A stretch of DNA of 59,930 nt, from IMG/VR virus record IMGVR_UViG_3300035195_000113, positions 1-59,930 of that record. One strand, written 5' to 3'. The DNA comes from a virus. Taxonomy: Duplodnaviria > Caudoviricetes. Below are positions 1-59,930 of the stretch, one piece after another. Both the position numbers and the translations under genes were made by a program. The notes beneath the pieces were generated by a model that was not told the DNA's origin, did not search any database, and saw only the letters and a list, made by a program, of their open reading frames with translations. Within the stretch, counting starts at the first letter, position 1, and each line of letters begins with the position of its first letter.

Positions 1-677
1 TTTAAGTTTTCGAAATTAGCTATACTTGTTAAAACAACAATCATATCACCAATAGCATCTTGTATCTCTGGTTTATCATTGTTTATTAAAGCTTGAGCAA
101 GTTCACCAGCTTCTTCCATTAGTTTTAAATACTGTGTATTTGAATTTCCGTGGTCATAGATACCTTTGTCAGTAGCCCACTCTCTTATTTTATCAAACAT
201 CATATACTTTATATAAATCTGAGGTGTATGAAGCGGGTTGTAAAAAGCCTCATAAAAAGCTTTGTTGTATATATAACTTCTTTCGTTATCAAACATAGAA
301 GTTTTAACATTAGCCATTATCCAAGGTATGTTATCTTTTGTTACTTCAAATGTACCAAACTCTGGATGTTGCCATTTTAGACCAATATTATCCTGTAGCC
401 GTCCTTTTAATTTATTGACCGGCATGGGGAATGTTGAGGTTTGTTCTGTTACGTTTATTTTCATTTTATTAAATAGGTTTTTATATAATTTTAAATCCTT
501 CTTATAGCCATAAGACGTTTGAAGTTCTATTTCACGGTCAGATATATAATTTATATCGTCTGACTGCTCAAGAACCTCATACTCTCCCTCCTTATAGCCT
601 TGTATAAGGGTTACTCTGTTCTTAAGATTACGCGTTACGCCAATCTTTTTACCTGGTATGTGGTATAAATAATACAT
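1..677 (-). CDS. GIY-YIG-like domain fused to MazG-type all-alpha NTP pyrophosphohydrolase (runs off window start; not in ORF track)
   Basis: Hand translation from ATG 677 stays open to position 1: MYYLYHIPGKKIGVTRNLKNR...EIELQTSYGY at the N-terminus and KLMEEAGELAQAL...EIQDAIGDMIVVL (MazG motif) at the C-terminal side. Confidence 0.8.
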   Translation of the reverse strand, partial: MYYLYHIPGKKIGVTRNLKNRVTLIQGYKEGEYEVLEQSDDINYISDREIELQTSYGYKKDLKLYKNLFNKMKINVTEQTSTFPMPVNKLKGRLQDNIGLKWQHPEFGTFEVTKDNIPWIMANVKTSMFDNERSYIYNKAFYEAFYNPLHTPQIYIKYMMFDKIREWATDKGIYDHGNSNTQYLKLMEEAGELAQALINNDKPEIQDAIGDMIVVLTSIANFENL

Positions 678-1326
678 ATTTTTTAAGTTTATTGTTATAC
701 AAATGCATGTTATGTGCGTGATGGTAATACCAGCCAGTTTCAATAGACAGCCTGTCTGCAACCATTTCTTGTAAAGATGCAAATTGATACTGATCATTAC
801 AAAAGCCGTACCAGATGTCATTAGAACGCATATAGACAGACATACAAAGCTTATCGTTTATAATTGTAAATTGAACAGCATAAGTACATGGTGTATCTTT
901 CTTATAATCATTAAACTCTTTAGCGTCGTATATACTTATTGCTGCGTGTCTAGTTTTAGGGTTTTGCCTTAACTTAGCAACAACATAATCTATTTGGTTG
1001 TTACGTTTCCACTGATAACCATAATTAGAATTTACTTTTCTATCGCTGTTTGCCATCTTTTCCCATATAGGTGGTATCTTACCGTATAGTTCTCCTAGCT
1101 TATCAATACTAGGATCACCTGACAAATACCAAGCCCATTCAGCTGCTGCATATTTTTGACTCCAGTTGCGCTCTTTATTTGTAATAAGCTTATCGCTTGG
1201 ATTCTCTATATAAAAGCCACAGTTAAATAAAGTTTTAGTATCATCAAAATCTTGACCATATTGTATGGCTTGATCTAGTAAAAACTCGTATGCTTCGTTA
1301 GCATTTTTAAATGTTGTATTTATCAT
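649..1326 (-). CDS. Thymidylate-synthase-fold enzyme, most like T4 gp42 dCMP hydroxymethylase
   Basis: PPIWEKMANSDRKVNSNYG, DTPCT (catalytic Cys) and MRSNDIWYGFCND. Asp sits at the specificity position as in gp42 MRSNDVVFGFRND. Start moved to ATG 1326. Confidence 0.75.
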   Translation of the reverse strand: MINTTFKNANEAYEFLLDQAIQYGQDFDDTKTLFNCGFYIENPSDKLITNKERNWSQKYAAAEWAWYLSGDPSIDKLGELYGKIPPIWEKMANSDRKVNSNYGYQWKRNNQIDYVVAKLRQNPKTRHAAISIYDAKEFNDYKKDTPCTYAVQFTIINDKLCMSVYMRSNDIWYGFCNDQYQFASLQEMVADRLSIETGWYYHHAHNMHLYNNKLKKYVLFIPHTR

Positions 1327-1549
1327 AATAATATTTGTAATATTTAAATATTGTCTCCCATAACTCCCTTGGGTCAAAAGCTTGAGGTGATCTATTTATC
1401 TTTTTATTTATCTCTACATCTATATACCACCAAGCAAAGTTTTCTTTACAAAATGGAGATATATAAATCCCGTTGTTTATACACCAGTGGTAAGCTTTAA
1501 AATCCTCAGGACTGTATGTATATACTGTTACTGTTTTCTTTTTTCTCAT
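1307..1549 (-). CDS. Hypothetical protein
   Basis: ORF with ATGA coupling to the helicase stop. Confidence 0.7.
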   Translation of the reverse strand: MRKKKTVTVYTYSPEDFKAYHWCINNGIYISPFCKENFAWWYIDVEINKKINRSPQAFDPRELWETIFKYYKYYYDKYNI

Positions 1550-3258
1550 GCTTCCCAAGGCATAGCCTCATCGTTTATAGACATTTGTTCGTGTGGTATA
1601 AAACAACCTGATCTTGGTTCCCATTTAAAATGAGCTTCAGCGCCATTTTCACCAAGGTTTTGAAACTTAACTTTTAAGACCTTAGCCTTAACTGTTTTAG
1701 CTTCGTAGTCTCTGTGAACTAGTATACCGTGGTAACTAGCATCATACCATTCACCACCACCTTTAATGTTATACATAGTTGGTTCTTCCATTTTACCATC
1801 TTTGTCTTTATACATTTTAGTTGGGTGAGCAACTACAAAAACTAATACATCAAACTTTTTAGCAAAAACCTCTATTTTTGTTAAATACTCCATAGTATAT
1901 CTGTTAACATCTTCAGTCTTACAGTCTACGTCTCTAACTTTATTAAAAGGATCAATTACTAAACATTTGATACCTTTACGTTTAACTAGTTCAGCACCTT
2001 TTCTAAGTACTGATTCAAGAGTGTAACGTTCCATATCAATATGAAAGTAATTACTATTACAATGATCTGCTATTTGATTCCACTTTTCACCATGTATATC
2101 TGCAGCGGTAGGCATACCTTCCCATGTTTTACGCATTAGCTTGTGAGCATGTAAATACGTCGGCGCGTTTTCTGGTGATGCAAAAGCTGTTTTCCAACCG
2201 TAGTTACGATTATATCCGACAACCATTTGATCAACGAAGTCTGATTTGCCGCTACTAGGTATACCAGTGACAGTAATAAATTGACCGGTATAAGTAGAAA
2301 ATATGTCATCAAAATTGGATAAGCCAACTTGGTATCCTTTCTTAAAGCCATTACGAACAAAGTCAGTAACCTCATCTTCAATATCTTTGAATGTCGTAAC
2401 ATTTTCAAGTGGTACGGGTCTCGCTTTGTTAATACGCTTTGCCAGTTCTTGTTTTCCATGTTTTTGTAAGTATTCATTAGCATCTTTACAGTCATCAAAT
2501 GATGCTAGGTAACAAACTTCAGCTCCAAGTCTACGGACTAATTCTGATTGTAATGCTTGTCCTGCCTCGTCTGAGTCAACAGCTAATATTATTTTTTCTT
2601 TATCTTCAAAATAATCAATACAATTATCAAGGTAATCAAGATTATTAGAATTTAATGTAGCTCCGTTAGGAACTGATATAGCGTTTGGTATACCAGCTTC
2701 GTGTAAAGCCAACACGTCCATCTCGCCTTCAGTTATAACGCAAGTGTCATAACCTACTATGCTATTTATATTATAAAATACTTTTTCAGCTCCTTTATAT
2801 AATTTAAAGTTTTTACGACCATCTCTGTATTTAACATTGATAAGTTGGTCACCCATTATATAGTTGAACTGAATAGTGTTCTCGGCTTTGCCGGTTTGTG
2901 GCATCCACTCTTGACCCTCGCCGACCTTTAGATCGACAAGAGTCTGTTGTGAAATACCTCTTGTAGCAAACCACTCTTCTACTTTGGTAGATGGAGGAGC
3001 GTCGTGTATAGCACTTGGCCTTACATAAACTTTCTCGCTAGCACCTTTACGTTGATACGTGTGTAGTTGAAATGATGTGTTACAATTGTGACAAGTACCG
3101 AGACCCCGTTCCCAATCATAAGACGCACATTTAGCCTTTTGATTCTTGGGTTTTCTATCGTGAGAACAAATAGGGCATACACCCTGCTTTTTTCCCTCTT
3201 CAAGCTTATGTTGATTGAATTCATCAATCAAAAATCCATTGATCTCTGTTGTCTGCAT
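1546..3258 (-). CDS. T7 gp4/Twinkle-like primase-helicase
   Basis: CPIC...CHNC zinc domain, TOPRIM EGEMD and DSDEAG, Walker A GIPSSGKS, LVIDP, VAHP. Confidence 0.95.
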   Translation of the reverse strand: MQTTEINGFLIDEFNQHKLEEGKKQGVCPICSHDRKPKNQKAKCASYDWERGLGTCHNCNTSFQLHTYQRKGASEKVYVRPSAIHDAPPSTKVEEWFATRGISQQTLVDLKVGEGQEWMPQTGKAENTIQFNYIMGDQLINVKYRDGRKNFKLYKGAEKVFYNINSIVGYDTCVITEGEMDVLALHEAGIPNAISVPNGATLNSNNLDYLDNCIDYFEDKEKIILAVDSDEAGQALQSELVRRLGAEVCYLASFDDCKDANEYLQKHGKQELAKRINKARPVPLENVTTFKDIEDEVTDFVRNGFKKGYQVGLSNFDDIFSTYTGQFITVTGIPSSGKSDFVDQMVVGYNRNYGWKTAFASPENAPTYLHAHKLMRKTWEGMPTAADIHGEKWNQIADHCNSNYFHIDMERYTLESVLRKGAELVKRKGIKCLVIDPFNKVRDVDCKTEDVNRYTMEYLTKIEVFAKKFDVLVFVVAHPTKMYKDKDGKMEEPTMYNIKGGGEWYDASYHGILVHRDYEAKTVKAKVLKVKFQNLGENGAEAHFKWEPRSGCFIPHEQMSINDEAMPWEA

Positions 3259-3268
3259 TTAATTTAAT

Positions 3269-3364
3269 TTAATTTATTATTTCTTCGTCTCTACAGTCAG
3301 GGCATATGTCGCAGAACCTATATTCGTCCTGCGTCATACCTTGCCCACACATTTCACAATTCAT
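3269..3364 (-). CDS. 31-aa Cys-rich zinc-finger microprotein
   Basis: MNCEMCGQGMTQDEYRFCDICPDCRDEEIIN; TAATG coupling to the upstream gene. Confidence 0.6.
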   Translation of the reverse strand: MNCEMCGQGMTQDEYRFCDICPDCRDEEIIN

Positions 3365-3675
3365 TAAAACGGTAAATCATCCGCTGGAGCAGCTGCTGGA
3401 GCTTGGGCCATTTGAGGTTGTGCATCTCTAGGTGGAGCAGCAACGTTGTCTCCGTTGGTCCACACTACTTTTACATTACCTAAATAAGTCTTAGCTACTT
3501 TAGCCTCTCTTTCTTCCTTTGATTGTTCTACAACCACAGGGCCTTGATTACCGAACTGATCAACTTCGTCGTTCAGTGTAATCGTAATTGGTAAGTATTT
3601 ACCCTTCTTACCTACATAGATTTTATCTTTAGGTATTTCATTAAGGTTAATACTAGCTTTAATTATACTTGCCAT
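3364..3675 (-). CDS. Single-stranded DNA-binding protein
   Basis: Short beta-rich core, Pro/Ala/Gln linker and acidic C-terminal DDLPF; replication context. Confidence 0.8.
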   Translation of the reverse strand: MASIIKASINLNEIPKDKIYVGKKGKYLPITITLNDEVDQFGNQGPVVVEQSKEEREAKVAKTYLGNVKVVWTNGDNVAAPPRDAQPQMAQAPAAAPADDLPF

Positions 3676-3676
3676 A

Positions 3677-3853
3677 TTAGTACGCGTTTAATTGGTTAAA
3701 CATTCTTGTTAATTGCTCTTTTGTAGCACCAGTAGTACGTCTTATATTGTCTACTGCTTTAACATGATTTTGGTTTGTGTAAAAGTTATCTACACTTGTT
3801 TTCACTCCTGTTACTGTACAAATTTTAGTTTGGTTTTTTCTTGGTCTAGCCAT
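3677..3853 (-). CDS. Small basic protein (58 aa) with AT-hook-like N-terminus
   Basis: MARPRKNQTKICTVTG...; fills the gap between genes exactly; below the ORF-track cutoff. Confidence 0.65.
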   Translation of the reverse strand: MARPRKNQTKICTVTGVKTSVDNFYTNQNHVKAVDNIRRTTGATKEQLTRMFNQLNAY

Positions 3854-3856
3854 AAT

Positions 3857-4588
3857 TTAAAGGGTTTTAGTTAAAAAAAATTGTTGAGGATCAAACTCCT
3901 CGGTCTTAAAAAATAATTTATATTGTTCTGCTGCTTGTTGAACTTTGTCAGCTCCTCTTTCGTAGAACTGTGGTGAGCAGTCAAATATACCTATTTGGTG
4001 AGTTGTTTTGTCTATAACTATAAACAACATTTCATAACCAAACAGTTTACTATAAATATAAGCTTGTGAGTCGTAATTGTACTTAGAAGCTGAATATTTA
4101 AATTTAGTGATGTCTGCTGTTGTTTTCAAATCAATGATCAGCTTTTCATCATGGTTTACAATATCAGCTTTACCTTTCCACATTTCGCCTTCAAGCTCTG
4201 TAATCCCTGGTCTTTCGTATTCTACGTTGTTACCTCGTATAAGATCTCTGCAAACTTCATTTGACATCATTTTATCTGTCATTAGTTCTATCTTATCTAC
4301 CTCCGTTTGTAACAAACATAGTTCACCACCTGAGATCTCTTTATACGCTTTTGAATTTCTATTTGTTGATTCTACAATCTTAAAGTTTTTAAGCTTTTCA
4401 GGTTCTAGTATCGCTGTATGGAAATAACCACCAACTAAAAAAGCAGGTATTTGCTTTGATGGTTGACCTAGCGCTAAAGGATTTGTTAATAAAGTAGAAA
4501 TGTCAGAGTTACTAAGATACTTCTTACCGAAACTACCATAGTAATGCTCATCGTTTTCTAGTTGTTTTAACACATCTTCTTTTTTCAT
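3857..4588 (-). CDS. PD-(D/E)xK exonuclease (RecE/ExoVIII-like)
   Basis: LSNSDI, GGYFHTAILEP, KGKADIV...IIDLKTT, YDSQAYIY. Confidence 0.85.
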   Translation of the reverse strand: MKKEDVLKQLENDEHYYGSFGKKYLSNSDISTLLTNPLALGQPSKQIPAFLVGGYFHTAILEPEKLKNFKIVESTNRNSKAYKEISGGELCLLQTEVDKIELMTDKMMSNEVCRDLIRGNNVEYERPGITELEGEMWKGKADIVNHDEKLIIDLKTTADITKFKYSASKYNYDSQAYIYSKLFGYEMLFIVIDKTTHQIGIFDCSPQFYERGADKVQQAAEQYKLFFKTEEFDPQQFFLTKTL

Positions 4589-5131
4589 CTATAATGTTGT
4601 TAGTTCTTGCTCTGCTTCTTTAGACAGGGCATACTTAGCTTTAATAGCTTCGATTTTACCTCCAGCTTTTACGTAGTCTTTAGCTTTTGCTAACTGATCT
4701 GCTGTTATTGAGGTTTTAGTTTTTGGCGCAAACTTCTTTTTACCATGATCATTAGTGGCATCACTGTCTGCTGTATCGTCAATTAAGAATAAGTTACCTA
4801 ACGCGTATTTTTTAGCGTAAGAAGATGCTGACCCAAACTGTTGAGGTACGTTCATACCTTTTTGGTTTAAGTCTACACCGACTATAGCAGTAGCGTGTAT
4901 AGCATTGTCACCATCACTTACAGAAGCAGTAGACTGCATCATAGGTAAAGGGTCAACACTAATGATCTCTTCATTAATTGTTACTGTAACTCCTAGCTCT
5001 AATAGAAAGGGTTTTGTTGCTTCGAGAATGTCTTCGGCTGATCTGAAGTTGTATTTGCCAAAGGAATTAAATCTACTTTTTTTCGATTTAAATTTTGTCT
5101 GGATTGTAGCCAGCTTTTCGTTTATAGTCAT
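4589..5131 (-). CDS. ERF-family single-strand annealing protein
   Basis: KYNFRSAEDIL and QQFGSASSYAKKYAL ERF motifs; adjacent to the exonuclease. Confidence 0.85.
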   Translation of the reverse strand: MTINEKLATIQTKFKSKKSRFNSFGKYNFRSAEDILEATKPFLLELGVTVTINEEIISVDPLPMMQSTASVSDGDNAIHATAIVGVDLNQKGMNVPQQFGSASSYAKKYALGNLFLIDDTADSDATNDHGKKKFAPKTKTSITADQLAKAKDYVKAGGKIEAIKAKYALSKEAEQELTTL

Positions 5132-5154
5132 TGGTTTATGGTTTTTCTTATTAG

Positions 5155-5165
5155 TATAATTACAT
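5155..5165 (-). promoter_or_regulatory. Putative middle/late promoter motif ATGTAATTATA
   Basis: Intergenic; similar 11-mers at 13593, 34293 and 52695 each precede an operon. Confidence 0.4.
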
Positions 5166-5192
5166 ATATTATTTAATATTTAATCACTTAAA

Positions 5193-5951
5193 CTACAGGT
5201 AATCAAGCACTTGCGAGTGATCTACACTGTCTATAAGTTTTTGCACAGCTTGTTTTTTTAACTGAGAAACTCTAACATAGGAGCTACTACCTTGTATTTT
5301 TAAAGCTTTAGCTATTTCTTTAGCTGGATGCTTATCACAGTCTAAACCATAGCTAAGTCTAAGTATATTAAACTCTAACTCATTTAAATGTTTTTTAAGT
5401 AAGCCAGTTAAGTATATGTTTAGTATTTGTTGATTATATGGTTCTGATTTATCAGGTATATCATATATAGGGTTGTCGTCATTATTAGGTTTTTCATCTA
5501 TACTTAAAAATATAGAATTAAAAAACATAGCAACCATCTTTTCATCTTTACCAAAGTTTTTACGTATGTCATTTAATTTGTGCTCTGGTATACGTATATC
5601 ACCTCTGTTTATATCTATAGATCTTCTTATAGCTCCTTTAATTCTTTTACTAAAGAAAGACTTTAATGTCTTTTCATAGTCTTCTGATTTTTCTAGTGTT
5701 GGCCAGTCTAATCTATCAACAGCTTTAGTTAATCCAGCTCCGCCTGCAGATATTAAATCTAGTATACTTTGTACACCTGATGCTTGTTGGGTTGTAGAGA
5801 ATTTTCTAGCTAAGCTTTCTACTAACGGCATAAACTTAGTTATAAGCTCTTCCCTAGTACAGTCTTTCCAGTCTTTTCCTTCTAGCCTTAACAAAGCTTG
5901 TTTAAGATCTTCTTTATATCTTATATAGTTTTGTATGTTATACTTCTTCAT
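5193..5951 (-). CDS. Phage sigma70-family RNA polymerase sigma factor
   Basis: Region 2 LVESLARKF...DLISAGGAGLTKAVDR, IRIP, region 4 HTH KEIAKAL...VRVSQLKKQAVQKL. Confidence 0.9.
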   Translation of the reverse strand: MKKYNIQNYIRYKEDLKQALLRLEGKDWKDCTREELITKFMPLVESLARKFSTTQQASGVQSILDLISAGGAGLTKAVDRLDWPTLEKSEDYEKTLKSFFSKRIKGAIRRSIDINRGDIRIPEHKLNDIRKNFGKDEKMVAMFFNSIFLSIDEKPNNDDNPIYDIPDKSEPYNQQILNIYLTGLLKKHLNELEFNILRLSYGLDCDKHPAKEIAKALKIQGSSSYVRVSQLKKQAVQKLIDSVDHSQVLDYL

Positions 5952-6552
5952 TTAATAATGTTTTTTCATGTGTTAGTTCCTTGTTCATAGTTCTATAAAT
6001 AGTTCTTGAGGAGCAATCGAGTAGACCTGCTATTCTACTTATTGTTATCTTTTTACCTAAGTGGTTCAAGTCTAACATGCATTGGTATACAGCCTCTTGG
6101 TCTACTTTGCTTGCTCTTCCTATTAGTTTACCAACTATAGACATCTTTTCCTCAGGGGTTAAGCCGCTATAGTCTTTAAATATTACCTTACGTATTCTAT
6201 TAGAAGGTGGATCACCACCTTGACTAAAAACATCTTCAATCATGTTGTTTAATATCTTTTCACTAATAAAAAAAGTTACAAATCCATTTTCTTTATCAGC
6301 TATAAACCTAAATAATGTATATAACTCTTCGGGAGTTATTTCGTTTAAATAATACAAAACAAGCATGTGCCATTTCAAAGACTTGTATGTTGTAATCTTT
6401 GCTTTACTACGAAACAAGTGATAACACTCGTACGTACCATCCGCGTAATACGCGTACTTGGCAGTATCCAGTGTGGGCTTATCGTTGATAGGATCTATTC
6501 GATACCTTATCCTACGATCATTTAGCCATTTTATTTTTCTTTCTTGTGACAT
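5938..6552 (-). CDS. DNA-binding protein with C-terminal HTH (candidate replication initiator or regulator)
   Basis: ITISRIAGLLDCSSRTIYR HTH; start codon lies inside a 47-bp repeated element. Confidence 0.65.
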   Translation of the reverse strand: MSQERKIKWLNDRRIRYRIDPINDKPTLDTAKYAYYADGTYECYHLFRSKAKITTYKSLKWHMLVLYYLNEITPEELYTLFRFIADKENGFVTFFISEKILNNMIEDVFSQGGDPPSNRIRKVIFKDYSGLTPEEKMSIVGKLIGRASKVDQEAVYQCMLDLNHLGKKITISRIAGLLDCSSRTIYRTMNKELTHEKTLLNEEV

Positions 6553-6591
6553 AAGCTAGTTACTTATTAATACTTAAGGGCTGTTGTCACA
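6545..6591 (-). repeat. 47-bp element, copy 1 (TGTGACA...TGTCACA ends)
   Basis: Reverse complement matches 13526-13572 at 38/47 positions without gaps. Confidence 0.85.
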
Positions 6592-6697
6592 GTCCTTTCT
6601 TTTTAGGTTTAGTTCTTGGTTTAATAAAATTTTTAATTTTATCTTTGATGCCAAAGGCATTTGTGTTAATTAAATGTATTGCTTGTTTTCTACTCAT
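6587..6697 (-). CDS. 36-aa basic microprotein
   Basis: MSRKQAIHLINTNAFGIKDKIKNFIKPRTKPKKKGL; overlaps the upstream stop. Confidence 0.5.
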   Translation of the reverse strand: MSRKQAIHLINTNAFGIKDKIKNFIKPRTKPKKKGL

Positions 6698-7031
6698 TTA
6701 TAATTGTTATTTTTACGTTAGTCCATTTACCTCCTTTTACGTCTTTATTCACTAGGAAGTCAATTCGTTTTGTCCATCTTTTATTCATTCGATCTTCAAT
6801 AGTCCATTCACCATCTAACTGTCCTGCTCCTTCAATGCAAACTCTAGTACCAAACACTAAGCCGTGTTGTTCTAGATCTCTAGATACCGCTATCCAGCGA
6901 TGACCTTGAGGATTAGCTTCATTAATAGTTTTTAACGAAGCTGTAGTTAAATAGTCTGCATTGCATTGAGCAGGATCAGCATGGTATATTGTCGCTGTAA
7001 CCAACAACATTTTCAATGTATTTAGTATCAT
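6690..7031 (-). CDS. 3D-domain protein (putative peptidoglycan lytic transglycosylase-like)
   Basis: VTATIY, IAVSRDL, FGTRVCIEG, IEDRMNKRWTKRIDFL. Confidence 0.75.
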   Translation of the reverse strand: MILNTLKMLLVTATIYHADPAQCNADYLTTASLKTINEANPQGHRWIAVSRDLEQHGLVFGTRVCIEGAGQLDGEWTIEDRMNKRWTKRIDFLVNKDVKGGKWTNVKITIINE

Positions 7032-7488
7032 ATAATTTTTCTTTGTGATGCGCTATGTTTTTCTTCTCGTGTATATAGTACAGCCAGTACGCGTGTATAG
7101 CACTTTCACGCTTGTATTCATCAGGCATACACTGTGGAGGTTCTGAAAAACCTACGTGGAATATGCCGCCTGGATATTTAGCTAAAACTTTTTTGCATTT
7201 AGTAATAGTTAAATGTGTCTTACCATAACGTTTTGTATACTCGTCACCTAATGCTAGCATATGGTAGTATAACCATAAATAATGACTAGCACTTTGTCTA
7301 ACCCATATAGTTGATGGGTGATTTTTGTGAGCTACTTTATAGGGTATATCATCAGACTCTTCAGGACAAAGTAAGTGGTGTGCAGTACATAACATCTGAG
7401 CAGATTCAAGTATCATCTTGACAACGTGCTTATTATACTGAACTTGCGCAGCTTTAACTGGGTCTTTGTCTAAATAAAATATATTCAT
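6976..7488 (-). CDS. Pyrimidine-dimer DNA glycosylase (DenV-like family)
   Basis: MNIFYLD...KHVVKMILESAQML, HKNHPSTIW, EYTKRYGKTH, PPQCMPDEY. Confidence 0.8.
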   Translation of the reverse strand: MNIFYLDKDPVKAAQVQYNKHVVKMILESAQMLCTAHHLLCPEESDDIPYKVAHKNHPSTIWVRQSASHYLWLYYHMLALGDEYTKRYGKTHLTITKCKKVLAKYPGGIFHVGFSEPPQCMPDEYKRESAIHAYWLYYIHEKKNIAHHKEKLYDTKYIENVVGYSDNIPC

Positions 7489-7595
7489 CTGTATCTAGTT
7501 TTATTTACTCTATTATAGTGAGCATCTAATAATAAGTGTACTACTTCTTCGCTTATCATATTATCGTTATATAATTGGTATATTAGTTTACTCAT
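7485..7595 (-). CDS. 36-aa hypothetical protein
   Basis: MSKLIYQLY..., coupled to both neighbours. Confidence 0.55.
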   Translation of the reverse strand: MSKLIYQLYNDNMISEEVVHLLLDAHYNRVNKTRYR

Positions 7596-8433
7596 AGTTA
7601 CGTAACGTTTTAAATAGTGGATGTCTGTAACTACCGGCTTTAGTACGTTCGAAATATGTAAACGTAGCACGCTTACCTATGTAGTTATGAATATTTGTTA
7701 GCATATCTGCTAGCATTTTGTAGTTGTAACCTTTACCTGGTGGACAACCGAATTCAACACCATCATCATCTTGCATTAAAAACTTACCGAGAGTACCTGT
7801 ACGTTTGCCTTTACCGTCTACGTAGCCTACAATTGTAGCTTCTGTGTCATGAAAGTCTTTGAACTTCTGTAAGTTGTAAGAACGTTTACACTGATAAGGT
7901 TTGTCAAGACGTAAGATAGAACCTTCGTAACCTTCGTCTAAGTTAGCTTGATGCTGTATATTAGCTTGATCTTGAGTTATACATGTAGTATATACGTGTT
8001 TAACACAGTAAGAATACATATCACTTGTATTGAGTTGGTCCATTCTGTAGCTATAAGGCATGTTTAATACAGTTTCTATGTAGTCATAACAATGAAATTG
8101 TACTAATTTAGATGCCTCAGTTCTGTCAGATGGCGTTGGTTTTTGTTTTCTGACTAATGATATGATCTTTTCGAAATCATCTCTTAGATCATGATTGTAC
8201 AGTTCACCGTCAAGTATAATATCAGGGTGTTGTGTAAAAAAATAGTGTAATGAATTTGTAATGTGAGCTATATTAAGCCACGGTTTACCTGTACGTGAAA
8301 AAGCTTGTACTTCATTATTGTCGCCGAGTTTAATTACACAACGTACGCCGTCAAGCTTAGGTTGCATGTACACTTTCTCGGACCAGTCGACAGGTTTGTT
8401 GCCTACTTTGTATGCGAGCATTGGTTTGATCAT
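7588..8433 (-). CDS. ATP-dependent DNA ligase
   Basis: KLDGVR, LDGELY, EGSILR, KRSYNLQKFK, OB domain ending in RHPLF. Confidence 0.95.
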   Translation of the reverse strand: MIKPMLAYKVGNKPVDWSEKVYMQPKLDGVRCVIKLGDNNEVQAFSRTGKPWLNIAHITNSLHYFFTQHPDIILDGELYNHDLRDDFEKIISLVRKQKPTPSDRTEASKLVQFHCYDYIETVLNMPYSYRMDQLNTSDMYSYCVKHVYTTCITQDQANIQHQANLDEGYEGSILRLDKPYQCKRSYNLQKFKDFHDTEATIVGYVDGKGKRTGTLGKFLMQDDDGVEFGCPPGKGYNYKMLADMLTNIHNYIGKRATFTYFERTKAGSYRHPLFKTLRNYE

Positions 8434-8434
8434 A

Positions 8435-8677
8435 TTATTTAAATTTATTTAGTTTATTTTCTACTACGTAGATTTTGTTTTTTATTTTTTCACACTGACT
8501 ATAGTTTTCTTTTTGTAAGTTAAAGTCTAATTGTGTCATAAGAGTAGCTAGTTCAGCTAACAGCTCTTCTTCTTGACTTATTTGAGGTATTGCTTCTTGA
8601 AACTCTATCTCCGATAAGCCATCTAGCACTAATTGTGCTACTCTCATAGCCATTTGTTCAATTTGTTTGTCTGTCAT
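8435..8677 (-). CDS. Small protein with UVR-like coiled coil, possibly leaderless
   Basis: QKENYSQCEKIKNKI resembles a UVR motif; ATG 8677 lies 7 nt after the GATAAT of promoter copy 1. Confidence 0.6.
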   Translation of the reverse strand: MTDKQIEQMAMRVAQLVLDGLSEIEFQEAIPQISQEEELLAELATLMTQLDFNLQKENYSQCEKIKNKIYVVENKLNKFK

Positions 8678-8680
8678 ATT

Positions 8681-8715
8681 TATATTATCCAACTGTGTTC
8701 GTATTTAGTTTGTAA
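8681..8715 (-). promoter_or_regulatory. Early promoter-like motif, copy 1
   Basis: TTACAAACTAAATACGA-N7-TGGATAATA. Confidence 0.8.
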
Positions 8716-8726
8716 CGTTTTCTTGA

Positions 8727-9215
8727 TTATTGGTCTAGCGAATTCTGTTTTAAACATGGGTCTAAGGGGTTTTTACTCCAATCAGTGTATTCAAAGCCAT
8801 CATTAGTCCATTTATCTATAACAGACTGTACTTTGTTTACAAAAACACACGAGTTTTCATGGTTATTCCAACAACTTATGTAAACGTCTGGCTTACCTAC
8901 CCACATAATATAAGTATAGTGATGATCTATATTATCTACACTAGGATATAGGTATTGACTATTGTAATGAAAGTCTTTAACTAAGTGAGCTGCAATTCTT
9001 GAAGCATCACCAAAGTTAGTAAAACCTTTAACGTCTTGCATGTGTTTAACCCATTTAGCTAGCTGTACACCTTGGTATTCAGGGTAACCGTCGTGATGTA
9101 AATACATATTTACATAGCTTTTGTCACTGACCTCGCTAGGGTGTATAGCAAAACCATCTACATATTTGCTAGATTCTGATCTATGGACTACCATAGTTAC
9201 GTTTCTTGTACTCAT
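8727..9215 (-). CDS. Conserved phage hypothetical protein (YxHxDGYP motif)
   Basis: MSTR...MYLHHDGYPEYQG. Confidence 0.75.
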   Translation of the reverse strand: MSTRNVTMVVHRSESSKYVDGFAIHPSEVSDKSYVNMYLHHDGYPEYQGVQLAKWVKHMQDVKGFTNFGDASRIAAHLVKDFHYNSQYLYPSVDNIDHHYTYIMWVGKPDVYISCWNNHENSCVFVNKVQSVIDKWTNDGFEYTDWSKNPLDPCLKQNSLDQ

Positions 9216-9216
9216 A

Positions 9217-9357
9217 TTATTTAAATTTAGCTGCGACTTCTCTTATTTCTGCCTTGTCATCTGCATCCATTCCAGGTGTTTGTTGTGCGTACATTCTTAA
9301 TACATAATGTACAAAAGTGCAGTCGTTTTCTGTTAGTTTTATATTTCTTGTTGCCAT
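9217..9357 (-). CDS. 46-aa hypothetical protein
   Basis: MATRNIKLTENDCTFVHYVLRMYAQQ...; fills the gap exactly. Confidence 0.6.
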   Translation of the reverse strand: MATRNIKLTENDCTFVHYVLRMYAQQTPGMDADDKAEIREVAAKFK

Positions 9358-9358
9358 A

Positions 9359-9862
9359 CTATTCGTTGTTTGCTAATAAGTTTAACAAATCTACTGAAGT
9401 TTGTTCGTCTGTAGGTAAGTCTTCATAGCCTTCGTCAAGTAGTTCTTCTTTAACCTTTTCAGTATAGAATTCTACTAGTTCTATATATAAATCTCTAATA
9501 GCATCTTGCAACCAATAGTTGTCGTCATGTATATCATCTACATATATTTTAGCATCACCATGATCAGCGTCGTATACCGCTTGTTTAAATTCACCTGCAA
9601 GATCACTATCATAATAGAACACATGCTCATTAACGCTTATCTTGCTAGTGTCATATGTACTAACCCACACACCATAACCGTCTGCTGTAGTTTCTTCATA
9701 TATAAAGTGATCGCACTCATTACACCAGTCATCTGTTATTTCTAAATCGTAGTGTTTACATACCATAGCTTTAATATGTTCTTCATCGTGTGAATCAACT
9801 TCACCGTAACCTTTTTTGATTAATCTTTCTTCGATTAACTCATCTGTTATAAATTTACTCAT
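9359..9862 (-). CDS. Highly acidic early protein (possible DNA mimic)
   Basis: About 45 D/E versus about 12 K/R in 167 aa (hand count). Confidence 0.7.
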   Translation of the reverse strand: MSKFITDELIEERLIKKGYGEVDSHDEEHIKAMVCKHYDLEITDDWCNECDHFIYEETTADGYGVWVSTYDTSKISVNEHVFYYDSDLAGEFKQAVYDADHGDAKIYVDDIHDDNYWLQDAIRDLYIELVEFYTEKVKEELLDEGYEDLPTDEQTSVDLLNLLANNE

Positions 9863-10074
9863 ATTTCTTTATTTATTATTTTATCTATTTTGTTTATTAA
9901 GTAATCTTTGTCTGACATATTACCATAGTATTCTTTTAATGACCAAGCTATATCCTGTAGTTTATCTTCTAACGCAGTAATATATATTTTATCATCTATC
10001 TTAATAGGCATTTGTCTTGGTTCTATTATACCTTCGTCTACCATTTCGTAGTATTTTTTTACTGAATCGCTCAT
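9859..10074 (-). CDS. Hypothetical protein
   Basis: ORF in a coupled early operon. Confidence 0.7.
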   Translation of the reverse strand: MSDSVKKYYEMVDEGIIEPRQMPIKIDDKIYITALEDKLQDIAWSLKEYYGNMSDKDYLINKIDKIINKEI

Positions 10075-10307
10075 TACTTAACAAGTTTATCGCCATACAT
10101 AAAGCTATTCCACTCTAGTCTAAATGAATCTGTGTCAGTATATGTAAGAAGATCTCTCATTTCATTGATAGTTAAGTCAGACCATGAGAATTTAGACATT
10201 AATACATACTTTAGTCTTTTAGCAGTACTATACTTTCTAGCACTAGCTTGTAATTTTGTTTTAACGTCGGGCAATAGATTGTCGTAGACGGTTTTAAGTT
10301 TACTCAT
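10074..10307 (-). CDS. Hypothetical protein
   Basis: ORF directly downstream of promoter copy 2. Confidence 0.7.
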   Translation of the reverse strand: MSKLKTVYDNLLPDVKTKLQASARKYSTAKRLKYVLMSKFSWSDLTINEMRDLLTYTDTDSFRLEWNSFMYGDKLVK

Positions 10308-10332
10308 ATTATTATTATATTTAATTGTTTAT

Positions 10333-10367
10333 TATATTATCCACAACCATTCGTATTATGTTTGTAA
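10333..10367 (-). promoter_or_regulatory. Early promoter-like motif, copy 2
   Basis: TTACAAACATAATACGA-N7-TGGATAATA. Confidence 0.8.
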
Positions 10368-10374
10368 ATGTTAG

Positions 10375-10448
10375 GTGCGCAGGAAGGATTCGAACCTTCG
10401 ACCTCGAGTTTATGAGACTCGCGAGCTAACCATCTGCTCTACCGCGCA
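10375..10448 (-). tRNA. tRNA with CAT anticodon (Met; atypical initiator-like)
   Basis: Acceptor TGCGCGG/CTGCGCA, D arm GAGC/GCTC, anticodon arm CGAGT-CTCATAA-ACTCG, T arm GAAGG-TTCGAAT-CCTTC; no encoded CCA. Confidence 0.9.
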
Positions 10449-10456
10449 ATGTTTAG

Positions 10457-10563
10457 TGGAGGTGGGCGGAATCGAACCGCCGTTAGACACCTTTGCTAGC
10501 GTATCGATGCAATTAAGTTCATTTATACGTGTCGCCGCGGTCGTCTCTGACCTTATCACCCCC
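10457..10563 (-). ncRNA. Miniature tmRNA-like RNA (107 nt)
   Basis: Acceptor GGGGGTG/CACCTCC-A with G3:U70, stemless D-loop analogue ATAAGGTCAG, helix AGAC/GTCT, 3-nt linker AAC, T arm GGCGG-TTCGATT-CCGCC. Confidence 0.65.
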
Positions 10564-10567
10564 TTAG

Positions 10568-10654
10568 TAACTAGTTAAGGAATCGAACCTTAATACCGTC
10601 GTAGTAATGAACTCTGTTTAATTTAATAACACCTGTTGCATCCATACCTAGTTA
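10568..10654 (-). ncRNA. tRNA-like RNA (acceptor and T arm, irregular core)
   Basis: TAACTAG/CTAGTTA stem, T arm TAAGG-TTCGATT-CCTTA, followed by CTA; abuts the tmRNA-like element. Confidence 0.55.
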
Positions 10655-10694
10655 TTAGTCATCGTTAGTTTTTCTGTGAAGTACTCGCCTGACA

Positions 10695-10883
10695 TTATTT
10701 TCTACGCCAAGCTCTGTGCACTGATGCACTTACTTCTTGACTTACTATTTGTATTGTATTACCTGTTTTGTGCTCGATAATAGGTACGTAAGAGTATGTT
10801 TGTGTTGTACTACAAGGCATACATGTTTTATAACCTAATGTTAATCTTACTGGGTGTACTTTATCTCCGCATTTACAATACAT
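10695..10883 (-). CDS. C4 zinc-finger protein (DksA/TraR-type finger)
   Basis: CKCGDKVHPVRLTLGYKTCMPC. Confidence 0.65.
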   Translation of the reverse strand: MYCKCGDKVHPVRLTLGYKTCMPCSTTQTYSYVPIIEHKTGNTIQIVSQEVSASVHRAWRRK

Positions 10884-10908
10884 AATTTATATTTTTATTT
10901 GTTACAGT

Positions 10909-10943
10909 TATATTATCCAAACTCATTCGTATTACGTTTGTAA
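10909..10943 (-). promoter_or_regulatory. Early promoter-like motif, copy 3
   Basis: TTACAAACGTAATACGA-N7-TGGATAATA. Confidence 0.8.
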
Positions 10944-11108
10944 TAATTTGTTTAACGCTACGTTGATTACATACTGTTTAGCTTCATTGTAGGCATCACC
11001 TTCAAGTTCTACTTCAGACATCTGCCAATCTACACTATCTTCTATTATTTCCATCATATGATCCGCTACACCTTGTGCTATCGTATCTAGTTCTTTCATT
11101 TTACTCAT
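10932..11108 (-). CDS. 58-aa acidic protein
   Basis: MSKMKELDTIAQGVADHMMEIIEDSVDWQ...; TAATG coupling. Confidence 0.6.
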   Translation of the reverse strand: MSKMKELDTIAQGVADHMMEIIEDSVDWQMSEVELEGDAYNEAKQYVINVALNKLLQT

Positions 11109-11395
11109 TATATACAGTTATTATTATTAAAGTTTAGTAAGTGTTGTACTCTGTCTACACATTTACATATTATATCTCTTTTGTAGAAGTAGTTTGTACC
11201 TATAAATCCTTTGTAGTAATCTGGCGTTGTTACCTTTACTAGTTTGTTAATTTGATACATAGTTTTTCTACCATGATACATGTTTCTACCTTTAGTTTGG
11301 ACTCTTACATAACCACTTTCGTAACAAGCACCTAATCTTCCATCGCTCAATCTAAAATGTAGAGCTCCACTTTTTGTAATTTTTATTAGTTTCAT
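11108..11395 (-). CDS. Hypothetical basic protein
   Basis: ORF in a coupled early operon. Confidence 0.65.
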   Translation of the reverse strand: MKLIKITKSGALHFRLSDGRLGACYESGYVRVQTKGRNMYHGRKTMYQINKLVKVTTPDYYKGFIGTNYFYKRDIICKCVDRVQHLLNFNNNNCI

Positions 11396-11646
11396 AATGT
11401 TTTTCTTATTAGTATTAACTGACTAGTGTCAAATTTCTTATGTGTATCACGCCACATTTTGTTGTGTGTGAACTTTCTAGCTTTAGAAAACGTAGATTTC
11501 TGACCTGTTTTAACTCTATTCCATTCGCTATCAGTTAAACCTGAGTGCATAGTATAATGAGAATGCTTTCGCCTGTGTTCGCTACCTTGTAACTTTCTCT
11601 GATTTTTAGAGTATTCACACAGTTCTTTCATATTACTTGGGTACAT
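11392..11646 (-). CDS. Hypothetical basic protein
   Basis: ORF in a coupled early operon. Confidence 0.65.
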   Translation of the reverse strand: MYPSNMKELCEYSKNQRKLQGSEHRRKHSHYTMHSGLTDSEWNRVKTGQKSTFSKARKFTHNKMWRDTHKKFDTSQLILIRKTL

Positions 11647-11809
11647 AAGTTAAACCTTGATAGTTAAACCATTCTGTTATACCTTCGTTGTCGTTATCTT
11701 CATTGTATATGAAGGCAAACTTTTTAGGTAGATTACTAATACTATAACCTTTATAAGTTATATTATTTAGTTTAATTGTTGATGAGTTGATAAATTTAAT
11801 TGATTTCAT
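11633..11809 (-). CDS. 58-aa hypothetical protein
   Basis: MKSIKFINSSTIKLNNITYKGY...; first ATG after promoter copy 4. Confidence 0.6.
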   Translation of the reverse strand: MKSIKFINSSTIKLNNITYKGYSISNLPKKFAFIYNEDNDNEGITEWFNYQGLTYVPK

Positions 11810-11822
11810 ATTGTATATTTAT

Positions 11823-11857
11823 TATATTATCCATTACTATTCGTATTTGGTTTGTAA
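11823..11857 (-). promoter_or_regulatory. Early promoter-like motif, copy 4
   Basis: TTACAAACCAAATACGA-N7-TGGATAATA. Confidence 0.8.
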
Positions 11858-11971
11858 TAACATAGATTCTAAGTTACTATTATTATACCTTGACCAGTAT
11901 TGTCTTTCTACGGCTTCAATTTGAGCTCGTGAGATCTTAATTATCTTGTGATGTGAGTGCTTTCTTTTCAT
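11837..11971 (-). CDS. 44-aa hypothetical protein
   Basis: MKRKHSHHKIIKISRAQIEAVERQYW...; ATGA coupling. Confidence 0.5.
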   Translation of the reverse strand: MKRKHSHHKIIKISRAQIEAVERQYWSRYNNSNLESMLLQTKYE

Positions 11972-12192
11972 CTGTAGTCAACATTAAGTTTAATATTTGC
12001 CGCGGTTGCTTGTCTGAACTGCCACTCTCGCTTGCGATATTCGTGATTAGTACACCATTTACGCCACGCTTTACTTACAGTATTATTAGTACCATATTTA
12101 GCTTCGAACTCTTCAACTTGTTTAAGTTTAGCGTCGATCTGTTCTTGAGGGTAATCGTTATATTGTTTCATATTAGTAACCGAATTTGTCAT
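11968..12192 (-). CDS. Hypothetical protein (true start may be 12171)
   Basis: ORF track; coupled early operon. Confidence 0.65.
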   Translation of the reverse strand: MTNSVTNMKQYNDYPQEQIDAKLKQVEEFEAKYGTNNTVSKAWRKWCTNHEYRKREWQFRQATAANIKLNVDYR

Positions 12193-12295
12193 ATACTTTT
12201 AGAACTTCTGACTGTTCTTTGTTAGTAAGGTTAAACACATTTTTTTCTGGGAATAGTTTATTAGCTATTCTAATTAAAGCTGATTGATTATACAT
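12173..12295 (-). CDS. 40-aa hypothetical protein
   Basis: MYNQSALIRIANKLFPEKNVFNLT... Confidence 0.5.
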   Translation of the reverse strand: MYNQSALIRIANKLFPEKNVFNLTNKEQSEVLKVYDKFGY

Positions 12296-12299
12296 ATTA

Positions 12300-12437
12300 T
12301 TATTTTTTATTAGTTAATTTATAGAACTCTATTCTGTTAAGAACATCTTGTCTAGTTATTTTATTTTCCATTTGTTGACCGATATAGTAAGACATATCTA
12401 TTTCTTTACCGTTATCGCAAGTTAAAATCCATTGCAT
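12300..12437 (-). CDS. 45-aa hypothetical protein
   Basis: MQWILTCDNGKEIDMSYY...; first ATG after promoter copy 5. Confidence 0.55.
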   Translation of the reverse strand: MQWILTCDNGKEIDMSYYIGQQMENKITRQDVLNRIEFYKLTNKK

Positions 12438-12457
12438 ATTATTATTTATTAGTTATT

Positions 12458-12492
12458 ATTATTATCCATTAGTGATCGTATTTAGTTTGTAA
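12458..12492 (-). promoter_or_regulatory. Early promoter-like motif, copy 5
   Basis: TTACAAACTAAATACGA-N7-TGGATAATA. Confidence 0.8.
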
Positions 12493-12579
12493 TTAAACAT
12501 AACCACCTAACAATTCAAGTAATGTTTCAAGTGTGATTTCACCTGATCTATACATAGTTATGAAATCTTGATTATCCAT
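12493..12579 (-). CDS. 28-aa microprotein
   Basis: MDNQDFITMYRSGEITLETLLELLGGYV; overlaps the upstream stop. Confidence 0.4.
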   Translation of the reverse strand: MDNQDFITMYRSGEITLETLLELLGGYV

Positions 12580-12721
12580 ATATTCCAAAGCTTGTTGGTG
12601 AACCATTTTGTATCATATCTATTATTAGAGCGATAGAACCAAAGATTACTAATCCTACTTGTGAGTATACCCACACTCCTATTACTATATTCATTATCTT
12701 ATTGTGATGAAATTTTCTCAT
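12572..12721 (-). CDS. 49-aa single-pass membrane microprotein
   Basis: MRKFHHNKIMNIVIGVWVYSQVGLVIFGSIALIIDMIQNG... Confidence 0.55.
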   Translation of the reverse strand: MRKFHHNKIMNIVIGVWVYSQVGLVIFGSIALIIDMIQNGSPTSFGIYG

Positions 12722-12741
12722 AGTTTATTTATTTATTTTAT

Positions 12742-12785
12742 TAGTTGTAGTGTGAGAATCGAACTCACATAAACCATTACTACAT
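12742..12785 (-). ncRNA. tRNA minihelix-like element
   Basis: TGTAGT/ACTACA stem, 10-nt linker, T arm GTGAG-TTCGATT-CTCAC, then A-CTA. Confidence 0.55.
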
Positions 12786-12888
12786 TGATCTCACCAGTTT
12801 GTGTACTATTCTGGTTCGGTGAGTCACCATTACTTGTTAACATTTTTATACTTATAGAGACAAGTGGAACATAAAGTTTATTGATAGT

Positions 12889-13119
12889 TTACTGTACTTC
12901 GACTATCTCTCTTGCGATTACTGGAACACTAGTGGAAGAAGTGTAAGATTTGTACTTTAAGAAACAGTTCATAGTTTCTAGTTTTGACTTCATTACTTCA
13001 TATACTTTATCATGATTGTAAGTGACTGACTTACCTGATTTGAAGTTAACAGTGATTGTTTGATTTTTACCGATTAGTGATTGTCTGATGACGAATCTTT
13101 TTGAAATTAAGTTACTCAT
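12889..13119 (-). CDS. Hypothetical protein, first gene of the early arm
   Basis: ORF downstream of promoter copy 6. Confidence 0.75.
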   Translation of the reverse strand: MSNLISKRFVIRQSLIGKNQTITVNFKSGKSVTYNHDKVYEVMKSKLETMNCFLKYKSYTSSTSVPVIAREIVEVQ

Positions 13120-13165
13120 AGTTGTAAGAATTATTTAGTTATTATTATTATTTATTTGTTACATA

Positions 13166-13200
13166 GATATTATCCATTTACAATCGTATTATGTATGTAA
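13166..13200 (-). promoter_or_regulatory. Early promoter-like motif, copy 6
   Basis: TTACATACATAATACGA-N7-TGGATAATA. Confidence 0.8.
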
Positions 13201-13230
13201 AAAGTATATGAATTGTTTAGTAGTAGAATA

Positions 13231-13326
13231 TGACAGTATGTCACTGCGCACTATGTCAATATGTCTAGTTCACATTAGTTTATGTGTCATGTCATTATGT
13301 CATATCAGTGTCATGACAATGTGTCA
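13231..13326. repeat. Cluster of TGTCA/TGACA pentamers (iteron-like)
   Basis: 7 TGTCA and 2 TGACA in 96 bp, including two TGACA-N3-TGTCA palindromes (13231, 13314). Confidence 0.8.
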
Positions 13327-13339
13327 CGATGTAGTGAAA

Positions 13340-13500
13340 TACGTGGAATGTTAGGACAGGACGAGCGAGGTGAGCTGTGGCGGGTTAGGTGGAGGCTGCA
13401 TATACGGTGGGAATCGGGGATTGTAGGCGGGGCTGGTGAAAAACTTTTGACTTTGGTTTTAGTGCGAGTGGCCGGGGGGAGGGGGGATACGCAGTACCTC
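13340..13500 (+). other. G-rich non-coding tract at the strand switch (candidate origin or terminus)
   Basis: Strong G skew with several G3-G6 runs, including GGGGGGAGGGGGG, in an otherwise AT-rich genome. Confidence 0.6.
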
Positions 13501-13525
13501 TAATTATCTAATACTTTTCAAAAAG

Positions 13526-13572
13526 TATGACAATAGCCTATAAGTATATATAAGTAACTATCTAGTGTCACA
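13526..13572 (+). repeat. 47-bp element, copy 2
   Basis: 38/47 identical to the reverse complement of 6545-6591. Confidence 0.85.
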
Positions 13573-13592
13573 CTTTAAAACTTCTTAAAACT

Positions 13593-13603
13593 ATGTGATT
13601 ATA
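13593..13603 (+). promoter_or_regulatory. Putative late promoter motif ATGTGATTATA
   Basis: Heads the plus-strand arm; similar to 5155, 34293 and 52695. Confidence 0.4.
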
Positions 13604-13608
13604 GTGAT

Positions 13609-13845
13609 ATGGCAAAGAAAGAACCAGGAAACTCACAAGGATTATCCCCTACTGCTTTAAAAGATAAGAGAGAAAGAGACAAAGCAATGGCTATGACGCC
13701 TAGACGTACAGCTATGAGATCCCAAAACCAGTCAATCGGCCAAACCTCAACTAGAGATATTCATCACGTAAATGGAGTCGCTGGTAAAACAATATACCAG
13801 TCAATATCTCAGAACAGAGACACAAGTAAAGAAAGAAACGCTTAA
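13609..13845 (+). CDS. Small basic protein, possible degenerate HNH
   Basis: RDIHHVNG...SISQNR. Confidence 0.55.
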   Translation: MAKKEPGNSQGLSPTALKDKRERDKAMAMTPRRTAMRSQNQSIGQTSTRDIHHVNGVAGKTIYQSISQNRDTSKERNA

Positions 13846-13889
13846 AGACAGCGTACCCGGCAATTTTGCCACAACCTAAATACCATATA

Positions 13890-14180
13890 ATGACGTATTT
13901 TTATTACAAGACTAACACGTGGAATAGTCAACCACAAGTAACCGAAGACCAAATAGAACTTTGGAAACACCTCGCAGCCAAAAAGAACTGGAGGATTGTA
14001 CAATTACCTAATGGATTTTACCAAACAGAATACAAGGATGTCGATTCAGAACAATGGAACGATGTTACTCGTAGAGAAACCTTAGAAGGAGCTGAACAAG
14101 CAATTGATGGAAGCATCGATCACTACAGTAAAAAGCTAGAGTTTTTAAAAGGACCTAAAGTAATTAAAACATTTAAATAA
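13890..14180 (+). CDS. Hypothetical protein
   Basis: ORF; ATG 13890 preferred over TTG 13866. Confidence 0.75.
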   Translation: MTYFYYKTNTWNSQPQVTEDQIELWKHLAAKKNWRIVQLPNGFYQTEYKDVDSEQWNDVTRRETLEGAEQAIDGSIDHYSKKLEFLKGPKVIKTFK

Positions 14181-14201
14181 TACTTAATACAATTTAATCT
14201 A

Positions 14202-15767
14202 ATGGAATATAATAACCCTAGCGAGTTAGTAAAGGAACTATCCTTTGGTGATGATGCTAAACAAAAAGTAATAAATGGTGTAGACAAACTAGCTAAAGCA
14301 GTGAAGTCTACGTTAGGAGCTTCAGGTAAGTGTGTAATTTACGAAGATGCTCGTGGAAGACCGGTGATAACAAAAGATGGTGTAACCGTTGCGGAAAGCG
14401 TAGTCTTAATGGACCCGGTCGAAAACATAGGAGCAACACTTATTAAGGAAGCTGCTAAAAACACAGTGAAAGAAGCAGGTGACGGTACTACTACAGCTAC
14501 CGTACTTGCTGAATCACTACTAAAAGAAGCATCGTCAGCCGTAGGATCTGTAAGAGATATAAAGCTTGGTATTGCTTCTTGTGCTAAAAAAGTAAATGAT
14601 TACTTAGATAGTGTATCTATAGAAGTAAAAGGTGAAATGTTAAAAGATGTAGCAGCTATATCATGTAACAATGATGCTACACTAGGAGCTATAATATCTG
14701 AAGCTTATGAAAAAGTAGGTGAATCAGGTGTTGTACTAATGGAAGAATCAGAAGATGATAGAACATACGTTGAGATTGTTGATGGAGTTCAATTAGAGTC
14801 TGGTTTAAAATCACAGCATCTTATTACTGATAGAGACAAACAAAGAATTGTTCTTGACAAACCAATGGTTTTAATAGTTGCATCGGAAATACCTAACGTA
14901 AGAAAGATACAACCTATACTAGAACATGTTATAAAGCATAAAAGATCACTACTTATAGTAGCTGAAGTTGATACACAGGTATCATCTACGTTACTAATGA
15001 ATAAAGTTAAAGGTAATATTAAAGTAAACTTTATAGATCCACCAGGATTTGGGCCAACAAAGCAAAGTACGCTTGAAGATTTAGCATTTTTAACAGGTGC
15101 TACTATAATGGACGAAAACCTAGGTGATGATTTAGACCTTATAACCGTTGATTGTTTAGGTGAAGTGCAAAAATCGGTCACAGATGATAAAACAACAGTA
15201 CTAACCACATTGGATTTAGGCTTAGATTTAGAAGAAAGGATCAAGGATGTGCACAAAAGCATAAAAAAAGAAAAAAACCAGTACATTAAACGTAGATTAG
15301 AGCAAAGATTAGCCATGTTAAGTGGTTCAGTTGGTATAGTCAAGGTCGGTGCTGATTCAGCTGTTGAGCTGAAAGAGAAAAAAGATAGAGTTGAAGACTC
15401 TATATACGCTGTGAAAGCCGCCTTGAAAGAAGGAATAGTCCCGGGCGGTGGAGTAGCGCTGTTTGATGCAGCAAAAAACATTGAACCAAGCAACTTAGGT
15501 GAAGAAATACTGTTAAAATCAATATTATCTCCATTTTACACTATATTAGACAATGCAGGTATAAAAAACAACGTAGTAAAAGGCGTTGTTACTGGTTACG
15601 GAATAGATGTAACCACTGGCAACTGTGTTAATATGGTTGAAAAAGGTATAATTGACCCAGTACTAGTAACTAAGTCAGCTTTAAAAAATGCAATATCAGT
15701 AGCTTCTACTATAATATCTGCAGATTGTGTAATCTCTAACGTAAGGATCGAAAATGCAAGCAGTTAA
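14202..15767 (+). CDS. groEL: Chaperonin GroEL
   Basis: [34 protein letters not shown]. Confidence 0.97.
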
Positions 15768-16011
15768 TTATTATATAGTAGTAGAAAATATAAAAGTTGA
15801 GCAAAAAAAAGTAGCTGGACTTATATTGACAGATAAAACAGACACAGAGAACAGGTATATTAAAGCTAGGATACTTTCCATTGGGAATCTAGTCAAAGGT
15901 GTAAGAGAAGGTGATATAGTGTGCTACGATAGACATGCTGGTCACAGTATACAGGTTAAAGATAATGTGTACAAGGTTATACAAGTTGGTGATGTAGTTT
16001 TGATTGAATGA
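15754..16011 (+). CDS. groES: Co-chaperonin GroES
   Basis: AGLIL mobile loop, VREGDIVCY, 85 aa, directly after groEL. Confidence 0.9.
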   Translation: MQAVNYYIVVENIKVEQKKVAGLILTDKTDTENRYIKARILSIGNLVKGVREGDIVCYDRHAGHSIQVKDNVYKVIQVGDVVLIE

Positions 16012-16448
16012 GACTAGCTGCTTCGGACTTAAGGGAATTAAATTTATTAAAGTATTACAGGCTCGTTAGAAAATGGGCCTGTAAAACTTATAGCCTAAAA
16101 GATGCCGATTTAGAATTACTTATATATTTAGATTGCAAATCGCGATTTACACGTAATGATTTCATAGAGGGCGTTTATACTTATTCTTGGGATAAAAACA
16201 GATGGGAGAGGCTTAGAAGAGATGGTTGGATAGATGTTTGGAGGGAAAGAAATAGAACTACACAAAAATATGCTATTTACAAAACCTCATTTAAATGCAG
16301 TCAATTAATAACTAGAATATATAGAATACTACTAGCTGAAGAGGATCTACCTACTTCAGAGAGAAGTAAGTTTTACAAAAACAAATCATATACAGATAAA
16401 GTTTATAATAAATCTATAAACGATATGATAAAAGATAAAAACAGGTAA
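16008..16448 (+). CDS. Hypothetical protein, possible winged helix
   Basis: LKDADLELLIYL...WERLRRDGWI pattern. Confidence 0.65.
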   Translation: MRLAASDLRELNLLKYYRLVRKWACKTYSLKDADLELLIYLDCKSRFTRNDFIEGVYTYSWDKNRWERLRRDGWIDVWRERNRTTQKYAIYKTSFKCSQLITRIYRILLAEEDLPTSERSKFYKNKSYTDKVYNKSINDMIKDKNR

Positions 16449-16450
16449 TT

Positions 16451-16672
16451 ATGAAAGGAATAGGTCCAAATAACTTAGGTATGTCAAAAATGGCAGGCAG
16501 CGACTGCTGTGGAATACCAAACTGTGGTTGCGAAGATAGTGCAGCTAAATTTAACGATAAGCTAGAAAGTCAAGCGATTAATGGTAATTTACCTGAAAAT
16601 TTCGCTAAAGCAGTTATGGAGAATAAAGAAAAGTCCGCTACACCGTTAAAAAAGAAAAACTGTAGCTACTAA
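16451..16672 (+). CDS. Small hypothetical protein
   Basis: ORF; contains SATPLK. Confidence 0.65.
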   Translation: MKGIGPNNLGMSKMAGSDCCGIPNCGCEDSAAKFNDKLESQAINGNLPENFAKAVMENKEKSATPLKKKNCSY

Positions 16673-17040
16673 TGGCCTACAAGCAACCAAATGATGTCAA
16701 TAGCCTATTAGGGCTAGATCCTGTTACAACAACCTATAGTAACCCTGTGTTTCTAAAAGATTTAGAAGGTGAGATAAAAGCTGAAGCTAACATGGATGGT
16801 ACTACATTCATAGATAAGTCATTGTCAGCTAAAGATAGAATAGAGTGTAAAAAACACGAAGATATACATCACGACCAAATGGGTCAAAATAGATTAGGTT
16901 ATGACAATAAAAATGTTTATTGGAAAAAAGACACTAAATCACCTATGAAAGTATATTCTAGAGAAACTATGGCTGAAGGTGCTCATAACTTAGAGTGGGA
17001 GTCTGAAGCACATGCAGTTCATAAACCAGTTAAAAAATAA
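16672..17040 (+). CDS. Small zincin-like metallopeptidase
   Basis: HEDIH (HExxH) plus downstream LEWESEAH. Confidence 0.6.
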   Translation: MAYKQPNDVNSLLGLDPVTTTYSNPVFLKDLEGEIKAEANMDGTTFIDKSLSAKDRIECKKHEDIHHDQMGQNRLGYDNKNVYWKKDTKSPMKVYSRETMAEGAHNLEWESEAHAVHKPVKK

Positions 17041-17043
17041 ATT

Positions 17044-17334
17044 ATGAGTAAACAAGATTACACACCGTATAACATATATCAAAAAAGAAAGATGGCTGAA
17101 TCAGCTACTCCGCTAAAAAGTATATATGCACAAAATTCAAATATGTTCTTAAACTCAGTTCCTACACTTAGAAACGGCTTGCAGTCAGGTTTTGATGCTG
17201 AAGGTGGTGATAAAAAAAGACCATTACCTATTATAGACAAGAGCAAAAAGAAAGATGACAAGAATGACGAAAGCAAAAACCTTACTGTTAATATGACAGG
17301 TACGGGTACAACTAACACTGATACTGAAGAGTAG
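17044..17334 (+). CDS. Hypothetical low-complexity protein
   Basis: ORF; contains SATPLK. Confidence 0.65.
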   Translation: MSKQDYTPYNIYQKRKMAESATPLKSIYAQNSNMFLNSVPTLRNGLQSGFDAEGGDKKRPLPIIDKSKKKDDKNDESKNLTVNMTGTGTTNTDTEE

Positions 17335-17355
17335 AATAATTAAAAAAATATAAAC

Positions 17356-18276
17356 ATGTTAAGAAAAGCAACTGGAACTCCTTTCAAACTAAGAAGCGGT
17401 ACTCCATTAAAAAAAGATAAGTTACCAGATGGGGTTACTACATCTAGTAGGGACTTAGGCCAAATGGCTAATGACGAAAATCAGTTAGTTAATGTTACCG
17501 AAAACACAACAACTACGCCTGATTACAGTGGTAACGCAGGTAAAGTAGTTAAAGCATCTAAAAATAGATGTGGTATAGAAGTTCCATGGAGTGACCCAAG
17601 ATGTGTTGCTTACAGTAAAATGAGTGATGATGAAATTAAAGAATCAGAACAAAACCAAGGACTAAGAGAAGGTTATGAACCAGCTCAAGAAGGTGGTGAA
17701 GAGGTTAGTTATGAAACTACACCTATACCTCAACCTGGAACTCCTGGAGACGAAACAGATCCTTTCACAGCTGCTGAAGGTAGAAATCAATTTAAATATA
17801 ATAAGCAGTCTGCTAATAGAGCTATAAAAGCTGCTAAAAGAGTAAAAAAAGCTAATGATGGTACTGTATTCAGTAGGTTATTTACTAAAGATGGTAGAGC
17901 AAAAGGCAAAGCAGCAAAAGAAGCATATCAAAACGAAAAATCTGAAATATTAAGTGAGGCTGCTGACGCGGCTCAAAATATGTCGCGTAACTCTAATGAT
18001 CAACTAACTCAAGGTAGAAACGCTTGGAGAAGCGGTGAAAAAGTAGGTTACCGTAAAGAAATGAGTAAAGGAACTGAAGGGCAAGATTTTACTATAGCAC
18101 CTGAAGGAACAAAAAAATTAAGCAGTCTTACTGGTAGTCAATCTACAAACGCTAATCCATTTAGCGGTATGGAAGAAAGACTTCAAGAGCTTAAAGATTT
18201 TAAATTAACAACAGGTCCAAAATATGGTAGAAGCAAAGCACCTACACCTTTTAAACTAAACAAATATAAGAAATAA
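17356..18276 (+). CDS. Hypothetical, likely disordered virion-associated protein
   Basis: ORF; TPFKL/TPLK motifs at both ends. Confidence 0.75.
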   Translation: MLRKATGTPFKLRSGTPLKKDKLPDGVTTSSRDLGQMANDENQLVNVTENTTTTPDYSGNAGKVVKASKNRCGIEVPWSDPRCVAYSKMSDDEIKESEQNQGLREGYEPAQEGGEEVSYETTPIPQPGTPGDETDPFTAAEGRNQFKYNKQSANRAIKAAKRVKKANDGTVFSRLFTKDGRAKGKAAKEAYQNEKSEILSEAADAAQNMSRNSNDQLTQGRNAWRSGEKVGYRKEMSKGTEGQDFTIAPEGTKKLSSLTGSQSTNANPFSGMEERLQELKDFKLTTGPKYGRSKAPTPFKLNKYKK

Positions 18277-19061
18277 TGGGTAAATTCAAATTAAACAAAA
18301 CATCAGACAACTTATTCCACAAGATATCTGAGTCAAAACTAGATGGTGGAAAAGTAACACAGCAACCACAAGTTAATATGGAAGCACCGTCTTCACCTGC
18401 TAAACTACTAGGTCCTATAGGAACTGGTATTTTAGGAGCTGCAGCTGGTTATTTTGCTAAAAAAGTATTTGGTGGTAGTGACAAGCCAGCTAGTAGTGAC
18501 AAGCCAGCTAAACCATCTCAGAAAAAAGATCTATCAATGACACCTTATTCTATAAAAGACGGTAAAGGTACTATTCATGGTCCTAAAGTTAGTTATGATA
18601 TGGCTTACAATAAAGCTAAAAAAACTAAGCAATATGCTAATATGTCTAAAGACGAGTATATTACTGAAGCTAAAAGACAAACAGCTAATTTTAAGAAAAC
18701 AGGTAAATGGGACGCAAGTGGAGCATCTAAGCCTAGAAAAAAAGTAGAAGCTGTTTCTGCTATTAAACCAGCAAGCATACAAGCTAGTGCTGCTAAACCT
18801 ACGGCTAATGTAGAAATTAAAAAGCCAGTACAAGCTGTAGAGTCTAAACCTGCAAAACAAACTAAATCACAAAAGTTAAGATCTAAAGGCGAAGCTGTTT
18901 TAAGTAATGATAATTTCTCTACAGCAAAGAAACAAAGAAAATCTAAAAGAATTAGAAAAAGATACGATAAAGCTGTTGCAAAAGAGCAAAAACAAAATAA
19001 TAAGAAAACCAAGAAATCAAGTGCTCCTGATTATAGTGGTGGTGCTTCAGGTTTCATGTAA
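18276..19061 (+). CDS. Lys-rich hypothetical protein with one hydrophobic segment
   Basis: LLGPIGTGILGAAAGYFA; tandem SDKPASSDKPA. Confidence 0.7.
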   Translation: MGKFKLNKTSDNLFHKISESKLDGGKVTQQPQVNMEAPSSPAKLLGPIGTGILGAAAGYFAKKVFGGSDKPASSDKPAKPSQKKDLSMTPYSIKDGKGTIHGPKVSYDMAYNKAKKTKQYANMSKDEYITEAKRQTANFKKTGKWDASGASKPRKKVEAVSAIKPASIQASAAKPTANVEIKKPVQAVESKPAKQTKSQKLRSKGEAVLSNDNFSTAKKQRKSKRIRKRYDKAVAKEQKQNNKKTKKSSAPDYSGGASGFM

Positions 19062-19071
19062 ATAAAAAAAT

Positions 19072-19527
19072 ATGTCTAAGAAGAAATTTTCAGAAAGTAC
19101 AGTTGGTAAACTTTTGTTTGGAGCTGCTTCTATGATAAATCCAACTCTCGGAAATATTTTAAAAGGTGTTACATCTCCTGCAGATGCAATAGCTGAGATA
19201 GGTAAATCAGGTGTAAGCAACGAAGATAAGATAAAGTTACAACAAATAATATACGAACAACAAAATAAAGAGATAGAGTCTATAACATCAAGATGGCAAG
19301 CAGATTCAATTTCAGATTCGTGGCTATCTAAAAACGTACGCCCGCTAGTACTAGTGTGGTGTATTGTTATATTCTCTCTAGCAGGAATATTAGATAGTGT
19401 AGATTCAATACCTTTTAACATAGGTAGTACTTGGAACGATACTTTTGAAAAAGTAATGATGGCAGTTGTTTTAGCTTATTTTGGCGGTCGAACGACTGAG
19501 AAAGCTACAAGCATGTTTAAAAAATAA
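19072..19527 (+). CDS. Holin (GTA 3TM-holin-like)
   Basis: RWQAD..SDSWLSKNVRPL, two TM segments, AYFGGRTTEK. Confidence 0.75.
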   Translation: MSKKKFSESTVGKLLFGAASMINPTLGNILKGVTSPADAIAEIGKSGVSNEDKIKLQQIIYEQQNKEIESITSRWQADSISDSWLSKNVRPLVLVWCIVIFSLAGILDSVDSIPFNIGSTWNDTFEKVMMAVVLAYFGGRTTEKATSMFKK

Positions 19528-19532
19528 CGTAA

Positions 19533-20240
19533 ATGGCTAGAATAAGTACATATGAGCAAGATAGCAATATAACGACAGGCGACAAGCTGTTAGGTACTGA
19601 CAGTGGTGGAGGTACTAGAAATTTCGTTGTAAACGATTTATCTTCTTTTCTAGCAGAATCAAACTCTTCAGGTAATAGTAGTAGCTTTACTTTTAGATAC
19701 AAGCAAACTAATAGACTTGCTGGTGATATGAACTTTACTTTGTCAAGTGGAGCTACGTTCGCAAACGTAACAAATATTAAAGTAAGTAAATATAACTATA
19801 ACAAAACTAGTATAGCTATAAATAATGCCTTAGGGCTATTAGGTGGTAAAAACATAATCATTTATGATATAGCCAATAGAAACAACTTTGGAGTTTACAA
19901 GGTTGATAGCTTACAAGTAGATACTAATAGTAATTTTTATAACTTAGCACTAACAGCTAAAACCAATAACGGTTCAGTTGCAGATCAAAAAATATATGGT
20001 ATAGATATATTTACTGAGAGTGGTGGCGATTTAACATTTGCACATCATCAAAATACAGCATCCTCATCATGGGACATAAATCATAACCTAGGTAAATTCC
20101 CTAGTGTTAGTATAAAATTTTCAAGTTCTGATAGTGTTTATACTAATGTAGGTGCTTTTGCTGGGGTAGTATATACTGACGAAAATAACTTAACAATAAA
20201 CTTAGCAGCTGATGAAAGTGGCTACGCATACTTAAACTAA
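19533..20240 (+). CDS. Virion structural or tail-associated protein
   Basis: WDINHNLGKFPSV motif; beta-rich; heads the fibre cluster. Confidence 0.65.
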   Translation: MARISTYEQDSNITTGDKLLGTDSGGGTRNFVVNDLSSFLAESNSSGNSSSFTFRYKQTNRLAGDMNFTLSSGATFANVTNIKVSKYNYNKTSIAINNALGLLGGKNIIIYDIANRNNFGVYKVDSLQVDTNSNFYNLALTAKTNNGSVADQKIYGIDIFTESGGDLTFAHHQNTASSSWDINHNLGKFPSVSIKFSSSDSVYTNVGAFAGVVYTDENNLTINLAADESGYAYLN

Positions 20241-20245
20241 AAACA

Positions 20246-21667
20246 ATGGCAATACCTATTTTAAATCACTTAGACTTAAGAAGTGTATCGGAGCTGCAAA
20301 ACGCAATACTCCACAAAACAACAGAAAGCTCTGCATCTAACGTAGAGGGTAAAATAATATATGATACTGGAACAGATTCAGCTAAAGTATATAACGGATC
20401 CATCTGGGTTGATCTAGGTGGTGATATATCTAGGGTCAACATTACAGCTGGAGACGGTTTAACTGGTACTGTAGATACAACAGGTGGAGAACACACGCAA
20501 ACGCTAACAGTTGTTGGTGGTGATGGTATAACAGCTAATGCAGATGAGATTGAAGTAACGGTTGATAATTCAACAATTGAACTAAGTGCTTCAACTGGCG
20601 CTGGTGCTGTTAGAATAAAAGATGCTGGAGTTGTTACAGCTAAACTAGCAGATGATGCCGTAACAACGATTAAGATTACTGATTCTAACGTTACAACTGC
20701 TAAAATAGCAGATGATGGTGTTACGTTGGCTAAACTAGCACATCAAGCAAATAACACTGTTTTTAAAGTAAGTGCGTCTGGCGTACCTATAGCTGGTACT
20801 ATAGATACTGCAAATATAACTGCAGACGCGGTAGATGGAACTAAAATTGCTGATGATGCTGTTGATAGCGAACACATTGCCGCTGATAGCCTTGACACGG
20901 AACATTATGCTGTTGGCTCAGTAGATAACGATGCTTTAAAAGCTGATGCTGTTGATGGTACTAAGATTGCTGATGATGCAATTAACTCAGAGCATATAAC
21001 CAACGGATCTGTAGACAACGTTCATTTAGCAAATGATGGTATAACAATAGGTGGAACAGATGTATCTTTAGGAGGTACAATAACTGCTTTAACTGCTCTT
21101 ACTGACTTAGATTTAACAGCAGGTAATAAAACAATATTTGATACTGTTGGTGCTAACACTCTTACAATGGGAGCTAGTGGAACTACAATTACTATTCCTG
21201 GTAATTTAGTTGTAACAGGTACTACGATAACAAAAAATGAAACTGTAAAAATTGTAGAAAACAATACTATAGAGTTTGAAGGTACTACAGCTGATGATGC
21301 ACATCAAATAAAGCTTTCAGGTGGTGAACCAACTGCTGATAGAACTGTTACTTTACCAGATAATTCAGGTACTATAGCTTTAACAACCGATACAACAGAT
21401 AGACAATTTACAACTCTTATAGGTAATGCATCAGCAGTAGCAATAAATTTAAAGAAACATGGAGTAACTGTAAGTGGTGCTGATAAAAATCTTTCTGCGG
21501 CAATAGGAAACGACAGTACACAGTTTATGGTTCAATTAATCGAAGTATCATCTGGGCTTACAGCTATGGCTGATGTAGCAAGAGGAGCTGATGGACTTGT
21601 CACGATAACATTTGCATCTGCACCAGCTAACAATGCAATAAGAGTTCTTATCACTAAGATAGGATAA
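20246..21667 (+). CDS. Tail fibre protein with 10-aa repeats
   Basis: Repeats of the AVTTAKIADD / AVDGTKIADD type. Confidence 0.8.
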   Translation: MAIPILNHLDLRSVSELQNAILHKTTESSASNVEGKIIYDTGTDSAKVYNGSIWVDLGGDISRVNITAGDGLTGTVDTTGGEHTQTLTVVGGDGITANADEIEVTVDNSTIELSASTGAGAVRIKDAGVVTAKLADDAVTTIKITDSNVTTAKIADDGVTLAKLAHQANNTVFKVSASGVPIAGTIDTANITADAVDGTKIADDAVDSEHIAADSLDTEHYAVGSVDNDALKADAVDGTKIADDAINSEHITNGSVDNVHLANDGITIGGTDVSLGGTITALTALTDLDLTAGNKTIFDTVGANTLTMGASGTTITIPGNLVVTGTTITKNETVKIVENNTIEFEGTTADDAHQIKLSGGEPTADRTVTLPDNSGTIALTTDTTDRQFTTLIGNASAVAINLKKHGVTVSGADKNLSAAIGNDSTQFMVQLIEVSSGLTAMADVARGADGLVTITFASAPANNAIRVLITKIG

Positions 21668-21684
21668 TAAAATAAAATTCTCAC

Positions 21685-24600
21685 ATGGCGCAAAAGTTTT
21701 TAAACGGCATACTTTCGGTTGACGGGTCTAGCTCGTCACCTTCATACAGTTTTATAGGCAGAACCGATACTGGTATGTACGCGCGTGCCCACTCCTCAAA
21801 CGACAGAATAGCATTTGCAGTAGATGGAAATGAAAGGTTTTATATAGATGCAAATGGTGTAAACGCTATTGGAAACGTATATTTAAGTTCCGGTAATTCG
21901 GTAAGAAACTATAGTGGTATATGGCAAGCTACAACTGGCGCAACTGAAAATGGTTTTGTATTTACAAACACTGCTGATAGTCAAGTAATGTTTGAAGCTC
22001 AGCACGACTACATACGACACACGTCAGATGGTGCTGCTGCTGATGGTGCTACATTATATTTAAAACACGCAAACAATAATTCTACAGACACAATAGGTAC
22101 CATATTCTTTGGTAACAATGCCGACACAACACTTTCTAAAATAGTTGCAGAAACAAACGGCGCAAACAACACAAGTAATTTAAAATTTGGAACAAGTAAC
22201 ACTGGTACTATGGCTACAGTGCTTACTTTAAGCGGAGATAATATTGCAACTTTTTCGGGTGGTCCCACCTATCATAAAATACAGACATATTACGACGGTG
22301 ATTATACAAGTGGATTTAAATTTTCAGATTACAATGGTGGAATATGGTATGATGCTGGTGCAGATGATTTAACCCTTAATGCCGGACATGCTAATAGCCA
22401 AATGCTTCTTAATTCAGGCGGAGCAATTGCTCTAACGCTGGATTCATCTCAAAACGCAACTTTTGCAGGTAATGTAGGAATTGGAAATTTAGGTACATAC
22501 AAATTAGAAGTTTCTGAAGACGGTGGAGATAGTGGCACTGCAGATTTATTACTTTTAAGAAACTCTAATTCCACAAGGGCTCAAACATTTCAATTTCAAT
22601 TAGATACAGCTAAAGACTTAGTAATTACTGGATCAAGTGGTTCAGGCGGATTTAAATTTGTTCCAGGATCAAGAGGAACAACTTTTACAGGTAGTTTAAC
22701 TGCTGGATCATTTATAAAATCTGGTGGCACATCAGCACAATATTTAATGGCAAATGGTAGTGTTACAACTGGTGTTGCTTCGCATAATCACGATAGTAGA
22801 TATACCTCAATTGATGCCAGTGGAGATAACTACACCTTTGAGATAGAAGATGAGGGTAATTTTTCAGGTAATAAATGGTATCACATTGCAAACATAAATA
22901 GTCACAATGGTGGTTTACATATTAGAGGAGCTATTTTAAATCATGTAGAAAATTTTGCTTCTCAAAAATTAGATATTGCAATACAAGTTAGAGAAGCGGG
23001 TTCTGGTTCAAATGTAGAAATAAATGGTACTGTAGATGTTCATCACAACGATGCTGCTACAAATAGTGCAAATAAAGCAGGTGTTAGAGTTATACAAACA
23101 AGTACGGGTAATACAAGTTACCAAGATTATAAAGTTTACGTTAGAACCACTCAATACTCGCAATTAACTCTTAGATTAACACAACAAGGTTCCGTAACAT
23201 TTAATACAAATCATACTTCACCACTAACCTCAGAACCAGCACCTGTATCAGGTGGTTCAATGGAACTAGATACTTCAGCACTTTTAGAGGGTCATCACGT
23301 TGTAGTTGACAGCACAGTAAAATTAACGGTTGCTACAGATGCTGCAACATTTGCAGGAACTATAAAAGCTCTAGACGGAAGTGCAACTACACCGGCTTAT
23401 AATTTTACTTCACATGATGGCAATGGAATGTATCTTGAAGATTATGATGCAACTAACAATAAAGAACAAGTATCATGGGCTACAGATGGAACTAGAAGAG
23501 CTTGGGTTAATGAACCTGGTTTATGGACCGCGAATAATCTTTATTTTGCTGGTCAACTAAGAAAATTTGGTGAATGGCACGCTACAAGTGGAACAGCTGG
23601 CGAAGGGTTTAAATTTGAAAATACAGCTGATAGCACGACGCCTTTAACTTTAACATCTGCTGGTAACGCAACTTTTGCAGGTACTCTGCGAGTTAACGGT
23701 TCTAATGTTGGAATAGGTGGAGCTGCTGCTAATGCTTCTCATGGAAGTGTAGGAACCAAACTTGATATCAAAGGCGGTGCTGATTCAATTATAATTTTAA
23801 GAGGAGCCGCAGGTGGATCTGGAGCTGATGCATATGTTGCAAGTGAATATGGTTTATACTCATATGATGGAGAATTTACGATTACAAGAACAAATCAAAG
23901 TTCTTGGTGGACTTCTCCTGATTTTAAATTAAGTGGTGGCAACGCCACTTTCGCAAGACACGTTACGGCAGCAGAATATAACCTACCATCAGGTGGTATG
24001 CTCGATTGGGCAAATGGTGATGCTAGAATAGTTGAGGGTGAAACAAATAATTATAGTTTATCATTTAAAACATGGGATGGCACTAATGTAAGCACAGCAT
24101 TAAGATTAGATGGTAATAATGCTGCAACTTTTGCAGGAAAAATTAATGCCTTAGGTGGTGCTAGTATATCTGGTTTTACCGCCGCAACAATAAACGCTTA
24201 TAGTACAACTGTATCTGCTAATTTATTTTCTGCATTAAGAATTATAGATAACACGGGTGCATCAAGTTATTGGGATATAGGTGCCATAGGTGGTGCAAGT
24301 ACATTATTAAATTTTTATCATAATGCCAACACAACTCCTAAAATAAGTTTTACACACACAGGTGGCGCAAATTTTGCAGGTAGTATAAATGTAAACACAA
24401 ATGGTTTAATAAAGTATGAGCAAAATACAGATGTAGATTCTTCTGCAGCTGAAGCAGTAGCGTCTGTAGTGCATGGTACACACACAGCTGCTTTCTTTGA
24501 TTATGTAATTAAAAAAGGTACTAATGTTAGAGCAGGTATTGTAACAGCTTGCCACGATGGAACAAACGTAGAATATGCAGAAACATCAACAGTGGACTTA

Positions 24601-24714
24601 GGTGACACGTCGGATGTAACATTAAGTATAGATATATCAGGTATATACATGAGATTAATAGCAACCACAACATCAAACGACTGGAGTGTTAAATCTTTAA
24701 TAAGAGCAATATAA
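21685..24714 (+). CDS. Modular tail fibre protein
   Basis: G/S/T/N-rich, with modules ending in ATFAG. Confidence 0.8.
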   Translation: MAQKFLNGILSVDGSSSSPSYSFIGRTDTGMYARAHSSNDRIAFAVDGNERFYIDANGVNAIGNVYLSSGNSVRNYSGIWQATTGATENGFVFTNTADSQVMFEAQHDYIRHTSDGAAADGATLYLKHANNNSTDTIGTIFFGNNADTTLSKIVAETNGANNTSNLKFGTSNTGTMATVLTLSGDNIATFSGGPTYHKIQTYYDGDYTSGFKFSDYNGGIWYDAGADDLTLNAGHANSQMLLNSGGAIALTLDSSQNATFAGNVGIGNLGTYKLEVSEDGGDSGTADLLLLRNSNSTRAQTFQFQLDTAKDLVITGSSGSGGFKFVPGSRGTTFTGSLTAGSFIKSGGTSAQYLMANGSVTTGVASHNHDSRYTSIDASGDNYTFEIEDEGNFSGNKWYHIANINSHNGGLHIRGAILNHVENFASQKLDIAIQVREAGSGSNVEINGTVDVHHNDAATNSANKAGVRVIQTSTGNTSYQDYKVYVRTTQYSQLTLRLTQQGSVTFNTNHTSPLTSEPAPVSGGSMELDTSALLEGHHVVVDSTVKLTVATDAATFAGTIKALDGSATTPAYNFTSHDGNGMYLEDYDATNNKEQVSWATDGTRRAWVNEPGLWTANNLYFAGQLRKFGEWHATSGTAGEGFKFENTADSTTPLTLTSAGNATFAGTLRVNGSNVGIGGAAANASHGSVGTKLDIKGGADSIIILRGAAGGSGADAYVASEYGLYSYDGEFTITRTNQSSWWTSPDFKLSGGNATFARHVTAAEYNLPSGGMLDWANGDARIVEGETNNYSLSFKTWDGTNVSTALRLDGNNAATFAGKINALGGASISGFTAATINAYSTTVSANLFSALRIIDNTGASSYWDIGAIGGASTLLNFYHNANTTPKISFTHTGGANFAGSINVNTNGLIKYEQNTDVDSSAAEAVASVVHGTHTAAFFDYVIKKGTNVRAGIVTACHDGTNVEYAETSTVDLGDTSDVTLSIDISGIYMRLIATTTSNDWSVKSLIRAI

Positions 24715-25919
24715 TGGGAATAGCAAGAGGAACAAATATAGTAAAAGATGGTTTAGTGTTTGGGTATGATTCTGGTTACGGTGTTTCTGACAATAATACG
24801 TCAACTAGATTTTATCCTGGTAAACCCACAATAAATGTGCACCCACACCCTTTAGACATATATGCTCAATTACCGCAAGCAACCTCAGTTAGATTAAACC
24901 AAGAAAGAGATACATCTGTATCTTCACCATTAGGAGGAATTGCATATAAAATGACACCTACAGGTGCTGATCCTTACATGGCTACTTACAACAATAGTAC
25001 TTATAACTTAGCATCTGCTGCATCAGGTCAAACATGGACTGCCTCTGTATATGTTAAAGCTAATAGAGCAACAGCTGCTTCGATATTTATATTTGAAGCT
25101 AATTCTAGCGGAGCTTATACCGCGGCTGATGCTAGTACTGTAAATATAGGTACAGACTGGCAAAGAATATCAATAACTAGAACGTTTAACCAATCAAACA
25201 CTGCTTATGTTCAAGCTAGAATTGATGGACCAGACACTTACGCCGCTGGGGACATATTATGGTTTGATGGGTATCAAGTCGAGCAGCAGGGTAGTGTAAC
25301 TCCTTTTGTAAACGGAACAAGATCTGCAACTACTAGTTTGATAGATTTAAAAAGAACAGTTAATGTTGATGTATCAAACGTATCATTTGATTCAACTGGT
25401 CAGCCTGATTTTGACGGCACAGATGATCGTATAGTATCAAGCACGGGTGTTAATTTAAGTTCTTACACGTCTTTAACCTATGAAGGTGTTGTAAAAGCTG
25501 TTGGTTTAGCATCTCACGACAGGTGGTTTAGTGGAACAGCTGGTAGTACATTTCATAATCCTGATCTCGCAATAGGAACAGACGGTCAATTATTATATAT
25601 ATTTGCCAACAGTGGTATTGGTTCTTGGATAGTGCCAAGTGGACTTACAATAGATACAACCAAGTTTAATCATTTAGTCTACACATTTACAAACACCGGT
25701 GTAGTTAGAATATATGTAAATGGTACTCAACAGTATACAGCTACGCATAGCAATGCTACTTTTCCAAATGGATCTAGGTTTATGACAGGTTCGAGGTTTG
25801 ACGTTAACGGTGAAGCAGTTGATGGAAGTATACCAATAACAAAAGTATATTCTAGAGCATTAACGGCAGATGAAGTAATGCAAAACTATAAAGCATATAA
25901 AAACAGATTTAATTTATAA
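24714..25919 (+). CDS. LamG/concanavalin-like lectin protein with a CBM-like insert
   Basis: GLVFGYD N-terminus, FDGTDD, HLVYT...IYVNG, VYSRALTADEV. Confidence 0.8.
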   Translation: MGIARGTNIVKDGLVFGYDSGYGVSDNNTSTRFYPGKPTINVHPHPLDIYAQLPQATSVRLNQERDTSVSSPLGGIAYKMTPTGADPYMATYNNSTYNLASAASGQTWTASVYVKANRATAASIFIFEANSSGAYTAADASTVNIGTDWQRISITRTFNQSNTAYVQARIDGPDTYAAGDILWFDGYQVEQQGSVTPFVNGTRSATTSLIDLKRTVNVDVSNVSFDSTGQPDFDGTDDRIVSSTGVNLSSYTSLTYEGVVKAVGLASHDRWFSGTAGSTFHNPDLAIGTDGQLLYIFANSGIGSWIVPSGLTIDTTKFNHLVYTFTNTGVVRIYVNGTQQYTATHSNATFPNGSRFMTGSRFDVNGEAVDGSIPITKVYSRALTADEVMQNYKAYKNRFNL

Positions 25920-25921
25920 TT

Positions 25922-26257
25922 ATGAGCAGATTTAAAAACAGAAGGTGGTTAGTATTACCAATAGAAAAAATAGATGATATAGATTTTAATCAGGTTCATC
26001 AATCTAATAAAGAATCACTAAGAAAGTCAATTGACGGTAAAAAAACATTTGTAAAATATGAAGTTAATATAATAGAAAAAGATGTTGTTGAAACATATGT
26101 TGATTTAGAAACTGAAGAAGAAAAAACTAATACTGTAAAAGCTGGTACTTACGGAAGACCTAGTGTGTATAGCACAGATTATACAGAATATAACCACGAA
26201 GAAATATTAGCTTTATTAGCTACAGATAAGTGGACTACAAATGAAATAAAAGAATAA
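25922..26257 (+). CDS. Hypothetical protein in the fibre cluster
   Basis: ORF. Confidence 0.7.
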   Translation: MSRFKNRRWLVLPIEKIDDIDFNQVHQSNKESLRKSIDGKKTFVKYEVNIIEKDVVETYVDLETEEEKTNTVKAGTYGRPSVYSTDYTEYNHEEILALLATDKWTTNEIKE

Positions 26258-26258
26258 T

Positions 26259-26966
26259 ATGGCAACATCACTAGGACCAAACTATGTAACAAATGGGTTA
26301 GTTTTTGCTGTGGATATGAGTTCTACTAGATCATATCCAGGAAGTGGAAATACTGTGTATGATTTAACTGGTAACGGATATGATTTTACTTCATCAACTA
26401 GACCTAGCTTTACATCTGTAAATGGAATAGCTTGTATGGATTTTACTAGTGGAAATGGTGAGCATTTAAACAGTGCGATAAACTCTCCGTTTACTGGTGA
26501 TAACTTTGCTATCAGTGTTAGCGCTATAGTTAACGAGAACTCAACAGGTCAGTTTAAATCAATACTAACACAGCATGAGCAAGATAGTACTGACTCTATG
26601 GCTTTTATTTCATACGGTGGTAAGTTTGCAAGTGATCACTGGAACCCAGGAGGTATTCACTTATCTTCAGCGCATGGATCAAATCAAATACATATGGTTA
26701 CATGGACAATATCATCGTGGGACGAACATCAAACAGCTTCTCATAAAATATATTTAAACGGTGTAGCTCAAGCAACAACAGCATACTCTGTAGACACTGT
26801 TGGAGCCTTAGTAGCGGATGTTTTTAGAATTGGTAATTGGCAATTAGATAGATCTGATATGGATTTTGACGGTCAAATATATGCCGTTAGTTGTTATAAT
26901 AAAGAATTAAACGCAGCTGAAGTTTTACAAAACTACAACGCTTATAAAAATAGATTTAATATATAA
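26259..26966 (+). CDS. LamG-like lectin protein
   Basis: GLVFAVD, SYPGSG, IYLNG, YNKELNAAEVLQNY. Confidence 0.8.
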   Translation: MATSLGPNYVTNGLVFAVDMSSTRSYPGSGNTVYDLTGNGYDFTSSTRPSFTSVNGIACMDFTSGNGEHLNSAINSPFTGDNFAISVSAIVNENSTGQFKSILTQHEQDSTDSMAFISYGGKFASDHWNPGGIHLSSAHGSNQIHMVTWTISSWDEHQTASHKIYLNGVAQATTAYSVDTVGALVADVFRIGNWQLDRSDMDFDGQIYAVSCYNKELNAAEVLQNYNAYKNRFNI

Positions 26967-28165
26967 TGTATACAGGACCTAAAACAATAAACAACGGATT
27001 AGTATATGGATATGATACTGCATATGGGGTGACACAAGGTCAACTTGGTACTAGATTTTACCCAGGTGAACCAACCGTTAACCGTGTAACTGACACACCT
27101 GATAATCAAGGTGGTTGGGCTGGTTCTCATACGTTACTAGACTCGGCAACTAAAAAAATGAAATTTAGTATAACTAACTTCAATGGTTCAGCAGGTTCTG
27201 GGCAAGGTTGGAGGTCGTTTACGTGGAATTTAAATGCTTTTTCTGGACAAACCGTAGCTATGTGTGCAACTATTGAAATTCCAGACAATAGCCCAGGTGA
27301 TTTTAGTTGGGTTATGATGGGGCAAACAGTTGAGTCAGGTGGTAATTACTTAGGTTATTCGGCTGGTAGTGAAAGATATTACAAAACTACAAAAACAACT
27401 GAAAAAATATATTGGACAGGCACAATAGGTACAGCTGGTACAGCTGGTCAACCATCTGGTCACGTAGGTTTTACAGTCTGGTATAACGGAGGTACGTCAG
27501 GCACAGCTAGTTTTATACATGTTTCAAATATTCAAATAGAATTAAAATCACACAAAACCCCCTTTGTTAATGGAACAAGATCAAACACACAGGGTTTAAT
27601 AGATCTAAAAAAAACAGCAAGTATAGATTTATCGTACATTTCTTTTGACTCTACAGCTCAACCTACATTTGATGGTGGTGATGACTATATACTTACTCCA
27701 TTTACTAGAGGAACTTTAGGTGATCAATTAACAATGATAGCGTATTACAAGTTTGATGGCAGTACGGGTAGAACGTATACTCCAATATTTGGAGGTAAAG
27801 AAGGTAGCTCAGGTACTGAATTTTTTATAGGTAAAAATAGTGGTAACACACATATAGGTGTGCAAGATGGTAATTATACTGATACTTTTGTACAAGGTAG
27901 TAATGCTTGGGATGGTAACTATCATCAACTAGTTTACACTTACAATAATGGTAGTGGAAAAATATACCTAGATGGCGTGCTTAAAAACACAGGCACTTTT
28001 AGTAAATGTAACGCTGCAGAACAAATAACAGTAGGTAGTGAGGTCGAAGGATCTGGCTACTACATGATAGGAGATATACCAAGAGTGTGTATTTATGACA
28101 GAGTGTTTACTGATGAAGAAGTTTTAGAAGATTTAAAAGCGAATAAACAAAGATTTAATATATAA
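26966..28165 (+). CDS. LamG-like lectin protein (paralogue of 24714)
   Basis: GLVYGYD, TRFYPGEPT, TPFVNGTRS, FDGGDD, IYLDG. Confidence 0.8.
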   Translation: MYTGPKTINNGLVYGYDTAYGVTQGQLGTRFYPGEPTVNRVTDTPDNQGGWAGSHTLLDSATKKMKFSITNFNGSAGSGQGWRSFTWNLNAFSGQTVAMCATIEIPDNSPGDFSWVMMGQTVESGGNYLGYSAGSERYYKTTKTTEKIYWTGTIGTAGTAGQPSGHVGFTVWYNGGTSGTASFIHVSNIQIELKSHKTPFVNGTRSNTQGLIDLKKTASIDLSYISFDSTAQPTFDGGDDYILTPFTRGTLGDQLTMIAYYKFDGSTGRTYTPIFGGKEGSSGTEFFIGKNSGNTHIGVQDGNYTDTFVQGSNAWDGNYHQLVYTYNNGSGKIYLDGVLKNTGTFSKCNAAEQITVGSEVEGSGYYMIGDIPRVCIYDRVFTDEEVLEDLKANKQRFNI

Positions 28166-28186
28166 CCCGGAAAATGAAAGGTAATT

Positions 28187-31100
28187 ATGGCAAATGAATT
28201 TAAAGTAAAAAAAGGTCTAATAGTAGACGGCTCAAATACGGTTCTTGATATACAAGGAACGCAAGGGCAATTGTTTTCGGTAACAGATAGTCTTACTGGG
28301 GATTTATTTTCTGTTTCAGACGTGTCAGGTATACCTATATTAAACGTTAACTCTAGTGGCGTTATAGATGTTGATGGTTATATAAACGTAGATGGTTATA
28401 TAAATTTAAGTGGTACAACCACTGATTATTACATAGGTGGTAGTGGTGGTGGTAAAGCAACCAACGAACTTAGAATAGGGTCTGCAACAACCACTAACAC
28501 TGTAGCTTTAGAATTATATCATTCAGCAAATCCAGTTTCATTAGGTGTAAGTTATAGTGGAGGTGCAGGTTTAGCATTTATTGAAAGTGCACATAGTAGC
28601 TATGATGTTAACACTCACGTGTTATTTAAACCAGGAGGTACGGAAACTTGGAGAATAGGCTCACACGGCACAAACGCTAGCAGCAAGTTCGAAATTCGCC
28701 CAGCAGCTGCAGGACATGATTTTGTTTTAGCAGATAATTCTGGAAACTCTATTATAACATCAGACACAAGTACAAAGGCTGTTACTTTTGCAGGAAATAT
28801 AACAAGTACGGCTGGTTATATACAAGCTTATGCAAATTCAGATACAGCTCCTGGTTTTAGAATGCAATCAAATGATACGCATGGTTGGGAATTTTTACAC
28901 AGAGGTACAGAGGGTGATTTTGCATTAAACAGAGAAACAAGCGGGACTACAACGCAGGCATTAAGAATATCAAGATCAACTGGTGCTGCAACTTTTGCAG
29001 GTGATGTAACCGTAACTGGAGGTCAATTATTTTTAGGAGGTACTACATATGCTATAGAAAATGTAAGTAATAATTATGGTATAAGAAATTCTAGTGGTAA
29101 CTATGGTGGTAGTGATGATACCAATGCTTATACCACTCCTCAAGACTTTTTTCATATACCAGGAATTGTAAGAATTGGTCCTAAATTTGCAACAACAGAT
29201 AGAGATCATATTAGGATAGTTCCAGCAGGATCGACCTCAACTATTGAGATGCCTAATGAAAACGCTTATATACATAATAACGCAGGTAACATAGTTTTAA
29301 GAACTGGTTCAAGTACAGACGCTGTTATAGTATCAGGTGCAAATACAGCTTTTGCAGGTAGAATAACATCAACTAAATCATCATCACACACAGCACAAGG
29401 TACTTTCAGCGCAGCAAATGCACACTTAGATTTATACAATAACTTAGAAGCTAATACAGATCAGAAAGGATCTATAATAAATTTTTCAGATAATTATTAC
29501 GATGGTAGTAGTTATATTAAAACAACAAGAGCTGGTATAAAAGGTGGTACAGACGTTACGGGTAATAACGGCGCTGGTTATTTAGAATTTTATACAAATC
29601 ACAGTTCTGCTAATACACCAAGACTTGTTTTAAGATTAGATAAAGATAAAAACGCAACTTTTGAAGGTGAAATTACTTCAGGTGATGATATAAACACACC
29701 TACTAAAGTAGTAGTTGGTGAAAGTGCAACATCAGAAGTAAGATTAAAGAAAACAAACGCTGGAAACGCTAAGCTTAGTTTTTATAATAACGATGGTACT
29801 TCTAGCACGCAGCAATCATATTTATCACTTGACGCAACAGAGAATATTGTTTTGTATGGAGCTAGCGGTGTAGGCCAATATTTTTATGCGGGTGGTGTGT
29901 TAAATGAAACAAAAATAGGAGCAAATTCAACTTTTGCAGGTAGAGTTAAAGGTGTAAACTTTACTTCTAAAGAAAACGCAGCAGCTGGTGGTTTTATAGC
30001 TAGTAGAGATTATTTGATAGCTGGAACAGGAGACAGAGGTGGAGGTTTAGTCATTAATGATGTTTCAGGTGCAAGACACGCTTTATACGCTGGTGGTCAT
30101 GATTTAACATTTGCTAAAGAAACAGACGATGGATCTGGCGCTATAAGCCATGATATATGGATGAGAGCAAATGCTACTAACTCAGCAGGAAACGTAACTA
30201 GTTTAGAATTCTTTAAAAATGCAACTTTTGCAGCGCAAGTGTCAACTGGTGGAGACTTAACAGTTGGTGGTACTAGTGGAGATACCGGTAATGCTTTTGC
30301 TGTAAATAGAGGTAGTGATGGAGCTCAAGCTTTAAGAATACAGAACACAGGTGAAGTTGTAACTACTGCAAATTATTTTTACGCTGCTTCTAGCGGTACA
30401 TCTATGTATGTTCAGAACACAGCTATATTTAGAGGTGCGATTCAAAATGATGGTGGAGATGTAAGAATTGCTGACAACTTAAAAGTAGATAATAAAATTG
30501 GTATTGGAGTATCTCCAACAACACTATTACATTTAGACGGTACTGGTGACGCTATAAGAGTAGAATCAAAAAATACTGGTAGCGCTGGTGCTCAAATGGA
30601 TTTATTATATTTTAAACAAACTAATGCACCTGCTGATGATGATATTCAAGGTTTAATTAATTTTGGTGGATATTATTCTGGCACGAGTTCAGCATACTCT
30701 TCATCAATAAGAAGTGTTTGGACGGATGCATCTGAAAAGCATGGTCAATTAGAGTTTTGGACTAGAGATGATACTGATTTTGCACAAAGATTAAAAATAG
30801 ATCATGATGGTGCTGCAACTTTTACAGGAAACGTTGATATATACACAGGTGCTGGCTCAGCTACTCTTAACATAGGTAGAAATGCTAGTGAGAAATTACA
30901 AATAGACCAAACTGATCAAGAAACTGTTTTAACCGCTAACAATGATTCAGATAGTGATGGCACCCATAATTTTAGATTAAATAGAGTATTTGCAGGTACA
31001 GGTGCTAATAATTTTAAAATACAAAAGGGTGGTGTAGACCAACTTTCTATAGATACCAACGCTAATGTTACTATTGACAGCTCATCTGCGTCTGGTAGCA

Positions 31101-32707
31101 CCGTGTTAGACGTGCAAGGTACTTTAGGTCAACTATTCTCTGTAACAAACAGTTTAACTGGTGATTTATTCTCAGTATCAGATGTTTCAGGTGTTCCAAT
31201 ATTTAATGTTAATTCTAGTGGTTTATCTACTTTTGATGGAGATGTTAAAATTGATGGAGCAGTTGAAAACAATGGGATAACAACATACAACACCCCTGCT
31301 GGTGGCGTTGCTTTTAATTTAGATGCCGCGGCTGATAACTATGGTACATTTCGTTTAAGAACAAATGGAAATGCTAACAAGTGGGATGTAGGTATGAAAA
31401 ACGATAATGATTTTTATATTTATAACCAAGCCACTAGTGCTCAAGCTTTTGAAATAGATACAGCAAATAACATAGCAACTTTTAGCGCTACTACAAAATC
31501 AACAAGATTTACCTCAACAACAGCCTCTGGTTTACATTTTTCTAATTACACTGGAACTCAAGGTTGGCAAATTGGATCTGATAGTACAGCTGCTGGAATG
31601 TATATCTATAATGAAAATGGTACTTATGCAATGAAGCTTACTAGTGCTGGTACCGCAACTTTTGCAGGTAGTGGTACTTTTGCAGGAAATCTAACTGTTC
31701 AAGGTGGCACTTTAAATTTATCAGATGGTTCAACTTATGATTCTATAATAAATGCAGGATCTTCTTTAGCATTAAACTTTGATACCGATAATGATAGCAC
31801 TGGAGAGCTATTTAGAATCAATCATAATACAACAGCTATAAATGCAAATAATTTATTTAGTATAACAGAAACCGGTGCTGCAACTTTTGCAGGTACTGGT
31901 ACTTTTGAAACAACTCTTAATGTAAGCGCAACAGATGGTGGTGGCGCACCAGCTATGACAGCTGTAATAAACATGGCTGGTTATGAAGGTCGTGGTGTTG
32001 GAATAAAAATGAAAGATAACGTCACTACTAGCGGCGGCGGTGATGATAATGAGTGGTTTGTAGGTACTGGTTACAACCAGAGCGGTTTTAACATTGGATA
32101 TGCTGCTAATGGTTCTCAATCATCTTATTCTGCTCAAGCAAAACTTCAAATATCAACAAGTGGTACCGCAACTTTTGCAGGTAGTGTTATTGCTGGCGTA
32201 AGTGGAGTTGGTAATATTTACGTAGGAAATAATGCAACTGGAAATTTTGCAAGGTTCCATACAAATAATTCAGATACTTACTTTGATATGTCTTGTGGTG
32301 ATGTAATATGGAGACAAGGAAGTTCTGGTGGTAGTCATAGATTTGAACATGCTATGACCACCGGAACCTTTACATCATCTGGAGATATTGTAGCATTTGG
32401 ATCACCATCAGATAAAAGATTAAAAGAAAATATTAAACCTATTGAATCAGCGTTGAGTAAAGTAAGTAAATTACAAGGTGTAACGTTTGATTGGAAACAA
32501 TCAGATAGTATATTAGATATAAAAGAAGATATAGGGTTTATAGCGCAAGATGTAAAAGAAGTTGTACCAGAGCTTGTTAGAGAAAATGAAGATGGCATGT
32601 TATCAATGAGACACCAAGGTATCGCACCAATACTACTTGAAGCTATAAAAGAATTAAAAGCTGAAATAGAAGAGTTAAAGTCTAACAAATGTAATTGTAA
32701 TAAATAA
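28187..32707 (+). CDS. Long modular tail fibre with C-terminal intramolecular chaperone (peptidase S74)
   Basis: ATFAG-bounded modules; SDKRLKENI...GFIAQDV...LLEAIKEL. Confidence 0.9.
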   Translation: MANEFKVKKGLIVDGSNTVLDIQGTQGQLFSVTDSLTGDLFSVSDVSGIPILNVNSSGVIDVDGYINVDGYINLSGTTTDYYIGGSGGGKATNELRIGSATTTNTVALELYHSANPVSLGVSYSGGAGLAFIESAHSSYDVNTHVLFKPGGTETWRIGSHGTNASSKFEIRPAAAGHDFVLADNSGNSIITSDTSTKAVTFAGNITSTAGYIQAYANSDTAPGFRMQSNDTHGWEFLHRGTEGDFALNRETSGTTTQALRISRSTGAATFAGDVTVTGGQLFLGGTTYAIENVSNNYGIRNSSGNYGGSDDTNAYTTPQDFFHIPGIVRIGPKFATTDRDHIRIVPAGSTSTIEMPNENAYIHNNAGNIVLRTGSSTDAVIVSGANTAFAGRITSTKSSSHTAQGTFSAANAHLDLYNNLEANTDQKGSIINFSDNYYDGSSYIKTTRAGIKGGTDVTGNNGAGYLEFYTNHSSANTPRLVLRLDKDKNATFEGEITSGDDINTPTKVVVGESATSEVRLKKTNAGNAKLSFYNNDGTSSTQQSYLSLDATENIVLYGASGVGQYFYAGGVLNETKIGANSTFAGRVKGVNFTSKENAAAGGFIASRDYLIAGTGDRGGGLVINDVSGARHALYAGGHDLTFAKETDDGSGAISHDIWMRANATNSAGNVTSLEFFKNATFAAQVSTGGDLTVGGTSGDTGNAFAVNRGSDGAQALRIQNTGEVVTTANYFYAASSGTSMYVQNTAIFRGAIQNDGGDVRIADNLKVDNKIGIGVSPTTLLHLDGTGDAIRVESKNTGSAGAQMDLLYFKQTNAPADDDIQGLINFGGYYSGTSSAYSSSIRSVWTDASEKHGQLEFWTRDDTDFAQRLKIDHDGAATFTGNVDIYTGAGSATLNIGRNASEKLQIDQTDQETVLTANNDSDSDGTHNFRLNRVFAGTGANNFKIQKGGVDQLSIDTNANVTIDSSSASGSTVLDVQGTLGQLFSVTNSLTGDLFSVSDVSGVPIFNVNSSGLSTFDGDVKIDGAVENNGITTYNTPAGGVAFNLDAAADNYGTFRLRTNGNANKWDVGMKNDNDFYIYNQATSAQAFEIDTANNIATFSATTKSTRFTSTTASGLHFSNYTGTQGWQIGSDSTAAGMYIYNENGTYAMKLTSAGTATFAGSGTFAGNLTVQGGTLNLSDGSTYDSIINAGSSLALNFDTDNDSTGELFRINHNTTAINANNLFSITETGAATFAGTGTFETTLNVSATDGGGAPAMTAVINMAGYEGRGVGIKMKDNVTTSGGGDDNEWFVGTGYNQSGFNIGYAANGSQSSYSAQAKLQISTSGTATFAGSVIAGVSGVGNIYVGNNATGNFARFHTNNSDTYFDMSCGDVIWRQGSSGGSHRFEHAMTTGTFTSSGDIVAFGSPSDKRLKENIKPIESALSKVSKLQGVTFDWKQSDSILDIKEDIGFIAQDVKEVVPELVRENEDGMLSMRHQGIAPILLEAIKELKAEIEELKSNKCNCNK

Positions 32708-34263
32708 TGGCTGTACCAGGAAGTGGAGAAATAACTTTAAGTAAAATAGCTAAAGAATTCGTGCATGATGATTATAATAATTCAAGTTCACCTTCAAGTG
32801 AAATTAGCTTGCAAAAACTATCAACACATGCAGCTGATGGAAGTTTTGACGCTACAAATTTAGAAAGCCCAAATCACCCTGACGGAAACGCTTCTCATGG
32901 TATGTCAGAGTTTTACAGTTATGATCATGACTACGTACCAATACCTTGTAACAAAGCAATGGATGTTGTTCTTGTAATTGACTACACAGGTAGTATGGGT
33001 GACGAGTTTAACTCTACCTCCTCTAGTAACCCGGGTTTAAAAGCACAAGTTACAAATATTACTAATAAAGTTGCTGAAAGATCTAGTGGTGATTATAGAT
33101 TAGCTATGGTTTTAGTAGATGCTATAAACGGCTCAAGCACTAATGGACTTACTTATTCTGATAGCTCAACTTACAGCGGTTTACCTTCTGCTAACAAACA
33201 TCAACAACAAATAGTGTCTGGTAGAAACGTTCACTCAACTGCTGTTGTAAAATTTGCTACTGCAAATAATACTGATTTTGCTGCTAAACTAAATTTATTA
33301 GCAGCAGCGGACAATAACAACGGTAACATGAAGCTAGGTTCTGGTCAAAGCACTGTAGGTTGGGAGGTTGCTTTAAATCAAGTTTTAAGTAATAATTTTG
33401 CTGGTACTTTTAGGTCAAATGTTAATAGAATGATTATATTTGTAACAGACACAAGCCCTGAGGGTACTTCAACAGGTGGGTTTAATGGTGCTGAAGAAAC
33501 AACTTTAATGGGTAGTTTAAGTAATACAGCTGTATCTAATAATACAACTATATCTATTATTAAGAGTGGAACCACAAATCCTACCTCTAGTGATGGCACT
33601 ACAACCGCACAAGCAATATATAGTGGTTACGCTAATAACACTGGCGGTTTAACTAATTTTAGCAGTATTCTTAACTCAGCAAATATAGTCACTTTTATAA
33701 ATAATATATGTAATACTATAGAGACTAACTTTGCTACAGTTGTTACAAACGCAGAAAGTGCTGTAACTAATACTAGTTTTACAATGAATGGTAACGTAAC
33801 GGCTCAAGGTGGGTCAACAGTTACTGCAAGAGGTTTTGTTAGATCAACATCATCTATTAGTTTATTTATAGGTGCATCTGGTGTAACCAATACAACTGCT
33901 GGTTCTGGTACAGGAACTTTTGGATCAGGTGTTACTAGCTTAAGCGGTGGCACAACACATTATTATAAAGCATACGCAACAAATAGTACTGGAACATCTT
34001 ATGGTGATATGGAAACTGTAACAACTAATAGTTTAACTACTTACAGTAGTTCTTTAGCCGGAAGAACAACTGATGTTTGTGGCTTCGCTACAAATCAATT
34101 ATATCATCATGATGGATCTAACAGTTATCCAATTGTAAATGATGTTGTTTATTCAGATTCAGGAGGTACAACATTTTTAGCTAGTGGCTTTAGAAAATTA
34201 GGTAACGGTGGTAAATACAGAGTTGACCAAAATGGAGTAGTTGGTCAAATAAGTCTTTGTTAA
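32707..34263 (+). CDS. Fibre-tip adhesin with vWA domain and FN3-like region
   Basis: MAVPGSGEITL N-terminus, DVVLVIDYTGSM (MIDAS-like), IIFVTD, YYKAYATNSTGTSYG. Confidence 0.75.
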   Translation: MAVPGSGEITLSKIAKEFVHDDYNNSSSPSSEISLQKLSTHAADGSFDATNLESPNHPDGNASHGMSEFYSYDHDYVPIPCNKAMDVVLVIDYTGSMGDEFNSTSSSNPGLKAQVTNITNKVAERSSGDYRLAMVLVDAINGSSTNGLTYSDSSTYSGLPSANKHQQQIVSGRNVHSTAVVKFATANNTDFAAKLNLLAAADNNNGNMKLGSGQSTVGWEVALNQVLSNNFAGTFRSNVNRMIIFVTDTSPEGTSTGGFNGAEETTLMGSLSNTAVSNNTTISIIKSGTTNPTSSDGTTTAQAIYSGYANNTGGLTNFSSILNSANIVTFINNICNTIETNFATVVTNAESAVTNTSFTMNGNVTAQGGSTVTARGFVRSTSSISLFIGASGVTNTTAGSGTGTFGSGVTSLSGGTTHYYKAYATNSTGTSYGDMETVTTNSLTTYSSSLAGRTTDVCGFATNQLYHHDGSNSYPIVNDVVYSDSGGTTFLASGFRKLGNGGKYRVDQNGVVGQISLC

Positions 34264-34292
34264 TAATATAACAGTTAAAAACTGTGAAAATA

Positions 34293-34303
34293 GCGTAATA
34301 ATA
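34293..34303 (+). promoter_or_regulatory. Putative late promoter motif GCGTAATAATA
   Basis: Intergenic; similar to 5155, 13593 and 52695. Confidence 0.35.
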
Positions 34304-34339
34304 TAAACATAGAATAACAATTTAAAAAAAAACAAAACA

Positions 34340-34711
34340 ATGGGATTAAAAGGAGCATACAATTTTAAAGGTATAGCGTTAACCGATGCTTACTTACAAG
34401 TAGGTAGCATTAACTGCAACTACTACTATAATTCATCGCAAAATTTAAAAACTGCTGCTGTGTACAATCCAGATGGTAGTTTAAAAACTGAAGCGGTGTA
34501 TGAAACGATTTGGGTAAAATCACCTAGCTCAAACGTTAGTGTGAAAGTATTTAAGGATAAAGCAACGAAAGACGCTAATCCAAACTCTCAACTAACTGAG
34601 TTTGGTTTTAGTTTTACTGGATCTGTAGCTGACTCAGCAAAGAATCACGTAAAGCAAGCTTACGTAGCTTTAAAAGCAGACGATAAGTACAAGGATTATA
34701 CAGACGTATAA
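34340..34711 (+). CDS. Hypothetical protein (possible tail fibre assembly)
   Basis: ORF; C-terminal QAYVALK. Confidence 0.7.
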   Translation: MGLKGAYNFKGIALTDAYLQVGSINCNYYYNSSQNLKTAAVYNPDGSLKTEAVYETIWVKSPSSNVSVKVFKDKATKDANPNSQLTEFGFSFTGSVADSAKNHVKQAYVALKADDKYKDYTDV

Positions 34712-34742
34712 TAAACAATTAACAATTAAATTAAATTAAATT

Positions 34743-35024
34743 ATGGCAAAAGAAGAAGTAATTGATCTAGCTCCAGCGGTGGACAAGATTACAGATGAAC
34801 AATTAAAAGAATTACAAGGTTTAGTAGGACAAATTAATAACATCCAACTAAGCATTGGTCAATTAGAGACTCAAAAAGCAGGTATGCTTCAAGGTGTTGG
34901 AGAGCTACAGTTAAAATTAAAAGACACGCAAGCTAGTCTTGAAAAAGAATATGGTAAAGTGTCTGTTAATATTCAAGATGGATCTATTAAGCCTATAGAA
35001 GATGAAGCTGATAAGAAAGATTAG
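34743..35024 (+). CDS. Small coiled-coil protein
   Basis: Heptad pattern; LEKEYGKVSVNIQDG. Confidence 0.7.
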   Translation: MAKEEVIDLAPAVDKITDEQLKELQGLVGQINNIQLSIGQLETQKAGMLQGVGELQLKLKDTQASLEKEYGKVSVNIQDGSIKPIEDEADKKD

Positions 35025-35220
35025 TATTGGTAAAGATTATAAAAATGAAGCTATGCATTATGCCGTGGGCCAAGAGGTCTACGGCGGGCATACTATTTGT
35101 CATATAACAGAGGAAGATGACAAGTTTAGTATATTTATTAAAAAAGCTGATGAGGTTTTACCTTGGAAAGATTTTAATAAAAACATGGCGGTAGCTATTG
35201 AATATAATCTAGAATACTAA
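35002..35220 (+). CDS. Hypothetical protein
   Basis: ORF coupled to both neighbours. Confidence 0.7.
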   Translation: MKLIRKISIGKDYKNEAMHYAVGQEVYGGHTICHITEEDDKFSIFIKKADEVLPWKDFNKNMAVAIEYNLEY

Positions 35221-35221
35221 C

Positions 35222-35815
35222 ATGAGGAGTATTTTTGATTTTGTTGTTGAGCCACTTGGTTCTAGATATAACAACAATAAAAAGGTAGAAGGCGGAGACT
35301 TGATACTTAATACACAAATATTCACACACCAAAGCGTAAATAGGTTAGGTATCGTTAAAAGCTTACCTACAACAGGTGACACTAATATTAAGGTAGGTGA
35401 CACTGTTGTTGTCCATCACAACGTATTTAGAAGATACCATGACGTCAGAGGTGTAGAGAAAAACGGTAGAAGCTACATAGATGATAATAATTATTTATGT
35501 TCTTTTGAACAAATCTTTTTATATAAAAATAAAAACGAGTGGAAAGCACCTAGGGGTTATTCATTTGTAAAACCTATTGAATCTAATAATATTTTTAATC
35601 TTAACAAAGAAAAGCCTAGTATTGGTGTTGTAAAGTATCTTGATGAAAACTTTGACTCACAAATACAACAAGGTGATCTAGTTGGTTTCACTCCTGGTAG
35701 TGAATATGAATTTGTAGTAGACGATGAAAGATTATATAGAGTTGGATCTCGATCATTAACTATAAAATATGAATATCAAGGAGACGAAAAAGAATATAAT
35801 CCAAGCTGGGCATAA
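35222..35815 (+). CDS. Tandem GroES-like domain protein
   Basis: Two GroES-like units: VVEP...GDLIL...GIVKSLP...IKVGDTVVV and FVKP...GVVKY...IQQGDLVGF...LYRV. Confidence 0.6.
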   Translation: MRSIFDFVVEPLGSRYNNNKKVEGGDLILNTQIFTHQSVNRLGIVKSLPTTGDTNIKVGDTVVVHHNVFRRYHDVRGVEKNGRSYIDDNNYLCSFEQIFLYKNKNEWKAPRGYSFVKPIESNNIFNLNKEKPSIGVVKYLDENFDSQIQQGDLVGFTPGSEYEFVVDDERLYRVGSRSLTIKYEYQGDEKEYNPSWA

Positions 35816-36044
35816 AGCAGTTGAAGAACTTATAAAAGTAGCTGGTGAAAAAATAGTTGATTCTGGAGATGATATATCTGCTGATAGATTAAAAAATGCC
35901 GCTGCTACTAAAAAGCTAGCTATATTCGATGCTTTTGAGATACTTAATAGAATACAAGAAGAGGAAGATATGCTTAATGATGTAGTTAAAGAGGAAGTTG
36001 AAGAGACATCATTTGGTGGCTTTGCAGAAAGAAGATCTAAATAA
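35769..36044 (+). CDS. Putative terminase small subunit
   Basis: Small helical protein coupled directly to terL. Confidence 0.5.
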   Translation: MNIKETKKNIIQAGHKAVEELIKVAGEKIVDSGDDISADRLKNAAATKKLAIFDAFEILNRIQEEEDMLNDVVKEEVEETSFGGFAERRSK

Positions 36045-38257
36045 TGTACAAGCAATCACTGTATAAGGTTGTAGAACCTATAAAAATAAACACAGTCAAG
36101 AGGCTTAACAAAGCTAAGAAGTGGGATTATGGCTATAACAAAGAGCATGATGTTGTTGTTATATCTAAAACTGGGCAGATAGGTGAAATATATGAAATAC
36201 AAAATTTTAAAATAGCATTACCTAAATGTGTAAGTCCACATAAGTTTGATAGTAATAAATGGGAAGTTAGTGATTACCCTAGAGAATTAAAAAGAATAAA
36301 AACTATATTTGATTGGAAAAATTATGCAGATGATTTCAAGAAAAAATATATAGATTATATAGAAGATGAGTTTAAAAAAAGAGAAGAAGGTTTTTGGTAT
36401 TATAATCAAGGTAAACCTACTTACATTACTGGCACTCATTATATGTACTTGCAGTGGTCCAAAATTGATGTTGGGCAGCCAGACTTTCGAGAAGCAAATA
36501 GACTATTCTATATATTCTGGGAAGCTTGCAAAGCAGATACAAGATGCTACGGAATGTGCTACCTTAAAAATAGACGTTCAGGATTCTCTTTTATGGCTTC
36601 AGGAGAAGCGGTTAATCAAGCAACAATATCATCTGATGCTAGATTCGGTATCTTATCAAAGTCAGGACCAGATGCTAAAAAAATGTTTACCGACAAGGTT
36701 GTACCAATATCTGTAAATTACCCTTTCTTTTTTAAACCTATACAAGATGGTATGGATAGGCCAAAAACAGAACTTGCGTATAGAGTTCCTGCTAGTAAGC
36801 TCACAAGAAGAAGTATTGTTAGCTCTGACAAGCCAGAAGAGTTAGAAGGTCTTGATACAACTATTGATTGGAAAAATACAGGTGATAACAGTTACGATGG
36901 TGAGAAACTTAAATTATTAGTACATGATGAAAGTGGTAAATGGGAAAGACCTAATAATATATTAAATAACTGGAGGGTTACTAAAACAACATTACGATTA
37001 GGTAGTAGAGTTATTGGTAAGTGTATGATGGGATCAACATCAAACGCTTTAGATAAAGGAGGAGATAATTTTAAGAAACTATATAAAGCTTCAGATGTTA
37101 CAAAAAGAAACCGCAATGGACAGACAAGCTCGGGACTATATTCTTTATTCATACCTATGGAATGGAACTACGAGGGATTCATTGATTCTTATGGAATACC
37201 TGTATTCGACACACCTGAAACAGAAAAGGTTGGACCTTTTGGCGAGGCTATAGATATAGGTATACTAGAACATTGGCAAAATGAAGTAGATGGTTTAAAA
37301 GACGATGGAGATGCTTTAAATGAATTTTACAGACAATTTCCAAGAACTGAAGAACATGCGTTTAGAGACGAAACAAAAAACAGTATATTTAATTTAGCTA
37401 AAATATACGAGCAAATAGATTACAACGAGGAAACAAACTACATAAACACTATAACCACTGGTAATTTTCAATGGGTTAATGGTGTTAAAGATAGCAAAGT
37501 TATATTCTACCCTGATAAAAATGGTAGATTTAAATTAAGCTGGACACCACCAGCTCATTTACAAAATAACGTTATATTAAAAAATGGCTATAAAAAACCA
37601 GGTAATGAACACATGGGTGTTTTTGGTTGCGATAGTTACGATATATCTGGTACTGTTGACGGTAAAGGCTCTAAAGGTTCTTTACATGGGTTAACAAAGT
37701 TTAGCATGGAAGATGCACCAGCAAATCATTTCTTTTGTGAATATATAGCTAGACCACAAACCGCTGAGATCTTCTTTGAAGATGTTTTAATGGCACTTGT
37801 ATTTTATGGGATGCCTATACTAGCAGAAAATAATAAACCTCGTCTATTGTATTATTTAAGAAGACGTGGTTATAGAGGCTTTAGTATGAATAGACCAGAT
37901 AAAGTATGGAATAAGTTGTCTATAGCTGAAAAAGAAGTTGGTGGAATACCTAACTCTAGTGAAGATATAAAACAATCTCATGCTGCAGCAATAGAAATGT
38001 ACATACAAGACCACGTTGGTATAAAAAGTGACGGTAGTCATGGTACAGTTTATTTTAACGAACTTCTTAATGATTGGTCTAAGTTCGATATAAACAATAG
38101 AACCAAGTTTGATGCATCTATAAGTTCTGGTTTAGCTATAATGGGTTGTAATAGACATTTGTATGCACCCAACGCTAAAGTAGAAAAACAAAAAGTAAAT
38201 ATAAGTTTTGCTAGATATAAACAATCTGGCATACAATCAAAATTAATAGAAAATTAA
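36044..38257 (+). CDS. terL: Terminase large subunit
   Basis: Walker A-like KNRRSGFS, Walker B LLVHDESGK, GST coupling motif, nuclease GCDSYD...AENN...FD. Confidence 0.92.
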   Translation: MYKQSLYKVVEPIKINTVKRLNKAKKWDYGYNKEHDVVVISKTGQIGEIYEIQNFKIALPKCVSPHKFDSNKWEVSDYPRELKRIKTIFDWKNYADDFKKKYIDYIEDEFKKREEGFWYYNQGKPTYITGTHYMYLQWSKIDVGQPDFREANRLFYIFWEACKADTRCYGMCYLKNRRSGFSFMASGEAVNQATISSDARFGILSKSGPDAKKMFTDKVVPISVNYPFFFKPIQDGMDRPKTELAYRVPASKLTRRSIVSSDKPEELEGLDTTIDWKNTGDNSYDGEKLKLLVHDESGKWERPNNILNNWRVTKTTLRLGSRVIGKCMMGSTSNALDKGGDNFKKLYKASDVTKRNRNGQTSSGLYSLFIPMEWNYEGFIDSYGIPVFDTPETEKVGPFGEAIDIGILEHWQNEVDGLKDDGDALNEFYRQFPRTEEHAFRDETKNSIFNLAKIYEQIDYNEETNYINTITTGNFQWVNGVKDSKVIFYPDKNGRFKLSWTPPAHLQNNVILKNGYKKPGNEHMGVFGCDSYDISGTVDGKGSKGSLHGLTKFSMEDAPANHFFCEYIARPQTAEIFFEDVLMALVFYGMPILAENNKPRLLYYLRRRGYRGFSMNRPDKVWNKLSIAEKEVGGIPNSSEDIKQSHAAAIEMYIQDHVGIKSDGSHGTVYFNELLNDWSKFDINNRTKFDASISSGLAIMGCNRHLYAPNAKVEKQKVNISFARYKQSGIQSKLIEN

Positions 38258-38258
38258 T

Positions 38259-40688
38259 ATGGCTGAGTCAGTTGTTAAAGGTTATTTTCCAAGTCAAGTC
38301 GCAAGCGATTTAGAAAAGATAAGTAAAGACTACGGTTTGAAAGTTGCTAAAGCAATTGAAAGCGAGTGGTTTAAGAGGGACTCTGGTACGAACAGATTCT
38401 CTGGGAATCAAACAGAGTTCCATAAACTTCGCTTATACGCTAGAGGAGAACAATCTATACAAAAATATAAAGATGAATTATCTATAAACGGTGATTTGTC
38501 ATATCTTAATTTAGACTGGAAACCAGTACCTATTATACCTAAATTTGTAGATATAGTAGTTAATGGTATATCAGAAAGAGTTTTTGATATTAAAGCATAT
38601 TCTCAAGATCCTTCAGGTGTCAGTAAAAGAACAGCTTATATGGAGTCAATGCTTAGAGATATGAGATCAAAAGAGCTTAACGCATATGCTAAAGAAGCTT
38701 TTGGTATTGATCTTTCTGAAAATGACCCTGAAATACTACCTGATTCACAACAAGAGTTAGATTTACACATGCAACTTAGTTATAAGCAGCAAGTAGAAAT
38801 AGCTGAGGAACAAGCTATTAACGTTGTTCTTGAAGGTAATAGATATGATTTAACTAGAAGAAGAGTTAACTATGACTTAACTGTATTAGGTATAGGTTCT
38901 GTTAAAACCGTTTATAACAAGTCAGAAGGAATAAAAATAGAATACGTAGACCCTGCTAATTTAGTATACTCATATACAGAGTCGCCTTATTTTGATGATA
39001 TATATTATATTGGTGAAGTTAAAACGTTACCTGTTAACGAATTAAAAAAACAGTTTCCTAATCTAGACGAACAACAATTAGAAAAAGTTACTGGTCAAGG
39101 TTTCCAAAACAGTGGTTTTTATAATAGAAGCTTAACTGAATCTAGCCAAGTTGATAAAAATCAAGTTCAAGTGTTGTATTTTAACTATAAGACGTATGCT
39201 AATGAAGTATACAAAGTTAAAGAAACAGCTACTGGCGCTAGCAAAGTTATAATAAAAGATGATTCATTTAATCCTATGCAGGATCAAATGCTTGAGGCTA
39301 AGTATGGTAAGATGTCTAGGTCACTAGAAGTTTTATACGAAGGAGCTATTGTTTTAGGTACTGATATAATATTAAAATGGGATCTTAGTAAGAACATGAT
39401 GAGACCTAAAAGTGATCACACTAAGGTTAAAATGAATTACTCTATCTCAGCACCTAGAATGTATAAAGGTAGAATAGAATCACTTGTAGGACGTATAACT
39501 GGTTTTGCTGATATGATACAGCTAACTCATTTAAAGCTGCAACAGGTGATGTCTAGAATGACTCCTGACGGTATATATTTAGATGCTGATGGTTTAGCTG
39601 AAATTGATTTAGGTAATGGAACTAATTATAACCCACAAGAAGCATTGAATATGTTTTTTCAAACTGGTTCTATTATAGGTAGATCAATGACTTCTGAAGG
39701 AGATATGAATCCTGGTAAAGTACCTATTCAAGAAATACAAAGTGGAAATGGTGGTGCTAAGATGCAGAGTTTGATAGGTACGTATAATTATTATTTACAA
39801 ATGATAAGAGATGTCACCGGTTTAAATGAGTCATCAGATGGATCTACTCCGTCTAAAGACGCTTTAGTAGGTGTACAAAAAATAGCAGCTGCAAATAGTA
39901 ACACAGCAACAAGACATATATTACAAGCTGGTTTGTATATAACTTCAGAAGTAGCTGAAGCAGTTTCTTTAAGAGTATCTGATATACTAGAGTACTCACC
40001 AACAAGAGAAGCTTTTATACAAAAAATAGGTATACATAATGTTTCTACTTTAAGTGAGTTACAAAACTTACATTTATCTGATTTTGGCATATACATAGAG
40101 CTAGCACCAGATGATGAAGAAAAAGCTATGTTAGAACAAAATATACAAATGGCTTTATCTGCTGGAAGCTTAGACTTAGAAGATGCTATTGATTTAAGAG
40201 AAATAAAAAACATTAAGTTAGCTAATCAAGTATTAAAGATACGTAGAAAAAAGAAACAAGAAAGAGATCAAATGATGCAGCAGCAGAATATACAAGCTCA
40301 ATCACAAGCTAATGTTCAAGCTCAACAAGCCGCAGCTCAAGCAGAGGTTCAAAAGAATCAAGCTATAACTCAACAAAAAATACAGCTAGAGCAAACCAAA
40401 GCTCAATTAGAAGAGGCTAAGCTAGCTAAAGAGGTTTTATACAAAAAAGAACTTATGAACCATGAGTTTCAAATTAACATGAGACTTAAGGGTATGGAAG
40501 TTGATGGTATGAAAAACAAAGAAAAGTACAAAGAAGATCGTAAGGACGAAAGAACTAAAATTCAAGCGTCTCAACAGTCTGAACTAATAGATCAAAGAAA
40601 TAACTCAAAACCACCTAAAAACTTTGAATCTGCAGGTAATGATATACTTGGTGGAGGTATAGACCTAGGCGCAACAGACCCTAGGTAA
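38259..40688 (+). CDS. Portal protein
   Basis: 809 aa after terL; PIIPKFVDIVV, IRDVTGLNE, Q-rich C-terminal coiled coil as in P22-type portals. Confidence 0.85.
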   Translation: MAESVVKGYFPSQVASDLEKISKDYGLKVAKAIESEWFKRDSGTNRFSGNQTEFHKLRLYARGEQSIQKYKDELSINGDLSYLNLDWKPVPIIPKFVDIVVNGISERVFDIKAYSQDPSGVSKRTAYMESMLRDMRSKELNAYAKEAFGIDLSENDPEILPDSQQELDLHMQLSYKQQVEIAEEQAINVVLEGNRYDLTRRRVNYDLTVLGIGSVKTVYNKSEGIKIEYVDPANLVYSYTESPYFDDIYYIGEVKTLPVNELKKQFPNLDEQQLEKVTGQGFQNSGFYNRSLTESSQVDKNQVQVLYFNYKTYANEVYKVKETATGASKVIIKDDSFNPMQDQMLEAKYGKMSRSLEVLYEGAIVLGTDIILKWDLSKNMMRPKSDHTKVKMNYSISAPRMYKGRIESLVGRITGFADMIQLTHLKLQQVMSRMTPDGIYLDADGLAEIDLGNGTNYNPQEALNMFFQTGSIIGRSMTSEGDMNPGKVPIQEIQSGNGGAKMQSLIGTYNYYLQMIRDVTGLNESSDGSTPSKDALVGVQKIAAANSNTATRHILQAGLYITSEVAEAVSLRVSDILEYSPTREAFIQKIGIHNVSTLSELQNLHLSDFGIYIELAPDDEEKAMLEQNIQMALSAGSLDLEDAIDLREIKNIKLANQVLKIRRKKKQERDQMMQQQNIQAQSQANVQAQQAAAQAEVQKNQAITQQKIQLEQTKAQLEEAKLAKEVLYKKELMNHEFQINMRLKGMEVDGMKNKEKYKEDRKDERTKIQASQQSELIDQRNNSKPPKNFESAGNDILGGGIDLGATDPR

Positions 40689-40716
40689 TTTTTTATTAAT
40701 TTTATAATATTTTATT

Positions 40717-41895
40717 ATGTCAGAAGAACAAAAAGATGAAGTTCAAGAGGAAGCTGTAGAGCAAACTCAAGAAGTTCAAGTAAAAGCCGTGCCTGAGGAG
40801 AAACCTGAGGAGCAAGGCCCAAAAGCGGAAGTCTTAGAAGATGGTACGTTTAAATTAGATTTATCACAAGGTTCAAAAGAACCAGAGGTAGAAGCTAAAG
40901 CTGAACCAGAAGTTGAACCAGAAGTTGAAGCTGAAGAGCAAGAACCTGGTTTAGAAGAGGTTATAGAAGAGGAACAAGCAGCTGTAGAAGAAGTAGAGGA
41001 TAAAGTTGTTGAAGAAGTTCAAGAGCAAGTTCAAGAAGCTATTGATGAGGCTAAAGAAACAGGAGAACCTTTACCTGAGAACATACAGAAAGTAGTTGAT
41101 TTTATAAATGAGACAGGCGGATCGCTTGAGGACTATGTAAAATTAAATCAAGATTTTACCAACTACGATGATAAAACTCTATTATTAGAGTATTACAAAC
41201 AAACAAAACCTCATTTAAATAACGAGGAAATAAATTTCCTAATGGAAGATCAATTTTCTTTTAACGAAGATGTTGACGAGGAAATAGATATAAAAAGAAA
41301 AAAACTAGCGCTAAAAGAGCAGGTTGCAAGTGCTAAAGGCCACCTAGACGGGCTAAAGTCTAAATACTATGAAGAAGTTAAAGCTGGTTCTAGGCTCGCG
41401 CCAGAACAACAGAAGGCTGTAGATTTCTTTAATAGATATAACGAAGAGTTAGAGGAAACTAACAAGAATCAAGGTTTACAACAAAAAGTGTTTCAAGAAA
41501 AAACTAAACAAGTTTTTAACGATCAGTTCAAAGGTTTTGAATATAAGGTTGGAGAAAAGAAATACAGATTTAACGTAAAAGATGCTGCAAAGGTTAAGGA
41601 TACACAAAGCGACATTAACAATTTTGTCAAGAAGTTCTTGAATGAAAAAAATGAAATGTCAGATGCTTCAGGCTATCACAAATCTTTATTTACAGCAATG
41701 AACCCTGATTTAGTAGCTCAACATTTTTATGAACAAGGTAAGGCTGATGCTGTTAAAAGTAGTATAGCTAAATCTAAAAACATCGATATGGAACCAAGGT
41801 CTACTCACGAGAAGGCACCAAATCCAAATGGATTTTCAGTAAAAGCGGTTGACAATAGTTCTAATGACTTTAAGTTTAGAATAAAAACAAGATAA
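40717..41895 (+). CDS. Scaffolding protein
   Basis: Very acidic N-terminus, helical C-terminus, between portal and capsid. Confidence 0.7.
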   Translation: MSEEQKDEVQEEAVEQTQEVQVKAVPEEKPEEQGPKAEVLEDGTFKLDLSQGSKEPEVEAKAEPEVEPEVEAEEQEPGLEEVIEEEQAAVEEVEDKVVEEVQEQVQEAIDEAKETGEPLPENIQKVVDFINETGGSLEDYVKLNQDFTNYDDKTLLLEYYKQTKPHLNNEEINFLMEDQFSFNEDVDEEIDIKRKKLALKEQVASAKGHLDGLKSKYYEEVKAGSRLAPEQQKAVDFFNRYNEELEETNKNQGLQQKVFQEKTKQVFNDQFKGFEYKVGEKKYRFNVKDAAKVKDTQSDINNFVKKFLNEKNEMSDASGYHKSLFTAMNPDLVAQHFYEQGKADAVKSSIAKSKNIDMEPRSTHEKAPNPNGFSVKAVDNSSNDFKFRIKTR

Positions 41896-41919
41896 CTTAA
41901 CAATTAAAATTAAAAAATT

Positions 41920-43401
41920 ATGGCAAGTGGATCATTCACAGGGAGCTCATCAGCTCTCGCACATTTAACACCAAGACCTGTAAAAGATTTATATGGGTCA
42001 AATTACCTGTCAATTACAGGAAACGATTACAACTTTACTAAACAATTCCTACCAGAAGTTTATGAAAAAGAAGTTGAAAGATTCGGTAACAGAACTGTTG
42101 CAGGATTTTTAAAAATGGTAGGAGCAGAAATGCCTATGGCTTCTGATCAAGTTGTTTGGTCTGAGCAAGGTCGTATTCACGTTGCTTTTAGCGACTGTTC
42201 TACAGACGCTGACGGTGGCGCAACAAATGAACTTACTTTTTCATCAGCGGCTAACGCTAGTATGATTGATGTTCATGATACTATTATTGTAAGCAAAGGT
42301 GGTGTAACAGTAAAATGTTACGTTTCAGCTAGAGCAGCTGGCGCTTCTGTTGCTACTGTTATTCCTTACACTGCTGCTACTTTAGCTGCTGCTGGTATTG
42401 CGAATGACGTTAGTGCAATAAACGTATTTGTTTACGGTTCTGAGTACAAAAAAGGATCTGCTAACGCTGGTAACTCTAAAGATGCTGACTTTACTACTTT
42501 TAGTAATAAGCCAATCATCTTAAGAGACAAGTATAGTGTAAATGGATCAGATACTGCTAGTATCGGTTGGGTAGAAGTAACTACTGAAGCTGGAACTGGT
42601 GGGTACTTATGGTACTTAAAATCTGAGCATGAAGCTAGGTTAAGATTCGAAGATCAATTAGAAATGGCGATGATTGAAGCTGAGCCAGTTTCTGGTAACC
42701 AAATGGATGGCGCAGGTGTTTTCCAAACACAAGCACTCGCTGGACAACACGGTACGCAAGGTTTATTCTCTGCTATTGAAGAAAGAGGATTAATCTACAA
42801 TAACCCTGATTTTGGTTCAGTTGGAACTGGTGCTGGTGAAGGAATTGCTGAATTTGATGTTATATTAAAAGAATTAGATAAGCAAGGAGCTATCGAAGAA
42901 AATATGATGTTCTTAAATAGAGGAACTTCATTAGCAATCGATAACATGTTAGCTGCTCAAAATTCTTACGGAACTGGAGGTACATCTTACGGTGTATTTG
43001 ACAATTCTGAAGATATGGCACTTAACTTAGGATTCTCAGGATTTAGAAGAGGTTCTTACGATTTTTACAAGTCTGACTGGAAATACCTAAATGACGGTAC
43101 TACAAGAGGATTAATTGGAGATGTACAAGGAGTGTTAGTTCCTGCTGGAACAAGTACTGTTTATGATCAACAATTAGGTAAAAACATCAAAAGACCATTC
43201 TTACACGTCAGATACAGAGCTTCTGAAGCTGATGATAGAAGAATGAAATCTTGGATCACTGGATCTGTTGGTGGTAACTTTACTAGCGACGAGGATGCTA
43301 TGAACGTTCATTTCTTATCAGAAAGATGTTTATGTGTTCAAGCTGCTAACAACTTCATCTTATTCAAAGATGCTGATGGTGTTACTGGTGATAGCAACTA
43401 A
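41920..43401 (+). CDS. Major capsid protein
   Basis: Position, size, biased codons and a following hairpin terminator. Confidence 0.85.
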   Translation: MASGSFTGSSSALAHLTPRPVKDLYGSNYLSITGNDYNFTKQFLPEVYEKEVERFGNRTVAGFLKMVGAEMPMASDQVVWSEQGRIHVAFSDCSTDADGGATNELTFSSAANASMIDVHDTIIVSKGGVTVKCYVSARAAGASVATVIPYTAATLAAAGIANDVSAINVFVYGSEYKKGSANAGNSKDADFTTFSNKPIILRDKYSVNGSDTASIGWVEVTTEAGTGGYLWYLKSEHEARLRFEDQLEMAMIEAEPVSGNQMDGAGVFQTQALAGQHGTQGLFSAIEERGLIYNNPDFGSVGTGAGEGIAEFDVILKELDKQGAIEENMMFLNRGTSLAIDNMLAAQNSYGTGGTSYGVFDNSEDMALNLGFSGFRRGSYDFYKSDWKYLNDGTTRGLIGDVQGVLVPAGTSTVYDQQLGKNIKRPFLHVRYRASEADDRRMKSWITGSVGGNFTSDEDAMNVHFLSERCLCVQAANNFILFKDADGVTGDSN

Positions 43402-43413
43402 TTAACAATTACT

Positions 43414-43454
43414 GTAATTCTTACCCTCGTTAAAACAACGGGGGTAATTATTAC
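43414..43454 (+). terminator. Hairpin terminator after capsid gene
   Basis: TTACCCTCGTT-AAAAC-AACGGGGGTAA. Confidence 0.75.
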
Positions 43455-43480
43455 TCTTAACATTTATATTATATCATATT

Positions 43481-44242
43481 ATGAAAAAACAAGAAACAAC
43501 TCCTTCGACTTGGGAGATTAAAGATAGAGTTTATTTACTAAAAGGTAACAAAACGCCTTTATTATTTACAGTACCCGCAAAACATAGTAGAGCTAAATCA
43601 CTATTGTATTTTGATGAAGATCAAGGTCTTCAAAGGGAATTAAGATATGCAACTAACCAAAACTCACCTTTTGTAGATGAGCAAAAAGGTACAGTAACAC
43701 TAGGTCATATATTTTTTAGAGACGGTAAGTTGATGGTGCCGAAGCAAAAACAAAATCTTCAAAAGCTTTTGTCGCTTTATCACCCATTAAATGGTAAGTC
43801 TTACTTTGAAAAAGATGACGTTAAAGAAGCTGAGGTTGATTTAAGTTATTTACAAATGGAGATTGAAGCGCTAAAAATAGCTTCTGATTTTGATCTTGAT
43901 GATTGTGAAGCTTTATTAACGGTTGAGACAGGATCTAATGTATCTACAATGACTAGTAAGGAAATAAAAAGAGACACTATAGTTTTTGCTAGAAATAACC
44001 CACAACAATTTTTAGAACTAGTACAAGATGAAGATCTTAGTTTAAAAAGTCTAAGTATGAAAGCTGTTAAACAAGGAGTAATTAAAATGTCACAAGATGG
44101 CAGATCTTTTGTTTGGGGTAAAAACAGTAAAAAATTAATGGTTGTACCGTTTGATCAAGAACCATATCCAGCTTTAGCTGCTTGGTTTAAGACAGATGAT
44201 GGAATGAAAGTTCTAGAAAGCGTACAAAAGAAAATCAAATAG
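43481..44242 (+). CDS. Hypothetical protein in the morphogenesis block
   Basis: ORF. Confidence 0.75.
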   Translation: MKKQETTPSTWEIKDRVYLLKGNKTPLLFTVPAKHSRAKSLLYFDEDQGLQRELRYATNQNSPFVDEQKGTVTLGHIFFRDGKLMVPKQKQNLQKLLSLYHPLNGKSYFEKDDVKEAEVDLSYLQMEIEALKIASDFDLDDCEALLTVETGSNVSTMTSKEIKRDTIVFARNNPQQFLELVQDEDLSLKSLSMKAVKQGVIKMSQDGRSFVWGKNSKKLMVVPFDQEPYPALAAWFKTDDGMKVLESVQKKIK

Positions 44243-44253
44243 ATTACCTATAG

Positions 44254-44284
44254 TAGTTAGGCTACTTTAACGGTAGCCTAATTA
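44254..44284 (+). terminator. Hairpin terminator
   Basis: TAGTTAGGCTACT-TTAAC-GGTAGCCTAATTA. Confidence 0.7.
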
Positions 44285-44302
44285 TTATAAATAAAAAAAA
44301 TT

Positions 44303-45019
44303 ATGGCAGTAAGCATAGATACAGTATATCAAAGAGTTTTAGCTATAGCTAATAAAGAACAAAGAGGTTATGTAACACCTCAAGAGTTTAACGTATTCGC
44401 TAATCAAGCTCAAATGGATATATTCGAGCAGTATTTTTACGACTTAAATGTATTTTTAAGAGCACCTGGAAACGATACTACACATGGTGATCCTATAGAT
44501 ATATTAAAAGAAAAAATAGATCAGTTTGAAAGATATAGACAAACTGTGGCCGTAAGCTCAGGTGGAGTAGGTGTATTACCTGACCACTATCGTATGGGTG
44601 AACTTTACTTTTACAACGCCAACTGTACTGGTGGACCTAGATTTATTGAAATAGAAAAAATAAATCAAAACGAAATCCATCACATACAGAATTCTCCTCT
44701 AACAGCACCTTCAAATACCTTACCAGTGTACGTTCACACTACAGGTTATAGAAATATTCAATTATATCCTGTAACAATTACCGCAGCTGTGTGTAACTAT
44801 ATAGCTAGACCAGCTCAAGCTGTTTGGGGTTATACCGTAGCTAATGGTCAAGCGCTTTATAATTCAAGTTCAACTACTAATTTTGAGCTACATCAAGCGG
44901 AGGAACCTAATTTAGTTTTTAAAATACTAGAGTTAGCTGGTATATCAATGAAAAATCCTAACTTATACTCACAAGCTGCTGCAGAAGAAGCTAAAGACTT
45001 ACAAGAAGAAAAACAATAA
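44303..45019 (+). CDS. Head-tail adaptor or tail ring protein
   Basis: ANKEQRGYVTPQEFN N-terminal motif; position. Confidence 0.6.
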   Translation: MAVSIDTVYQRVLAIANKEQRGYVTPQEFNVFANQAQMDIFEQYFYDLNVFLRAPGNDTTHGDPIDILKEKIDQFERYRQTVAVSSGGVGVLPDHYRMGELYFYNANCTGGPRFIEIEKINQNEIHHIQNSPLTAPSNTLPVYVHTTGYRNIQLYPVTITAAVCNYIARPAQAVWGYTVANGQALYNSSSTTNFELHQAEEPNLVFKILELAGISMKNPNLYSQAAAEEAKDLQEEKQ

Positions 45020-45022
45020 GAT

Positions 45023-46114
45023 ATGCCTTTATTCACAGGAACACAACAACAGTATTATAACAACTCCCAGTCATTCACTGGTAATGGTTCTACTACTGCT
45101 TTTACTTTAACATTTTCTCCTTTACCTACACTTATAACTGATTTTAAGATATTTGTAAATGGTTCAGAGCTAAACACTAGTCTATACGATGGAACACCTT
45201 ATAATGCTAGCACTGGTGTTATAACTTTTGATACAGCACCAGTTAATGGAGCTTCTATATTAGTTAGACAAACGAACTTTGGCGAGCAAACTGGCAACTA
45301 TCAATTTATAGGTATTGATGATATTATAAATAACTTTATAGTTTCTTACGTAGGCGAAGACAAAATAATACCAAAAGCTAGAAGAGCTGATATTGCTTTT
45401 CACGCACAGAGAGGAATACAAGAATTAAGCTACGATACTTTTAAATCTATCAAAGCTCAAGAAATAGAAATACCACCTTCACTAACAATGAAGTTACCAC
45501 ATGACTATGTTAACTATGTTAAACTTGCTTGGAAAGATTCATCAGGTATAGAGCATGTTATATATCCAACAGGTAAGACTAGCAACCCTACAGCAATACT
45601 TCAAGCTGAAAACTTTGATTACAACTTTGATAGTGATGGTTCACTACTTGTTGCTCAGAACTCAGACTCTTTAAGAGATTTTATTAATACAGCTCAGACT
45701 AGTGCTTCAGATCCTAGTGATGGTTTATATGATTTTATGACAGATGCTGGAAGTAGATTTGGAATAAGTCCAGAGCACGCACAGTCTAATGGTGTTTTTT
45801 ACATAGATTCAGCTAGAGGCACAATACATTTTAGCTCTGATTTAAATACTAAAACAATAATACTTAAGTATATAAGTGATAGTCTAGGTACTGACGCTGA
45901 AATGATAGTTCATAAATTTGCTGAAGAAGCTATGTACAAGTATATGGCACACGCTATATTATCTACTAGAGCAAACGTGCAGGAGTATATAGTCGCTAGA
46001 TTTAAAAAAGAAAAGTTTACAGCTATAAGAACAGCTAAATTAAGACTATCGAATTTAAAAATTGAAGAGTTATCTCAAGTTATGAGAGGTAAATCTAAAC
46101 AAATAAAACACTAA
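45023..46114 (+). CDS. Tail ring or structural protein
   Basis: FTGNGSTTAFTL domain followed by LPHDYVNYV; position. Confidence 0.6.
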   Translation: MPLFTGTQQQYYNNSQSFTGNGSTTAFTLTFSPLPTLITDFKIFVNGSELNTSLYDGTPYNASTGVITFDTAPVNGASILVRQTNFGEQTGNYQFIGIDDIINNFIVSYVGEDKIIPKARRADIAFHAQRGIQELSYDTFKSIKAQEIEIPPSLTMKLPHDYVNYVKLAWKDSSGIEHVIYPTGKTSNPTAILQAENFDYNFDSDGSLLVAQNSDSLRDFINTAQTSASDPSDGLYDFMTDAGSRFGISPEHAQSNGVFYIDSARGTIHFSSDLNTKTIILKYISDSLGTDAEMIVHKFAEEAMYKYMAHAILSTRANVQEYIVARFKKEKFTAIRTAKLRLSNLKIEELSQVMRGKSKQIKH

Positions 46115-46117
46115 AAT

Positions 46118-49100
46118 ATGCCAGAGTTAAAGCACCATTTTCGCTTCGGGAAGATGAACAAAGACCTTGATGAAAGGTTAGTTCCAAATGGCGAATATAG
46201 AGACGCTCTGAATGCTCAAATAGCTAGTTCAGAAGGAAATGATGTAGGCACTTTACAAAACGTGTTAGGTAACAAGTTGGCTTACCCATCTCTAATGAAC
46301 ATAGCTGGATCTAAATGCATCGGCTCTTGTAGAGACTCTGCTAATGATAAAATATACTGGTTCATAACAGGTACATCTATTGATGTTATAGCTGAGTATG
46401 ATCAGTACACTAAAACAGTATCACCAGTCTTGGTAGATACTAACAACATCTTAGATTTAAGTTCTAGTAACTTGATAACAGGTGTTAACATAATCGAAGG
46501 GTTATTATTCTTCACAGACAATAGATCTGAACCTAAGGTCGTTGATATTAAAAAGTTTAAAGAAGGTTCTTCTAACTTTACTACACACACTACACTAACA
46601 ACAGCATATTCAACAGCAACTTATGGCTTTACACTAGATGATGTAACTGTTATAAAGAAATCGCCAATCGAAGCGCCGACAATAGCCATGTCAGCATCTT
46701 TAAGAGGCGGTATAGTCGAAAGTGTATGTATAGCAAAAAGCTTTGTTGATGGTAGCGGAGAGGCTTTAACACCAGGAGCTCACCCTGATTCTAATAGTAA
46801 TTTTACTTTCCAACATAACATGAACCTACAGGTAGGTGATAGGTTAAAGTTTACAATATTAGACGAATCAGAAGATGACGAGGTTATAGCTACAGTTATA
46901 GATATTCTTTCTTTTTCACCAAATAGCTTTAAGTTAAACTTAGATTCTATATCTGATGGTATAGTTACTGGTACCCAAGACTGGAAAGTTATATTAATGG
47001 AAGATAAATCTTTGTTTGAATTTAAGTTTCCTAGATTTGCATATAGATACAAGTATGATGATGGCCAGTACTCTGCTATTGGGCCATTTAGTCAAGTAGC
47101 TTTTTTACCAGATGAGTTTGATTATAATCCTAAAAAAGGTTTTAACAAAGGTATGGTTAATACTTTAAAGAAATTAACTATATCAAACTTTGTTACAAGT
47201 CATTTACCTAAAGACGTTATAGAAATAGATGTATTATACAAAGAAGATAAAAGCACTAACATATACACGGTTAAAAGTTTAAAGGGTAGTCCTGAAAACC
47301 AAGATGAAGAGTGGACTAATAACTCTATGCTAATAGAGTCTGAGATAATATACAAAGTACTACCATCTGTTCAGCTACTTAGACCTTGGGATAATGTTCC
47401 TAAAAAAGCTAAAGCTCAAGAGTTTTCTGCAAACAGATTGATATACGCGAACTACACACAACAATATGACATTAAAGATGTTAATAACGCAGAAATAACA
47501 CCTAAGTTTGATGTATCTATAATACAATCAGATGACTCTAGTTATGGCGTTAGAACACCAGGTAAGTCTATAAAGTCCATGAGAACATATCAATTAGGCG
47601 TTGTTTATAAAGATGCTTTTGGTAGAGAGACACCAGTGTTAACAGACACTACAGGTTCAATACAATTACCTAAATCACAAGCTGTTAACTGGAATGTTCT
47701 TAATGTGAAGATTTTAAGTAATCCTCCTTCTTGGGCAACACATTATAAATACTTCTTAAAAGAAACATCTGCTGAGTATTATAACTTAGCTATGGATAGA
47801 CACTATCCTGCTGAAGATGGTAATGTTTGGTTAGCTTTTCCTTCCGCTGAAAGAAACAAAGTTAATGATGAAACTTTTTTAATATTAAAGAAAAGACATG
47901 ATAGTGATGCTTTTGTTGAAGATGAAGCTAGGTACAAGATAATAGCTATTGAAAACGAAGCTCCAGATTTTTTAACAATATCAAAAGTGTCTAAAGGTAT
48001 AGCTACGGCAGATAATAATGGTAACTTATTTATAGATGGTGGTTACCCAGAAAAAGGTACTGCGCAAATAAGAATACCTAGAAGTTTATGGAAACCTCAT
48101 TTTGGTGGAACAACAGGAAGCGGTGATGACATAGATTTATCAACAGCATCAATACATACTCTTTCAGACTTAATGGTTAGAGTAAAAAAAGGTAACAATG
48201 TTACTAAGTATTATGATATAGCTAATATAATTTACGAGCCTGTGGCTGGAAACTTAGAGTTTGTTAACACAACTACAGATTGCCCAGATGATAAATATTG
48301 GCAAATAAATATAGAAAAAACATTCGATGAGTCAGATGTTAATTGGTTAGGTACTGTAGGAGGAGGTGACACTATACAGAGCGTTTCAATGACTGTTGAA
48401 ATTGCTCAAAAAGTAAGAAAACTAAAACCAGAGTTTCAAGGTAGATTTTTTACTAAAATATACAGAGACTCTTCGCTAGAGCAAAACATATTACAATTTG
48501 GCAACATTGATGAGATGAGAACTATAGCTCAAAATAACTTTTGGCAAGTTGGTAATGATGCTGGTACATCTTTAGGTGCTAATACTGGTGGTAATCAAAG
48601 TACTAGGTATAACTATTGGAAAAAGAAAGATAAAGGAACAGGGACTAATTTTGGTGCTGGTTGGTTTATACCTAGGTTTACTAAATTTTATTCATGGAAA
48701 GATTTAGGTGGTGAAGGAGATGTAAATCCAAACAGAGATTTAGGTGCAAGTAGCCATCCGCACACGGCTGTAAAAAATACGCAAGGATACGGTATAAGGC
48801 AAGGTGAAACAGTTATTGAACTTGCTTTTCACGCTTTTGGTGATGGTGCGAGTAATAGTAAGAGTGGCCAAAACAGTGTAAAATGGGGTGAGTGGATTAA
48901 GTTTGGAAACACAGTCGCGCCTCAACACAAGGATTTTGTTAATGCATTACAAACAACTGGTAATTACATAAAGTTTTCAGGTGATCCTGATCAAACAGCT
49001 TATCAAATAAAAGGATATAGAAGAGGTGGTGCTATTATGTTTAAAGGTAGAAATAGTAACGGAAACGGTAGAACAGGTACTTTTGGATCTTCAAGAGTTG

Positions 49101-50536
49101 TAATATTTACAATAAAGCTAGATAAACCTATACAATGGGCTCCAGAAGACAATGTACCAAACATATTAAATGGCTATCATTATAATACACCTATACAAAT
49201 AGGTACAACCTACGTTGACGAAGATGATTTAGACGGATTTACAACAGATAACCCAGGTATATGGGAGACTGAACCCAAAGAAGTTGCTGAGCTAGACATA
49301 TATTACGAGGCTAGTAATGCTTACGCTATTAGTACACATGGTAACGATATAGCTTTAGATTATCATAATTGCTATTCCTTTGCTAACGGAGTTGAATCTA
49401 ATAGAATAAGAGATGATTACAACGCTACATATATAGCTAAAGGAGTTAAAGCTAGTAGTACTTTAGCAGAGCAATACAATGAAGAGGTTAAAACTAATGG
49501 TTTAATATTTTCTGGTATATTTAACTCTACATCTAGTGTAAATAGACTAAACCAATTTATAATGGCAGAATCTATAACTAAAGATATTAACCCTTCTTAC
49601 GGAAGTATACAAAAGTTAGATACTAGAGATACGAACATATCTGTTTTCTGTGAAGATAAAGTATTAAGAATACTAACAAACAAAGACGCTTTGTTTAATG
49701 CTGACGGAAACGCTAATATAACTTCTAATAGAGCTGTGTTAGGCCAAGCTGTACCATATGTTGGTGAATTTGGCATAAGTAAAAACCCTGAAAGCTTTGC
49801 TAAGTATGGATTTAGAAGTTACTTTGCAGATAGAGCCAGAGGAGCTGTTTTAAGGCTATCTCAAGATGGTTTAGAATTAATATCAACAAAAGGTATGGGT
49901 GATTATTTTGGAGACAAACTAGCTGTTACTCAAATAGCTATTGGTGCTTATGATGAAGACAAAAGTTCTTATGATCTATCACTACAAAGTAACACAGTAA
50001 GAGGATCTGATGACACTGTTTCATACAAAGAGCAAGTTGGCGGTTGGCCAAGTAGAAAATCTTATATACCTGAAAGCGGTATTACTTTAAATAACATTTA
50101 TTATACATTTAAAAACGGTGAAATGTATTCTCACGATAATGAAATTAGAAATAACTTCTATGGAATCCAATATAATACTTCTGTTAAGTTAGTTATGAAT
50201 GAGATGCCTGATGTTGTTAAAGGTTTTAAAACATTAAACTACGAAGGATCTAAGCCTTATTACAAGCCTAACCTAACAGATGATCAGTATTATAATAATG
50301 TATTGCAATTTGGTTGGTATAATACAGCTGTAGAAACAGACTTGCAGTCAGGTATTGCTAATGAGTTCAAAGGAAAAGAAGGTAAGTTTTTCAATTACAT
50401 ACATGGCACAGGTACAACATTAAGTAATTTAGATACTAAAGAATTTTCTGTTCAAGGTATTGGTAACCTATCAAGTATATCAGGTGATGTTGCTCCAGCT
50501 AATATAACTATAACTTTAAAAGAAAACGACGACTAA
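46118..50536 (+). CDS. Tail stabilisation/nozzle protein (P22 gp10-like)
   Basis: GKMNKDLDERL..NGEYRDALN N-terminus; GISKNPESF; 1472 aa. Confidence 0.7.
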   Translation: MPELKHHFRFGKMNKDLDERLVPNGEYRDALNAQIASSEGNDVGTLQNVLGNKLAYPSLMNIAGSKCIGSCRDSANDKIYWFITGTSIDVIAEYDQYTKTVSPVLVDTNNILDLSSSNLITGVNIIEGLLFFTDNRSEPKVVDIKKFKEGSSNFTTHTTLTTAYSTATYGFTLDDVTVIKKSPIEAPTIAMSASLRGGIVESVCIAKSFVDGSGEALTPGAHPDSNSNFTFQHNMNLQVGDRLKFTILDESEDDEVIATVIDILSFSPNSFKLNLDSISDGIVTGTQDWKVILMEDKSLFEFKFPRFAYRYKYDDGQYSAIGPFSQVAFLPDEFDYNPKKGFNKGMVNTLKKLTISNFVTSHLPKDVIEIDVLYKEDKSTNIYTVKSLKGSPENQDEEWTNNSMLIESEIIYKVLPSVQLLRPWDNVPKKAKAQEFSANRLIYANYTQQYDIKDVNNAEITPKFDVSIIQSDDSSYGVRTPGKSIKSMRTYQLGVVYKDAFGRETPVLTDTTGSIQLPKSQAVNWNVLNVKILSNPPSWATHYKYFLKETSAEYYNLAMDRHYPAEDGNVWLAFPSAERNKVNDETFLILKKRHDSDAFVEDEARYKIIAIENEAPDFLTISKVSKGIATADNNGNLFIDGGYPEKGTAQIRIPRSLWKPHFGGTTGSGDDIDLSTASIHTLSDLMVRVKKGNNVTKYYDIANIIYEPVAGNLEFVNTTTDCPDDKYWQINIEKTFDESDVNWLGTVGGGDTIQSVSMTVEIAQKVRKLKPEFQGRFFTKIYRDSSLEQNILQFGNIDEMRTIAQNNFWQVGNDAGTSLGANTGGNQSTRYNYWKKKDKGTGTNFGAGWFIPRFTKFYSWKDLGGEGDVNPNRDLGASSHPHTAVKNTQGYGIRQGETVIELAFHAFGDGASNSKSGQNSVKWGEWIKFGNTVAPQHKDFVNALQTTGNYIKFSGDPDQTAYQIKGYRRGGAIMFKGRNSNGNGRTGTFGSSRVVIFTIKLDKPIQWAPEDNVPNILNGYHYNTPIQIGTTYVDEDDLDGFTTDNPGIWETEPKEVAELDIYYEASNAYAISTHGNDIALDYHNCYSFANGVESNRIRDDYNATYIAKGVKASSTLAEQYNEEVKTNGLIFSGIFNSTSSVNRLNQFIMAESITKDINPSYGSIQKLDTRDTNISVFCEDKVLRILTNKDALFNADGNANITSNRAVLGQAVPYVGEFGISKNPESFAKYGFRSYFADRARGAVLRLSQDGLELISTKGMGDYFGDKLAVTQIAIGAYDEDKSSYDLSLQSNTVRGSDDTVSYKEQVGGWPSRKSYIPESGITLNNIYYTFKNGEMYSHDNEIRNNFYGIQYNTSVKLVMNEMPDVVKGFKTLNYEGSKPYYKPNLTDDQYYNNVLQFGWYNTAVETDLQSGIANEFKGKEGKFFNYIHGTGTTLSNLDTKEFSVQGIGNLSSISGDVAPANITITLKENDD

Positions 50537-50537
50537 T

Positions 50538-52337
50538 ATGGCACTTACTAATTGCACTATAAATTCAACATCAACACAGACACCAGGTGGTCAAGCTGTA
50601 GGTTCTTTAGCTAGTTTAGTTTTAAAAATAAAACCAGATAACGGTTACGTTTTACAAGCATTAGATTTTTCTAATAACACAGGTAGCGTTACTGGTATAG
50701 CTAGTATAACTTTAGCTAACTCATCGACTGCTTACGCTGATAATAACGAGATTTCTGTAACCGTAGATATAGATAATACATTTTCACCAAGTGCTGATGT
50801 TGATTTTGTTATAGATATAGATGGAGCGGCTATATTAAAAAAGCTTGTTCCACAAACGATAAACGGCACATATGATACTGCTGTAAGCAATGCAACACCA
50901 GCTAGTCAAACAGCTGTTCAGTACAGTGTGTTTGGAACACCAGGTAGTATAGTTAGTTTATTTAGTAAAACATTTACAGCTTCTTCTGGAAAGTTTTTTG
51001 AAACACCTCCTTCTTATGTTATATCTACTGGATCACAAGATACGTATATTATTACTGCTACAGACACATACACTAGTGATGTTTATTTAACAGCTAGAAC
51101 TTTTACGGTAAAAGGTAAAATACCTAGCCAAACTATAAATGGTGATAACATTGATTTTACAGCTAACGCTAGTGCCTCTATAGTAGCTGTATCAACAGGT
51201 AAGATAACAGCGTTTAGATTAGACACAAGCACTATGACTTACGATAGAGGTAATAGAAAACTAGTAATATATGGTGATGTAGGTGCTCAATTTAGGTTAG
51301 GTATGACTAACGAAGATAGTTTATCCTATAATTTTACAACTAGTGATTTTGTTAATGGAGCTTCGTTTACAGGCACTATACCTTCTTCTGGTTCAATCTT
51401 ATTTGATATAAATATACCAGCTGTAACTGACGATGACTTATATAGCTTTACACTAAGCACTGTGCCTTTTAGTGGATCTCAACTAGCGGCTAACATAGAT
51501 TCTAACGGAGATCAAGTTGCTAACTTTTCAATATCACAAATAGGTGATGTAACGTATACCGTAACAACAGATTCGGCTAGTGATTCAAGAACATACACAA
51601 GTAACCCATCAGCAGTACATATTGGCCAACCGTTTGTAGAGTATGATTTTGTAAAAACTGTTACATCTGTTTTAACTTTAACTGATAATGCAGATATAGT
51701 TTTAACAAGACTACCACTACCTGAAGATTTTACAGCTTTAAACACTGATTCTTCTTCTGCTACTGATTCTTCTATAGATATAACAAGCGTAACAGTAAAC
51801 CCGCCTCTTGTAGGTGCTTCTGGAAACCAAAGTTTAGCTATTACCGTGGTGTCTACTATAGATTACTTTGGATCAACAGCTTCTTCACACACGCTAGATT
51901 TAGGTAATTTTATAGCAGCAGAAAGTATTTCTGGAGTTTCTGGATTTAGATTATACACACCTACAGTAACAGGTGTTAGTGGTCTTATAATAGGTCCAGC
52001 AAGAGCTAGTTATACTGTTCTTAACGGTATTTCAGGTACTAACACTAAAAGTATTGCATATGGAACTCCTAGTGGAACAAACATAACTAGTGGATCTGGT
52101 GTGTTATATGGTAACTTCTACGGAAATAGCTTACAGCAAATATCGCTTAGTATATCCGCAACAAGTTCTTCAGCTTTCAACACGACACAAAGTTTAACAA
52201 TATCACCTAATAATTTAGTTGGTCAAGCTCCAGCACAAGATTTACATTATACTTGGACGGCTAAAACAGACGAGATAATAGACGCTAGTTCTGATATGAC
52301 TTTTAATATAACCGTTGGTCTATTTAACAACCCATAA
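50538..52337 (+). CDS. Beta-rich virion structural protein
   Basis: S/T-rich, Ig-like composition. Confidence 0.65.
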   Translation: MALTNCTINSTSTQTPGGQAVGSLASLVLKIKPDNGYVLQALDFSNNTGSVTGIASITLANSSTAYADNNEISVTVDIDNTFSPSADVDFVIDIDGAAILKKLVPQTINGTYDTAVSNATPASQTAVQYSVFGTPGSIVSLFSKTFTASSGKFFETPPSYVISTGSQDTYIITATDTYTSDVYLTARTFTVKGKIPSQTINGDNIDFTANASASIVAVSTGKITAFRLDTSTMTYDRGNRKLVIYGDVGAQFRLGMTNEDSLSYNFTTSDFVNGASFTGTIPSSGSILFDINIPAVTDDDLYSFTLSTVPFSGSQLAANIDSNGDQVANFSISQIGDVTYTVTTDSASDSRTYTSNPSAVHIGQPFVEYDFVKTVTSVLTLTDNADIVLTRLPLPEDFTALNTDSSSATDSSIDITSVTVNPPLVGASGNQSLAITVVSTIDYFGSTASSHTLDLGNFIAAESISGVSGFRLYTPTVTGVSGLIIGPARASYTVLNGISGTNTKSIAYGTPSGTNITSGSGVLYGNFYGNSLQQISLSISATSSSAFNTTQSLTISPNNLVGQAPAQDLHYTWTAKTDEIIDASSDMTFNITVGLFNNP

Positions 52338-52348
52338 AATAAAATAGC

Positions 52349-52693
52349 ATGGCTAATATAACATTAACATTTTTAAACCCAGTACAGGATTCTGTTCAAA
52401 TAGGTGATATAGCTTATTTTTCTTCGACATCTACTGTTGGTAATTTTAATACCGCTGGAACTATAAATAAAATTGGAGCAATAACAGCTGTTACAGATTT
52501 ATCAATATCTTGTGACATAGAGCCATTTGCGGTTAGACCATCAGCAAATGATTTTATATTGTTTAGTAAAGATAATCAAGCTAACATGGCTAGTATAGCT
52601 GGATACTACGCTGAAGTTGATATGCAAAACAACGATACAGCTGCTGCGGAAATATTCACAGTGAGCTCTGAGGTGGTTGAAAGTAGTAAATAA
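52349..52693 (+). CDS. Small structural protein
   Basis: ORF. Confidence 0.7.
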   Translation: MANITLTFLNPVQDSVQIGDIAYFSSTSTVGNFNTAGTINKIGAITAVTDLSISCDIEPFAVRPSANDFILFSKDNQANMASIAGYYAEVDMQNNDTAAAEIFTVSSEVVESSK

Positions 52694-52694
52694 C

Positions 52695-52705
52695 ATGTAA
52701 TAATA
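52695..52705 (+). promoter_or_regulatory. Putative late promoter motif ATGTAATAATA
   Basis: Intergenic, before the ejection genes; similar to 5155, 13593 and 34293. Confidence 0.4.
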
Positions 52706-52728
52706 ATAGATATAACAAAATATAAAGT

Positions 52729-53400
52729 ATGGATCCATCAATGGTAATTGGAGGCGTTAAAGCCTTAACTAGTATAGCCGGAGGAATTATCGGAAGCGGT
52801 AAAAGAAAACGAGAACAAAGACAGGCTCAAGCTGGTTACGATAAAACGTTGGCTAGATTAGAGAACATGGACACATCTAATCCTTATGCTAACCAACAGA
52901 ATGTCTACGAAGACTTAACTGTTAATACGCAGCAAGCTGATATGTTAGCTGGTCAACAACAACAATCATTGTCAAATACAATGGGTGCTTTACAAGGTGC
53001 AGCCGGTGGATCTGGTATAGCTGCGTTAGCTCAATCAATGGCTAATCAACAATCACAAAACTTACAACAAGCAACCTCTAGTATAGGGCAGCAAGAATCA
53101 CAAAATCAACAACTAGCGGCTCAACAAGCAGGTCAAATGCAAACTAATATGGCTCAGGGAGATATGATGTCTAGGCAAATGGAAGCTAGCAAAACAACAG
53201 GTATGTTGGGTAGAGCTGGCCAAAGGTTATCAGCTGCTAATCAAGCAAGGCAACAAGCTACAAACTCTATAATGGGTGGAGTTGGAGAACTAGCCGGTAT
53301 GGGTGCAACTTTCTTACCAGGAGGAGCTAATAACGCATTAAATAAAAACGCACCTGGCGCATCAGGCCAGATAACGCCTCCACCAGGTGGTGTAGCTTAA
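52729..53400 (+). CDS. Internal virion/DNA ejection protein
   Basis: G/A/Q-rich helical protein with hydrophobic N-terminus, typical of podoviral ejection proteins. Confidence 0.7.
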   Translation: MDPSMVIGGVKALTSIAGGIIGSGKRKREQRQAQAGYDKTLARLENMDTSNPYANQQNVYEDLTVNTQQADMLAGQQQQSLSNTMGALQGAAGGSGIAALAQSMANQQSQNLQQATSSIGQQESQNQQLAAQQAGQMQTNMAQGDMMSRQMEASKTTGMLGRAGQRLSAANQARQQATNSIMGGVGELAGMGATFLPGGANNALNKNAPGASGQITPPPGGVA

Positions 53401-53414
53401 TTAACAATATATAT

Positions 53415-54677
53415 ATGGAACTACCAGATTACTCAGGAGCAAAAGTTGGTCAAGTGACTAACGTCGATGCGATGAATAACTCTAAGATGTTAGATAAACA
53501 TTTTGAAGAACAAATGAATAGTATTGTTGCTCGAAAAAGACAACAAAAAATAGAAGAAGCTAGAGCTAATGGTAAGGTTGAAAAATATCTTAACAGTATG
53601 CCTGATGGTATAGACACTAGTAAGTTACCACAAAAATACATACCTGGTGTTCAAGAGTGGGCTAAAGAAAGACAATTAGAGTTTGCTCAACTAGCTCAAC
53701 AAGCTGCTACAGCAGAAAGTAATGGTGATTTTTCAAACAGTGTTTTAATTAAAAGTGAAATGAGTAAAATAGAAAGCTCATTTAGAAACTTAGATGGTCA
53801 ACTTACTTCGTTTAAATCCTATAAAGATAACTTTTTAGATGATAGCCAAAACGGTATGGTTAGCAACTCTGTAAATACTAATAAAAGAAATTTATTATCT
53901 TCTGTATATACTGATGAGTTAAATATGAGTTTTGATGAAAGTGGTGGAATTACATTTGTTAACGAAGAAGGTGGTTATGTTAAGTTTGACGAAATACCTG
54001 ATTATACTGTAAAAAACAATAAAGGTGCTAGCGAGATATTAAATATGAATGAAGCTGTTTATAAAAGTGGAGTAATGAGTCCTAGCTCAGAAAGGTTATA
54101 TAGAATGAAACTACAAAATATAACCAAGTCAAGAGATGAAGTAATGTCTTTAGCTACTGATGATTTTATAACAGAAGGTGGTCTTGGTATAATGGACGAT
54201 GACTTGTTGTACAACGAAGAAAGAACTGATGAGCTTAGAAATATGGTTATAGATTCTTATATGAACATGTTTAAAGAAACCGCATCAACCAGTGTTAAAG
54301 AAAAGGCTAACAGAACAAGAACAAAAACTAGAAGCGGTAGCGCAACTGAAAGAAAATACGGAACAGTATTAAACAATATGTTTAAAGGTTTAAGTAATTT
54401 TGCAAATGGTGACGGAGGTTCTTTAACAGCTTACTCTAAGGGTCAATTTTTAGATAACGAAGACGGTACTGGTGATCTTATATATAGCGACGAAGTTATA
54501 AGTCTAGGTAAAGAATTAAATGAAAACACTATTTATAGAATATTAAAAAAAGAAGGTGTACCAGATAACATGATACCTTCTTTAGAAGAAATTAGAGAAA
54601 TGATAAATGGTGGTAGTAGTGAAGAACAAGCTACAGAACCATCAGCAGCAGATTTAATAGCTAAATACTCGAATTAA
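53415..54677 (+). CDS. Probable internal virion protein
   Basis: Helical; lies between the ejection protein and the giant ORF. Confidence 0.65.
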   Translation: MELPDYSGAKVGQVTNVDAMNNSKMLDKHFEEQMNSIVARKRQQKIEEARANGKVEKYLNSMPDGIDTSKLPQKYIPGVQEWAKERQLEFAQLAQQAATAESNGDFSNSVLIKSEMSKIESSFRNLDGQLTSFKSYKDNFLDDSQNGMVSNSVNTNKRNLLSSVYTDELNMSFDESGGITFVNEEGGYVKFDEIPDYTVKNNKGASEILNMNEAVYKSGVMSPSSERLYRMKLQNITKSRDEVMSLATDDFITEGGLGIMDDDLLYNEERTDELRNMVIDSYMNMFKETASTSVKEKANRTRTKTRSGSATERKYGTVLNNMFKGLSNFANGDGGSLTAYSKGQFLDNEDGTGDLIYSDEVISLGKELNENTIYRILKKEGVPDNMIPSLEEIREMINGGSSEEQATEPSAADLIAKYSN

Positions 54678-54679
54678 AT

Positions 54680-57600
54680 ATGGAAGAATTAGAATTGATC
54701 GTCCAAAGAATGATGGACGCTGGTGAGTCAGAGGAAAACATTAAAGCAGTCGTGCAGGAGTTTTCTGCGGGAAAGCAAACGGATCCTGTAAATGTGGAGG
54801 CAAATGCGGGGTCGGAAAAAGATATGGCCTCAAGATCGGAAGATGGTTTATCGGCTTGGCAGTCGGTTAAAAACTCATTTTCAAATATGTTCGAGCAAGT
54901 TGGCGATCTTGGTGAATTTTGGCTCGATCCAGGTGGTGAAGGTGAAGGTGCTAGATCCTCTTTAGATGTCGCGACTAACGCTGTTTACGCGGGTATTTTT
55001 GGTCAAGATGCCTTAGATAATTATGTTAAAGAGAAGGGTGAAGACTCATGGATGGCCCAAGGTCTTGGTAGTGATAAAACTCTAGAGTCAATAAAAAAAC
55101 ACGAAAAAGAAAAACAAGAATCCAAGCAAACCTTAGGCATCATTGAAAGTGCGAAAGAAGGTGATATTGGAGGTCTTTTAGCTGGAGGTGTAAATGCTAT
55201 TACTAGCATGATTGGTAGTGTTGCTTATGGAGTCGGTACGTTAGGTACTGGATTCTTTATGGATTATGTTGCTGAAAATTATATTGAGTTTAATAAACTA
55301 AAAGCTGAAAACCTAGGTATAAGCCTTGATGAGTTAATAAATAGTGGGAAAGCTGATCACGCAACACCAATAGGTATGGGTGCTATATCAACTGGTTTGG
55401 AACTTGTTGGTTTAGGTACTGTTTTGAAAGCAGGAAAAGGAGCTATTAAAGGCTCTTCAAGCACAGGTTTAATAGGCAGCGCTAATAAGTATATAGCTGA
55501 AAAATTAATATACAGCTCTAGCGCTAGAAAAGCTGTGTCAATTTTAGGTGCTGGTTCTACTGAATTTACAACAGAAATACTACAACATGCTTCTGACGAG
55601 ATAAATAGAGAATTTGGTAGTGTAGCTGGAACCGATAAGGAGGCTGAAATAGCTAAAACTTTTGTAGATGCTATAACTAGCGAAGAAGGACTAGAGGCTG
55701 GTATACAGGGTTTCCTCGGTGGAGGTGGAATGGTTGGAGGATCTTACTCAGCTAAAGCTATGAGCACTATACGTAGCACTGTTGATGGTAATAAGATTGA
55801 TAAAGATATAACTGAATTATCAAACTTAAGAAATCAACACAAAAACGCAACAGACAAAGACGTTAAAGAAGGTATACAAATAGAGATAGATAAAAAAGAA
55901 TCAGAAATATCAGACTCTATAAGAAAAGGTAATGAAATATACAACAGCCTTAACAGTGATCAGATAAGTGAAATAGAAAGTTTAACAGACTTAGCTGACG
56001 TGGCTGCTTTCAAAATAACTGATTTAAACAAGAAGCTTAGAAGAGGAGATATAACACAGTCTCAATATGATTCAGCTTCTATAGGTTTTAAAAACCAGTA
56101 TAAAAAAGCAAGACAGTCTTTAATAGACATGAACCTTGAAAAAAATATTGAGTTTGCTAAAAAAGAAGCAGAATCAAGAGGTTTAAAATTCAGAGTGTAC
56201 GAAACAACTAAAGCATTGCAAAAAGCAATGAATAGGTTTAAAACTAGTAAAGAAAATAAGCAAGAATTTAAAGATAACAAAGGTAATATACATGGTTTTA
56301 GTATAGGCAACGAGATTTTTATTAATAAAGAGGTTGCTAGGGAACAGGGAGCTATAAACGTAGGTGCTCACGAGGTTTTACACCCTATTTTTAATAAGTT
56401 AATTGGAGATGTTAAGAACCAAGGTAAATACGTCAAGCAGTTTAGAAAATCAATGACATCTGCTCAACGTAGTTTTGTGGATAACCAAATGAAAGAAAGA
56501 GGTTATACTAGCAAAGATCAATATAATACTGAGTATATAAACGTTTTCTCTGATGCTTTAAGAAACAAACAAATAAACTACGATAAAAACACATTTGAGA
56601 AAATAGGTGATGCTGTTTTAAGTATTATAAAACCAAAAGGATATGAAAATGCTTCTTTTGCAAATGGTAAGGAGGTTTATAACTTTATAAAAGAATATGA
56701 CAAAAGTATACAACAAGGAAAACTAACTAAATCAGCTAAAAAAGCCTTAGGTGACGTAGATCTTAGCGATGCTAGTCTTGAAGGTTCGATGCAGCAGAGT
56801 CAAGAAGCTGTTCAAGAAGTTAATGATATATACAACAATACTACGGATAAACAAATTGCAGGTTTTGACATAGCTGATAAATATAGAGGAATGGCTGAAT
56901 CTGTGTTTAATAGTTTAAAGGAAGGTAGTAATTATACGCAGAATCAAAAAGAGGTATTTAACGGTAAGAAAGAAGATATGCTTGCTATGATGTTGTATGA
57001 TAAAATACCTAGCCAAAAAGAAGACTCTAAAGCTAGGAATGTAGTTGGTTTAGTTCAAGACTTTGAATCTAAAAAACAAAAATATAATAACGTTGCCGCT
57101 TATGTAAATACTTTTTTCAAAGAAAGATCTAAAGAAGTATTTAAGTATTTTTCTAAAGATGCTGTTAACGAAGGTTTAACTAAGGAGGACGGTACTCTTA
57201 AGACTGCTGTTAGTAGTAAAACAAACGAAACATCTAATATAGACCAAGGCAAGAAGGCTAGAAAACTAAGCAGCTTTGATAAACTAATGAAAGGTGACAA
57301 GTCTTTTGTTGACCCTAAAATAAAAAGCAATATAATAACAAAGCTTACTAAAAACTTAAAAAGAATAGCTTTTAAAGGTAGGTTTAATGCTGAAAACATA
57401 ACTAACGAAATTAAAAGTTTAATAAAGCAAGAGATAGAAAACACTGTTGTTAAACGTATGGGTAAGATCAGTAAAACAAAAACTGGTGTTATCGTTAGTG
57501 AAGAGTATAAGAGCTTCCACAGTGAAAACTTTAACTCCATAATTAAAGCTCTACCTATATCTGTTATAAAGAAAAAATATCTTAAACTATTTAATTCTAA

Positions 57601-59930
57601 AAAAATAGCTAGAGAGAAAACAGGACCTGGTAACGCTATATTTGAAATAAAACCTACATCTAAAGGCGAGTTTGGTGCTTATTTTACTATAGGTGGTTAC
57701 ACAACATTAAGAGCTAGACAAAGGTCTTTAGCTAATGAAATTAGTGCTGAGATCATAAAAGATCAAGCTACTATTTTAAAACAAGATATTGATTTTGTTA
57801 GAGAATTAGCGGAGGTTGCTGACCTTAGTGGTGTACAAGTGACAGAGTTAGTGTTACAAACAGAGCTAGAGTCTTTAGCTAATCAGTTTGATAGAAAGAA
57901 AACAGAAGCTACTAAGTTTGATAGAATACAGTTTTCTAAAAACTTTAATAACGATCAAGTAAGTGAGTTAAACAAGAAAGGCAAAAAAATAATAGAACTA
58001 AGCAAAGTGTACACCACTGCTTCGTCTTTAGCAAACAAGCTAATTGAGATACTTGATCCTAAAGTTTTTACAGTTAAAGAGCTAAAAGACTGGAAAAATG
58101 AAATACAATCTAGTGTTAACGCTATATTAAGCCCTAAAAACACTTTACAGGATAATAAGCTAGGTGAGTATGTTGAGCAAAGAGTTGGGAACAAAAGCGA
58201 TCTACCTTTAATAAGAATGCTTGGTTTAAAGTCTTACGACGTGGTTATTAATGGTGTAAAAAAGAAATTTGCTAGTTTTGCTGAAGTTTTTAGAGACAAA
58301 AAATACATAGAGAGACAAAGAAAGCTTCATTTAGACTTTTTTGAACAAAAAGTAAAAACATTAGATGATTTAGTCTCGGTTTTAAAATGGTTTCCAGGCC
58401 ACACAATATCAGCTGGGGCAAGGTATTTCATGAAGTCAAGGAACCAGTCGTTTGCTGGTATGAAAGATTTAGTAGCGGAGCTTAATAAAATACTAGAACC
58501 TTTAGGTTGGGAGATAAAAACAAAGCTAACGATAGATGGTAAAACGCAGTTAGACAAAGTAATCAGCACAAAAACTGGAGAGGTTTTAATAGACAACAAA
58601 GACAAGGTAGTTGGTAAAAAGAAAATAAAATCACTTAGAAATCGCTTAACATCGTCGTCTCAAGATACTAATAAAACTGTTTTGCAGTACATAAAAGAGC
58701 TTCCTCAAAGAATAAAAGATGCGAATGAAGCTTGGAACACTATGATAGATTTTTTAACTTTTGTTAACAAAAACGGTGATAACTTAGATTTTGGAATGAC
58801 TATGATGAGTTTAAAATCTAACATGAGTAGTATGTTGAAAGCTGCTGCTCCTTTAACTTATTATTTTGAAGGGTCATATGTTGGTAAGTTAGTGTATGAG
58901 CATTTAATACCTACAGAGTACGTAGCTCAATCTTTAACTAAGCATTTTAAGATCAAAAAAATAAATTTAAATTCTTTACAAGATCAATACAAGGTCGCTA
59001 TAGTTCCTAAAACAATGGACGACAATATAAATGGGTCTGCTAGACAAGAAAATATGCCTACTTACTGGCAAATTGGCATGGAAGCTTTATTAAGATATTT
59101 TGATGATTTTACTTTTGGTTTTAAAAATATGTATGCTTTAAAAAACCTCCAAACAGGTGATATAGTAGGTAAAAAACATGCGAACGTTCAATTTTCTAAA
59201 ACAGCTAAAATAAAAGCAGAAAACTTTAATAAAGCTATGATGAACGCTAGAAATCCTAATGCACCTGAAAAAGGTATTAGTGTTTTTGATTTTGATGATA
59301 CAATAGCTCAATCTAATAGTAAAGTACTATACGAATTACCTGATGGTAAAAAAGGCAGTATAAATGCCACGGAGTTTGCTTTACAATCTGCTGACTTAGA
59401 ATCTGCTGGCGCAGTGTTTAACTTTGAAGAGTTTAGTAAAGTTATAGAGGGTAAAAAAGGCCCATTATTTGACCTAGCAATGAAGCGTCAAGATAAGTTT
59501 ACTAGTAAAGATATATTTATATTAACAGCTAGACCACAAGAGGCAGCATTTGCTATACACGCATTTTTAAAAGGTATGGGTTTAACTATACCTTTAGATA
59601 ACATAACTGGTTTAGCTGATGGTAAGCCTTCTGCTAAAGCTGATTGGATAATAAGCAAGGCAGCTGAAGGTTACAATAACTTTTACTTTGCGGATGATGC
59701 TTATAAGAATGTTAAAGCTGTACAAAAAGTATTAGACATAATAGACGTTAAAAGAGATGTTCAATTAGCTAAGATACAATTTAGCAAGGATATGGGTGAG
59801 TCTTTTAACGATATATTAGAACAAACAAAAGGTGTTGCTTCTGAAAAAAGATTTTCTAAAGCAGCTGCAAAATCAAGAGGTAGAGATATAGGTAAGTGGA
59901 AGTTTTTCTTACCACCTTCTGCGGAAGACT
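54680..59930 (+). CDS. Giant multi-domain virion protein, about 1750 aa or more (runs off window end; not in ORF track)
   Basis: ATG 54680 MEELELIVQRMMDAGESEENI; same-frame motifs HEVLH (56369), EHLIP (58898), DFDDT (59288), LTARP (59522), FADD (59687). Absence from the ORF track is consistent with no stop before the window end. Confidence 0.9.
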   Translation, partial: MEELELIVQRMMDAGESEENIKAVVQEFSAGKQTDPVNVEANAGSEKDMASRSEDGLSAWQSVKNSFSNMFEQVGDLGEFWLDPGGEGEGARSSLDVATNAVYAGIFGQDALDNYVKEKGEDSWMAQGLGSDKTLESIKKHEKEKQESKQTLGIIESAKEGDIGGLLAGGVNAITSMIGSVAYGVGTLGTGFFMDYVAENYIEFNKLKAENLGISLDELINSGKADHATPIGMGAISTGLELVGLGTVLKAGKGAIKGSSSTGLIGSANKYIAEKLIYSSSARKAVSILGAGSTEFTTEILQHASDEINREFGSVAGTDKEAEIAKTFVDAITSEEGLEAGIQGFLGGGGMVGGSYSAKAMSTIRSTVDGNKIDKDITELSNLRNQHKNATDKDVKEGIQIEIDKKESEISDSIRKGNEIYNSLNSDQISEIESLTDLADVAAFKITDLNKKLRRGDITQSQYDSASIGFKNQYKKARQSLIDMNLEKNIEFAKKEAESRGLKFRVYETTKALQKAMNRFKTSKENKQEFKDNKGNIHGFSIGNEIFINKEVAREQGAINVGAHEVLHPIFNKLIGDVKNQGKYVKQFRKSMTSAQRSFVDNQMKERGYTSKDQYNTEYINVFSDALRNKQINYDKNTFEKIGDAVLSIIKPKGYENASFANGKEVYNFIKEYDKSIQQGKLTKSAKKALGDVDLSDASLEGSMQQSQEAVQEVNDIYNNTTDKQIAGFDIADKYRGMAESVFNSLKEGSNYTQNQKEVFNGKKEDMLAMMLYDKIPSQKEDSKARNVVGLVQDFESKKQKYNNVAAYVNTFFKERSKEVFKYFSKDAVNEGLTKEDGTLKTAVSSKTNETSNIDQGKKARKLSSFDKLMKGDKSFVDPKIKSNIITKLTKNLKRIAFKGRFNAENITNEIKSLIKQEIENTVVKRMGKISKTKTGVIVSEEYKSFHSENFNSIIKALPISVIKKKYLKLFNSKKIAREKTGPGNAIFEIKPTSKGEFGAYFTIGGYTTLRARQRSLANEISAEIIKDQATILKQDIDFVRELAEVADLSGVQVTELVLQTELESLANQFDRKKTEATKFDRIQFSKNFNNDQVSELNKKGKKIIELSKVYTTASSLANKLIEILDPKVFTVKELKDWKNEIQSSVNAILSPKNTLQDNKLGEYVEQRVGNKSDLPLIRMLGLKSYDVVINGVKKKFASFAEVFRDKKYIERQRKLHLDFFEQKVKTLDDLVSVLKWFPGHTISAGARYFMKSRNQSFAGMKDLVAELNKILEPLGWEIKTKLTIDGKTQLDKVISTKTGEVLIDNKDKVVGKKKIKSLRNRLTSSSQDTNKTVLQYIKELPQRIKDANEAWNTMIDFLTFVNKNGDNLDFGMTMMSLKSNMSSMLKAAAPLTYYFEGSYVGKLVYEHLIPTEYVAQSLTKHFKIKKINLNSLQDQYKVAIVPKTMDDNINGSARQENMPTYWQIGMEALLRYFDDFTFGFKNMYALKNLQTGDIVGKKHANVQFSKTAKIKAENFNKAMMNARNPNAPEKGISVFDFDDTIAQSNSKVLYELPDGKKGSINATEFALQSADLESAGAVFNFEEFSKVIEGKKGPLFDLAMKRQDKFTSKDIFILTARPQEAAFAIHAFLKGMGLTIPLDNITGLADGKPSAKADWIISKAAEGYNNFYFADDAYKNVKAVQKVLDIIDVKRDVQLAKIQFSKDMGESFNDILEQTKGVASEKRFSKAAAKSRGRDIGKWKFFLPPSAED

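What the first reader, a model, noticed from the sequence alone, without database searches (positions are those of the whole stretch)
10457..10563. 107-nt miniature tmRNA-like RNA with a four-codon internal frame
Seen (minus strand): GGGGGTG ATAAGGTCAG AGACGACCGCGGCGACACGTATAAATGAACTTAATT GCA TCG ATA CGC TAG CAAAGGTGTCT AAC GGCGG TTCGATT CCGCC CACCTCC A. Known tmRNA tRNA-like-domain hallmarks are present: G3:U70 and discriminator A (AlaRS identity), a stemless D-loop with GG, helix 2, a 3-nt linker and a T arm. About 60 nt replace the usual roughly 250-nt pseudoknot and mRNA region. That segment contains UAAUU-GCA, matching the U(-5)A(-4) resume context of E. coli UAGUC-GCA, and reads A-S-I-R-stop, which is not an AA-ending degron. 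Inference: either a minimal ribosome-rescue RNA that releases without a degradation tag, or an alanylated SmpB/EF-Tu decoy that blocks host trans-translation. I know of no described one-piece tmRNA this small.
Basis: partly seen in the sequence, partly recalled or inferred. Interest (0 to 1): 0.9.

Follow-up and report, generated by a model that had tools for sequence, protein, structure and literature searches.

The report
Phage mini-tmRNA without a tag frame
A marine phage carries a 107-base copy of only the tRNA-like end of the bacterial ribosome-rescue RNA (tmRNA); it belongs to a large, previously little-noticed phage family of such stubs, a kind already known from one mycobacteriophage, and its supposed four-codon message is a chance feature.

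Summary
The sequence is as described, at window 10457-10563 on the minus strand. It is a real, conserved structured RNA and not a chance match. It has a 7-bp acceptor stem with G3:U70 and discriminator A, a stemless 10-nt D-loop analogue, helix 2, an AAC linker and a T arm. Rfam tmRNA matches it end to end but below threshold (39 bits against 47). A covariance model built from 23 relatives, leaving out the window and its closest kin, scores it at 67.4 bits, while tRNAs score 24 or less.

It is one of about 72 distinct elements, 63-149 nt long, in about 60-kb marine Flavobacteriia-type podophage contigs. The ends are conserved, helix 2 covaries, and the insert is hypervariable and modular.

The four-codon frame does not hold up. 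It lies in a 34-nt hairpin insertion that the two closest homologues (73 nt) lack. Such frames are no commoner in the family than in shuffled sequence.

The novelty claim is wrong. A TLD-only tmRNA is published for mycobacteriophage DS6A, and CDS-less forms are published for jakobid mitochondria and some plastids. A similar RNA inhibits tmRNA in E. coli.

Best reading: a host-dependent TLD decoy or competitor for SmpB and AlaRS. This is a new variant of a known kind. Expression and activity remain untested.

The parts
10457..10563 (-). Whole 107-nt TLD-only mini-tmRNA
   Evidence: Sequence. RF00023 39 bits. R1 35.2 bits. Leave-out model R2 67.4 bits.
10557..10563 (-). Acceptor stem, 5' strand (nt 1-7, G3 at 10561)
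   Evidence: Pairs 7 of 7 with nt 100-106. In alignment A5, pair 4:69 shows four pair types and G3:U70 is present in 29 of 29 rows.
10547..10556 (-). Stemless D-loop analogue (nt 8-17, holds the GG)
   Evidence: G12, G13 and G17 are invariant in A5.
10539..10546 (-). Helix 2, 5' strand (nt 18-25, one bulged G)
   Evidence: MFE fold. Family helix 2: all 7 counted pairs show changes on both sides.
10498..10531 (-). Lineage-specific 34-nt hairpin insertion (nt 33-66). L137 and L282 have a single base here, completing a GAAA loop.
   Evidence: Pairwise alignments; the MFE fold shows it as an extension hairpin. No second copy in any fetched locus.
10496..10510 (-). Judged a chance feature.
10485..10491 (-). 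Helix 2, 3' strand (nt 73-79)
10482..10484 (-). AAC linker (nt 80-82)
   Evidence: Invariant A80, A81 and C82 in A5.
10465..10481 (-). T arm (5-bp stem, 7-nt loop TTCGATT)
   Evidence: Two of the five stem pairs covary.
10457..10464 (-). Acceptor 3' strand (U70 at 10460) and discriminator A (10457). No CCA is encoded; the trailer is CTAA.
   Evidence: A Flavobacteriales MAG tmRNA (L344) has the same acceptor strand and trailer.
10374..10448 (-). tRNA-Met(CAT), 8 nt downstream on the same strand; probably co-transcribed
   Evidence: ARAGORN; RF00005 63.5 bits. A tRNA-Met follows within 300 nt in 16 of 95 family instances.
10912..10932 (-). Promoter-like repeat ATACGAAT-N5-TGGATAAT upstream of ORF 10695-10883. 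Inferred start of the unit ORF, tRNA-like RNA, mini-tmRNA, tRNA-Met.
   Evidence: Three copies in the window against 0 in 100 shuffles. The next copy, at 10336-10356(-), follows the tRNA-Met.

Best explanation
The element is a tag-less, TLD-only derivative of tmRNA carried by a lytic-type marine podophage, probably of Flavobacteriia. It keeps what host factors recognise on tmRNA: the acceptor stem with G3:U70 and A73 (AlaRS), the acceptor and T arm (EF-Tu), and the D-loop analogue with the base of helix 2 (the SmpB site). It has lost the pseudoknots and the message. Inferred steps: it is transcribed with the upstream small ORF and the downstream tRNA-Met from a phage promoter-like repeat, cut out by the host tRNA-processing enzymes, and given CCA by the host, because none is encoded. 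It then binds host SmpB and is probably alanylated. With no template to resume on, it cannot complete trans-translation. Its most likely effect is to compete with host tmRNA for SmpB, and possibly for AlaRS, EF-Tu and stalled ribosomes. That would reduce tagging and degradation of proteins made during infection. Shown here: the structure, its conservation, family membership, the lack of a conserved frame, and the absence of a phage SmpB. Inferred: expression, processing, charging, SmpB binding and the effect on the host.
For: Anatomy is. Leave-out model R2 gives 67.4 bits for the window, 59.3 for L137, 53.1 for L134 and 34.7 for DS6A; the tRNA-Met of the window scores 21.7 and no other match exceeds 26.2. 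Model R1, built from the 79-80-nt class, finds the published DS6A element at 61.7 bits and the window at 35.2. Covariation on 29 sequences: 92.9% of cells pair, against 34-52% when the partners are slid. Cells with double changes number 108, against 35.4 +/- 4.2 in shuffles (0 of 500 reach it). All 7 helix 2 pairs change on both sides. When the acceptor was left free in the search pattern, 20 of 20 loci still had G3:U70 and A73. There is no conserved frame. The phage has no SmpB (0 matches) and no tyrosine integrase, so it depends on the host and the element is not an attP remnant. The acceptor strands, T loop and CTAA trailer are identical to those of a full-length 357-nt tmRNA in a Flavobacteriales MAG (L344). 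[quoted passage not shown] Two natural variants with A3:U70 (L314 in 4 instances, and L312) fit a role that does not need charging. Contigs from RNA libraries of two studies contain the element without differences.
Against: There is no direct evidence of transcription, processing, charging or SmpB binding. Contigs from RNA libraries may derive from DNA, and their ends coincide with strain break points. RF00023 stays below its gathering score (39 against 47), and that model also gives sub-threshold hits in archaea, which lack tmRNA. The D-loop analogue (AAUGGUUAG type, AUAAGGUCAG in the window) differs from the GGUUUCGAC type seen in full-length tmRNAs and the DS6A class, so SmpB binding is not assured. 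The near-invariant G3:U70 would not be needed by a pure SmpB sponge. The patterns fixed U70, so those sets cannot test its conservation. The rows of alignment A5 were chosen for at least 4 contiguous helix 2 pairs in one register (30 of 73), which inflates the percentage paired. Two related phages lack the element: MW202828.1 by both R1 and RF00023, and NC_055854.1 by RF00023 only. It is therefore accessory. The inhibition experiment was done in E. coli with a different TLD, and I did not read the original paper.
Confidence: 0.55

Rival explanations
1. Tag-less rescue. The alanyl-mini-tmRNA with SmpB and EF-Tu enters stalled ribosomes and accepts the nascent chain, adding one Ala. The complex is then resolved by drop-off with peptidyl-tRNA hydrolase or by a release factor of the ArfB type. 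Ribosomes are freed without marking phage proteins for proteolysis.
For: G3:U70 with A73 is kept in 29 of 29 aligned sequences, and in 20 of 20 loci found with the acceptor left free. That argues that charging matters. The authors of PMC11915505 suggest that the CDS-less tmRNA retained in mitochondria with SmpB still helps with incomplete mRNAs (passage). The phage invests in proteostasis, carrying GroEL, and a relative is annotated with GroES.
Against: No release mechanism is known for a peptidyl-TLD. Natural A3:U70 variants exist (2 unique sequences, 5 instances). The published test found inhibition whether or not the RNA was chargeable. Nothing here tests ribosome entry.
Confidence: 0.2
2. 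The TLD is a tRNA-like handle and the function lies in the variable insert. The handle provides RNase P and CCA processing, stability, or delivery to SmpB or ribosomes for small RNA modules that differ between phages.
For: Inserts range from 4 to about 100 nt between conserved ends. The same modules recur in different scaffolds, and one module also occurs free-standing upstream of the TLD in L137 and L213. A second tRNA-like scaffold with a variable middle lies next to the TLD in the window, L134 and L409. L410 holds two TLDs in tandem.
Against: Members with almost no insert (63-70 nt) keep the full TLD, so the TLD appears to be selected for itself. No insert matched an Rfam family: at E <= 0.1 for L134, L137 and L213, and for L262. 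No targets were sought. The window's own 34-nt insertion has no second copy in any fetched locus.
Confidence: 0.15
3. One reading: a minimal working tmRNA that resumes translation on GCA and adds A-ASIR before a stop.
For: The frame and a U(-5)A(-4) context are present in the window.
Against: The whole segment is absent from the closest homologues, which are otherwise near-identical. 3348 of 5000 shuffles of the core give such a frame, and 377 of 5000 give it with the context. Frames in the family number 24 of 73 against 30.7 +/- 3.9 in shuffles, and only 1 of 73 ends in Ala-Ala. In the MFE fold, parts of the frame pair within the insertion hairpin and its closing GC stem, though the first codon and most of the stop codon are unpaired.
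Confidence: 0.03
4. A decaying remnant of a captured host tmRNA gene or of an ssrA attachment site, with no function.
For: Many temperate phages carry the 3' end of ssrA as attP (recalled general knowledge). 15 of the 113 instances of the pattern found in the fetched loci had no 5' strand within 55-199 nt, and several of these look like 3' ends of full-length tmRNAs.
Against: Both strands of the acceptor stem are kept and covary (pair 4:69 has four pair types), and helix 2 covaries strongly. There are about 72 distinct versions with conserved ends. The position after the same small ORF is syntenic in four phages. No integrase was found.
Confidence: 0.03

Closest known systems
TLD-only tmRNA of Mycobacterium phage DS6A (tmRNA Website 'Phage__Mycobacterium.9'; Mao et al. 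2009, Hudson et al. 2014, Nawrocki et al. 2025)
   Same: It is phage-encoded and one-piece, with a complete TLD (G3:U70, A73, D-loop analogue, helix 2, 3-nt linker, T arm) and no pseudoknots or tag frame. The models cross-hit: R1 scores DS6A 61.7 and the window 35.2 bits, and R2 scores DS6A 34.7 bits.
   Different: DS6A (80 nt, L130:28478-28557) and 49 IMG/VR loci of its class at 50 bits or more keep the GGU(U)UCGAC-type D-loop analogue, an RAC linker and a conserved AAAACC-plus-hairpin inside helix 2. The window's subfamily has an AAUGGUUAG-type loop, an AAC linker and a hypervariable insert. The hosts differ (actinobacteria against, probably, marine Flavobacteriia). The two classes may be independent reductions; this was not tested.
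Standard one-piece tmRNA (Rfam RF00023)
   Same: The acceptor, T arm and D-loop region align to model positions 1-17 and 346-374. The acceptor strands, T loop and CTAA trailer are the same as in a Flavobacteriales MAG tmRNA.
   Different: 328 of 374 model positions are missing, and there are no pseudoknots and no conserved tag frame. The score is below the gathering threshold. It cannot template a tag.
CDS-less organellar tmRNAs: jakobid and oomycete mitochondria (Rfam RF02544) and Mallomonadaceae plastids (about 65 bp)
   Same: They are reduced to roughly the TLD, have no tag frame, and rely on an SmpB encoded elsewhere (passage in PMC11915505).
   Different: They sit in organelles and arose by reductive evolution of the resident gene, not in a virus acting on a host that has its own full tmRNA. 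No sequence comparison was made here.
tRNA-Ala
   Same: G3:U70, A73, a 7-bp acceptor stem and a T arm.
   Different: The element has no D stem and no anticodon arm. ARAGORN makes no call. A true tRNA-Ala in L193 scores only 19.5 bits with R1, and no match at that site is listed with R2.

Membership tests
tmRNA (RF00023), full function | Acceptor stem with G3:U70 and discriminator A | tested here: met
   29 of 29 relatives. 20 of 20 loci found with the acceptor left free.
tmRNA (RF00023), full function | T arm, stemless D-loop analogue, and helix 2 closing the body | tested here: met
   All 7 helix 2 pairs covary.
tmRNA (RF00023), full function | Score at or above Rfam's gathering threshold | tested here: not met
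   39 bits against 47. Relatives score 34.8-36.6 bits.
tmRNA (RF00023), full function | mRNA-like region with a conserved resume codon, tag frame and stop | tested here: not met
   The frame lies in an insertion absent from L137 and L282. There is no enrichment of frames in 73 cores. It is at chance level in the window.
tmRNA (RF00023), full function | Pseudoknots PK1-PK4 | tested here: not met
   328 model positions are replaced by 67 nt. No search for a small pseudoknot was made.
tmRNA (RF00023), full function | Alanylation by AlaRS, SmpB binding, entry into stalled ribosomes | not testable with these tools
   Biochemistry is needed. No phage SmpB was found.
TLD-only (CDS-less) phage tmRNA, DS6A kind | A complete TLD with little else, encoded by a phage | tested here: met
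   107 nt. The record is a virus contig of about 60 kb with terminase, portal and GroEL.
TLD-only (CDS-less) phage tmRNA, DS6A kind | Detectable likeness to the DS6A element | tested here: met
   R1 scores DS6A 61.7 and the window 35.2 bits, E 1.4e-5. R2 scores DS6A 34.7 bits, above every tRNA. The likeness is moderate and common descent is not shown.
TLD-only (CDS-less) phage tmRNA, DS6A kind | Inhibits host trans-translation | not testable with these tools
   Known only from passages citing Mao et al. 2009. The paper is not held.
Marine Flavobacteriia-type phage mini-TLD subfamily (delimited here) | Match to a model built without the window and its nearest kin, and a syntenic position | tested here: met
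   R2 67.4 bits, E 5.5e-14. The element follows the same small ORF in the window, L134, L137 and L213.
tRNA-Ala | Cloverleaf with D stem and anticodon arm | tested here: not met
   No ARAGORN call. The family's covariation supports helix 2 instead. A lower-scoring RF00005 overlap could have been hidden by clan filtering.

The most novel reading that the evidence does not exclude
Marine phages use the tmRNA tRNA-like domain as a portable, host-processed scaffold. It docks on SmpB, or on SmpB-like domains of defence systems such as the CoCoNuT SPB domains, and it carries exchangeable RNA modules. On this reading the family is a diversifying anti-defence or ribosome-targeting RNA platform and not a simple sponge. 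A weaker version is that TLD-only RNAs are a widespread, overlooked phage strategy against trans-translation. In support of the weaker version, more than 100 loci of two classes were found here, whereas the one text passage I read names only DS6A as a phage example.
Probability: 0.12. Interest if true: 0.85.

Novelty: new variant of a known kind. Interest (0 to 1): 0.55.

Why it matters
Trans-translation is the main ribosome-rescue pathway of bacteria and is a drug target. A natural RNA that blocks or diverts it would be a compact tool and would point to a phage-host conflict at stalled ribosomes.

The kind is known from one mycobacteriophage and an E. coli experiment.
- TLD-only RNAs are common in uncultured phages. 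The DS6A-like 79-80-nt class was found in 49 IMG/VR loci at 50 bits or more. A second class has about 72 distinct versions in marine podophage contigs.
- The second class keeps the Ala identity pair and helix 2 while its interior is swapped freely.
- No tag frame is involved.

Together these give a comparative basis for defining the minimal SmpB- and AlaRS-recognised RNA, and a set of natural variants to test, including A3:U70 forms.

The supplementary tables of the tmRNA database papers were not available. They may already list more phage examples.

Tried and rejected
- **Close relatives by pattern.** A strict pattern for near relatives of the window's version found nothing in viral contigs. 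Relatives were reached instead through the phage GroEL and a 3'-end pattern.
- **Cultured phages.** BLAST against the INPHARED collection found no isolate with the element. The window stretch hit only tRNA-Met genes, and a consensus-like member (L229) hit only tRNA T arms.
- **Two relatives lack it.** MW202828.1 (62% terminase identity) gave one 16.6-bit match with R1, scoring no better than R1 gives the window's own tRNA-Met, and nothing with RF00023. Flavobacterium phage elemoE_6-9C gave nothing relevant with RF00023.
- **Riboswitch idea.** I suspected that one insert module (ACGGAAGU...) was a glutamine riboswitch, as in phage Melnitz's tmRNA. Rfam gave no such hit for L262 or for L134, L137 and L213.
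- **Alternative D-arm.** A pairing GGTC/GACC at nt 12-15 and 22-25 would make a D arm in the window. The family consensus does not share it, so I dropped it.
- **Sequencing runs.**
  - The stretch is held by marine and seawater DNA runs and by RNA-library runs.
  - One RNA-library contig spans exactly 10375-10563.
  - At 10563 another RNA-library run shows a 132-nt strain deletion (10564-10695), and a third has a contig that continues with unlike sequence.
  - The contig ends therefore reflect strain break points. I draw no conclusion about RNA ends, levels or uncovered parts.
- **Tools and papers not available.** Mao et al. 2009 is not held. The term 'mini-tmRNA' finds 0 papers, and 'tmRNA-like' with 'phage' finds 1 irrelevant review.
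- **Not attempted.** Pseudoknot search, R-scape, host prediction and a metagenome-contig scan.

Full report
**1. The observation**

By position:
- nt 1-7 pair 7 of 7 with nt 100-106, with G3 opposite U70;
- nt 107 is the discriminator A;
- nt 8-17 are an unpaired loop holding GG;
- nt 18-25 pair with nt 73-79 (7 bp, one bulged G);
- AAC follows at nt 80-82;
- nt 83-99 form a 5-bp T stem with the loop TTCGATT.

The unconstrained MFE fold gives this architecture at -36.4 kcal/mol (z -2.31; 5 of 200 shuffles fold as well). ARAGORN calls only a tRNA-Met 8 nt downstream. At gathering thresholds Rfam also reports only that tRNA. In a local search, RF00023 (tmRNA) matches 10454-10563(-) across the whole model, with 328 of 374 positions replaced by 67 nt. 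The score is 39 bits against a gathering score of 47. The same model gives sub-threshold hits in archaeal control genomes, so this score alone proves little.

**2. The genome**

The window is a whole IMG/VR virus record of 59,930 b, about 90% complete, with about 34% G+C. It encodes primase-helicase, ligase, a sigma-like factor, GroEL, large terminase and portal. Its terminase is 62% identical to that of an uncultured 60.8-kb podovirus. It is 45% identical to those of the listed Flavobacterium 'elemo' phages. Cellulophaga, Tenacibaculum and Maribacter phages are also among the 87 matching records. It has no SmpB and no tyrosine integrase.

**3. It is a known kind**

Passages read in two papers say that mycobacteriophage DS6A carries a tmRNA that is 'TLD only'. 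They are Hudson et al. 2014 (PMC4131195) and Nawrocki, Petrov and Williams 2025 (PMC11915505). [quoted passage not shown] 2009. That paper is not held and I did not read it. The 2025 paper also reports CDS-less tmRNAs of about 65 bp in Mallomonadaceae plastids and notes that mitochondrial tmRNAs lack a tag frame.

Searches for 'mini-tmRNA' (0 papers), 'tmRNA-like' with 'phage' (1 irrelevant review) and two broader term sets found no description of a wider phage family. Supplementary tables were closed and may list more.

**4. The DS6A class is common in viral metagenomes**

Two pattern scans of IMG/VR required the acceptor and T arm to lie 50-85 nt apart. Of 114 distinct candidate strings, 77 had a perfect acceptor stem and no ARAGORN tRNA call.

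Many are 79-82 nt with one layout: acceptor, a GGU(U)UCGAC-type loop, a 7-8-bp helix 2, an AAA(A/G)CC stretch with a small hairpin, an RAC linker and a T arm. Model R1, built from 7 of them, was run over 100 sources. It gave 50 matches at 50 bits or more, one of which is DS6A itself at L130:28478-28557 (61.7 bits). That site lies between gp33 and gp34 and is not annotated in the record. The window scored 35.2 bits with R1, just above the best tRNAs (about 32 bits).

**5. The window belongs to a second class**

Among the 80 best relatives reached through GroEL (596 of 600 candidates confirmed), 3 loci hold a homologue at the same place: L137 (73 nt), L213 (100 nt) and L134 (126 nt). In each it lies downstream of the same small Zn-ribbon-like ORF. 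All three hit RF00023 at 34.8-36.6 bits.

A scan for their shared 3' end gave 109 loci, mostly contigs of 50-69 kb. I extracted 79 distinct strings in 98 instances; 15 further instances had no 5' strand within 55-199 nt, and several of those look like full-length tmRNA 3' ends. Of the 79:
- 73 begin GGGNGUG, and one of these is a tRNA-Pro by ARAGORN;
- 2 are TLDs with A3:U70 (L314 in four instances, and L312);
- 1 is a tRNA (L272, ARAGORN tRNA-Tyr) and 1 looks like one by eye (L298, not scanned);
- 2 are probably mis-set 5' ends.

The roughly 72 TLDs are 63-149 nt long. They share GGGNGUG, a 10-nt loop (consensus AAAUGGUUAG), helix 2, AAC, a T arm and CACNUCC-A. Between the helix 2 strands lies anything from a 4-nt loop to about 100 nt.

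Model R2 was built from 23 of them, leaving out the window and its nearest kin L137 and L282. It scores the window at 67.4 bits (E 5.5e-14), L137 at 59.3, L134 at 53.1 and DS6A at 34.7. A DS6A-class member scores 26.2, the TLD ends of two full-length Bacteroidota tmRNAs score 25.9 and 21.1, and the window's tRNA-Met scores 21.7.

**6. Covariation**

Alignment A5 holds 29 sequences, and 92.9% of cells pair, against 34-52% when the 3' partners are slid by 1-3 columns. Cells with changes on both sides number 108, against 35.4 +/- 4.2 in shuffles (0 of 500 reach it). All 7 counted helix 2 pairs change on both sides, and up to four Watson-Crick pair types occur at one position. Acceptor pair 4:69 occurs as C-G, A-U, G-C and U-A, while G3:U70 is kept in 29 of 29.

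Two caveats apply. The rows were picked for at least 4 contiguous helix 2 pairs in one register (30 of 73; 29 were aligned after adding L137 and dropping near-duplicates). The scan patterns also fixed U70. As a check with the acceptor left free, a pattern anchored on the D-loop analogue and T arm found 20 loci, and all 20 have G3:U70 and A73. These 20 are, however, closely related to each other.

**7. The four-codon frame**

L137 and L282 are near-identical to the window over the shared 72-73 nt but lack nt 33-66 (window 10498-10531). They have a single base there, which completes a GAAA loop. The missing segment contains the UAAUU context and all of the frame except the last two bases of the stop codon. 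In the window it folds as an extension of that hairpin.

Across 73 cores, 24 contain any GCN..stop frame of 2-20 codons, against 30.7 +/- 3.9 in shuffles (485 of 500 shuffles reach the observed number). Only 1 ends in Ala-Ala. For the window's core alone, 3348 of 5000 shuffles give such a frame, and 377 of 5000 give one with T(-5)A(-4). The frame is a chance feature of a lineage-specific insertion.

**8. Likeness to the host**

A scan of one genome per prokaryote species with the same 3' pattern gave 92 loci:
- 62 full-length tmRNAs of 345-440 nt;
- 9 cloverleaf tRNA-Ala genes;
- 14 with no 5' end found;
- 7 mini forms, of which 6 are of this class (on short MAG contigs that carry the same phage ORF where checked) and 1 is of the DS6A class.

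A 357-nt tmRNA in a Flavobacteriales MAG (L344) has the same acceptor strands (GGGGGUG/CACCUCC), T loop, discriminator and CTAA trailer as the window's element. No CCA is encoded in either.

**9. Context and expression**

A promoter-like repeat, ATACGAAT-N5-TGGATAAT, occurs three times on the minus strand against 0 in shuffles. One copy precedes ORF 10695-10883. That ORF is followed by an odd tRNA-like element, the mini-tmRNA and the tRNA-Met. The next copy follows the tRNA-Met. I infer one transcription unit from which tRNA-processing enzymes release the RNAs.

RNA-library runs from two studies and several DNA runs of seawater hold the stretch. RNA-library contigs carry the element with no differences. 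Contigs cannot show transcription, and their ends fall at strain break points, so expression remains unproven.

**10. Mechanism**

What is conserved is the part of tmRNA that AlaRS, EF-Tu and SmpB are known to recognise (established knowledge of the TLD-SmpB complex; recalled, not tested here). What is lost is everything needed to resume translation.

The published experiment on a similar RNA points to inhibition of trans-translation by SmpB titration. I take this as the most likely action (0.55). The rivals are:
- tag-less rescue that needs charging (0.2), favoured by the near-invariant G3:U70 and disfavoured by the natural A3:U70 variants;
- a scaffold role for the exchangeable inserts (0.15);
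- a working four-codon tmRNA (0.03);
- a dead remnant (0.03).

**11. Verdict**

It is a new variant of a known kind, and the family-level picture is the more interesting result.

Noticed in passing
window 10567-10654 (-): A second tRNA-like element lies directly upstream of the mini-tmRNA. It has a 7-bp acceptor stem (TAACTAG/CTAGTTA; position 3:70 is A:U), a 6-bp T stem with loop TTCGATT, discriminator C, and no cloverleaf. ARAGORN does not call it, and Rfam does not at E <= 10. Homologues with a different middle lie upstream of the TLD in L134 and L409. A T arm followed by CTAGTT occurs within 120 nt upstream in 10 of 89 contexts. One RNA-library strain variant lacks 10564-10695 altogether. 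My fold used slightly wrong ends.
   Followed up: partly
window 10336-10356, 10912-10932, 11826-11846 (-): The repeat ATACGAAT-N5-TGGATAAT sits ahead of successive small minus-strand ORFs: 3 copies against 0 in 100 shuffles. A longer version recurs several times in each related phage locus. It is probably a phage-specific promoter; the phage encodes a sigma-like factor at 5193-5951(-).
   Followed up: partly
L251, L262, L264 (inside the TLD insert); L137 about 3850-4250 and L213 (free-standing, upstream of the TLD): Insert modules are shared between otherwise different TLD scaffolds. One of them (...GACTATCGACGGATATA... with ACGGAAGTGTATTAC) also occurs outside a TLD. The window's GCGGCGA/AGCAAAGG module recurs in L137, L282, L306 and L265, and only partly in L258. 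None is recognised by Rfam.
   Followed up: partly
L314 (4 instances) and L312: These are natural mini-TLDs with A3:U70 in place of G3:U70. They should not be AlaRS substrates by the usual identity rule (recalled). Their 5' ends fit the family layout.
   Followed up: no
L410 (genome contigs): Two mini-TLDs of this class lie in tandem, about 100 nt apart, on one contig.
   Followed up: no
window 14202-15767 (+); MW202828.1 40671-42561: The phage encodes a GroEL (phrog_5725, E 3.5e-131). The related Manatee Spring phage is annotated with GroEL and a 10-kDa co-chaperonin. 596 of 600 candidate IMG/VR stretches encode a relative.
   Followed up: no
L094, L111, L117, L106 (IMG/VR loci): These are 84-105-nt tRNA-like genes with an Ala-type acceptor end, a normal D arm and an over-long middle. 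ARAGORN does not call them. They may be intron-bearing or otherwise expanded tRNAs. They are not part of the mini-tmRNA families.
   Followed up: no

What the first reader, a model, noticed from the sequence alone, without database searches (positions are those of the whole stretch)
22246..32182. Quasi-palindromic DNA repeat GCAACTTTTGCAGG marks tail-fibre module junctions
Exact 14-mers occur at 22456, 23668, 24124, 28988, 31655, 31880 and 32168, with near copies at 22246, 22678, 23344, 24367, 28781, 29345, 29654, 29927, 30221, 30815, 31475 and 31673, across two different genes. They encode ATFAG, but synonymous positions are nearly fixed (GCA ACT TTT GCA GG) although GCT is common elsewhere, and the core GCAA-CTT-TTGC is an inverted repeat. 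Modules between repeats are mutually divergent. Inference: in-frame crossover points for cassette shuffling of fibre modules, possibly by the phage ERF/exonuclease pair, giving host-range diversification without an invertase or DGR.
Basis: partly seen in the sequence, partly recalled or inferred. Interest (0 to 1): 0.75.

Follow-up and report, generated by a model that had tools for sequence, protein, structure and literature searches.

The report
Fixed DNA linker shuffles fibre modules
A 14-letter DNA word, spelled the same way even where the genetic code allows other spellings, sits at the borders of interchangeable segments in the tail-fibre genes of marine phages and appears to be where these phages swap segments.

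Summary
GCAACTTTTGCAGG occurs 7 times exactly (0 expected), with about 15 near copies. All are in frame on the + strand, in two fibre genes: A (21685-24714) and B (28187-32707, Peptidase_S74 C-terminus).

The synonymous fixation is also real and specific to this word. In 47 ATFAG sites with unrelated flanks, from the window and 65 protein-ascertained IMG/VR loci, the codons are GCA 47/47, ACT 46/47, TTT 46/47 and GCA 45/47. The next Gly codon follows background usage. Other recurrent fibre peptides (VGIG, GIGT, LFSV) use free codons. Background and context codon bias do not explain this.

Homology blocks between phages start and stop on the word. Of 195 copies in 40 dereplicated fibre ORFs, 84 are homology boundaries and 1 is spanned. 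Shared modules never keep their neighbours (0 of 36). L003 joins a gene-A module to a gene-B module exactly on the word.

No reverse transcriptase, tyrosine recombinase or serine recombinase was found. An Erf annealase plus PDDEXK exonuclease pair is present.

Best reading, at about 0.7: an in-frame short-homology linker for cassette shuffling of fibre modules. The enzyme and the host-range effect are inferred. It is a new variant of the known motif-mediated recombination in tail fibres.

The parts
21685..24714 (+). Fibre gene A (1009 aa). It carries 9 copies of the word or variants of it.
   Evidence: ORF, translation. No Pfam or PHROG hit. It shares modules with gene-B-type fibres.
28187..32707 (+). 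Fibre gene B (1506 aa) with a C-terminal Peptidase_S74 intramolecular chaperone. It carries 13 copies or variants.
   Evidence: PF13884 at aa 1408-1465, E 1.3e-19. PHROG tail-fibre families. PDB 8jov and 6f45 match only the C-terminus.
22246..22259 (+). Near copy GCAACTTTTTCGGG (ATFSG).
   Evidence: A 95% identical N-terminal block to L065 ends here. The L003 block starts here.
22456..22469 (+). Exact copy.
   Evidence: The L003 block ends here. Contigs from other metagenomes begin, end or diverge here.
22678..22691 (+). Near copy ACAACTTTTACAGG (TTFTG).
   Evidence: The L005 block ends here.
22855..22868 (+). Degenerate copy GGTAATTTTTCAGG (GNFSG).
23344..23357 (+). Near copy GCAACATTTGCAGG (ATFAG, with ACA for Thr).
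23668..23681 (+). Exact copy.
   Evidence: X5 contig piece 23346-23681 has unlike flanks on both sides.
23944..23957 (+). Degenerate copy GCCACTTTCGCAAG (ATFAR).
24124..24137 (+). Exact copy.
   Evidence: The L019 block ends here.
24367..24380 (+). Near copy GCAAATTTTGCAGG (ANFAG).
28781..28794 (+). Near copy GTTACTTTTGCAGG (VTFAG).
28988..29001 (+). Exact copy.
   Evidence: The L001 block 28988-29359 starts here.
29345..29358 (+). Near copy ACAGCTTTTGCAGG (TAFAG).
   Evidence: The L001 block ends here. An X4 contig diverges after it.
29654..29667 (+). Near copy GCAACTTTTGAAGG (ATFEG).
   Evidence: The L131 block starts here.
29927..29940 (+). Near copy TCAACTTTTGCAGG (STFAG).
   Evidence: The L001 and L004 blocks start here.
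30221..30234 (+). Near copy GCAACTTTTGCAGC (ATFAA).
   Evidence: The L004 block ends here.
30815..30828 (+). Near copy GCAACTTTTACAGG (ATFTG).
31475..31488 (+). Degenerate copy GCAACTTTTAGCGC (ATFSA).
   Evidence: The L025 block starts just after it.
31655..31668 (+). Exact copy. It shares a 26-nt identical run with the copy at 32168.
31673..31686 (+). Near copy GGTACTTTTGCAGG (GTFAG), 18 nt after the previous copy.
   Evidence: The L025 block ends here.
31880..31893 (+). Exact copy. It shares a 21-nt identical run with the copy at 28988.
   Evidence: The L003 block starts here.
32168..32181 (+). Exact copy.
   Evidence: The L003 and L065 blocks end here.
32240..32253 (+). Degenerate copy GGAAATTTTGCAAG (GNFAR).
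4589..5131 (-). Erf-like single-strand annealing protein. It is the candidate recombinase; this is inferred, not shown.
   Evidence: phrog_155, E 1.7e-36. Homologues at 68-92% identity in 3 of 3 near-complete related records.
3857..4588 (-). PDDEXK-type exonuclease next to erf.
   Evidence: phrog_412 exonuclease VIII, E 2.2e-33. PF12684, E 4.2e-24.

Best explanation
The word GCAACTTTTGCAGG is an in-frame DNA linker at the borders of roughly 65-200-residue fibre modules.

The two fibre genes of this phage, and those of many uncultivated marine relatives, are chains of very diverse modules, each ending in the peptide ATFAG. The phage is a podophage of Flavobacteriia, judged by its terminase. Because that peptide is always spelled with the same 12-14 bases, any two module borders share a short stretch of exact identity. 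The stretch is 14 nt at least, median 15, and sometimes 20-36.

Recombination across this stretch keeps the reading frame and the domain border, so whole modules are swapped, permuted, gained or lost. It can occur between co-infecting phages, between the two fibre genes, or between copies within one gene.

The word stays fixed at synonymous sites for two reasons. Only intact copies recombine, so every new junction regenerates it. Lineages that lose it freeze their fibre.

The most likely catalyst is the phage's own Erf annealase with its PDDEXK exonuclease. Replication template switching or host recombination are alternatives.

Shown:
- The word exists and is enriched.
- The synonymous fixation is specific to it.
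- Homology boundaries coincide with it at nucleotide resolution.
- Chimeric and permuted junctions exist.

Inferred:
- The enzyme.
- The direction of causality.
- The effect on host range.
For: Enrichment.

Synonymous fixation:
- In 47 flank-distinct ATFAG sites, GCA 47/47, ACT 46/47, TTT 46/47 and GCA 45/47.
- The following Gly codon is free (GGT 29, GGA 13, GGG 4, GGC 1).
- The preceding Asn codon is free (AAC 29, AAT 28 in the unbiased set).
- Control peptides in the same ORFs are free: for VGIG the commonest DNA word is 6 of 81 sites, for GIGT 9 of 75, for LFSV 4 of 19.
- Background usage and neighbour-dependent usage do not explain it.
- 4-fold sites inside homologous modules are only 59% identical (2216 of 3743), so there was time for synonymous change.

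An unbiased 12-mer census of 142.8 kb of fibre ORFs puts words derived from this motif on top, at 105 occurrences in 37 of 40 ORFs.

Boundaries:
- 13 of 30 block ends on the word, null 2.4.
- 74 of 570 ends on the word, null 16.9.
- Homology starts pile up at offsets -10 to +4 and homology stops at +5 to +24, with the mode at +13/+14.
- Copies with 0-2 mismatches: 84 boundaries and 1 spanned. Degenerate peptide-like sites with 3-5 mismatches: 25 boundaries and 33 spanned. Control positions: 229 and 643.
- L142 and L173 are 91.8% identical over 2.08 kb. The block passes four degenerate sites and stops at the first consensus copy.

Shuffling:
- 229 modules fall into 211 families.
- In 25 homologous module pairs the upstream neighbour differs in 21 of 21 evaluable cases and the downstream neighbour in 15 of 15.
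- At the L003 junction, identity to gene A goes from 0.76 to 0.30 across the word, and identity to gene B from 0.31 to 0.80.
- Module order in L001 is reversed relative to the window.
- Protein module aa 387-496 occurs in 40 of 72 metagenomic homologues, at subject positions 204 to 1515.
- Protein HSP ends also cluster at the motif.

Independent metagenomes:
- 13 of 23 listed contig-piece ends inside the two genes lie within 9 nt of a copy.
- About 10 of 24 listed loose ends lie within 13 nt of a copy.
- Ten of the window's own junctions are bridged by contigs from other runs.

Enzymes: the Erf and exonuclease pair is present and conserved. Passages of PMC3945230 report that an Erf/Exo pair recombines short and diverged sequences as well as lambda Red does.
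Against: - Fourteen bases are shorter than the minimal efficient pairing segment quoted for Red-beta (23-27 bp) and for RecA (31-34 bp) (PMC3945230). Only 9% of unrelated copy pairs share 20 nt or more, so each event must be rare.
- All evidence is comparative. No recombination event was observed.
- BLAST ends are pulled towards a conserved island within about 10 nt, which inflates the peak somewhat.
- The loci, proteins and runs may share samples, so they are not fully independent.
- A minority of homology starts lie 30-65 nt after the word. This is unexplained.
- Selection for future evolvability is a weak force. The regeneration argument may not be enough to hold three synonymous sites at 96-100%.
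- The module fold is unknown: both structure models had low confidence.
Confidence: 0.7

Rival explanations
1. This is a protein motif only. ATFAG is a structural element at the end of a repeated fibre domain. Recombination happens anywhere, and only in-frame recombinants that preserve the domains survive, so boundaries cluster there. The DNA identity would then be incidental, for example a translational preference.
For: - Modules are weakly paralogous and all end in the same peptide context: a hydrophobic strand, then G-N/A, then ATFAG.
- The low-confidence model places the motif after the last strand of the module.
- The related peptide GNVGIGT occupies the same place in other fibres.
Against: - Protein-level selection cannot fix three synonymous sites at 45-47 of 47 while the neighbouring Gly and Asn codons, and other recurrent peptides, stay free.
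- GCA is not the preferred Ala codon (0.28).
- The only tRNA gene is tRNA-Met.
- Degenerate sites with a similar peptide are spanned by homology in 33 cases. Near-consensus DNA copies are spanned once.
Confidence: 0.15
2. The word is a nucleic-acid signal read by a dedicated factor. It could be a binding or cutting site for a phage protein, or a pause or hairpin signal. Its conservation would reflect that function, and recombination would be a consequence of breaks made there, or unrelated.
For: - The constraint is sharply limited to 12-14 nt, which is the size of a protein site.
- There is partial dyad symmetry: GCAA N3 TTGC, extended to 6 bp in copies preceded by CT.
Against: - The symmetry accounts for only one of the three fixed synonymous sites.
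- Hairpin energies are weak and inconsistent.
- No reverse transcriptase, tyrosine recombinase or serine recombinase was found.
- No candidate factor was identified.
- The word occurs only in fibre genes, as coding sequence.
Confidence: 0.1
3. This is an assembly artefact. Metagenome assemblers join different phages at the shared word, which creates false mosaics.
For: All related sequences are metagenomic contigs. Some copy pairs share 20-36 identical bases.
Against: - The word is shorter than the usual assembly k.
- Ten of the window's junctions are bridged by k=31 contigs from other runs.
- The same boundaries appear in proteins from several sources.
- The codon fixation itself cannot be an assembly effect.
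Confidence: 0.03

Closest known systems
Conserved motifs of T-even phage adhesins: gp38 glycine-rich motifs, and the gp37 'His boxes' (the His-box name is recalled).
   Same: Short conserved motifs separate hypervariable segments of a host-range determinant. [quoted passage not shown]
   Different: - There the motifs keep a fixed order within one domain and the variable loops are swapped allele for allele. Here whole modules are permuted, move between two genes, and almost never keep a neighbour.
- Fixation of synonymous sites to one 14-nt word was measured here against controls. I did not see it reported in the passages I read, and I could not read the Tetart papers.
- The phage group and the host phylum are different.
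Collagen-like repeats between domains of Streptococcus thermophilus phage antireceptors.
   Same: Repetitive in-frame sequences separate the domains of the host-range protein (one passage of PMC5601072 citing Duplessis and Moineau 2001). That they act as recombination points is recalled, not read.
   Different: Those are long low-complexity Gly-X-Y tracts. Here a single unique 14-nt word occurs once per border.
Invertase and shufflon systems (Cin, Gin and Min of P1, Mu and p15B; Rci of R64) and diversity-generating retroelements. All recalled.
   Same: They diversify the distal parts of fibres or pilins within one genome.
   Different: Those need inverted sites plus a site-specific recombinase, or a reverse transcriptase with a template repeat. 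Here all copies are direct and neither enzyme type was found.
Linker sequences of the modular theory of phage evolution (recalled), and the mobile promoter stem-loop cassettes of T4-type phages (PMC2839356, seen only as title and start of abstract in the listing).
   Same: Short conserved DNA between exchangeable units is proposed to guide recombination.
   Different: Those lie between genes. This one lies inside a coding sequence, in frame, and doubles as a conserved peptide.

Membership tests
Motif-mediated modular recombination in phage tail-fibre genes (T-even type) | Short conserved motifs separate variable segments of a fibre or adhesin gene. | tested here: met
   22 copies or variants bound divergent modules in two fibre genes.
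Motif-mediated modular recombination in phage tail-fibre genes (T-even type) | Exchange end points lie in or next to the motifs. | tested here: met
   The evidence is comparative only.
Motif-mediated modular recombination in phage tail-fibre genes (T-even type) | Recombinants obtained in crosses, with changed host range. | not testable with these tools
   No cultured member: GenBank phages share no module DNA.
Site-specific inversion systems (invertase or shufflon) | Sites in inverted orientation and a serine or tyrosine recombinase gene. | tested here: not met
   All copies are direct, on the + strand. PF00239 and PF00589 found nothing in the record, which is about 90% complete.
Diversity-generating retroelement | Reverse transcriptase with a template/variable repeat pair. 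| tested here: not met
   PF00078 found nothing. The repeats are 14 nt long, not template-length.
Tail fibre with intramolecular chaperone (Peptidase_S74) | C-terminal S74 domain. | tested here: met
   Gene B aa 1408-1465, 70.7 bits against a cut-off of 22. Gene A has no such domain.
Erf single-strand annealing protein with partner exonuclease | An Erf-family match next to an exonuclease gene. | tested here: met
   phrog_155, E 1.7e-36, and phrog_412 / PF12684 in adjacent genes. Activity was not tested.

The most novel reading that the evidence does not exclude
The word is the recognition site of a dedicated, so far unidentified phage factor that nicks or pairs DNA at this quasi-symmetric 12-14-mer. 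The fibre genes would then be a programmed in-frame cassette-exchange system, a third kind of fibre diversifier beside invertases and retroelements, rather than a passive short homology.
Probability: 0.08. Interest if true: 0.9.

Novelty: new variant of a known kind. Interest (0 to 1): 0.7.

Why it matters
- It is an unusually clean natural case in which the DNA spelling of a peptide, and not only the peptide, is conserved, apparently to keep modules exchangeable. That makes the old 'linker' idea of modular phage evolution directly testable by synonymous recoding.
- It describes how abundant marine Flavobacteriia phages may build an almost unlimited set of fibres: 211 module families among 229 modules sampled.
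- It suggests a simple design rule for building shuffled fibre libraries in laboratory phages.
- It shows that site-specific synonymous constraint in virus genes can flag recombination signals.

Tried and rejected
- Structure of the modules. AlphaFold2 on aa 1089-1405 of gene B without an alignment gave pLDDT 42. On module aa 380-505 with 25 homologues it gave pLDDT 56.6, with four strands. Both are too poor for a fold search, so none was run.
- PDB by sequence. Only the S74 C-terminus of gene B matched, and gene A matched nothing.
- GenBank phages. No DNA match to either gene. tblastn matched only the C-terminus, at 33-40%. The nearest record by terminase, MW202828.1 (62%), has a different fibre set and was not analysed further.
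- The search for related loci with gene A gave only 2 loci.
- Hairpin idea. Weak and inconsistent.
- Joints in laid contigs. They are nearly all word-to-word, but the shorter side is 20-36 letters, so they may come from other phages that share the word. They are not used as evidence.
- Long direct repeats between the genes at 24400-28450: none.
- Literature. 'ATFAG' gave 17 papers; none of the 15 listed is relevant. 'His box' + gp37 + recombination gave 0 papers. Searches for fibre module, crossover and synonymous and for Flavobacterium phage fibres gave nothing on this word. I therefore found no description of it in the held library. Subscription papers and supplements were not visible.

Full report
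**What the window is.** The window is a whole IMG/VR virus record of 59,930 bases, about 90% complete by CheckV's estimate, with 34.5% G+C.
- Its terminase is 62% identical to that of an uncultured podovirus record.
- It is about 45% identical to the terminases of Flavobacterium, Cellulophaga and Tenacibaculum phages.
- Near-identical DNA is held by marine and seawater metagenomes.

I therefore read it as a marine podophage of Flavobacteriia; the host is inferred.

**The observation.** GCAACTTTTGCAGG occurs 7 times, always on the + strand. Shuffles gave 0.00. With up to 3 mismatches there are 22 matches against an expected 5.2. All but one lie in two ORFs, 21685-24714 (gene A) and 28187-32707 (gene B). 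Every copy is in frame and encodes ATFAG or a one-step variant.
- Gene B ends in a Peptidase_S74 chaperone domain and matches PHROG tail-fibre families.
- Gene A has no family match, but it carries the same repeat and shares modules with B-type fibres.

**Codon fixation.** In the other genes of the window Ala is GCT 0.61 and GCA 0.28, and Thr is ACA 0.45 and ACT 0.42. Yet 7 of 8 ATFAG sites read GCA ACT TTT GCA, where the per-site expectation is 0.03-0.05. Conditioning on the neighbouring residue does not change this.

I then used 65 IMG/VR loci that were found through peptide words outside the motif, so they were not selected for the DNA word.
- Together with the window they give 47 ATFAG sites whose 30-nt flanks are less than 75% alike.
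- Their codons are GCA 47/47, ACT 46/47, TTT 46/47 and GCA 45/47.
- The next Gly codon follows background usage (GGT 29, GGA 13, GGG 4, GGC 1).
- The preceding Asn codon is split AAC 29 to AAT 28.
- Other peptides that recur in the same ORFs use free codons. The commonest DNA word is 6 of 81 sites for VGIG, 9 of 75 for GIGT and 4 of 19 for LFSV.
- Four-fold sites inside homologous modules are only 59% identical, so synonymous sites had time to change.

The constraint therefore acts on DNA or RNA, and it is confined to 12-14 bases. In a census of all 12-mers in 142.8 kb of fibre ORFs, words derived from this motif come first.

**Breakpoints.** Inside genes A and B, blastn matches to other phages are short blocks of 145-372 nt at 66-86% identity that begin and end on the word.
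- 13 of 30 ends of 15 dereplicated blocks fall within +-3 nt of a copy. Permutation gave a mean of 2.4 and a maximum of 8 in 5000.
- Among 40 dereplicated fibre ORFs with three or more copies, 74 of 570 internal block ends lie on the word (null 16.9, sd 3.9), and 105 lie within 10 nt.
- At single-base resolution, homology starts pile up at offsets -10 to +4. Homology stops pile up at +5 to +24, with a mode at the last base of the word.
- Of 195 copies with up to 2 mismatches, 84 are homology boundaries and only 1 is spanned by a block that runs on at both sides.
- Sites with a similar peptide but 3-5 DNA mismatches are boundaries 25 times and spanned 33 times. Control positions score 229 and 643.
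- L142 and L173 are 91.8% identical for 2.08 kb. The block passes four degenerate sites and ends at the first consensus copy.

One caution applies: a conserved island attracts BLAST ends from about 10 nt around it. That inflates the peak, but it cannot make the spanned class vanish.

**Shuffling.** In L003 a module of gene A (window 22243-22470) abuts a module of gene B (31877-32188). Across the word, identity switches from 0.76 to 0.30 for gene A and from 0.31 to 0.80 for gene B.
- Four junctions with both parents identified overlap by 12-18 nt.
- In L001 two modules of gene B stand in reversed order.
- The 229 modules of the 40 ORFs fall into 211 families at 70% identity.
- In 25 pairs of homologous modules the upstream neighbour differs in 21 of 21 evaluable cases and the downstream neighbour in 15 of 15.
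- At protein level, 72 metagenomic homologues each cover only 15-54% of gene B aa 190-700, and their alignment ends cluster at the motif.
- Module aa 387-496 occurs in 40 of those 72, at positions from 204 to 1515.

**Independent samples.** I laid contigs of four other marine metagenomes on the window. They bridge ten of the window's junctions, so those junctions are not assembly errors.
- 13 of the 23 listed piece ends inside the two genes lie within 9 nt of a copy.
- About 10 of the 24 listed loose ends lie within 13 nt of a copy.
- Two listed pieces are 98-99% identical to one module and unlike the window beyond the word.

Only 32 of 1,491 pieces and 24 of 580 loose ends were listed. The word-to-word joints have short sides, so I do not use them.

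**Mechanism.** All copies are direct, and no reverse transcriptase, tyrosine recombinase or serine recombinase was found. That excludes inversion systems and retroelements as far as a 90% complete record allows.

An Erf-like annealase and a PDDEXK exonuclease are adjacent at 3857-5131. Erf homologues occur in 3 of 3 near-complete related records and in neither of 2 less complete ones.

Passages of PMC3945230 report two relevant points:
- An Erf/Exo pair recombines short and diverged sequences as efficiently as lambda Red.
- The minimal efficient pairing segment is 23-27 bp for Red-beta and 31-34 bp for RecA.

The identical run between unrelated copies has a median of 15 nt. It is 20 nt or more in 9% of pairs, and up to 26 nt within the window. 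Events must therefore be rare, which fits evolution over populations rather than a programmed switch.

I infer that the spelling is held for two reasons. Only intact copies recombine, so every new junction restores the word. Lineages that lose it stop diversifying.

The quasi-palindrome explains one of the three fixed sites, and its hairpin is weak. I regard it as largely a by-product of coding Ala-x-Phe-Ala.

[quoted passage not shown] Collagen-like repeats between the domains of dairy-phage antireceptors are a second parallel (one passage of PMC5601072).

What is new here:
- A single unique 14-nt word with measured synonymous fixation.
- Almost complete loss of linkage at every copy.
- Permutation of modules, and exchange between two genes.
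- The phage group.

I found no mention of the word in the held library.

**Verdict.** The role of Erf and the effect on host range remain inferences. I file it as a new variant of a known kind, with interest 0.7.

Noticed in passing
L086, L091, L092, L096, L108, L111 and other loci (not in the window): A second fibre peptide, ERMR(I), also shows a preferred DNA spelling: GAA AGA ATG CGT. In 47 flank-distinct sites AGA is used 32 times and CGT 36 times. L086 uses its own variant in 7 copies. This suggests lineage-wise homogenisation of another module-border word.
   Followed up: partly
window 24714-25919, 26259-26966, 26966-28165: Three paralogous genes between the two fibre genes carry Laminin_G_3 (concanavalin-like lectin) domains and share C-terminal ends. 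They may be further receptor-binding proteins.
   Followed up: partly
window 28187-28550 and about 31000-31390: The N-terminal adaptor of gene B is repeated inside the same gene: aa 2-121 against about aa 940-1070, at 45% identity. This segment is the most widely shared piece among related loci.
   Followed up: partly
window 31655-31686 and 31880-31911: Two places where a copy of the word is followed 18 nt later by a second partial copy (ATFAGSGTFAG and ATFAGTGTFET). These may be scars of staggered exchange.
   Followed up: no
40 fibre ORFs, offsets +30 to +65 after the word: A minority of homology blocks start 30-65 nt downstream of the word rather than on it. This is unexplained.
   Followed up: no
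window 14202-15767: A phage-encoded GroEL-like chaperonin (phrog_5725, E 3.5e-131). MW202828.1 also has groEL and a 10-kDa co-chaperonin annotated.
   Followed up: no
window 10374-10448 (-): A single tRNA-Met gene, the only tRNA in the record.
   Followed up: no
window 30973-31000: A further degenerate motif-like site (RVFAG, AGAGTATTTGCAGG) picked up by the repeat finder.
   Followed up: no
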